In this document: positions 1 to 33,545 of the stretch, one piece after another
Layout: each line of letters opens with the position of its first letter
Numbering within the stretch: the first letter of the stretch is position 1
Source of the DNA: an uncultured bacterium
Lineage (GTDB): Bacteria; CAYJRR01
NCBI GenBank assembly: GCA_964372275.1
Contig: CAYJRR010000044.1
Coordinates: 1-33,545, forward strand
DNA length: 33,545 bases
Direction: 5' to 3'
Notes under the pieces: generated by a model
Seen by the model: only the letters and a program-made list of their open reading frames with translations
Told to the model about the DNA's origin: nothing
Databases searched by the model: none
Made by a program: the position numbers and the translations under genes

Positions 1-31
1 TCTGAACGAGTGACGCCGGTATAGTCGGCCG

Positions 32-1384
32 ATGCAACCGAAGGCCGGTCCCGCCGCGCAACCGTTCAAATACCCCCTCGACCGTCCCTTCCGGGAGCCG
101 GACTGGACGCGGCTTCCCGGCTACCGCGGCGTCTCGAAGAAGGACTGGGAGAGCGGGCGCTGGCAACGACAGAATTCGGTGAAGGACCTGGCGGAGCTCA
201 AGGAGGCGCTCGGGGCCTTCCTTCCCGACGAGCTCGCCGCCGAGATCGAGCGCGACCAGCGGGAACGGGCGACGATGTCGCTGCTGATCACGCCGCAGAT
301 GATCAACACCATGGACGAGCGGGACCTCTGGAACGACCCGCTCCGACGCTACATGCTCCCGGCCTTTCGCGACCGCCGCACCGACTGGCCGAGTCATCCG
401 AAGGCGACGCGCGACAGCCTTCACGAGCACGACATGTGGGCGGTCGAGGGGCTCACCCACCGCTACCCGACCAAGGTTCTCGCCGAGTTGCTCGCCACCT
501 GCCCGCAATACTGCGGTCACTGCACCCGCATGGACCTGGTTGGGAACAACGTCCCGCAGGTGACCAAGCTCAAGCTCGCGGGAGCGCCCAAGGACCGCCA
601 CCAGGCGATCCTCGACTACCTCCGCAAGACGCCGTCGGTACGCGACGTCGTCGTCTCCGGCGGCGACATCGCCAACGTGCCGGTGCCGCAGCTCGAGGCG
701 TTCGTGGTGGCGCTGATGGACATCCCCAACATCAAGGACATCCGCCTGGCGAGCAAGGGACTGATGGGGATCCCGCAACACTTCCTCCAGACCGAGGTGC
801 TGGAGGCGTTCGAGCGGATGGTGAAGAAGGGGCAGAAGAACGGCGTCGAGATCGCCCTGCACACGCACGTGAACCACGCCAACCAGGTGACGCCGCTGGT
901 CGGCGACGCCGCGCGGCGGATCCTGGAACTCGGGTTCCGCGACGTGCGCAACCAGGGGGTTCTGCTGCGCGGCGTAAACGGGACGGCGAAGGAGCTGCTC
1001 GACCTGTGCTTCATGCTGCAGGACCAGGCCAAGATCCTCCCCTACTACTTCTACATGTGCGACATGATCCCGAGCTCCGAGCACTGGCGTCTGTCGGTCG
1101 CCGAGGCCCAGGCGCTGCAGCACGACATCATGGGTTACCTTCCCGGTTTCGCGACGCCGCGGATCGTCTGCGACGTGCCGTTCGTCGGGAAGCGATGGGT
1201 CCACCAGGTCGCCGAATACGATCGCGAGAAGGGGATCAGCCACTGGACCAAGAACTACCGGACCGGCATCGAGCTCGACGATCCCGACGCGCTGACGCGC
1301 CGCTACGAGTACTACGACCCGATCTACACCCTCCCCGAGTCGGGCCAGGCCTGGTGGCGGCGGCAAGCCGAATCGGCGGCGTGA
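32..1384 (+). CDS. kamA: KamA-family radical SAM protein (lysine 2,3-aminomutase-like)
   Basis: GLTHRYPTKVL, radical SAM motif CPQYCGHC, DVVVSGGD, NQGVLLRGVN, PYYFYMCD, and candidate PLP lysine in PFVGK. Substrate is not determinable from sequence. Confidence 0.85.
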   Translation: MQPKAGPAAQPFKYPLDRPFREPDWTRLPGYRGVSKKDWESGRWQRQNSVKDLAELKEALGAFLPDELAAEIERDQRERATMSLLITPQMINTMDERDLWNDPLRRYMLPAFRDRRTDWPSHPKATRDSLHEHDMWAVEGLTHRYPTKVLAELLATCPQYCGHCTRMDLVGNNVPQVTKLKLAGAPKDRHQAILDYLRKTPSVRDVVVSGGDIANVPVPQLEAFVVALMDIPNIKDIRLASKGLMGIPQHFLQTEVLEAFERMVKKGQKNGVEIALHTHVNHANQVTPLVGDAARRILELGFRDVRNQGVLLRGVNGTAKELLDLCFMLQDQAKILPYYFYMCDMIPSSEHWRLSVAEAQALQHDIMGYLPGFATPRIVCDVPFVGKRWVHQVAEYDREKGISHWTKNYRTGIELDDPDALTRRYEYYDPIYTLPESGQAWWRRQAESAA

Positions 1385-1983
1385 TGGCGCGGCGAGCGCC
1401 CACCGCGGAGGCGCGGAGGCCGCGGAACGCGGCCGACCCGGCGGCCATGGCGCGGGCGATCCGCGACTTCCTCGCCGCCGCCGGCCTCGACCCGCGCGAC
1501 ACCGAACTGCGCGAGACGCCGCGGCGCGTGGCGGAGGCCTGGATGGAGGACTTCCTCGACGGCTATCTCGCCGACCCGGCGGCGATCCTCTCCGAGCTCC
1601 ACCCCGCGACGTCGCGCGATCTGGTGGTGGTGCGGTCGATCGACTTTCACTCGATGTGTCCGCACCACCTCATTCCGTATCGCGGCATTGCGCACGTCGG
1701 CTACCTGCCGGCCCGCGGCGTGGTCGGCTTCGGCACGCTGGTGCAGCTCGTCGACGCCTTCGCCCACCGCCTGATCCTGCAGGAGGAGATCGGGGAGCGG
1801 ATCGTCGAAAGCCTGACGCGGCACCTCGGCAGCCGCGGCGCGGCGTGCGTGCTCGAGGCCGAGCAGGGATGCGTCACGATGCGCGGTGCGAAGCGCCGCG
1901 GCGCGCGCACCGTCACCCGCAGCTTCCGCGGAGCGCTCGCCACGCCGCGCGGACAGCGTTCGTTCCTGGAGGCGCTGGCGTGA
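1384..1983 (+). CDS. folE: GTP cyclohydrolase I (FolE family), divergent
   Basis: ETPRRVA, FHSMCPHHLIPY, GIAHVGYLP, RLILQE, GCVTMRG. ATG at 1384 overlaps the kamA stop (TGATG). This is the C-terminal part of track ORF 436..1983. Confidence 0.85.
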   Translation: MARRAPTAEARRPRNAADPAAMARAIRDFLAAAGLDPRDTELRETPRRVAEAWMEDFLDGYLADPAAILSELHPATSRDLVVVRSIDFHSMCPHHLIPYRGIAHVGYLPARGVVGFGTLVQLVDAFAHRLILQEEIGERIVESLTRHLGSRGAACVLEAEQGCVTMRGAKRRGARTVTRSFRGALATPRGQRSFLEALA

Positions 1984-2351
1984 CCGACGCGATCGTCCTC
2001 AAGGGGATCGAGTTCGTCGGCGTGCACGGCGCCACGGAGGAGGAGCGCGTCCGTCACCAGCGTTTCTCGGTCGACGTCACGCTCGAGCTCTCGCTCGCCG
2101 CCAGCGCCGCCAGCGATCGCCTCGCCGACACCGTCGACTACCGCGAGATCGGCGCCCGGGTGGTGCGCGTGGGGACGACGGCGCGCTATCACCTGCTCGA
2201 GGCGCTGGCGGGCCACGTCGCACGCGAGATTCAGGAGGTCTGCGCGGGTGCCGCGGTCACCGTCTCCGTGCGAAAGCTCGCCCCGCCGGTGGAGTTCCCG
2301 GTACAGACGATCGAGGTACGGATCCACCGGCCCGCACGCGTGCCGGCCTGA
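1980..2351 (+). CDS. folB: Dihydroneopterin aldolase
   Basis: GVHGATEEER..QRFSVDV, DRLADTVDY, LLEALA, VRKLAPP. GTG start overlaps the folE stop (GTGA). Confidence 0.88.
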   Translation: MTDAIVLKGIEFVGVHGATEEERVRHQRFSVDVTLELSLAASAASDRLADTVDYREIGARVVRVGTTARYHLLEALAGHVAREIQEVCAGAAVTVSVRKLAPPVEFPVQTIEVRIHRPARVPA

Positions 2352-2472
2352 CGCGCTCCCGCCGCCACCGCGGACGCGAACGTAGGGACACGGGAACCCA
2401 TTCGGCGGTAGCGTTGTCCGTCGAGTGATGCCACCGGAGGCTTTGATGAGAAACGTTTACCGTTCACGAACG

Positions 2473-4560
2473 ATGAGGCGTACCTTCGTGGCGCTGGTGG
2501 CGGTTGTCGGAACCGTAGAGTCGCTCGCCACGGCCGCCGATCCGGTCCCCCCGTCGGGGACGGTGGTGGAGTCGAAGGTCGACCGGGTGACCGTCTACTC
2601 CGACCGCGCGCGCGTGACGCGCACGTCGCAGGTCGCGGTGAAGGACGGGAGGCAGAGGATCGTCGTCGGCGGCCTGCCGGTGCAGCTCGACGACGGATCG
2701 GTCTCGGCGGCGCTCGCGGGGCGGACGACCGCCCGCATCCTCTCGATCGAAGTCGAGCCGTCGTACGGCAAGCGCGCCACCAAGAAGGAGGCGGAGGCGC
2801 TCCTCGCCAAGCGCGACCAGCTCAAGGCGCGGCAGAAGGAGCTCGACGACGCCATGGCCGCGATCAACGCCGAGGAGACCTTCCTCCGGCAGCTCTCGGT
2901 GAAGCCGAAGGTCGACGAGCGCGGGCGCCCGCTCCCGGTGACGCTCGAACCGGCGGTGTGGCGATCGACGCTCGACTTCGCGCGCGACTCGTTCCGCGCC
3001 GTCCGCTCCCGGTCGCGCGCGACGCAGGTCGAACTGCTGAAGCTCGCCAAGGAGGTCGCGGCGGTGGAGGCCGAGATCGCCAAGGTCCGCTCCTACGAGA
3101 CCGAGGCGGTCAAGCAGGTGGTGGTGGAGATCGCCGGCGAGCGCGCCGAGACGGCCGAGCTCGAGGTGACCTACACCCTTTCCGGCCCGTTCTGGCGCCC
3201 CGCCTACGACGTCCGGGTGCTGACCTCGCAAGGCCACGTCGAGGTGACGACGCACGCCGTCGTCCGCCAGGAGACGGGCGAAGACTGGAAGGAGGCCCGC
3301 GTCCAGTTCTCGACCGCCTCCCCCGCCGAAGGGGCCGACCTGCCGACGCTGCTCGCGTGGCGGCTGGGGGACGAGCAGCAGTACCGCGTCGCCACCGCCC
3401 AAGGGGGCACGGGCCGGATGGACGGCGGGCTCGCCGAATCGAAGTCCGCCGCCCCCCGTTCGGAGCGCCGCGCCGTGGCGTCGATGGCTCCCGCCGCACC
3501 GGAGGCTGCCGCCGTGCCGATGCCGGCGGCCCCGCCCTCCAAGCAATCGCAGCGATGGGGCGGAGGCCGCCCGCAGGCCGCGGAGGCCGACGAGGACGAA
3601 GCCGAAGAGGCGATGGCGATGCCCGACATGGAGGCCTCCTACGACGACTGGGATGGCGGGCCGGGCGCCGGCGGAATCGCCCAGAGTGGTTTCGGCGGCA
3701 TCGCGGGATCGGGCGGCTACGGCGTGACCGGCGGCGTGAGTGGCGCCGCGGCCGGCGCCAAACCGGCCCCGCCCCCGCCCGCAACGATCCGCGCCGTCTC
3801 GACCGGCGTCTGGTCGCTCCCACCCGGCCGTCGATTCGTCTTCGCCAACCGCGATGCCGACGGGCTGTCGTGGACCGGCGACCGGATCTTCTGCCCGAGC
3901 CCACACCGGGCCGCCGGTGGCTTCGACTTCGTCTTCGACACCGACCGGCGCCAGACCGTCCTCTCCGACGGCCGCGAGCGCAAGGTGAAGGTCGGCGTCG
4001 CCGCCTTTCCCGCCAAGCTGCTCTACGAGGTGGTCGCCCCGCTCTCGAACAAGGCGTACCTCCGGGCCACGATCCAGAACGACGGCCGCCAACCGTTCCT
4101 TGCCGGCGAGACGCTGATCTTCCTCGACGAGGAGTTCGTCGGCCGCGCCTTCGTCGACACCGTCGCTCCACGCGGCGAGCTCGCGCTCTCGCTCGGCGCC
4201 GACGAGGACGTGAAGGTCGAGCGACGCGTGGAGCAGACGGCGGAGGCCAAGGGGATCCTCGGGAAGAAGGACCGCACCGTCTATTCGGTGCGCGTCGACC
4301 TCCGCTCCTTCAAGAAGCGGACGATCGAGGTGCTCGTCCGCGAGCAGTTCCCCCTCACCTGGCAGAAGGACGAAATCTCGATCGAGACGTTGGGCAGCAC
4401 CCCCGATCCGCTGCCCGACAAGGAGGGAAGCGACAAGAGCGCGGGGCTGCTCGCGTGGCGATTCATCGTCCCCGGCGGGGGCAAGGTCGATCTCCGGCAC
4501 AAATACGCCGTCGAACGGCCGCGCGACTTCGAGATGTCCGAACAGCGGGGGAACCGATGA
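2473..4560 (+). CDS. Secreted DUF4140/DUF4139 (mucoidy inhibitor MuiA-family) protein
   Basis: Signal peptide-like N-terminus, VTVYSDRARVTR, coiled coil, WRPAYDVR, VRQETGEDW, FSTASP, and C-terminal LGADEDVKVER. Start is uncertain (2425-2473). Confidence 0.8.
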   Translation: MRRTFVALVAVVGTVESLATAADPVPPSGTVVESKVDRVTVYSDRARVTRTSQVAVKDGRQRIVVGGLPVQLDDGSVSAALAGRTTARILSIEVEPSYGKRATKKEAEALLAKRDQLKARQKELDDAMAAINAEETFLRQLSVKPKVDERGRPLPVTLEPAVWRSTLDFARDSFRAVRSRSRATQVELLKLAKEVAAVEAEIAKVRSYETEAVKQVVVEIAGERAETAELEVTYTLSGPFWRPAYDVRVLTSQGHVEVTTHAVVRQETGEDWKEARVQFSTASPAEGADLPTLLAWRLGDEQQYRVATAQGGTGRMDGGLAESKSAAPRSERRAVASMAPAAPEAAAVPMPAAPPSKQSQRWGGGRPQAAEADEDEAEEAMAMPDMEASYDDWDGGPGAGGIAQSGFGGIAGSGGYGVTGGVSGAAAGAKPAPPPPATIRAVSTGVWSLPPGRRFVFANRDADGLSWTGDRIFCPSPHRAAGGFDFVFDTDRRQTVLSDGRERKVKVGVAAFPAKLLYEVVAPLSNKAYLRATIQNDGRQPFLAGETLIFLDEEFVGRAFVDTVAPRGELALSLGADEDVKVERRVEQTAEAKGILGKKDRTVYSVRVDLRSFKKRTIEVLVREQFPLTWQKDEISIETLGSTPDPLPDKEGSDKSAGLLAWRFIVPGGGKVDLRHKYAVERPRDFEMSEQRGNR

Positions 4561-6173
4561 GCCGCTTCGCCGCCGTCGCGCTGCTGAGCCTCTCCGCCTC
4601 CACCGCCGCGGCCGACGACGCTCCGCCGCGGACCACCGTCCGGGCCGCGATCCAGTCGGTCAACGTCTATCCCGACGGCGCCACCGTCGCGCGCCGCGGC
4701 CGCGTCGCGCTTCCCGCCGGCCGGTCGACCGTCCTCTTCGAGGGGCTGACCGCCGGGCTCGACGAGGCGTCGCTCAAAGGAAAGGTTTCGTCCGGCAAGG
4801 TGACGGGGCTCGCGGCCGACTGGCAGGGGGCGCTCGAATCGACGCGCGAAACCGAAGCGAAGCTGCGTGCCGAGGTGGAGCGCCTGCAGTGGGAGATCCA
4901 GGGCTTGAACGACGAGTTCGCCACGCTGCAGCTCTCCCGGCAGATTCTCGAGCAGTACCGCGGCCACGCGCGCGAGGCGATTGCCAACGCCGCCGCGGAC
5001 CGCGGAAACGTCTCGCCGAAGTGGAATCCGGCCCTGACGTTCACGACCGCCGAGCAGGAGTCGATCGCCAAGGCCGAGCGCGCCGCGCGCCTCGCGCTGG
5101 AGGGGAAGAACGCCGCGCTCCGCGCCGCGCAGGCGTCACTCCAGCAGCTCGCAAGCCCAAGCGAGCAGCTACGCCGCCAGGTGGAGATGGAGGTCGAGAC
5201 CGACCGGGCGGGAGAGGTCGAGGTGACGCTCGAGTACCGCGTCCGCGACGCCGGCTGGGGACCGGCGTACGACGTCCGCCACGACGGCCGGGGCTCGACG
5301 ATGCAGCTCGTCTATTACGGCACCGTCTGGCAGGGGACCGGCGAGGACTGGAACGACATCGCCCTCACCCTCTCCACCGCCCGGCCGACCGAGAGCGCGC
5401 AGATCCCGACCCTCACCTCGCTCTTCCTCACCGGCTATCGCCGCGAGAAGCAACCGGTGACGATCGTCTCCTACGGCAAGGAGGCGGCGAAAAAGCTCGA
5501 GGCCGGCGCCGGCGGCGCGTCCGGTCCCGCCGGCGGACGCGCCACCGTCGACGACCACGGCACGTCGATGGTCTTCGTCATCCAGGGGAAGGAGTCGCTC
5601 CCCGCCGACCGCCGCCCACACAAGGTCGAGATCACCGCCAGCCGCCTCGACGCCGCCGTCAGCTACGAGACGATCCCCAAGGTCGCCCCGTTCGTCTTCC
5701 TGAAGGTAACCGCCACCAACACCACCGGCTTCCCGCTCCTCGCCGGCCAGGTCGACGTCTTCCGCGCCTCCGGCTACGTCGGCAGCGCCTCTCTCGACTA
5801 CGTCGCCCCGCAGGAGAAGATCACCGTCTCTCTCGGTCCCGACGAGGAGCTCCGCGTCCGGCGCGTCGTGGACGAAAAATCGACCCGCGCCCCGAAGCTC
5901 CTGGGGACGACCAAGGTCGTCACCCAGGCCTACGAGATCGAGCTGTCCAACTTCAAGGACGCCCCCCGCACCGTCACCGTCGTCGAAAACCTGCCCGTCT
6001 CCCAGCGGAAGGAGATCCGGGTCGATCTCAAGGAGGGGACGACCAAGCCGACCTCGCGCGACGACGACGGGTTCGTCCGCTGGAACGTCGACCTGAAGCC
6101 CGGCGAATCGAAGAAGCTCCACTTCGGCTTCGAGGTCGAGCTCCCCGCGAGCTACCAGCTCGAGGGGATCTAA
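4557..6173 (+). CDS. Secreted DUF4140/DUF4139 (MuiA-family) protein, second paralogue
   Basis: Signal peptide MSRFAAVALLSLSASTAAA, VNVYPDGATVAR, WGPAYDVR, VWQGTGEDW, LSTARP, LGPDEELRVRR. ATGA overlap with the upstream paralogue. Confidence 0.82.
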   Translation: MSRFAAVALLSLSASTAAADDAPPRTTVRAAIQSVNVYPDGATVARRGRVALPAGRSTVLFEGLTAGLDEASLKGKVSSGKVTGLAADWQGALESTRETEAKLRAEVERLQWEIQGLNDEFATLQLSRQILEQYRGHAREAIANAAADRGNVSPKWNPALTFTTAEQESIAKAERAARLALEGKNAALRAAQASLQQLASPSEQLRRQVEMEVETDRAGEVEVTLEYRVRDAGWGPAYDVRHDGRGSTMQLVYYGTVWQGTGEDWNDIALTLSTARPTESAQIPTLTSLFLTGYRREKQPVTIVSYGKEAAKKLEAGAGGASGPAGGRATVDDHGTSMVFVIQGKESLPADRRPHKVEITASRLDAAVSYETIPKVAPFVFLKVTATNTTGFPLLAGQVDVFRASGYVGSASLDYVAPQEKITVSLGPDEELRVRRVVDEKSTRAPKLLGTTKVVTQAYEIELSNFKDAPRTVTVVENLPVSQRKEIRVDLKEGTTKPTSRDDDGFVRWNVDLKPGESKKLHFGFEVELPASYQLEGI

Positions 6174-6235
6174 CCCCGGGCACGGCAGACCGCAGGCGCA
6201 AGGCGCCGCGGGAGGCCGACGGCCGACCAAGGCGC

Positions 6236-6292
6236 GGGGGGTTGGGGGGCATCGGAGCACGGTGCGAAGCACCGCGCGCACGGGCCCCCCAA
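6236..6292. repeat. GC-rich nested palindrome between convergent genes (REP-like element or possible bidirectional terminator)
   Basis: TTGGGGGGC (6242-6250) pairs with GCCCCCCAA (6284-6292). Inner hairpin CGGTGC-GAA-GCACCG at 6260-6274. Confidence 0.5.
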
Positions 6293-6293
6293 T

Positions 6294-6824
6294 CTAGTAA
6301 ATGCCTTCGGAGATGGGGCTCTTCCCGTGGTGGTTGCGGGCCAGGTAGACGAGGTCGACCACCGCCCCTTCGCGGGTGTAGGTGGCGTTCTCGAACTTGC
6401 CGGTGTCCATGCGGATGGCATCGCAGGGGCAGGCTTCGACGCAGTAGCCGCAGAAGACGCAGCGGAGGAGGTCGATCGAGTAGGCGGCCGGGAACTTCTC
6501 GACGTTGGGATCGGGGTCCTCGTTGGCGACGATCCGGATGCAGCGCGCCGGGCAGGCGGTGGAGCAGAGCATGCAGGCGGTGCACCGGATCCGGCCGTCC
6601 TCGCGGAGCATGAGCCGGTGCTCTCCGCGGTAGCCCGGCGGGAGGATCAGCGGCTCTTCGGGGTAGTGGCGGGTGATCAGTTCGCGCCGCCCGAGGATCG
6701 TCGAGCGGACGAAGTTGCGGACCAGGTGGCGGAGCGTGATCCACAGGCCCTTCGCCACCTCGACCACGTAGGCACGCTCGACGAGCGTGAGATCGGGGCG
6801 CGGGACCGATTTGACGCCGATCAC
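6294..6824 (-). CDS. nuoI: NADH-quinone oxidoreductase subunit I
   Basis: YPEE..YRGEHRL and two 4Fe-4S motifs, CTACMLCSTACP and CVFCGYCVEACP. GTG start overlaps the def stop. Confidence 0.9.
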   Translation of the reverse strand: MIGVKSVPRPDLTLVERAYVVEVAKGLWITLRHLVRNFVRSTILGRRELITRHYPEEPLILPPGYRGEHRLMLREDGRIRCTACMLCSTACPARCIRIVANEDPDPNVEKFPAAYSIDLLRCVFCGYCVEACPCDAIRMDTGKFENATYTREGAVVDLVYLARNHHGKSPISEGIY

Positions 6825-7342
6825 TCGAGCGTCCCTTTCTCGGCGGGCTCCTCGCCCTCCTTCCACCAGGGGCAGCCCTTCGCGATCCAGTCGACGACGA
6901 GGCGGCCGTCGAGGTGATCCAGCTCGTGCTGGATCACGATCGCCATCAGGCCCTCGGCGGAGAGCCGCACCGCGGCGCCGCCGAGGTCCTGCGCGTCGAC
7001 CTCGATCTTCGCGCTCCGCGGCACCTCGACGCGCACGCCGGGGGCCGACAGGCATCCTTCGGCGAGCGACGCGCTCCCCTCCGCCGCGACGATGCGCGGG
7101 TTCGCCAGGAAGAACGGCGTCGGGCTGTCCGGGTCCTCCGGATCGTGGAGGTCGATCCGCACCAGCCGCGTCGAGACCCCGACCTGCGGCGCGGCGAGCC
7201 CGATTCCGCCGAGCGTCGGCAGCGTCTCCGACATGTCGGCGGCGAGCCTCTGGAGCGCCGGACCGAAGTCGGTCACCGGCTCGGCGACGCGACGCAGGAA
7301 CGCCTCGTCGCCGGGGATCGTATGGATGCGGAGGATCGCCAT
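6821..7342 (-). CDS. def: Peptide deformylase
   Basis: All three PDF motifs are present: GIGLAAPQVG, EGCLS, QHELDHLDG. Confidence 0.93.
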   Translation of the reverse strand: MAILRIHTIPGDEAFLRRVAEPVTDFGPALQRLAADMSETLPTLGGIGLAAPQVGVSTRLVRIDLHDPEDPDSPTPFFLANPRIVAAEGSASLAEGCLSAPGVRVEVPRSAKIEVDAQDLGGAAVRLSAEGLMAIVIQHELDHLDGRLVVDWIAKGCPWWKEGEEPAEKGTLE

Positions 7343-7364
7343 CGCCGAAGGATCGCGACGCGTC

Positions 7365-7955
7365 CTAGACGGTCGCCGACCGGTTGCTGTACCGGCGCTT
7401 GGAGAGGTAGCGCTCGTTCTTGATCATCTTCTGCAGCTGCAGGATCCCTTCGGTGAGCGCCTCCGGGCGCGGTGGGCAGCCGGGGATGTAGACGTCGACC
7501 GGCACCACCTTGTCGACCCCCTTCAGCGTCGAGTAGCCGAGCTGGAAGAGCCCCCCGCAGTTGGAGCAGGAGCCCATCGAGATGACGTACTTCGGATCGG
7601 GCATCTGCTCGTAGAGGAGCCGCACCCGGTGGGCCATCTTCAGCGTGACGGTGCCCGAGACGATCATCAAGTCGGCCTGGCGGGGCGTCGCCCGGAAGAC
7701 CGACCCGAAGCGGTCGAGGTCGGCGCGCGGGCCGCCGGTCTGCATCATCTCGATCGCGCAACAGGCCAGGCCGAACAGCAGGTACCAGAGCGAATTGGCG
7801 CGCCCCCAATCGAGCGCCCAGTCGAGACGCGTCAGCACGAATCCGCCGGCCTGCTCGCCCGGAGGCATCGGGATCGCGTTCCCGGCGAAGTCGGCGTCCG
7901 ACCGCTTGTGCAGTTCGTTCAGAACGGGCAGCGCCTTGCGCCCGAGGATGCTCAT
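7365..7955 (-). CDS. nuoB: NADH-quinone oxidoreductase subunit B
   Basis: [61 protein letters not shown] upstream. Confidence 0.93.
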
Positions 7956-7985
7956 GGAGGCGTTCTCCTTGGAGAAGGAACCGGT

Positions 7986-8013
7986 AGTGTAGCCGGGGAA
8001 CGGCGACGGTCAA
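7986..8013 (-). promoter_or_regulatory. Putative sigma70 promoter of nuoB-def-nuoI
   Basis: Minus strand TTGACC-16 nt-TACACT, about 30 nt upstream of the nuoB ATG. Confidence 0.5.
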
Positions 8014-8097
8014 GCGAAGGGCGCGGACGTTGGGTCGGGTAAATACCCGAAAACCCTCGCCAAAATTTCGGCGGTGGGTTCGGCTCCGCCCCCTTCG

Positions 8098-9729
8098 ATG
8101 GTATCGTCGCCGACGCCCGTGGCCGAGAGTCGACGCCAACGCCGCAAGCGCCGCCGCCGCCGAAGCCGTCCGCCGGCGACGGCGCGCGGCTACCGGTGGC
8201 TGCTCCCGTGGGGGCTGGCCGCGCTCGGCGGTCTGCTCGCGATCCTCGCCTTCCCCGGGGTCGGCTGGCATCCGCTCGTCTGGATCTCGCTCGCGCCGCT
8301 CCTGGTGGCCCTCGAGGGGACCGAGCCGAAGCGGGCGCTCGCGCTCGGGACGCTCGCGGGCTTCGTCGCCAACGTCGGCGGCTTCCACTGGCTCACCATC
8401 ACCGTGCAGGAGTTCGGCGGGCTTCCGCTGCCGGTGGCGATCCTGGCGATGCTCCTGCACTGCGCGTGGAACGGGTTGGCGTGGGGGGTGTTCGCCGCGA
8501 TCCTGCGCTGGATCGCCTCCGATCCCGAAGCCGACGATCCATACGCGAGCGAGCCGCGCTGGTGGGTGCCGGCCGTCGTCTTCACCACGATCGAATTCGT
8601 CTGGTGGTCGGTCTTCCCCGCCTACCTCGGTGCCGCCTTCCGCGGCCTGCCGCTGCTGATGCAGGGGGCGGAGATCACCGGGGTCCTGGGGTGCAGCTTC
8701 CTGTCGATGCTCACCGTCGGCGCGGCGTGGTCCTGGAGCCGCATCCGTCGGGGACTCCCCTCCGACGGAGGACGTCCGGTCGCGGTGATCGCCGGGCTGG
8801 CGCTGGCGGCCTGGATCGGATTCGGCGCCGTGCGAATGGCGATGATCGATCGCCTGTCGGCCGACGCCCGCCCCCTGAAGATCGGCCTGGTGCAGTCGAA
8901 CATCGGTGGGATCGACAAGCGCGGAATCGGCGAGGAGGGGTTGCGCATCCACCAACGGATGACGCGACGCCTGGAAGACGCCGGCGTCGACCTGGTGGTG
9001 TGGCCGGAGTCGTCCTATCCCTATACCTATCCGCTGGAGCTCGAGGACGCCTGGCGCGCGATCGGTCCGATGAAGGCGCCGATCGTCTTCGGCGCGGTCA
9101 CCGAGGACCGCCACGGCCTCGGCCGCAACTCGGCGCTCGGAGTCGATCGCGAAGGGCGGCTCGCGGGGGCGTCGCACAAGATCCACATGGTCCCATTCGG
9201 CGAGTACCTCCCGTTCGGCTCGATCTTTCCGGCGCTCTACGACTGGATCCCGGCGATCGGCCGCCTGACCCCGGGGGAACGCCCGCTCCCGATCGCGCTC
9301 GACGGGCTCCGCATCGGGACGCTCGTCTGTTACGAAGACATCCTCCCCGCCTTCACCCGCGATGTGGTTCGCGCCACCGACCCCGACCTCCTGGTGAACG
9401 TCACAAACGATTCGTGGTACGGAAAGACCTCCAACGAGCCGACGATCCACCTCGCGCTGGCCCAGTTCCGCGCCGTCGAGCACCGACGCTCGCTGGTGCG
9501 GTCGACCAACACCGGTATCAGCGCGCTCGTCGATCCGGTGGGCCGGGTGGTGGCCGCCACGGGCCAGTGGACCGAGGAGACACTCGTCGGGTCCCTCCCG
9601 CTGCTGAAGGGCGGCCGCACGATCTACGGGCTGTTCGGCGACTGGATCGGGTGGTTGTCGCTCGCCGCCACCCTCGGATGGCTGGTGCGGGGGTGGCGCC
9701 GCGACCGCGCGGCCGAATCGACCGCCTAG
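8098..9729 (+). CDS. lnt: Apolipoprotein N-acyltransferase
   Basis: Multiple TM helices, then a nitrilase domain with VQSNI, WPES, HKIHMVPFGEY, VCYED, NVTNDSWYG, RSTNTGIS. Start is uncertain. Confidence 0.92.
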   Translation: MVSSPTPVAESRRQRRKRRRRRSRPPATARGYRWLLPWGLAALGGLLAILAFPGVGWHPLVWISLAPLLVALEGTEPKRALALGTLAGFVANVGGFHWLTITVQEFGGLPLPVAILAMLLHCAWNGLAWGVFAAILRWIASDPEADDPYASEPRWWVPAVVFTTIEFVWWSVFPAYLGAAFRGLPLLMQGAEITGVLGCSFLSMLTVGAAWSWSRIRRGLPSDGGRPVAVIAGLALAAWIGFGAVRMAMIDRLSADARPLKIGLVQSNIGGIDKRGIGEEGLRIHQRMTRRLEDAGVDLVVWPESSYPYTYPLELEDAWRAIGPMKAPIVFGAVTEDRHGLGRNSALGVDREGRLAGASHKIHMVPFGEYLPFGSIFPALYDWIPAIGRLTPGERPLPIALDGLRIGTLVCYEDILPAFTRDVVRATDPDLLVNVTNDSWYGKTSNEPTIHLALAQFRAVEHRRSLVRSTNTGISALVDPVGRVVAATGQWTEETLVGSLPLLKGGRTIYGLFGDWIGWLSLAATLGWLVRGWRRDRAAESTA

Positions 9730-10034
9730 CGCCGGCGGTCGAGTCCGGTCATCGCGAGGATCGTGTGGTAGACGCCCACGGCGAAGCCGTAGGCGAGCAG
9801 GGCGCCGACGAGGCAGAGCCCCAGCTTCAAGCCCTTGGTCGACAGGTCGAGCCCGGTCTGCCAGCCGATCGCGATCGAGAGGATGAACCCGGCGAGCGGA
9901 ACGACGAGCATCGTCATCCCCACCGCGAAGACGGTCGACAGGGCGAGCGACGGCCCGCGCTTGCTCTCGCGGTCGACCGCGAGCGGCTTCTGGAGGCGGA
10001 TCTCCGGCGGGTCCTGCGGCTCGGTCATCGTCAC
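9726..10034 (-). CDS. Small membrane protein (two predicted TM helices), unknown function
   Basis: Two hydrophobic segments. It fills the gap downstream of the co-oriented response-regulator-like gene. Confidence 0.6.
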   Translation of the reverse strand: MTMTEPQDPPEIRLQKPLAVDRESKRGPSLALSTVFAVGMTMLVVPLAGFILSIAIGWQTGLDLSTKGLKLGLCLVGALLAYGFAVGVYHTILAMTGLDRRR

Positions 10035-10043
10035 GCCCTTATA

Positions 10044-11360
10044 TCAGACGAGCAGACCGAGGCAGAGGCAGCCGTACAGCGCCCGCAGGCACTCCAGACG
10101 CGAGGGGGCCAGATTGCAGACGTCCGCCAGCGAGCGCTCGCCGTCGACCATGATCAGCGCCGCCGACTCGAGCGGGTCGAGCTCGAGCAGCGGAAGCCGC
10201 GCTTCGATGTCGGGGGCGGCGTGGGGGACGCGGTTGGGATCCCACAGCGCGGCTTCGAGGCGCGCCACGTCGTAGTGCCGGCGCAGACCTTCGATCACCA
10301 GCTTCTCGGGGGCCATCTGCACCTTCACCAACTCCGCGGGTGGCGGCGTCGGGTGGAATTCGATCGACGCCTCGCGCCAGGCGAACAGGCTCAAGATCCG
10401 GTCGGTATACTGCGCGGCGAGCTCGGCCTCGTGCTCGGCGTGGGTGAGGACCCCCATCTCCACCAGCACCTGCACCAGGCGCATGTTCCGCTTCTTGGAG
10501 TTGGCGAGCGCCTTCTCCAGCTCCTTCTCGGTCAGCTTCCCCTTGCGGATCAGGATCTGGCCGATGCGCTCCGACTGCACGTTGGAGGTGGCGACGATCG
10601 GCCGGCCGCGCGCGAAGTAGATCGTCCTCTCCTCGCCGTTGGCGACGAAGCGCAGGGCGCCGGTGACGTTGTCGGCAAAGGCGCGAGAGATGAGGTACGC
10701 CGGTTCGATCGGCGTCGCCGGCACCGTCGAGGTCGCCGGCGTGAACGCGGCCGCTTGCACCGGCTGGGCCGGAGCGTCGACCGGAACGGAGGCGCGCATC
10801 GCCTCCTCGACCTGCATCGTCGAAGAGGTCGCCTCGGGGGCGCCAGCCGCCGCCGGAGCCACGGCCGTCGGGGCGACCGCCGCCTTGGGATCGGCGGCCT
10901 TGCCGGCGGGATCGGTCTTCGAGGCCGGAACGGCCGCGGCCGGGGAGAACATCTCCGGACCGCCGGCCTTGGCAACGGTCGGCTTGCCTCGCTTGGAGAC
11001 GGCCAGCCGCCGCAACGTGACGACGAGCGCATCCGGTTGGAAGTTCGACGGGAGCACCACGTCGGCCGACGAGGCGCGACGCACGTCGGTGATCCCGGCG
11101 GCGCTGGAGACGGCGGCGATCATCACCACCGCCACGCCGGGGTGCGACTCCTGGATCTTCTTCGACAGGGTCGGACCGTCCATTCCCGGCATCAGGTGGC
11201 TGGCGACCACCGCCGCGGGCTTGACCTGCTCGACCATCTCCAGCGCGCCCGTCGACGCCTTGGCGATGATCGGCTCGAAGTTGCGCGTGCCGAGATAGGT
11301 GGCCATCGTCGCGGCCAACCCCGAATCGCCCAGCACCAGCAGGATCTTCGGCTTGTCCAA
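10044..11360 (-). CDS. Pseudo-receiver domain protein with DUF4388 (PatA_N-like) and MshEN-like region
   Basis: REC-like N-terminus (KILLVL...MPGMDG), Pro/Ala linker, TGALRF..RTIYFARGRPIVATSN, RIGQILIRKG..RLVQVLVEMG. Confidence 0.75.
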   Translation of the reverse strand: MDKPKILLVLGDSGLAATMATYLGTRNFEPIIAKASTGALEMVEQVKPAAVVASHLMPGMDGPTLSKKIQESHPGVAVVMIAAVSSAAGITDVRRASSADVVLPSNFQPDALVVTLRRLAVSKRGKPTVAKAGGPEMFSPAAAVPASKTDPAGKAADPKAAVAPTAVAPAAAGAPEATSSTMQVEEAMRASVPVDAPAQPVQAAAFTPATSTVPATPIEPAYLISRAFADNVTGALRFVANGEERTIYFARGRPIVATSNVQSERIGQILIRKGKLTEKELEKALANSKKRNMRLVQVLVEMGVLTHAEHEAELAAQYTDRILSLFAWREASIEFHPTPPPAELVKVQMAPEKLVIEGLRRHYDVARLEAALWDPNRVPHAAPDIEARLPLLELDPLESAALIMVDGERSLADVCNLAPSRLECLRALYGCLCLGLLV

Positions 11361-11363
11361 TGG

Positions 11364-12863
11364 CTACGAGGATACGCCTCGACAGAACTCCATCAAGGTT
11401 CGAACGCCGAAACCGGTCCCCCCTTTCGGTCCGATCGGGGGGGTCTTCTCGGCGAACGCCGGGCCGGCGATGTCGAGATGCACCCAGGAGGCGTCCCCGA
11501 CGAACTCCCGCAGGAAGAGCCCCGCGGTGATCGATCCGCCGTAGCGATCCCCCGTGATGTTCTTGATGTCGGCCACGTCCGAATCGATCTTCGATCGCAT
11601 GTCCTCGTCGAGCGGCAGAGGCCAGAACTTCTCGTCGGCGCGCCTCGCAGCGGCCAGCACCTCGTCGAGCAGACGTTGGTCGTTCCCCATCGCCCCCGCA
11701 TACCAGTCGCCGAGGCCCACCACCACCGCGCCGGTGAGCGTCGCCAGGTCGATGATCGCGTCCGGCCGGTACTTCGTCCTCGCGTAGTGCAACACGTCGG
11801 CGAGGACGAGGCGACCCTCGGCGTCGGTGTTCAGCACCTCGATCGTCTTTCCGCTCATCGAGCGGATGACGTCGCCGGGCTTCTGCGCTCGCGCCCCCGG
11901 CATGTTCTCGGTGGCGCCGATCAGGCCCACCACCTCCACGTCGGGCTTGAGCCGAGGAAGCGCACGGAACAGGCCGAGCACCGCCGCGGCGCCGGCCATG
12001 TCGCATTTCATCGTCATCATGCCGTCGGCGGTCTTGAGCGACAGGCCCCCGGAGTCGAAGGTCAGCCCCTTGCCGACGACGGCAATCTTCCGCCGCTTTC
12101 CGCCGCGCGGCGGCGTCGACGGCGCGTAGCGGAGCTCGATCAGCTGCGGCGGCTCGAGAGATCCGGCGGAGACGGCGAGGATCGCGCGCGCGCCGATGGC
12201 CTGGAGCGCCTCCCCGGCGTGGACCTCGACCTCGACCTCCTTGCCGGCGAGCGACTGGGCGACCCTCGCCAGCTCCGCCGGCGGCTGGTCTCCGGCGGGG
12301 TCGTTCACCAGGTCTCGCGTGAAGTTGGTCGCATCGCTCGCGATCCGCGCGAAGGCGAGCGAGGCGTCGATCTCCCGTGATCGCTTCACCGTGCCGACCA
12401 GGACGAGTCGTTTCACCTTCTCCGGCTTGTCTTCGGTCTTGTAGCGGAGGTAGCGGTAGAGACCGAGCAGTCCTCCTTCGGCGGCCGCGCGCGCCAGGAG
12501 CGCGTCGGGGACCGACGTCCCCGACGGCAGGACGATCGCGACCTCGGAGGAGTGGCCGTTCCGCGCCGACGCCAGCGCCTTGGCGGCGGCACGGCGAAAG
12601 ACTTCGGTGTCGAACTTCTCGGGAACCCCCAGCCCGTGGATCATGACCCGCGGGGACCCGAGCCCGGAAACGTCGACGATCAGCTGCTGGTCCTTCTTCC
12701 CGGTGAACTTCTCGCGGGCGATGCGCCGCGAGACCAGTCCGCGGGAGGCCCGATCGACGTCGGCCACCTGGCGCTCGAGGAGCTTCTTGTCCTGCAGCAC
12801 CGGGACCACCAGCAGGTCCGCCTTCTGCGACTTCGCCGCCCCCTGGACGTACTCGACCTTCAC
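11364..12863 (-). CDS. pepA: Leucyl aminopeptidase (M17)
   Basis: VGKGLTFDSGG, MKCDMAGAA, NTDAEGRL, DLATLTGA, WVHLDIAG. Confidence 0.95.
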   Translation of the reverse strand: MKVEYVQGAAKSQKADLLVVPVLQDKKLLERQVADVDRASRGLVSRRIAREKFTGKKDQQLIVDVSGLGSPRVMIHGLGVPEKFDTEVFRRAAAKALASARNGHSSEVAIVLPSGTSVPDALLARAAAEGGLLGLYRYLRYKTEDKPEKVKRLVLVGTVKRSREIDASLAFARIASDATNFTRDLVNDPAGDQPPAELARVAQSLAGKEVEVEVHAGEALQAIGARAILAVSAGSLEPPQLIELRYAPSTPPRGGKRRKIAVVGKGLTFDSGGLSLKTADGMMTMKCDMAGAAAVLGLFRALPRLKPDVEVVGLIGATENMPGARAQKPGDVIRSMSGKTIEVLNTDAEGRLVLADVLHYARTKYRPDAIIDLATLTGAVVVGLGDWYAGAMGNDQRLLDEVLAAARRADEKFWPLPLDEDMRSKIDSDVADIKNITGDRYGGSITAGLFLREFVGDASWVHLDIAGPAFAEKTPPIGPKGGTGFGVRTLMEFCRGVSS

Positions 12864-14902
12864 GCTCGGCCCCCTCCGATCCTCTCCACCAACACCTCCG
12901 ACAGGTCCTTCACCTCGATCGCCCGCTCCCCTTCCTTCGTCGTCTGGTTGACGGCGTCGCGGATCATCGTCATGCAGAACGGGCAGCCGACGGCGATCGT
13001 CGCGGGGTTCGCGTCCTTCAGGTCGGCGAGGCGATTCTCGTTCATGCGGATCCCGACATGCTCCTCCATGAACATCCGCCCGCCGCCGGCGCCGCAGCAG
13101 CGCCCCATCCGCCCGCTCTTCTCGACGTCGACGCGCAGGGCGCCGGCCGCATCGAGCACGGCGCGCGGCGATTCGTAGCGGTCGTTGTAGCGCCCCAGGT
13201 AGCAGGGGTCATGGAACACCGTGCGTTCGGGACCGCTTCCGTCGGCCGCCGCCGCGTTCGCGACGGCGGACCTTGCCGCCGCGGCCGGAATCTTGAGCCG
13301 GCCCGACGCGATCAGATCCTCCAGGAGCTCCGAGTGATGCACCACTTCGATCGTCTCCAGGCCGAAGTCGGGGTACTCGTTGGCGAGCGTGTTGAAGCAG
13401 TGCGGGCAGGCGGTGACGACCTTGCGGATCTTCCCCTGGTACTTCCGGAAGGTCGCGACGTTGGCCTGGGCCTGCGCCTGGAACAGGTACTCGTTCCCGA
13501 CCCGGCGCGCCGGATCGCCGGTGCAGGTCTCCTCCTTCCCGAGCATCGCGAATCGGACGCCCGCCTCCTTCATCAGCGCGACGATCGCGCGCGAGACCTT
13601 CTTGTTGCGGTCGTCGAACGACCCGGCGCAGCCGACCCAGAACAGGTAGTCGATCTCCTCCCCGGCGTCGGCGACCTGGGCCATGCTGCGGACTCCGAGC
13701 CCCTCGGCCCAGGCCGCGCGGTCCTCGGAGGAGAAGTTCCAGGGATTCCCGTTGCGCTCGATCCCGGTGAAGGCGGGCTGGACCTCGGGCGGGAAGGAGC
13801 CTTCCATCAGCACCAGCTCGCGCCGCATGTCGACGATGCGATCGACGTATTCGATGAAGACCGGACAGGTCTCCTCGCACGCGCGGCAGGTGGTGCAGGA
13901 CCACAGCGCCTCGGTGTCGATGATCGGCCCGGGGAGCTTCTCCTCGAGCTTCCCCGCCTTGATCGCGTTGCGCAGTCCGACCGAGATCTGCTTCGGCGAG
14001 AGCGGCTTTCCGCTGTTGAACGCCGGACAGACGTTGGAGCACCGCCCGCACTCGGTGCAGGTGTAGACGTCGAGCATCTGCTTCCAGGTCATGTCCAGGG
14101 CGGTGTCCATCCCGAACCTGACGTTCTCCCCCTCGACGTCGAGCTTGATCGGCTTGAGGCGCCCCTTCGCCGTCGTCCGCCGCAGGAAGATGTTCGGCAG
14201 CGACAGGATCACGTGGAAGTGCTTGCCGTGCGGCAGGTAGACCAGGAAGGCGAGCACCAGCGAGACGTGGATCCAGTAGCAGGCGACGCCGACGACGTGC
14301 GCGGCCGCGGCGCTGATCGCCGCCATTCCCATCGCGACGCCGGTCACCAGCGGCGGATGCGCCGGGAGCGCGCGTCCGCCCCACGCCGACACTTCGTTCC
14401 CGATGCGGAGCATCGCCGCGTCGAAGCCCAGATCGGTCAGCACCAGGCCGGTGATCCAGAAGAGGATCAGCGTCCCCTCCCGGGAGAGCGTCAGCCGCTG
14501 CGGCCGGGTGAAGAGCCGCCGCCAGAGGTTCCCGGCACAGCCGACCAGGATCAACGCGTTGATCGCATCCTTGAGCCACAGGTATCCGACGCCGATCGGC
14601 CCGTCGAAGAACGGGAGCTCGAAGCGGGTCGAATACCCCATCCCGATCATGGTGATCGTCCGCAGGCTCACCACCATGAAGCCGGCGAAGATGAAGATGT
14701 GCAGGAGACCCGGGATCGGGTCGTCGAGCATCCGCTTCTGGGCAAAGCCGTAGAGAAGGAGGTCCTTCAACCGCCGTGGCAGGTCGAGCGCGAAGTCGGG
14801 ATCGCCCTTCGCGCGCAGGAGCGGCTGGAGTCGATGACGCATGACCCAGGCGAAGCCGCCGAGGCTCAAGCCTAGCAGGAGCGTCATGAGGATCGGACCC
14901 AC
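12860..14902 (-). CDS. Membrane-bound Fe-S oxidoreductase (FadF / heterodisulfide-reductase-related, CCG domains)
   Basis: N-terminal TM region, CTECGRCSNVCP, CTTCRACEETCP, and CCG-domain motifs ACPHC, HDPCY, CCGAGG, GCPFC. Confidence 0.88.
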   Translation of the reverse strand: MGPILMTLLLGLSLGGFAWVMRHRLQPLLRAKGDPDFALDLPRRLKDLLLYGFAQKRMLDDPIPGLLHIFIFAGFMVVSLRTITMIGMGYSTRFELPFFDGPIGVGYLWLKDAINALILVGCAGNLWRRLFTRPQRLTLSREGTLILFWITGLVLTDLGFDAAMLRIGNEVSAWGGRALPAHPPLVTGVAMGMAAISAAAAHVVGVACYWIHVSLVLAFLVYLPHGKHFHVILSLPNIFLRRTTAKGRLKPIKLDVEGENVRFGMDTALDMTWKQMLDVYTCTECGRCSNVCPAFNSGKPLSPKQISVGLRNAIKAGKLEEKLPGPIIDTEALWSCTTCRACEETCPVFIEYVDRIVDMRRELVLMEGSFPPEVQPAFTGIERNGNPWNFSSEDRAAWAEGLGVRSMAQVADAGEEIDYLFWVGCAGSFDDRNKKVSRAIVALMKEAGVRFAMLGKEETCTGDPARRVGNEYLFQAQAQANVATFRKYQGKIRKVVTACPHCFNTLANEYPDFGLETIEVVHHSELLEDLIASGRLKIPAAAARSAVANAAAADGSGPERTVFHDPCYLGRYNDRYESPRAVLDAAGALRVDVEKSGRMGRCCGAGGGRMFMEEHVGIRMNENRLADLKDANPATIAVGCPFCMTMIRDAVNQTTKEGERAIEVKDLSEVLVERIGGGRA

Positions 14903-15035
14903 GGAACGCCTCGCCTTTCAGGCTTGGCGCGCCGTGCACGACGGCGCCGACGAAAGGCGCACCGCGCGAAAACGGCGCACAAGCGCGAAAATGGAAGCGT
15001 TTTTTACCGCGAAGGGGGCCCGCTAGGCAAGGCCG

Positions 15036-15671
15036 CTACCAGGTCGCCGACTCGTCGTCGTCGCTCTCGCCGCCGCCGGCCGACGCCCACGGATCGGCCG
15101 CCGGCGCGGGCGCGTCGCTCGGGGAGGCGCTGTCGCCGGACGGAACCGCCCAGGGATCGGCGGACGCCGGAGCCGGAGAAGCGAACAGGTCCTCCGCCGA
15201 CGAGCCGGACTCCGCCTCGCCGAAGCCGGTGGAGCTCGTGGTTTCGAACGCCCCCGACGAACCGAACGGATCGCCCGAGCCGCCGCCGCTCGTCGACTCG
15301 CCGGCGAATCCGGCGACGTCGAAGGCCGAGGCGGCCCCGATTCCGGAGTCGAGCGCCGGCGCGTTGGCGAAACCGTCGCCGGAGAGCGATTTGAGCTGCG
15401 TGGCGACGACCCACCCCTCGAGGGTGATCACGTCTTCGCCGCGCTCCCACTCGGTGCGGATCTTGAGCCACTGCCCGTCTTCGCTCTTCCCGAGCACGGC
15501 GACATCGCGGTTCGGACCGAGCTTGAGCTTCGATCGTGCCCCCTCGGTCGGGAGGGCGCGTAGCTCGACGGTACGGGATCGAACACGCGCCACCTCCGCG
15601 GCGTTCGAAACGGCGGCGAACGAGGCGACGACGGCCGAGAGGACGCAGATCGAGCGGGAGAGTGGGGTCAT
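15036..15671 (-). CDS. Secreted SH3b-like domain protein with acidic low-complexity tail
   Basis: Signal peptide, LRALPT..VAVLGKSEDGQWLKI..EGWV (SH3b-like), and a Ser/Gly/Asp-rich tail. Start is chosen at ATG 15671. Confidence 0.65.
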   Translation of the reverse strand: MTPLSRSICVLSAVVASFAAVSNAAEVARVRSRTVELRALPTEGARSKLKLGPNRDVAVLGKSEDGQWLKIRTEWERGEDVITLEGWVVATQLKSLSGDGFANAPALDSGIGAASAFDVAGFAGESTSGGGSGDPFGSSGAFETTSSTGFGEAESGSSAEDLFASPAPASADPWAVPSGDSASPSDAPAPAADPWASAGGGESDDDESATW

Positions 15672-15812
15672 GTCCCCCACTGGGAGCAAGGACTCGGCCA
15701 GCGACCGGCGTCGACTCAACGTGGCGAAATCCAAGGGACCTTGCCGCCGCGCCGGACCGGGATCGAGCGCTTTTGGCACCCCTTGGGACACCCCGTATCC
15801 ACCCCTCGAGGG

Positions 15813-17693
15813 TTATGGCTTCGAGACGATCTCGTCGACTCGTCTGCCGGCGACGGCGGTGGTGACCGCGCGGTCCATGCGGCGGCGGGTGAAGTCGGAG
15901 GCGACCGCTTCGAGGCGATCGATGGAGGCGAGGATGGCGCGGTGGTCCTCGCCGCGCGCGGCGGAAGCGACCTCCGCGATGGCGGCGTCGAGCGCGGCGC
16001 GTTCGTCCGCGGGGAGCAGATCGCCGTCCTTGGAGAGCGCCCCTTCGACGGCGCGCAGCACGCGGTCGGCCTCGGTTCGGGCCTCGATCAGGAGCCGCTG
16101 CGTGACGTCCGCCTCGGCGTGCTCGATCGATTCGGCGAGCATCCGCTCAATCTCCGACTCCGAAAGACCGTAGGTCGGCTTCACCTGCACGCCCGCTTCG
16201 ATCCCGGTGTGCACTTCGCGCGCGGAGACGCGCAGGATCCCGTCGGCGTCGACGACGAAGGTGACCTCCACCCGCGCCATGCCGGCCGGAAGCGGCGGGA
16301 TCCCGGACAGCCGGAATCGCGCCAGACTGCGGCAGTCGGCGACCATCTCCCGTTCCCCCTGCACCACGTGGAGGTCGATCGCCGTCTGGCCGTCGGCGAA
16401 GGTGGTGTAACCCTGGGTCGCCGAGGCCGGGATCGTCGAGTTGCGGAAGATGATCTTGTCGACGATCCCGCCCATCGTCTCCAGGCCGAGCGACAGCGGG
16501 ATGACGTCGAGCAGGAGCACGTCGGATCGCCCGCCGCGGTGGAGCAGGTCGGCCTGGATCGCCGCCCCCAGCGCCACCACCTTCTCGGGGTCGATGTCGC
16601 CGAGCGGCTCCCGTCCGAACAGCTCCGCGACGAAACGCCGGACGTACGGAGAGCGGGTGGAGCCGCCGACGAGGATCACGCCGGTGAGGTCGTCGGCCGG
16701 GATCCGGGCGTCGCGCAGCGCGTCGCGGCAGGGCGCGCCGGTTCGCTCGACGAGCGGGCGGACCACCCGCTCGAACTCCTCGCGCGACAGGTCACGGTGC
16801 CGACGCGAATCGTCGGCGGCGGAAACGGCGACCGTCACCCGCTCCCGCAACGACAGGTCGATCTTGGCCTGCGAGGCGGCATCGACCGCCGCCAACACCT
16901 GACGCGGCGAAAGCGAGGCGGGTTCGATCCCGGCTTCGCGAAGGAGGAACGACGCGACGGCGCGGTCGAGGTCGTCGCCGCCGAGGCGCGTGTCGCCGCC
17001 GGTCGACAGCACCTCGAACACCCCGTCCTTCAGGCGCAGAACGGAGACATCGAACGTGCCGCCCCCCAGGTCGTAGACGGCGAACACCCCTTCCGCCTTG
17101 CGGTCGAGCCCGTAGGCGAGCGCCGCGGCGGTCGGCTCGTTCAGAAGCCGCAGCACCTCGAGGCCGGCGAGCCGGCCGGCGTCCTTGGTCGCCTGGCGTT
17201 GCGCGTCGTCGAAGTAGGCGGGGACGGTGATCACCGCCCCCTCGATCTCCTCGCCGAGCTTCGTCCGGGCCCGGCTCTTCAGTTCTTTGAGGATCTCCGC
17301 CGAGACCTCGACGGGCGTCACCGCGCGAGATCCTCCGGCCACCAGAAAACGGACCATGCCCGTGCCTTCGCGCTCACCCGGGGGGCTCCCCCGGACCCCC
17401 TGCCCGCCCGCGTCGGGCGCGAAGCGGTAGGTGGAGAGCCCTTCGACGAGGTCCCCCTCCTTCAACCCCCGCCCCATCCAGCGCTTGGCGGAGGCGATGG
17501 TGTCCTGCGGATGCTCCGCCTGGCGTTCGCGCGCCTCCCAGCCGACCGAGACCGACCCGCCGGCATCGAACCGCACTACCGACGGGAGGAGCGCCCGGTC
17601 CCGCTCGTCGAGGATGACACGGGGGCTGTTCCCGTCGACGTAGCCGACGAGGCTCTTGGTGGTGCCGAGGTCGATGCCGATCGCGCGTCCCAT
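15813..17693 (-). CDS. hscA: Fe-S assembly Hsp70 chaperone HscA
   Basis: [52 protein letters not shown]. Located after hscB in an isc operon. Confidence 0.93.
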
Positions 17694-17697
17694 CGTC

Positions 17698-18318
17698 CTA
17701 TCCGCCGGCGGGCGACCCTTCGGCCTCGGCGGCGACCTGCTCGAAGTAGCGCATCTCGTCGAGGAGCGCGACCACTTCCTTCAAGGGACCCACGTCGGAC
17801 GGGTTCTCCTCCCAGCGCGCAAACGCCCGATCGGCCGCCGCCAGCCGCCGCTCGCGCTCGGTCTTCGCCCCCGCGCCGATCCGCCCCAGGGCCGCGCGGT
17901 CCCCGGCCGCCTTGGCCTCCGCCAGTTCTTCGCGCGTCTCCATCATCGCCATCAGGAAGGCGGGCTCCATCGCCGCGCGTTCTCGGTCGGCGCCGCCGGC
18001 CTTCAACCCGTGGAGCGAGAGCAGATACTCGGCGCGCCGCACCGGATCGCGCAGCGTGCGCACCGCGTCGTTGAGCAGGGTGGTGTGCTGCAGCGAGAGC
18101 GCCCGTTCCCGCGCGTCGGCCCGTGCGAAACGGTCGGGGTGCAGCCGCCGCGACCGATCGCGCAGGATCCCGGCGAGCGTCTCCGCGTCGAGATGCCAGC
18201 GCCGCGGCAGCCCGAGGAGTTCGAAGTAGTCCCCCGTCCGCGGCGGCTGGAGTTTCCCGCACGCAGGACAGGAGTCTCCCGCGTCCGCCGCGGACTCATT
18301 GCAGTTCCAGCAGCTCAC
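17698..18318 (-). CDS. hscB: Fe-S assembly co-chaperone HscB with N-terminal CxxC...CxxC
   Basis: [20 protein letters not shown]-domain motif, [12 protein letters not shown]. Confidence 0.92.
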
Positions 18319-18321
18319 GTT

Positions 18322-18657
18322 CTAGACGGAGAAGGAGGTCCCGCAGCCGCAGGACTTCTTGACGTTGGGGTTCTCGAGCTGGAAGCCACGCTCCTGCAGC
18401 GTGTTCTTCCAGGCGATCGTCATCCCGTCGAGGAAGACGAACGACTTCGGATCGCAGACCACCCGCGCCCCGTCCGACTCGAACAGCTTGTCGTTCGGCA
18501 GCGGTTTGGTGGCGAAGTCCATCACGTAGGAGAGCCCCGAGCAGCCGCCCCCCTTCACCCCCACGCGCAACGCCCCCTCGACCGCGCCACGCTCGGCGAC
18601 GATGCGCTTGATCTCGACAGCCGCCTGCGGGGTGATCTGGATCGACATCGCGGCCAA
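18322..18657 (-). CDS. iscA: A-type Fe-S carrier IscA (HesB family)
   Basis: LRVGVKGGGCSGLSY and NPNVKKSCGCGTSF. Start is 18657 (TTG) or 18648 (ATG). Confidence 0.92.
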   Translation of the reverse strand: MAAMSIQITPQAAVEIKRIVAERGAVEGALRVGVKGGGCSGLSYVMDFATKPLPNDKLFESDGARVVCDPKSFVFLDGMTIAWKNTLQERGFQLENPNVKKSCGCGTSFSV

Positions 18658-18660
18658 CCG

Positions 18661-19071
18661 TTAGGCCCCCGCTCCGGCCTTGCCGACGGAGCCGTCGCGC
18701 TTCGACTTGTAGTCGGCGATCGCCGCCTTGATCGCGTCCTCGGCCAGTACCGAGCAGTGGATCTTCACCGGCGGCAGCGCCAGCTCCTGGGCGATGTCCA
18801 TGTTCTTGATCTTCATCGCCTCGTCGATCGTCTTCCCCTTCACCCACTCCGTGACCAGCGACGAGGAGGCGATCGCCGAGCCGCATCCGAAGGTCTTGAA
18901 CTTGGCGTCCTGGATGACGCCGTCGTCGGCGACCTTCAGTTGCAGCTGCATCACGTCGCCGCACGCCGGCGCGCCGACGAGCCCCGTTCCCACGTTCGGG
19001 TCACTCTTGTCGAGCTTCCCGACGTTCCGGGGGTTCTCGTAGTGGTCGATCACTTTTTCGCTGTAGGCCAT
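18661..19071 (-). CDS. iscU: Fe-S scaffold IscU
   Basis: MAYSEKVIDHYENPRNVG, APACGD, FGCGSAIASSS, LPPVKIHC. Confidence 0.96.
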   Translation of the reverse strand: MAYSEKVIDHYENPRNVGKLDKSDPNVGTGLVGAPACGDVMQLQLKVADDGVIQDAKFKTFGCGSAIASSSLVTEWVKGKTIDEAMKIKNMDIAQELALPPVKIHCSVLAEDAIKAAIADYKSKRDGSVGKAGAGA

Positions 19072-19097
19072 CGCTCGTTCCGAGTGTCGTCTTTCCG

Positions 19098-20627
19098 TTA
19101 ATGGGCCGTCCACTGGACCGACTTCAGGTCGATCCCGTCCTTCACCATGTCGTAGAGGGGGGACATCTCGCGGAGCCGCCGGATCTGCTTCACCACCAGG
19201 TCGGCGACGAAGTCGACCTCCTCCTCGGTGTTGAACTTCCCCAGGCCGAAGCGGATCGAGCTGTGGGCGTGCTCCTCCAGCCCCATCGCCCGCAACACGT
19301 AGCTGGGCTCGAGGGTGGCCGAGGTGCAGGCCGAGCCGCTGGAGCAGGCGATGTCCTTGATCGCCATCAGGATCCCCTCCCCCTCCACGTACTCGAAGGC
19401 GACGTTCAGGTTGCCGGGGAGCCGGTGTTCGAGCGATCCGTTGAGCGAGACGTGGTCGAGCTCGGCGAACAGCCGTTTTCGAAGACGCTCGCGCAGCGCG
19501 AGGACCTTGGCGCCGTCCGCGGCCATCTCTTCCTTCGCCCATTTCGCCGCGCTTCCGAGCCCGACGATCCCGGGGACGTTGAGCGTCCCGGAGCGCATCC
19601 CACGCTCGTGGCCGCCGCCGTCGATCTGCGCCGCGATCCGCACCCGCGGCTTGCGCCGGACATAGAGCGCGCCGACCCCCTTCGGACCGTAGAACTTGTG
19701 CGCCGAGAGGGTGAGCAGGTCGATCTTCATCGCCTCGACGTCGACCGGGATCTTGCCGACCGACTGGGTGGCGTCGGTGTGGAACAGCACCTTCGCCTCG
19801 CGGCAGACGGCGCCGATCGCCGCCACGTCGTGGACGGTGCCCACCTCGTTGTTGGCGTGCATGATCGTGACCAGGATCGTGTCGCGCGCCGTCCCCTTCC
19901 GGATCGCGGCGCGAACCTCCTCCGGGCTCACCCGCCCGTCCCGGCCGACCGGCAACACCGTGACGTCGAACCCCTCGTGCGCCAGCCGCTTGGTGGTGTC
20001 GAGCGTCGCCTTGTGCTCGGTGACGCAGGTGACGATGTGCCGCCCCTTCCCTTTGCACGCGTCGAGCGCGAGGCGCGCCGCCTCCGCCGGATCGCCGCGG
20101 TGGACGACGATTCCGCGCTCCGCCGCGAAGGCGGCCAGCTCGTTCCACGCCTTCGTGTCCCCCGGCGTCGACGCCAGGACCAGCACGATCGTGTCGTCTT
20201 CGAGGGTGTCGGCCCGGATCGCGGCGCGCACCGCCGGCGCCGTCGTCTCCGGCGGCAGGACGGTCGACCGGAACCCCTTGGCCGCGAGCTCCGCCGCCAC
20301 CGTCGCGAACCCGGCCGGATCGGCCCCGACCACCAGGACGTGGCGCCCCTTGGTGCGGTAGTACTGCGCCACCCCTTTGATTGCGAGGTTGTTCCCTTCG
20401 GTCGCGCCGGAGGTCCAGACGATCTCCTTGGGATTGGCGCCGATCAGCGCCGCCACCCGGTCGCGCGCCTCCTCCACCGCCGCCTCGGCCTTCCAACCGT
20501 AGGCGTGATTGCGGCTCGCGGCGTTGCCGAACTCCTGCCGGAAATAGGGGAGCATCTCCTCCAGCACGCGCGGATCGATCGGCGTCGTCGCGTGGTAGTC
20601 CATGTAGATCGGAAGTCGTAGCGCCAT
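19098..20627 (-). CDS. iscS: Cysteine desulfurase IscS, 509 aa, with a 101-aa internal insertion
   Basis: [27 protein letters not shown] (PLP Lys), SSGSACTS (catalytic Cys), LREMSPLY. About 100 aa longer than a typical IscS. Confidence 0.93.
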
Positions 20628-20638
20628 CGTGAACCCTT

Positions 20639-21124
20639 CTACCCCTTGAAGAACCCGGCCACGAGCGAGGGGCTCGAGCCGACGCGGTCCGGACCTCCGA
20701 CGTCGCACTGCGAGCAGGCGCTCACCGCGTGCGTATGCTCGTCGCACACCGTCCCGCAGGTTTCGAGGTACTCGAGACTCGCCTCCAGTTCGCGGGTGAG
20801 CGCGCGCAGGCGGTCGATCTGCGCGCGCGTCTCCGCCAGCTTCTCCCGGTAGAGGCCGCGCACGTATCCCATCGACTGCGGACCCGAGGCCCCCCCCTCC
20901 CAGTCGTGACGGAACCCCTGGATCTGGTGGAGGCTGAAACCGAGGTCGTTCAGGTGGGCGATCCACTTCACGCGCACCACGCTCTCGGCCCCGTAGAGGC
21001 GGAACCCCCCCTTCGATCGCTCGACCGGGTGGAGAAGTCCCATCTCTTCGTAGAGATGGAGCGCGCGCACGCTCTTTCCCGTCAGCCGGGAAAGCTCGCC
21101 GATCTTGAGTCGTCGCCCGTGCAT
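20639..21124 (-). CDS. MerR-family transcriptional regulator with C-terminal Cys/His cluster
   Basis: [43 protein letters not shown], coiled coil, then [18 protein letters not shown]. Confidence 0.9.
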
Positions 21125-21137
21125 ATCGCCCCGAAAT

Positions 21138-21165
21138 CAAACCCTAACGTATACGTAAGGGTTTG
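21138..21165. promoter_or_regulatory. 28-bp palindrome, probable MerR-type operator
   Basis: CAAACCCTAACGTATACGTAAGGGTTTG is self-complementary at 13 of 14 pairs. It is AT-rich and lies 13 nt upstream of the merR start codon. Confidence 0.75.
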
Positions 21166-21254
21166 TTATGGCCTCGAATCTAGGGGATCGAAGCACCGAG
21201 GTCAATCGGAAAGATACCCGAATTAACCGGGACTTAGGATTATACTATGGGAAG

Positions 21255-22631
21255 GTGCCGCGGACGCGAACCGCCGGAACCGTGCGGTGGCTGCTCCTGC
21301 CCGTGCTGGCAGGCTGCGCGTCGGAGTCACTCGTCCGACTCGAGGTGCCCAAGGGGGCGATCGTTCTGTCGGGGGCCGCCGTCTACCTCGGCGAGGGACG
21401 GACGCTGGACGACGCGCTGCTGGTGATCGACGGCGACCGGATCGTCGGACTCTCGCCGCGGCCCGGCGGGCGCATCGCCCTCCCCCGGGACGCGACGGTG
21501 ATCGACCTCGACGGGCGCACCGTCGTTCCCGGGCTGATCGAGCTCCACGCGCATCTGGCCGCCGACGGCTGTTTCGCCGAACCGATGACCGAGCCGCGAT
21601 TGCGCCGGCAACTGCGCGCCTACCTCCACCACGGCGTCACCACGGTCGTCGACCTCGGCTCGTCGGTCTGGCTGTCGGAGGAACGACGTCGCGCGCGCGA
21701 GGAGGAATGGGACTCTCCGGAGATCCTCCTCGCCGGCCCGATGATCACCGCACCTGGCGGCCATCCCGCCGCGGCCGAAGGCCGGCACGGCGGCGCCGCA
21801 CGACGCGTCTCCGACTCCGAGGAGGCCCGCCTCGCAGTCGGCGAGATCGCCGATCGCGGGGGGGACCTGGTGAAGGCGGTGCTCGAGGCCGGCGGCTTCG
21901 GCGGTCTTCCGGTCTCGCCGTCACTGGGGAGCGCGGAGCTGCAGGCGATCGCCGACGAGGCCCACGCACGCGGATTGCGGCTGTTCGTCCACGTCTCGTC
22001 GGCGGCGGAGGCGATGCTCGCGATCGACGCCGGCGCCGACGTGCTGGCCCACCTGCCGATCCGGGAACCGATGTCGGAGGAGCTGGCGGCCTCCTTGCGC
22101 GACGCAAAGATCCCGGTGATCAGCACGCTCTCGGAGGTGGAGGGGGTCTTCCGCCTGCTCGACGAGCCGGCATGGATCGACCGGATGGAGGCGAAAGGAG
22201 TCGTCGACGCCGACGTCGCCGCCGCCTGCCGCGGACCGGAGGTCGTCTCCCGCGCGGCGCAGACCCCGTTCACCGACTACGCGCGCGCGCAGTTCGAGGT
22301 GGCGCGGAGGAACGTCGCCACGCTCGAGGCGGCCGGGGCGGAGGTCGTCGCCGGCACCGACGCCGGCAGCCTCTACGTCTTCCACGGCGCCGGGGTGCAC
22401 CGGGAGTTGGAGCTGCTGGTGGAGTCGGGCTTGAGCCCCGACGAGGCGCTCGACGCGGCGACGCTGCATGCGGCGGCCGCGCTGGGACGAGAGGACCTGG
22501 GGGCGATCCGCCCGGGGCGGCGCGCCGACCTGCTGGTGGTCGAAGGGAACGTCAACGAATCGCTCGCGCCGCTGTCACGGATCGAGATCGTGGTTCGCGC
22601 CGGACGGCTCTACCGCCGCGACGACCTGTAG
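21255..22631 (+). CDS. Amidohydrolase family protein, probable lipoprotein
   Basis: Lipobox LAGC, PGLIELHAH (HxH), VKAVL, FVHV, LAH, AGTDAG, GAIRPGRRADL. Start is uncertain (21255 or 21282). Confidence 0.85.
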   Translation: MPRTRTAGTVRWLLLPVLAGCASESLVRLEVPKGAIVLSGAAVYLGEGRTLDDALLVIDGDRIVGLSPRPGGRIALPRDATVIDLDGRTVVPGLIELHAHLAADGCFAEPMTEPRLRRQLRAYLHHGVTTVVDLGSSVWLSEERRRAREEEWDSPEILLAGPMITAPGGHPAAAEGRHGGAARRVSDSEEARLAVGEIADRGGDLVKAVLEAGGFGGLPVSPSLGSAELQAIADEAHARGLRLFVHVSSAAEAMLAIDAGADVLAHLPIREPMSEELAASLRDAKIPVISTLSEVEGVFRLLDEPAWIDRMEAKGVVDADVAAACRGPEVVSRAAQTPFTDYARAQFEVARRNVATLEAAGAEVVAGTDAGSLYVFHGAGVHRELELLVESGLSPDEALDAATLHAAAALGREDLGAIRPGRRADLLVVEGNVNESLAPLSRIEIVVRAGRLYRRDDL

Positions 22632-22740
22632 AGCCGGCAATGGCAACTGCCGCCAACGCCGTGTGGCGGCGATCGCCCAGGTGGTGACGGCACCCCCACC
22701 CTTGGAAGGCGCAACGTCCCGGAACCGAGAACGAATTCTC

Positions 22741-22756
22741 GGGAACGGCGGTTGCA
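22741..22756 (+). promoter_or_regulatory. Putative sigma54 (-24/-12) promoter
   Basis: GGGAACGGCGGTTGCA has GG-N10-GC spacing with TTGCA, just upstream of ATG 22772. Confidence 0.45.
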
Positions 22757-22771
22757 GCGCGTCGCCCGCCC

Positions 22772-24205
22772 ATGAGAGGGACGACTTTCGGGCGTGCCGC
22801 GGCGGTGGCGCTCGCCCTGCACGCCAGCCCGGCGATCGCCGACATTCTGTTGATCGACACCAACGACCAGGCGGTCGAACGCCAGGCGGCGATCCAGCTC
22901 GGCCGGACCTACGGCGAGGCGGTTCACATCGTCCCGGGAGAAGGTCCGGAGCTCGACGCCGTCTTCGCCCGCGCCGAACGAGGCGAGATCCGGCTCACGA
23001 CGATCGTCGGTTCGGGGCACTCCGGCGGGACGACCTTCTTCGGAAAACAGGGACGTCTCTCGATCGTCGACGAGCTGGTGGAGAAGCATCCGAAGGCGCG
23101 CAAGCAGGTCCGCCATTTCATCGGACTCGGCTGCTACACCGGCACCAAGTACAACGGCATCGAGTGGCAGCGGCGGTTTCCGAACGCCACGGTGATCGCG
23201 GGCTTCGCCGGCTCGGCTCCTTCGGGAGCATGGAGCGCCAAGTTCCTGCGCGAGGTGTACTCGGCGATCGGGGACGCGCGGCGGCAGGCCGGCGGAAACG
23301 ACGGGCTCGCGCGGCAATTGGGCCAGGCGCCCGCGAGACAGGCGCTGCGCCAGACCCTCGCCGCGCTCGCCAGCGTGCGGAACACGGTCGGCACGTTCCT
23401 GATCTGCGAGCAGTTCTACGATCCGAAGGGCACGAGCAAGGCGAAGACGCGCGAGCAGATGTACCAGGGGATGTCGGTCTTCCAGAACTACCTCAACGCC
23501 TGGGGGAACCAGGAGGACGTGCCGCCGGACCCGCACGCGACCTCGCCGCTGCGCGTCTTCTACAACGACGTGCAGAGCTACCTCGGCGTCGCCGATCCGA
23601 GTGAGCGGGAGTTGCTGCTCAAGATCAAGGAGCAGACGATCCGTCTCATCTACTTCGGCAACGTGAAGAGGTCCTGGGCACGTGCGCACGAACCGGAGCG
23701 CGCGGGCGTCAACCGCACCCTGGGGGCGGCGGGAAAGCCGACGGTGCCGCCGCCCGCCGAGCTTGCCCGCATGACACGCCGTCAGGTGCTCAACCTCGGC
23801 TACTCGCTGGACGAGGCGCTCTCCGCCATCGAGGCCGACGCGGCGTCGCCGATCCCCAACGAATCGACGGCGAACGCGCGGTCGGCCGAGGACGAGCGGA
23901 TCGCCGCCGCGCGAATGGCGGAGGACGACGCGCTCGCGGCGGCCCGCCTGGAGCAGGACCGGCGGACCGGGATGTCCGCGGCCGAGCGGCAGTCGCTCGA
24001 GCTGGCACGCCGCGCCGAGGATGCGGAACGGGCGGCCGTCCGCGGGCGGGAGGACGAAGCGCGATCGGCCGCCCGCCGGTCCGAGGACGAAGCCGCCGCG
24101 GCGCGTCATCCCGGCCAGACGGAGCGTGCGGCCCTCCGCAAGTTCGTCGAAGATTACAAGCGGCAGCTCGTCGAACTCGACACGCCGTTCGAATGGATCG
24201 ATTAG
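22772..24205 (+). CDS. Secreted hypothetical protein, possible clan CD (caspase/CHAT-like) His-Cys peptidase fold, with 11-residue repeats
   Basis: Signal peptide ending ASPAIA, IVGSGHSGG and FIGLGCYTG, and a plausible protein sequence in this frame. Confidence 0.7.
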   Translation: MRGTTFGRAAAVALALHASPAIADILLIDTNDQAVERQAAIQLGRTYGEAVHIVPGEGPELDAVFARAERGEIRLTTIVGSGHSGGTTFFGKQGRLSIVDELVEKHPKARKQVRHFIGLGCYTGTKYNGIEWQRRFPNATVIAGFAGSAPSGAWSAKFLREVYSAIGDARRQAGGNDGLARQLGQAPARQALRQTLAALASVRNTVGTFLICEQFYDPKGTSKAKTREQMYQGMSVFQNYLNAWGNQEDVPPDPHATSPLRVFYNDVQSYLGVADPSERELLLKIKEQTIRLIYFGNVKRSWARAHEPERAGVNRTLGAAGKPTVPPPAELARMTRRQVLNLGYSLDEALSAIEADAASPIPNESTANARSAEDERIAAARMAEDDALAAARLEQDRRTGMSAAERQSLELARRAEDAERAAVRGREDEARSAARRSEDEAAAARHPGQTERAALRKFVEDYKRQLVELDTPFEWID

Positions 24206-24239
24206 CGGACCTCTTCCAATGGACCAGGGGCGACTCACG

Positions 24240-24665
24240 ATGATCTCCAGCTCGACCGTCCTGCTCTCCTTCGTGTCGTTCCTCGCGGCGGCGGGCACCG
24301 CCCCCGCGGAAGCCGCCAAGGGCCCGTCCGTCACCGCCTCGGTGCCGGCGGCCTGCGCCGACGTGTGGAAGGAGGTCTACCCGCAGTTCGACAAGGGCGG
24401 GTGGAAGGTGACGGTCCTCGATCCCCGCGAGAAGGATCTGAAGGTTCCCGTCCCCGAGGTCCTCGAATCGTTCGTGACGGCGGTTCCCGGACTGTCGGAC
24501 GCGCTCGCCTCGATGGACGCGCTCGATCGCGACCTGTTCTACGTGCGCGTGCGCGGCAAATCGCTCGCCGAGCTCAAGCGCCACTACCCGAAGATCGAGC
24601 CGGCGACCCTTCGCGCCGCGAAGCTCCAGGCCTGCCGCGACGTCGCCGCCGAAACCGGCGAGTAG
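24240..24665 (+). CDS. Small secreted hypothetical protein (two Cys)
   Basis: Signal peptide MISSSTVLLSFVSFLAAAG. Co-oriented directly after 22772..24205. Confidence 0.65.
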   Translation: MISSSTVLLSFVSFLAAAGTAPAEAAKGPSVTASVPAACADVWKEVYPQFDKGGWKVTVLDPREKDLKVPVPEVLESFVTAVPGLSDALASMDALDRDLFYVRVRGKSLAELKRHYPKIEPATLRAAKLQACRDVAAETGE

Positions 24666-24706
24666 CCGTCCGCGCTTCGGGCCGGGGGGATTTCCCCGGC
24701 TTCCCC

Positions 24707-25561
24707 TCAGGAGCGCTTCTCGAGGCGGCGAAGGCGTTTCAGGTTGAGCTTGAAGCTCATCTCGCCGTTCTCCAGCGGCGGCGTCTCCAGCACCGCCGGA
24801 TGGTCGGCGAACCGCGGATCGTTCACCAGCAGCCGGAACGGCTCCTTCCCCAGGAATCCGTCGCCGATCCACGCGTGGCGATCGACGCGGCAGTTCAAGT
24901 CCTTCTTCGAGTCGTTGAGGTGGAAGGCGCGCAGATGGCGCAGGCCGACGACGCGGTCGAACGCCGACCACATCGCCTCGTACCCCTCGACGCGGCGCAG
25001 GTCGTAGCCGGCGGCGAAAGCGTGGCAGGTGTCGAAGCAGATGCCGACGCGCCGCCCGTGTTTCGCCGCGGCGCGGATCGCCGCGAGGTGCTCGAAGCGC
25101 CAGCCGATGCACGCCCCCTGGCCGGCGGTGTTCTCAAGGAGCAGGTCGGCGGCCAGCGCCGGCCGCGCTTCGAAGACGTCGTCGATCGCCGCCGCCACGC
25201 GCCCGATTCCGTCGTCTTCCGAACCGTCGCGGGTGGTCGATCCTGGATGGAGGACCAGGAACGGGATCCGGAGCCGGTCGCATCGCTCGAGCTCGTCGGC
25301 CAGCGCCGTGACCGATTTCCGCCAGAGCAGCGGATCGGGCGAGGCTAGGTTGATGAGGTAGCTGCCGTGCGTGATCACCGGCAGCCGCGCGCGGTCGACG
25401 GCGCGCCCGAAGTCGTCGCACTCCTCGCGCGATAGCTCCTTGCCTTTCCATTGGCTCGACGACTTGGTGAAGACCTGGAGCGAATCGCAGCCGTCCGCGA
25501 GCGCGCGCTCGACCGCCTTCGGCATCCCACCCGCGATCGACTCGTGCGCGCCGAGCTTCAA
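24707..25561 (-). CDS. nfo: Endonuclease IV (AP endonuclease)
   Basis: LGAHESIAGG, HGSYLINLAS, VLHPGS, LLENTAGQG, CFDTCHAFAAGYD, HLNDSK, DRH, LETP. TTG start is inferred. Confidence 0.94.
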   Translation of the reverse strand: MKLGAHESIAGGMPKAVERALADGCDSLQVFTKSSSQWKGKELSREECDDFGRAVDRARLPVITHGSYLINLASPDPLLWRKSVTALADELERCDRLRIPFLVLHPGSTTRDGSEDDGIGRVAAAIDDVFEARPALAADLLLENTAGQGACIGWRFEHLAAIRAAAKHGRRVGICFDTCHAFAAGYDLRRVEGYEAMWSAFDRVVGLRHLRAFHLNDSKKDLNCRVDRHAWIGDGFLGKEPFRLLVNDPRFADHPAVLETPPLENGEMSFKLNLKRLRRLEKRS

Positions 25562-25627
25562 GTTGCTAGAAGGGTAGCCGGCGAACCGAGCCCGCGTCCA
25601 CGCATGCGGCTCCTCCCGCCGACCACG

Positions 25628-26305
25628 ATGCGCGATCGCCACAAGCTGGCCGTTCTCGCCCTGATCCTCGGGGTCGGACTCCTGGTCCTGATCGCCTGGG
25701 CAGGGGGCGATCTCGCCGACCCGGCGGCATTGCAACGGCGCCTCGCCATAGGCCTCGACCGGCTCGGGCATTGGGCTCCGGCGGCATACGTCGCGGTGTA
25801 CGCCGTGTCGCCGCTCCTGTTTCTCCCGGCGATCCCGCTGTCGCTGGTCGCGGGCGTTCTGTTCGGCCCGTGGTGGGGGGCACTCTACGGACTGGTCGGA
25901 TCGACCGGAGGGGCGTGCGTGTCGTTCGCGGTCGGGCGGGCGCTCGGCCGGGACGCCGTCGCGCGCCGGTCGCGCGGTCGCATCGCGGAGATCAAGCGCG
26001 GCGTGGAGCGGGAGGGTTGGCGTTTCGTCGCCTTCGTGCGGTTGGTTCCCGTGCTCCCATTCGGCGTCGTCAACCTCGCGCTCGGCACCACCGAGATCCG
26101 GTTCTCGACATTCGCCCTCACCTCCGCCGTCACGATGGCACCGGGCGCGCTGGTCTACGCGTGGCTCGGCGCGGCGGGACGGTCTGCTGCCGGCGGCGCG
26201 GAGGGGGCCGCCACGGCGTTCGGATGGGGGCTGGGGCTGCTGGCGCTTCTGATCGCAATCCCGGCCGCCGTGCGCCTGCGGGCCGCGCGTCGCGGCGGGT
26301 CGTGA
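25628..26305 (+). CDS. TVP38/TMEM64 (VTT, DedA superfamily) membrane protein
   Basis: LPAIPLSLVAGVLFGPWWG, FAVGRALGR, FVRLVPVLPFGVVNLALG. Start is 25604 or 25628. Confidence 0.88.
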   Translation: MRDRHKLAVLALILGVGLLVLIAWAGGDLADPAALQRRLAIGLDRLGHWAPAAYVAVYAVSPLLFLPAIPLSLVAGVLFGPWWGALYGLVGSTGGACVSFAVGRALGRDAVARRSRGRIAEIKRGVEREGWRFVAFVRLVPVLPFGVVNLALGTTEIRFSTFALTSAVTMAPGALVYAWLGAAGRSAAGGAEGAATAFGWGLGLLALLIAIPAAVRLRAARRGGS

Positions 26306-26382
26306 GACATCGATCGCCCAGATGGGGAGTCTTCTAGACGGGCACGATTCACCCAACAGCTTGCCAAATAAGGTGAATTTGG

Positions 26383-26398
26383 CGGAACGGCGCTTGCT
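26383..26398 (+). promoter_or_regulatory. Putative sigma54 (-24/-12) promoter
   Basis: CGGAACGGCGCTTGCT has GG-N10-GC spacing and is followed by an AAGGAG RBS and ATG 26425. Confidence 0.5.
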
Positions 26399-26424
26399 AG
26401 CGCAGGGTGGCAAGGAGATTTGCC

Positions 26425-26793
26425 ATGCCGACTCATCGTGCCGCCGTCCTCCCACTTTGCGCCCTGCTTCTCGCCGCCGGTCTCTCGGCCGACGCGGCGA
26501 CCGCGCGTCACTCCGTCGACTGCGACGCCCTGCACCGTGAACGCGCCCTGCGTGTCCGCGAATCGGCCGGGCTCTCTTCGAGCGTGGAGACGACCAACGT
26601 GGAGCTCGGCGAGACCGCCGACGCGCTCCGCGCCGCCACCGACCCGGGCCGCCGGCGTGAGCTCGCCCGACGCGCGGCGGCGCTGCGCCGCGAGCTTTCG
26701 ACGCTGCTCGACCGGGAGCGGGAATCGGTCGACCGATTGGGCACGCTCGACACCGAGATCGCCGCCCGCTGCCGCGCTCGAGGTGGCCGATGA
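26425..26793 (+). CDS. Small secreted helical hypothetical protein
   Basis: AAGGAG RBS, signal peptide, coiled-coil-like body bracketed by two Cys. ATGA overlap with the next gene. Confidence 0.65.
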   Translation: MPTHRAAVLPLCALLLAAGLSADAATARHSVDCDALHRERALRVRESAGLSSSVETTNVELGETADALRAATDPGRRRELARRAAALRRELSTLLDRERESVDRLGTLDTEIAARCRARGGR

Positions 26794-29075
26794 ACGCCCT
26801 GAGGAGGCCGGCCCGGGCGTCGCTCGCCGCCGTCTGGCTGCCGGCGATCGCGCTCGGCGCGAGCATCGTCCCGGTGGCCGCAATCGCGCAGCCGACGGAG
26901 CCCTGCCCGCCGGGTGCCGACGCGGCGGCACCGGTTGCCGTCGACGACGTGTGCGCCGCGCGCGTGATCGGCTTCGAGCCGGAGATCAAGAAGCTGGGCG
27001 AAGCGCTCTGCTCCAACGCGTCGGCCTCCGCGACCACGCGGCTGGAGGAGAAGACGGCGCGCGAATTCGGCCGGCTGGTCGAAGAGTGCGGGGACGCGCT
27101 GCTCAAGAGCGGCTCCGTCCTGACGCAACGCTACCTTCACCAGTGGATCTCCGGCCCGTCCGAGGGTTGGGGCGAAGACCTGAAGGTGCGCGGCGTCAAA
27201 CCGAGCGCCGACCTCCGCGCGTACCGGGAGACGATCACCTCCTCCTACGGCGATGGCGCGGAGTCGTCGAAGCTGCCCGCGTGGTACCGGGAGGAGGCCG
27301 CCTTTTCCGAAGCGGTCGCGGCGGTCTCCGACGTCGCGCGCGACTATCTCAAGGGGAACACCTGGGGAACCTACACCGCCGAGACGAGGATCGAGCGATA
27401 TCGCAAGAACGCCGGTCTCGCCGAGGATCACCCCCGCGTCAGACTGCTGGGAGCGCTCCTGGCGCGCGTCAAGGCCACCCCGTCCGACGCCGCCGACGCG
27501 GAGATTCCGGAGGAGCTGTGGAAGGAGTTCGGCACGATCCGCCACCAACGGCTCACCGGCGCCGCGGGCTTCTACACCGAGGCCTGCGACAAGGAGGCGG
27601 CGAAGGACGATTCGCTCGCCGACGCGGTAACGCTGGCGTGGGCGAGCCACCTGCTCGCGCGCGGCGCGAAGGAGCTCGAGAAGCTGGACGGACCGGTGAA
27701 CGCGCTCAAGGGCCAGTTCCACGACTGGACGCGGGCCGAGCCGGCCTTCGGCGCCGAGATGACCGGCGCCTTCATGTCGGGCTACGTCAAGAAGCACTAC
27801 TTCGAGAGCGACCGGAACCTCGGCGAGGTCTCGCCGGAGATGGCGCGAATGCTGGCCGACGGCGTCAACGCGCCGCTGCGTAGCCGATACGGCCTGCCGA
27901 AGGCCGCCGCCGCGGAGAAGGCGGGCGACGCGGTCGGAATCGCCGGCACCCGATTCGACTCGAACGACAACCTGCGCGTGGTCTTCCCCGACAAATGCGA
28001 GCTCGAGTCGGTGCGCCACGTGAAGGAGGACGGCACCGCCGGGGCGATCCTCACCGGTCACGAATGGGACGCGCGCGGGATCTACGACAAGGAGAGCTTC
28101 GCGGTGAACAAGGAGTTCCCCATCTCCGAGCTCGTCTTCAAGGAGGAGGACCGGGCGAACCGGAACAAGGCGCGTAGTTACGACGTCGCCCTCAAGTGCG
28201 GCGACCGGTCGCGTCGCTTCCGGATCAACATCCCGCCGCTCCCCGACTCGGCCGAGCCGATCGACTTCGTGACGCCGGAGACCGCGCCGCCCTACGCGGC
28301 GATGCTGGCCGACGGGAAGGTGAACGGTCTCTTGGTGGGAGGCCACCACACGCGCGAGGTCGACACCTCGGTGCGGGCGATGAGGGAGATCGGCTTCCGC
28401 GAGGTTTCGCGAAAGAGCGGCGTCTCGATCCGCGATCGCTTCTTCGAGCTGTTGTCGGAGAAGGGTCCCGACGGAAAGCCGATCCTCGACTACTTCGTCA
28501 AGGACGCGCACGCCAACGGCTACGCCTTCGACGCCGGGATGTTCCGCGCCAACAAGAAGGGCGAAGAGATCGTGTTCGAGAAGACCGGCCCCGACGGAAA
28601 GCCGCACCGCATCACCGTGCTCGGAAACTCCGAGGGCGAAGGGGACGATTCGCCGGACGGCTTCGAGACGGTCGACTACGCCAAGTACTTCGACACCATG
28701 GCGGCCCGTGGCGACCACCACCTGTTCGTCGCCAACTTCTCCTGCTGGTCGGACGGCAAGACCGCGTTCGAGTGGGACGGCATCCGGAGCAAGAACGTGA
28801 AGTACCTCCCCACCGACAAGTCGGCCACCTATTACAAGTACTACTGGCACGGCCTCGCCAAGCGCGAGAACACCTTCCAGATCGTCTACGCCCTCGACCG
28901 CAAGATGGACTACTCCACGATGCGGACCGAGTTCTCGAACTTCGACGACGAGGTGCTGATGCCCGACGACCCGGCGTTCATCACCGTGCTCACCGAGAAG
29001 ATCAAGAGCGCGCGCGCCAGCTCTTCGGGAATCCCGGTGCGGGTGCACCTGGAAGAGACCCGGCCGAACAGCTGA
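26790..29075 (+). CDS. Large secreted hypothetical protein (761 aa)
   Basis: Signal peptide ending AAIA, several N-terminal Cys, and a C-terminal alpha/beta region with YFVKDAHANG and FVANFSCWS. Confidence 0.75.
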   Translation: MNALRRPARASLAAVWLPAIALGASIVPVAAIAQPTEPCPPGADAAAPVAVDDVCAARVIGFEPEIKKLGEALCSNASASATTRLEEKTAREFGRLVEECGDALLKSGSVLTQRYLHQWISGPSEGWGEDLKVRGVKPSADLRAYRETITSSYGDGAESSKLPAWYREEAAFSEAVAAVSDVARDYLKGNTWGTYTAETRIERYRKNAGLAEDHPRVRLLGALLARVKATPSDAADAEIPEELWKEFGTIRHQRLTGAAGFYTEACDKEAAKDDSLADAVTLAWASHLLARGAKELEKLDGPVNALKGQFHDWTRAEPAFGAEMTGAFMSGYVKKHYFESDRNLGEVSPEMARMLADGVNAPLRSRYGLPKAAAAEKAGDAVGIAGTRFDSNDNLRVVFPDKCELESVRHVKEDGTAGAILTGHEWDARGIYDKESFAVNKEFPISELVFKEEDRANRNKARSYDVALKCGDRSRRFRINIPPLPDSAEPIDFVTPETAPPYAAMLADGKVNGLLVGGHHTREVDTSVRAMREIGFREVSRKSGVSIRDRFFELLSEKGPDGKPILDYFVKDAHANGYAFDAGMFRANKKGEEIVFEKTGPDGKPHRITVLGNSEGEGDDSPDGFETVDYAKYFDTMAARGDHHLFVANFSCWSDGKTAFEWDGIRSKNVKYLPTDKSATYYKYYWHGLAKRENTFQIVYALDRKMDYSTMRTEFSNFDDEVLMPDDPAFITVLTEKIKSARASSSGIPVRVHLEETRPNS

Positions 29076-29095
29076 GGCCCCTATAATCGCGGGCG

Positions 29096-31186
29096 ATGGC
29101 CCGGCGCGATCGCAAACGGAGCCGGCGGGAGACGGCCACACGCGGCGCGCCGGCGCCGCACCCGCTCCTCGCACAGCCCCTCCCCTCGCTCCGAGCGGAG
29201 TGGCCCCTACCGCTCGCGGTCTTCCTCTTCGCCCTGGCGGTCTACGCCACCAGCATGCCGCGGACCGTCACGCTCGAGGACTCCGGCCTGTTCCTGATGT
29301 CCTGCCACGCGGCGGGGATCTCCCATCCGCCGGGCTATCCGCTGCACAGCCTGCTCGGAAAGCTGTTCACGCTCCTTCCGGTCGGCAGCGTGGCGGCCTG
29401 CGTCCATCTCCTGAGCGCAACCTTCGGCGGTCTCACGGCCGCCGTCCTGTGGTGGATCTCGCGGGTGCTGACCGGCGAGCGCGTCGCGGCGCTTTCGGCC
29501 GCGCTGGCCTTCGTCGTCTCCCGCGAGATGTGGGCGCAAAGCATCATCGCCGAGGTCTACAGCCTCAACACCTTCCTGTTCTTCCTGCTGTTCGCCGCGT
29601 GTCTCGCCTACCGCATCGACGGCGAGCCGCGCCGGCTGCGGTGGGCCGCGGCGCTGTTCGGCCTGGCCCTGAGCAACCACTGGCCGCTGATCGTGCTCTC
29701 GACCCCGGCGCTGGCGGTGCTGCTGGCTCCGCGCTGGAGGTCGGTCGTCCCGCTCCTGCCGCGGCTGGTTCCGCTGCTCGCGGCCGGCCTCCTGCCCTAC
29801 GTCTACATGGTGGTCCGCTCACGGATGGATCCACCGATCAGCTGGATCGGTCCGCTCGACAGCGCCGGCCGCGTGCTCCACCTGATCCTGCGCAAGGGCT
29901 ACGCCGGCGCCGACAACAGCCCGAGCGCCAACCTCGACGACAAGCTCGAGTTCCTCGGCTACTTCGTCGGCCAGGCGGCGATCCAGTTCACGCTCCCGGG
30001 AGCCCTGCTTTCGATCGCCGGCGCCTGGGCGCTGTGGCGCCGCGCGCCGCGAGAGGTCTCGGCGGCGCTGGCCGCCACCTTCGTCGGGAACAGTCTGCTG
30101 CTGATCGTGTTGCTGAAACGCGACTTCACGACCATCGAACGCGCGGTCTTCAAGGTCTATCCGCTCGCCGCGTACGGCGTGATGGCGGTCGCGGTCGCGG
30201 CCGGCTTCGCCCGGATCGGGGGACGGCGCGCGGTCGGGGCGGCACTCGGGTTCGCGCTGGTGGTGGGCACGTTCCTCGCCCACGCGCCGACCAACGACCG
30301 CCGCGATTACACCTGGGCGCGGGACTACGCCCGCACGCTCCTCGAGGCGCTCCCGCCGAACGCCGTCCTCTTCACGCACGCCGACGTCGAGACCGGCGCC
30401 GTCGGTTACCTGCACCACGTCGAAGGGGTCCGGCCCGACGTCACGCTCTACAACGACATCGGCGTCGTCTTCTCCAACCGCCTGTTCCGCGTTCCGGCGA
30501 GTCGCGAGACCAAGGCGGCCGCGCTCACCGACTTCGTGCGGAAAACCGACCGGCCGGTCTTCACCACCGGGGACCTCGAGGTTCCCTGGGGGCTCGAGAC
30601 CAACGTCCTGTTCCGGCGCGTCGAGAAGAACGGCGAGAGCGTCTTCGGGCCGACGCAGATCGACTACTGCCGCCGCCTGGCGCAGGAGACCGACGTGAGC
30701 GACGTCTGGACGGTCGACCACCGGGGACGGGTGCTCGCCAACTGCGGACACGTCCTCGCCTGGATGCACCACAAGAACGGCGATCCGGAGATCGGGCGCG
30801 CGCTCGACGACGTGACCGGCTCGTTCGCCGGCAACGTGGCGCGGATCTTCGAGCTACGGAACAAGGTCGATCCGGCGATCCTGTCGGGTTGGCTCGACGA
30901 CGCGGCCGGACGCCTCGATCGGCACGTCCCCGACCTGCAGCTCGCCGTCTACCACTACCTCCGCGGCCTGTTGCACGCGCGGCAGGGGGACGGCTTGGCG
31001 GCGATCGCCGATCTCGAGCGCTCCGCCGAGCTCGATCCGTCGCGCGCTAACGCCGCGCTGCTCGAGCTCCTGCGGCTCCGTGCCGAACGGAACGAGCGCC
31101 GCGAATACCGCTCAACGCGAAGGCGCTTTTTCGGCACTGCCCCGGTGCGCGACCTCGAGGCGACGGATCGCCAAATGGGCCTGTGA
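29096..31186 (+). CDS. DUF2723 / TMEM260-like GT-C glycosyltransferase with C-terminal TPR-like helices
   Basis: EDSGLF..GISHPPGYPL..LLGKLF, WAQSIIAEVYSLN, GLALSNHW, multiple TM helices. Confidence 0.85.
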   Translation: MARRDRKRSRRETATRGAPAPHPLLAQPLPSLRAEWPLPLAVFLFALAVYATSMPRTVTLEDSGLFLMSCHAAGISHPPGYPLHSLLGKLFTLLPVGSVAACVHLLSATFGGLTAAVLWWISRVLTGERVAALSAALAFVVSREMWAQSIIAEVYSLNTFLFFLLFAACLAYRIDGEPRRLRWAAALFGLALSNHWPLIVLSTPALAVLLAPRWRSVVPLLPRLVPLLAAGLLPYVYMVVRSRMDPPISWIGPLDSAGRVLHLILRKGYAGADNSPSANLDDKLEFLGYFVGQAAIQFTLPGALLSIAGAWALWRRAPREVSAALAATFVGNSLLLIVLLKRDFTTIERAVFKVYPLAAYGVMAVAVAAGFARIGGRRAVGAALGFALVVGTFLAHAPTNDRRDYTWARDYARTLLEALPPNAVLFTHADVETGAVGYLHHVEGVRPDVTLYNDIGVVFSNRLFRVPASRETKAAALTDFVRKTDRPVFTTGDLEVPWGLETNVLFRRVEKNGESVFGPTQIDYCRRLAQETDVSDVWTVDHRGRVLANCGHVLAWMHHKNGDPEIGRALDDVTGSFAGNVARIFELRNKVDPAILSGWLDDAAGRLDRHVPDLQLAVYHYLRGLLHARQGDGLAAIADLERSAELDPSRANAALLELLRLRAERNERREYRSTRRRFFGTAPVRDLEATDRQMGL

Positions 31187-31187
31187 C

Positions 31188-31257
31188 AAATGGAAAACCG
31201 GCCAACCGAGTCACGCCATTGGCCGGTTTTCCATTTTCCATTCTCCATTTTCCATTT
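31188..31257. repeat. Perfect 18-bp inverted repeat plus four TCCATT(T/C) heptamers, probable terminator between convergent genes
   Basis: AAATGGAAAACCGGCCAA (31188-31205) and TTGGCCGGTTTTCCATTT (31219-31236). Heptamers span 31230-31257. Confidence 0.7.
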
Positions 31258-33041
31258 CAGTTCTCCGATTCCCCCCGCGGCGTTCCGCCCCACGACCGAA
31301 GAACCTCCCTCGCTTCGTCTGTCGCCTTGGGGTCGACCTCGATCCAGGCCGTATCCTCCGGCGGAGTCGCCGCAACGACGGGAATCTCGATCAGCCGATC
31401 TCGGCGCAGGACCGTGACGGCGAGCGTCTCCCCCGCCTTCCGCTCGTTGGCGCGGGCGCGCCAGCCCTTCTCGTCGGCGCGCCAGCGGTCGATCGCCACC
31501 AGCTCATCGCCGGCCGACAAACCGGCGCGTGCCGCGGGAGAACCGGCGAGAACCGCGGAGACCACCGCGCGTCCGCGGTCGGACTTGGTCTCGAGCCCCA
31601 GCCACACCGTCGCGACCTCCCCCTCCTTCGCCTTGCCGGGATGGCCGCCCTTGTCGTCCGGCCCCTCCGCCGCGCGTGTCCGGAACACGAGGCCCGCATG
31701 GCGTAGATGGGCGGCGAAATCGATCTCCGCCGTACCGTCGACGTACGCCGCCAGGAGGTCGTCCATCGGCCCTCCGGCCAGCTCCGCGAGCGCCTTCGCG
31801 TACGCCTCCTCCGGGAGGCCCTTGCCCGGGTCGCCGTGGCGCTCGAACAGCAGGCGCATCAGGTCGTCGAGCGAGCGCCGGTTCCGCGTGCGCGCGCGCA
31901 GCTCCAGGTCGAGGACCCAGGCCACAAGCGCTCCCTTGCGGTAGTAGCTGATGCTGGAGTTGGCCGAGTTCTCGTCGGGCCGGTAGTGCTTGATCCACGC
32001 GTCGAAGGAGCTCTCCGCCAGGCTCTGCAGCCGCCGTCCGGGGGTGCGGAGCAGGCTGCTTATCTCTTCGGCGAAGATCGCGAGCATCCGTTCCCGGGAG
32101 ATCAGCCCGGCGCGAGCCAGGGTGAGGATCTCGTAGTATTCGGTGAACCCCTCCATCGCCCACAACACGCGGGTGTAGACCTCGCGCGAGAGGTCGTAGG
32201 GGTCGAACGCCTTGGGCTTGATGCGCTTCACGTTCCAGGCGTGGAAGTACTCGTGCGCCGCGAGCCGGAGGAACTCCTCGTACTCCTTGCGCGGTCGGAA
32301 GCCGAACCTCGGGTAGAGCAGCGTCGTCGAGTCGCGGTGCTCGAGACCGCCGCGGCCCTTGTCGGTGAGGTGGACGATGAACAGGTAGCGGCGGAACGGG
32401 AGCCCGCCCATCAGCGCGGCCTGCGCCTCTGCGATCGTCCGGAGATCGTCCCGGAGCCTCGCCGGATCGTGGTTCCCCTCCCCCCAAAGGACGACCTCGT
32501 GCGGAACGCCGCACGCCTCGAACGCGATCCGTTCGTGCCGGCCGATCTCCACCGGGCAGTCGATCAGGTGGTCGTAGTCGGCCGCCTCGAACGTTCCGGG
32601 TACCTGCCCGCGAGGCAGCGTGGTCGCGATCGCCCAGCCGGGCGGCGCGTCGATCGACAGCGACACCGGCCGTCCCGCCGTCTCCGGCCGATAGAGGAAG
32701 AGGTTCGCCCCGTTGAAGAAGCCGTGCGTGGCGTCGAGGTGGCTGGTGCGCACGGTAAGGTCGTTGGCGTAGACCCGCATCCGGACGGTGACCCGCGACG
32801 CGCCCCCCGCGTCGACGCACCAGCCCGCCTTGTCCACCTTGCGGTGGGGAAGGGTCCGCCCGGATTCGTCCGAGGCGGCGACCTCCTGCACGTGACGCGC
32901 GAACTCGCGTTGCAGGTAGGAGCCCGGGGTCCAGGTCGGCAGACGCAGCTCGAGCCCTTTCGGGAACGGTCCGTCGAAGGTGGCGGAAACGCCGTACAGG
33001 TGCGCGTGCGGGTCGTCCACCGAGACGTGGTAGCGGGTCAT
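31257..33041 (-). CDS. M61 family metallopeptidase with PDZ domain
   Basis: LPTWTPGSY, GGLEHRDST, AHEYFHAWNVKRI, EGFTEYY, ISYYRKG, and PDZ-like GSPAARAGLSAGDEL. Confidence 0.93.
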   Translation of the reverse strand: MTRYHVSVDDPHAHLYGVSATFDGPFPKGLELRLPTWTPGSYLQREFARHVQEVAASDESGRTLPHRKVDKAGWCVDAGGASRVTVRMRVYANDLTVRTSHLDATHGFFNGANLFLYRPETAGRPVSLSIDAPPGWAIATTLPRGQVPGTFEAADYDHLIDCPVEIGRHERIAFEACGVPHEVVLWGEGNHDPARLRDDLRTIAEAQAALMGGLPFRRYLFIVHLTDKGRGGLEHRDSTTLLYPRFGFRPRKEYEEFLRLAAHEYFHAWNVKRIKPKAFDPYDLSREVYTRVLWAMEGFTEYYEILTLARAGLISRERMLAIFAEEISSLLRTPGRRLQSLAESSFDAWIKHYRPDENSANSSISYYRKGALVAWVLDLELRARTRNRRSLDDLMRLLFERHGDPGKGLPEEAYAKALAELAGGPMDDLLAAYVDGTAEIDFAAHLRHAGLVFRTRAAEGPDDKGGHPGKAKEGEVATVWLGLETKSDRGRAVVSAVLAGSPAARAGLSAGDELVAIDRWRADEKGWRARANERKAGETLAVTVLRRDRLIEIPVVAATPPEDTAWIEVDPKATDEAREVLRSWGGTPRGESEN

Positions 33042-33051
33042 CGTTCCAGCC

Positions 33052-33545
33052 TTACCGGAAGCCGTCGTAGCCGGGGCTCGCTTCGAAGCGAGGCACCCGC
33101 GGGACGACGCCGATCTGCTGCAGCATCCCCAGCCGGTCGACCGCGTCCCAATGCTCGATCACCTTGCCGCCGACGAGCCGGAAGATTGCCATCCGCGGGA
33201 CGACCACCGGGTTCCCGGTGGGGGCGATCCCCATGAACGCCCCCTTGTGGGTGAAGCGAGCGGTCATCCGCGCGGAGACGCGATCCCCTTCGGCGACCAG
33301 GTCCTCCAGAGTGAAGACGAAGTCCGGGAAGGCGGCCGTGAAGGCGCGATAGAACTCCTTGAGCCCCTCGCGGCCCGGTCCGGCCGGCATCGAGGTGTGC
33401 TGGAGGAATCCGGCGGCGACGTCGTCCTCGAGCACGGTGAAGTCGCGCCGGTTCACCCGCTCGTAGAAGTCGCGGACCACCGCCTTGTTCCCCGACGGGA
33501 TGGCGTCGACCAGCCGCTGGGAATAGGCGGGCTCGGCGGTCCAGG
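33052..33545 (-). CDS. SnoaL-like ester cyclase (NTF2 fold), 5' end outside the window
   Basis: NKAVVRDFYE, AAFPDF, LVAEGDRV, THKGAFMGIAPTG, GKVIEHW. The frame stays open to the window edge. Confidence 0.85.
   Translation of the reverse strand, partial: WTAEPAYSQRLVDAIPSGNKAVVRDFYERVNRRDFTVLEDDVAAGFLQHTSMPAGPGREGLKEFYRAFTAAFPDFVFTLEDLVAEGDRVSARMTARFTHKGAFMGIAPTGNPVVVPRMAIFRLVGGKVIEHWDAVDRLGMLQQIGVVPRVPRFEASPGYDGFR

Follow-up and report, generated by a model that had tools for sequence, protein, structure and literature searches.

A MerR-family protein at the head of the isc operon is probably a feedback switch for iron-sulfur supply

merR, which opens the isc operon merR-iscSUA-hscBA, encodes a MerR-family protein, and hundreds of other bacteria carry the same protein and DNA site at the head of Fe-S operons; the protein is thus probably a so far undescribed switch that feeds back on iron-sulfur supply. 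The operon lies in a window of 33,545 nucleotides, the whole stretch of DNA that was analysed. The reading favoured here, which we consider moderately likely, is that the product of this gene is a dimeric factor dedicated to the local regulation of Fe-S biogenesis and that its cluster-loaded form represses its own operon through a palindrome. The family to which it belongs is real and widespread and apparently undescribed, and a literature search found no description of a MerR-type regulator of Fe-S biogenesis.

What is understood of the control of Fe-S supply, an essential function, comes mainly from Rrf2 proteins (IscR, RisR and RirA) and SufR. If the favoured reading is true, a new scaffold would join the short list of Fe-S homeostasis sensors, the same regulatory logic would have arisen on yet another fold, and the control of isc or suf would be explained in a large part of Polyangia and Candidatus Eisenbacteria.

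Operon architecture

Six co-oriented genes on the minus strand follow one another in the order merR-iscS-iscU-iscA-hscB-hscA. The regulator gene merR (20639-21124) encodes 161 residues matching the Pfam families MerR_1, MerR and MerR-DNA-bind. Behind it lie iscS, the cysteine desulfurase gene (19098-20627; 509 residues; NF010611, 659 bits against a cut-off of 548); iscU, for the scaffold (18661-19071; TIGR01999, 231 bits against 192); iscA, for the A-type carrier (18322-18657; TIGR00049, 115.5 bits; PF01521); hscB, for the co-chaperone (17698-18318; TIGR00714, 63.4 bits; PF07743); and hscA, for the Hsp70-type chaperone (15813-17693; TIGR01991, 814 bits against 709), which is the final recognisable isc gene. 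The iscS product contains an internal duplication of ~100 residues, and its NF010611 match is split into two stretches. The hscB sequence carries an N-terminal CxxC...CxxC extension.

The gene coordinates give successive gaps of 11, 26, 3, 3 and 4 nt, which bears out the co-oriented isc gene order with 3-26 nt gaps described in the earlier note. Here, iscS begins 11 nt past the merR stop codon, and no terminator-like site was found between these two genes in the window. Across the loci compared, the gap from merR to the next gene has a median of ~17 nt across 85 isc loci and ~38 nt across 22 suf loci, with several overlaps.

In its own genome (94.6% complete), merR stands at the head of the one complete Fe-S system that was found. 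Neither SufB nor an Rrf2/IscR protein above cut-off was found in that genome, the sole Rrf2 signal being a 24.6-bit C-terminal fragment at a low-GC contig end.

The regulator and its four-cysteine module

The profile matches and the structural model both place the window regulator in the MerR family of transcription factors. A winged helix-turn-helix (HTH) of the MerR type is present (PF13411, 52.5 bits against a cut-off of 21.6; PF00376, 45.6 against 28.2), as is the coiled-coil dimerisation region (PF09278, 33.1 against 25.4). The predicted architecture comprises this winged HTH, a long dimerisation helix (modelled at residues 81-126), a C-terminal Cys4 module and a conserved tail. In the AlphaFold2 model (mean pLDDT 84.9), the helix has a pLDDT of 83-97 through residue 120, with 86 for residues 111-120, and the top Foldseek matches are all MerR-family chains. 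The regulator fits none of the named subfamilies: it misses every NCBIfam MerR equivalog cut-off, and its three best scores are 52.7-54.7 bits against cut-offs of 143-151. Individual values among the CueR, ZntR, CadR-PbrR and MerR equivalogs are 54.7 against 151.45 bits, 52.8 against 147.4, 51.1 against 167.95 and 42.6 against 150.85. The Pfam search gave no match to the Rrf2 domain (PF02082) in this protein.

The proposed sensor site is formed by C123, C127, C137 and C140, whose codons span 20705-20758 on the minus strand and match exactly the C-terminal CX3CX9CX2C motif reported earlier. The four residues form two pairs, C123-GTV-C127 and C137-SQ-C140, with H130 and H132 between them. Conservation of the cysteines, which the earlier note had set as a check, is complete: they are invariant in all 118 aligned homologues (alignment A2), in the 23 sequences of a second alignment (A1) and in 115 of 115 locus-derived proteins, and 119 of the 120 top homologue matches carry the motif. 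Spacing varies within the family: the 120 nearest homologues show CX2-3 C X8-9 C X2 C, and others reach X10-13. The earlier note had pointed to the two histidines between the pairs; they lack conservation in both alignments, and the 118 aligned homologues led us to reject His130 and His132 as ligands.

The first cysteine of the module lies where the dimerisation helix ends, and the 118-sequence alignment contains no invariant or near-invariant cysteine in that helix before C123. The module itself is modelled at low confidence (pLDDT 63-68), and no solved structure covering it was found among the PDB sequence matches or by Foldseek. An ESM Atlas look-up with residues 112-161 returned only sub-threshold leads, the best at 0.89 and a "SoxR family" fragment cluster at 0.86, to which we give no weight. 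Beyond the module lies the conserved C-terminal tail P152-x-L-V-A-G157-F (20642-20671, minus strand), in which P152 and G157 are invariant and L154 and V155 are conserved at >=90% across the 118 sequences.

Promoter and operator

A scan of 15600-21400 identified a sole sigma-70-type promoter for the operon, consisting of a -35 hexamer TTGACC (21200-21205, minus strand) and, across a 17-bp spacer, a -10 hexamer TAGATT (21177-21182, minus strand). TTGACC-17-TAGATT scores 9 of 12, and shuffled sequences give a mean of 0.2 such promoters. A promoter of the form TTGAC(N16-18)TAnnnn holds the same place ahead of the palindrome in many homologous loci.

Directly downstream of this promoter lies a putative palindromic operator, AACCCTTACGTA|TACGTTAGGGTT (21140-21163, unstranded; 22-nt core at 21141-21162), inside the region 21138-21165 that the earlier note had singled out for DNA binding. 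On the minus strand, from 21162 to 21141, the 22-nt palindrome reads ACCCTTACGTATACGTTAGGGT, and symmetry extends to 11 of 12 positions over 24 nt. The operator type is ACCCTTACG-N4-CGTAAGGGT, of 22 bp. Its start falls 14 nt past the -10 hexamer, over the expected transcript start. Where a promoter could be recognised in a locus, most spacers measure 16-18 bp, with the palindrome beginning anywhere from -5 to +20 nt relative to the -10 end.

The site recurs at the corresponding place in other genomes. The 8-mer ACCCTTAC occurs in 53 of 81 upstream regions; at a threshold of >=15 matches in 20, a site is found in 65 of the 81 and is lacking in the other 16. In all, 84 operator sites fall within 22,436 upstream positions, whereas the remaining 1,080,661 positions of those loci hold 2. 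Loci of the suf type also carry the palindrome (17 of 20). Within its own 4.64-Mb genome the operator has one strong position weight matrix (PWM) match, at 42.1 bits, the next reaching 13.6, and beyond that genome, sites with <=2 mismatches were confined to merR promoters, in three genomes. A palindrome with three mismatches in genome G045 (locus L134) was set aside as a chance occurrence, as it lies between convergent gene ends and three-mismatch sites occur at the rate of the control pattern. The genomes scanned for the palindrome gave no sign of a wider MerR regulon.

Distribution and gene linkage

The search returned 805 homologues of the window protein. Genome loci were collected for the best 80 of 526 relatives, ranked by similarity. 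At 78 of these 80, merR is followed directly by iscS and then by iscU-iscA-hscB-hscA as far as the contig reaches. The remaining two, together with 19 of 20 further loci of the same phylum (titles Candidatus Eisenbacteria), instead have the order merR-sufA-sufC-sufB-sufD-sufS-sufU. Across the 115 loci examined, merR directly heads an isc operon in 86 and a suf operon in 22 (mostly Candidatus Eisenbacteria), and seven are divergent paralogues. Linkage of homologues to isc or suf, which the earlier note had asked to be surveyed, is present at 108 of 115 loci, and since both gene sets are involved, the regulator tracks a function, Fe-S assembly, and not one gene set. In the tree, one clade (SH-aLRT 98) unites the suf-linked proteins and lies nested among the isc-linked ones.

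The seven divergent paralogues keep the four-cysteine module and have no isc or suf gene nearby, which indicates that the module is not specific to Fe-S operons. Both paralogue loci whose neighbours were scanned (L095 and L097) precede an ECF sigma factor. A metagenome scan with the window protein alone gave one short locus, in which sufC follows merR (L108). The family occurs in 47 of 201 sampled genomes of the Polyangia phylum and in 70 of 121 Candidatus Eisenbacteria genomes. In five other carriers, no isc or suf gene was found within about 1.5 kb of the Rrf2 genes. Gene order, cysteine motif and palindrome recur together in >100 loci of other genomes, which is far beyond chance.

Discussion

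Taken together, sequence comparison establishes the family membership of the regulator, the invariance of its cysteines, its linkage to isc or suf and the conservation of an operator and its position. All the computational checks named in the earlier note turned out in its favour: the invariant cysteines, the linkage, the short gaps, the missing terminator and the conserved operator lend good comparative support to its proposal of an autoregulator that acts as the functional counterpart of IscR. Linkage to, and autoregulation with, an isc or suf operon mark the class of Fe-S-sensing regulators (IscR, RisR and SufR); the window protein shares the linkage and probably the autoregulation.

The proposed mechanism would begin with binding of a MerR dimer to the 22-24-bp palindrome downstream of the -10 hexamer of the single sigma-70 promoter of merR-iscSUA-hscBA, where it would repress its own operon. 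The four-cysteine module, positioned at the end of the dimerisation helix in the place of the metal loop of MerR-family metal sensors, would ligate an Fe-S cluster made by the very machinery under MerR control. The repressor would be the cluster-loaded protein. When clusters are scarce or destroyed, through high demand, iron limitation or oxidants, apo MerR would release the DNA and the operon would be induced. This logic would be that of IscR, RisR and SufR on a different protein fold, and it is by analogy that the holo form is taken to be the DNA-binding repressor.

We infer that the Cys4 module binds an Fe-S cluster, with a Zn/thiol site as the main rival. RsrA and Hsp33 are known Zn(II) thiol-based redox switches, and with the same regulator and operator the four cysteines could likewise hold Zn(II): the reduced Zn form would repress, oxidants would release Zn and induce isc or suf, and the protein would sense oxidative stress and not Fe-S status. 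This reading is rather unlikely. A pair of CxxC knuckles separated by 8-13 residues is the most common signature of a Zn site, CxxC...CxxC is also the classical structural-Zn motif, and the ECF sigma factors beside both scanned paralogues are a typical stress-response context. The stress induction of suf operons in model bacteria, described in PMC9973013, also fits. A pure redox switch, however, would give no feedback on iron or cluster supply, and merR heads both the only complete Fe-S system found in its own genome and a housekeeping-type isc operon in 86 loci. Moreover, the known regulators in the same position are Fe-S proteins (PMC9973013), and these characterised examples serve as a precedent for the window MerR. 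More doubtful still, and in our estimate quite improbable, is a mononuclear metal at the Cys4 site, either Fe2+ in a rubredoxin-like setting or another thiophilic metal, in a CueR/ZntR/CadR-like metal sensor whose target is, by chance, Fe-S assembly, as in iron-dependent repression. CueR/ZntR/CadR-type sensors bind metal at the end of the dimerisation helix, where the first cysteine of the module lies, and CadR, CueR, ZntR and MerR lead the NCBIfam and PDB sequence matches. The equivalog scores nevertheless fall far under their cut-offs, and the extra cysteine that such sensors add from the dimerisation helix has no counterpart here. No metal transporter is linked, and the neighbours at isc- and suf-type loci are always Fe-S assembly genes.

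Membership in the MerR family raises a further alternative, which concerns the direction of control: the protein could be a classical activator that occupies the promoter in both states and, upon a signal, untwists an over-long spacer to turn isc on, in the way SoxR controls soxS. A few loci (L014, L018, L033 and L038) do have another copy of the palindrome that overlaps the -35/-10 spacer. Classical geometry requires the palindrome inside a 19-20 bp spacer. The window promoter has the optimal spacer of 17 bp with the operator beyond the -10 hexamer, an arrangement that argues for simple repression instead of activation of the MerR/SoxR type; classical geometry was rejected for this promoter, and most homologous loci are alike. 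We consider the activator reading very improbable. Some members of the MerR family are plain repressors, so the unmet geometry lowers the case for a protein that works like MerR or SoxR, not the case for family membership.

Comparison with characterised regulators places the favoured holo-repressor in context. SoxR shares the MerR fold and four cysteines from one subunit directly behind the dimerisation helix (Foldseek to 2zhg, E = 7.5e-6), yet the window protein reaches 33.3 bits with TIGR01950, where the cut-off is 116.9, and its profile alignment to 2zhg ends before the cysteine region. The SoxR cluster motif, CX2CXCX5C, is absent, its place being taken by CX3CX9CX2C. SoxR acts as an activator at a 19-bp spacer, and its signal is redox-cycling drugs, not the supply of Fe-S. 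Over the HTH and coiled coil, CueR, ZntR, CadR and MerR are the top matches in both sequence and structure, and their metal loop occupies the same place as the Cys4 module; the window protein differs in its Cys4 pattern, in its linkage to Fe-S assembly in place of efflux, and in a promoter geometry that is a repressor's.

IscR is a [2Fe-2S] protein of the Rrf2 family, encoded by the first isc gene in E. coli and other Proteobacteria, that regulates its own expression through a Cys-ligated cluster in negative feedback on Fe-S supply (PMC9973013). The window MerR is likewise the first gene of an isc operon but has another fold and family with no Rrf2 domain, another operator, and four cysteines where IscR has three Cys plus His. 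RisR, of an Rrf2 subgroup, is found in Myxococcus xanthus: as holoprotein it represses both isc and suf, footprinting places it over the -10 and the transcription start of the isc promoter, and its motif is TkGAC-N7-GTCCw (PMC9973013). That footprint position is close to the position of the MerR operator, and the organism belongs to the same phylum as most carriers of this MerR. RisR differs in being an Rrf2 protein, in a motif unlike ACCCTTACG-N4-CGTAAGGGT, and in controlling two operons, whereas the window MerR appears to control only its own. SufR is a Cys-bearing repressor heading or neighbouring the suf operon in cyanobacteria and mycobacteria (PMC6034842); its position resembles that in Eisenbacteria-type loci, but it is of another DNA-binding family and unrelated in sequence.

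A broader joint reading carries, in our estimate, about an even chance. The protein would be a second MerR-family Fe-S sensor beside SoxR, independently evolved, a holo-repressor that measures cluster supply. Regulator and operator would have travelled together, as a cassette, between ISC and SUF, two systems that are not homologous, in at least two phyla and in the deep lineage of the window. The paralogues may couple the same module to ECF sigma factors, and the P-x-L-V-A-G tail could be where a cluster carrier makes contact to load or read the sensor.

The repressor-operator pair is compact and unique in its own genome, and it could serve as a reporter of Fe-S status. Cultured carriers include Labilithrix luteola DSM 27648 (L067) and relatives of Sorangium, Sandaracinus and Nannocystis, which makes the MerR regulator directly testable.

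The regulator and its cysteines

Comparison across genomes shows the MerR-family protein of the window to be a putative regulator dedicated to operons for Fe-S assembly, and its predicted autoregulatory operator to be conserved. The gene (20639-21124, minus strand, ATG at 21124) encodes 161 residues with three MerR-family Pfam domains. It is followed on the same strand by iscS (19098-20627), iscU (18661-19071), iscA (18322-18657), hscB (17698-18318) and hscA (15813-17693), assigned by NCBIfam as IscS, IscU, A-type carrier, HscB and HscA, respectively. The gaps between these six co-oriented genes are, from merR to hscA, 11, 26, 3, 3 and 4 nt, and no terminator-like site was found between merR and iscS. 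The protein falls below every NCBIfam equivalog, with CadR, CueR, ZntR, MerR and SoxR scoring 33-55 bits versus cut-offs of 117-168.

The Cys-rich C-terminus described in the earlier note is present as C123-x3-C127-x9-C137-x2-C140 (codons at 20705-20758). A search of 5.8 billion proteins returned 805 homologues (E <= 0.001); among the 120 listed, 119 carry a four-Cys motif, and the exception is a 108-aa fragment that stops before it. All four Cys are invariant in alignments of 23 and 118 sequences, as are P152 and G157 of the C-terminal P-x-L-V-A-G tail. H130 and H132, the two His between the Cys pairs, are conserved in neither alignment. When 1.84 billion cluster representatives were searched with a profile, 197 reached E <= 1e-30. 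The strict four-Cys pattern is matched by 116 of the best 150 of these; the remaining 34 are seemingly mostly fragments, frameshifted ends or wider-spaced forms. The closest relatives (67-77% identity) lie on metagenome contigs, and all 40 genome "relatives" of the window's own genome share only its taxonomic domain, with no same-phylum genome among those compared. The source of the window seems to be a sparsely sampled lineage.

Linkage to Fe-S assembly genes

One genome per species was scanned, which gave 526 relatives, and gene context was read in the 80 most similar loci. In 78 of these 80, merR is directly followed by iscS, although these are the nearest relatives, and related genomes inherit gene context together. 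The complete set through hscA is found in 67 of the 78, the other 11 being interrupted by a contig end. These iscS-linked loci are titled Myxococcota, mostly Polyangia; named carriers include Labilithrix luteola DSM 27648 and metagenome-assembled genomes named Sorangium, Sandaracinus and Nannocystis. The other two loci, from Candidatus Eisenbacteria, instead read merR-sufA-sufC-sufB-sufD-sufS-sufU-Rieske-SufT.

That merR switches between two assembly systems that are not homologous is more telling than the shared context of close kin. The family is found in 70 of 121 Candidatus Eisenbacteria genomes sampled (E <= 1e-30) and in 47 of 201 sampled genomes of the Labilithrix phylum. Twenty Eisenbacteria loci, picked solely for sufficient flank, comprise 19 with merR-suf and one with merR-iscSUA-hscBA. 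In total, context was examined for 115 family genes, all of whose products retain a four-Cys motif: 86 head isc, 22 head suf, and neither lies near the other seven, which are either second copies that have diverged or more distant family members. Projected from the merR stop, the following gene lies at a median distance of ~17 nt in 85 isc loci and of 38 nt in 22 suf loci; in several cases the two overlap. In a quick maximum-likelihood tree with SH-aLRT support only, the suf-linked proteins form a single clade (SH-aLRT 98) nested among isc-linked ones; the window protein, on a long branch, is placed close to this clade with weak support.

Two loci carry a second, divergent regulator copy (L095, 7314-8495, minus strand; L097, 7989-9112, plus strand) at 36-43% identity. 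Each keeps a four-Cys module, and the gene that comes after it encodes an ECF sigma factor, with no Fe-S genes there. Possibly, the same sensor is coupled here to a stress sigma factor.

No Rrf2 domain in the window's own genome, which is 94.6% complete, passes the Pfam cut-off; other carriers have Rrf2 genes elsewhere in the genome. The sole weak Rrf2 match in the window's genome is a C-terminal fragment on contig C188, beside the first ~40 codons of sufC. This contig end (bases 1-375; a ~300-nt stretch) has 51% G+C versus 69% for the rest of the contig, and seems to be either a chimeric assembly or the leftover of a suf locus of foreign origin. Elsewhere the assembly gives no Rrf2 or suf signal. 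SufB was not found in the assembly, so ISC is the sole complete Fe-S assembly system seen in it.

Promoter, operator and regulon

A sigma-70-type promoter, TTGACC-17-TAGATT (21205-21177, minus strand), is the sole such match in 15600-21400. The 22-nt palindrome ACCCTTACGTATACGTTAGGGT (21162-21141, minus strand) begins 14 nt past the -10, and therefore overlaps the expected transcript start; a G-rich stretch and then the merR ATG lie downstream of it. At classical MerR and SoxR promoters, the operator sits within a 19-20-bp spacer. Here, in contrast, it lies downstream of the -10 and the spacer is the optimal 17 bp, a geometry that is, as read from the DNA, of the repressor type.

This arrangement recurs. 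Of 81 regions upstream of merR, 53 contain the 8-mer ACCCTTAC and 65 at least one palindrome-like 22-mer (>=15 of 20 matches), with two or three in 18. There are 84 such sites among 22,436 upstream positions, compared with 2 among 1,080,661 other positions of the same loci; although the weight matrix was seeded with the window's palindrome, the inside-versus-outside count is a fair control. The site is also present in 17 of the 20 Eisenbacteria-type loci. Where homologous loci have a recognisable TTGAC-type promoter, spacers of 16-18 bp predominate, and the palindrome starts -5 to +20 nt relative to the end of the -10. A few loci carry an additional copy, either overlapping the spacer or flanking the -35. 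Many operators are directly followed by a half-site-like repeat, TAGGGTT or TTGGGTT (L001, L005, L006, L010, L071, L077, L078 and others). These repeats and the multiple palindromes may reflect cooperative binding of more than one dimer.

The 4.64-Mb assembly of the window's genome contains one strong matrix site, the window palindrome (42.1 bits; next 13.6). In three other carriers, matches with at most two mismatches occur at the merR promoter only, and three-mismatch matches are as frequent as those of a control pattern. In the genomes scanned, the regulon therefore appears confined to the regulator's own operon.

The proposed sensor module

AlphaFold2, run with the 118-sequence alignment, predicts a MerR fold (mean pLDDT 84.9) with a dimerisation helix spanning residues 81-126 and the first Cys at the helix end; the Cys module reaches a pLDDT of only 63-68. 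Foldseek and a PDB-sequence profile search return MerR-family proteins (a B. cereus regulator, CadR, SoxR, CueR and MerR), and none of these alignments covers the Cys module. The modelled sensor site thus occupies the metal-loop position of MerR-type sensors, but is predicted to be a distinct module.

What the four Cys bind could be read in two ways. The main rival reading is a Zn-thiolate site serving as a redox switch, which is favoured by the CxxC...CxxC pattern and by the paralogues ahead of ECF sigma factors in the two loci scanned. The spacing is compatible with a cluster, since the CX2CX11CX2C motif of the sensor kinase NreB binds a [4Fe-4S] cluster. Because the Cys are invariant, the tie to two Fe-S assembly systems is strict and there is precedent, we infer that the four Cys would hold an Fe-S cluster and that the holo protein would be the repressing form. 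The IscR-like autoregulator of the earlier note accordingly divides: isc/suf linkage and a conserved operator hold up by comparison, and cluster binding stays at the level of this proposal. According to one report, the precedent regulators IscR, SufR and RisR are Fe-S proteins, holo RisR represses both the isc and the suf operon, and RisR protects the -10 and transcription start of the isc promoter (PMC9973013).

RisR of Myxococcus xanthus is the closest published case and comes from the same phylum as most carriers, but is an Rrf2 protein, not a MerR; that paper contains neither the word MerR nor mention of Polyangia, Sorangium or Nannocystis (PMC9973013). No description of a MerR-family regulator of isc or suf was found in full-text literature whose coverage excludes most subscription journals. 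The regulatory logic and the superfamily are already known; the combination and the sensor module appear to be new.

Other features of the operon

The window IscS has 509 residues rather than about 404. The extra ~100 residues (20070-20384, minus strand) are a degenerate tandem copy of the adjoining downstream segment (30% identity over 83 aa, E = 4e-7). Seven relatives share this long form (499-516 aa, 72-76% identity), and the other IscS listed have 403-425 aa; among the fetched loci, IscS is longer than usual only in L020 and L034 (about 454 aa). HscB begins MSCWNC...SCPAC (18232-18318, minus strand), a CxxC...CxxC extension ahead of the J domain that is reminiscent of the HSC20 Zn finger in eukaryotes. 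Of the 74 HscB genes in the fetched loci, 13 encode a comparable motif.

The E. coli isc operon has fdx and iscX after hscA; both are absent from this position in the window. A co-oriented 251-aa ORF (15036-15791, minus strand) begins 21 nt past the hscA stop and is a possible further member of the operon. An N-terminal stretch of its product is hydrophobic and the tail is rich in Ser, Gly and Asp; a Pfam search gave no match. An Fe-S client protein is encoded nearby, further downstream of the isc operon: a 680-aa HdrD/GlpC-like membrane protein (12860-14902, minus strand) that combines two CCG domains with a 4Fe-4S dicluster domain.
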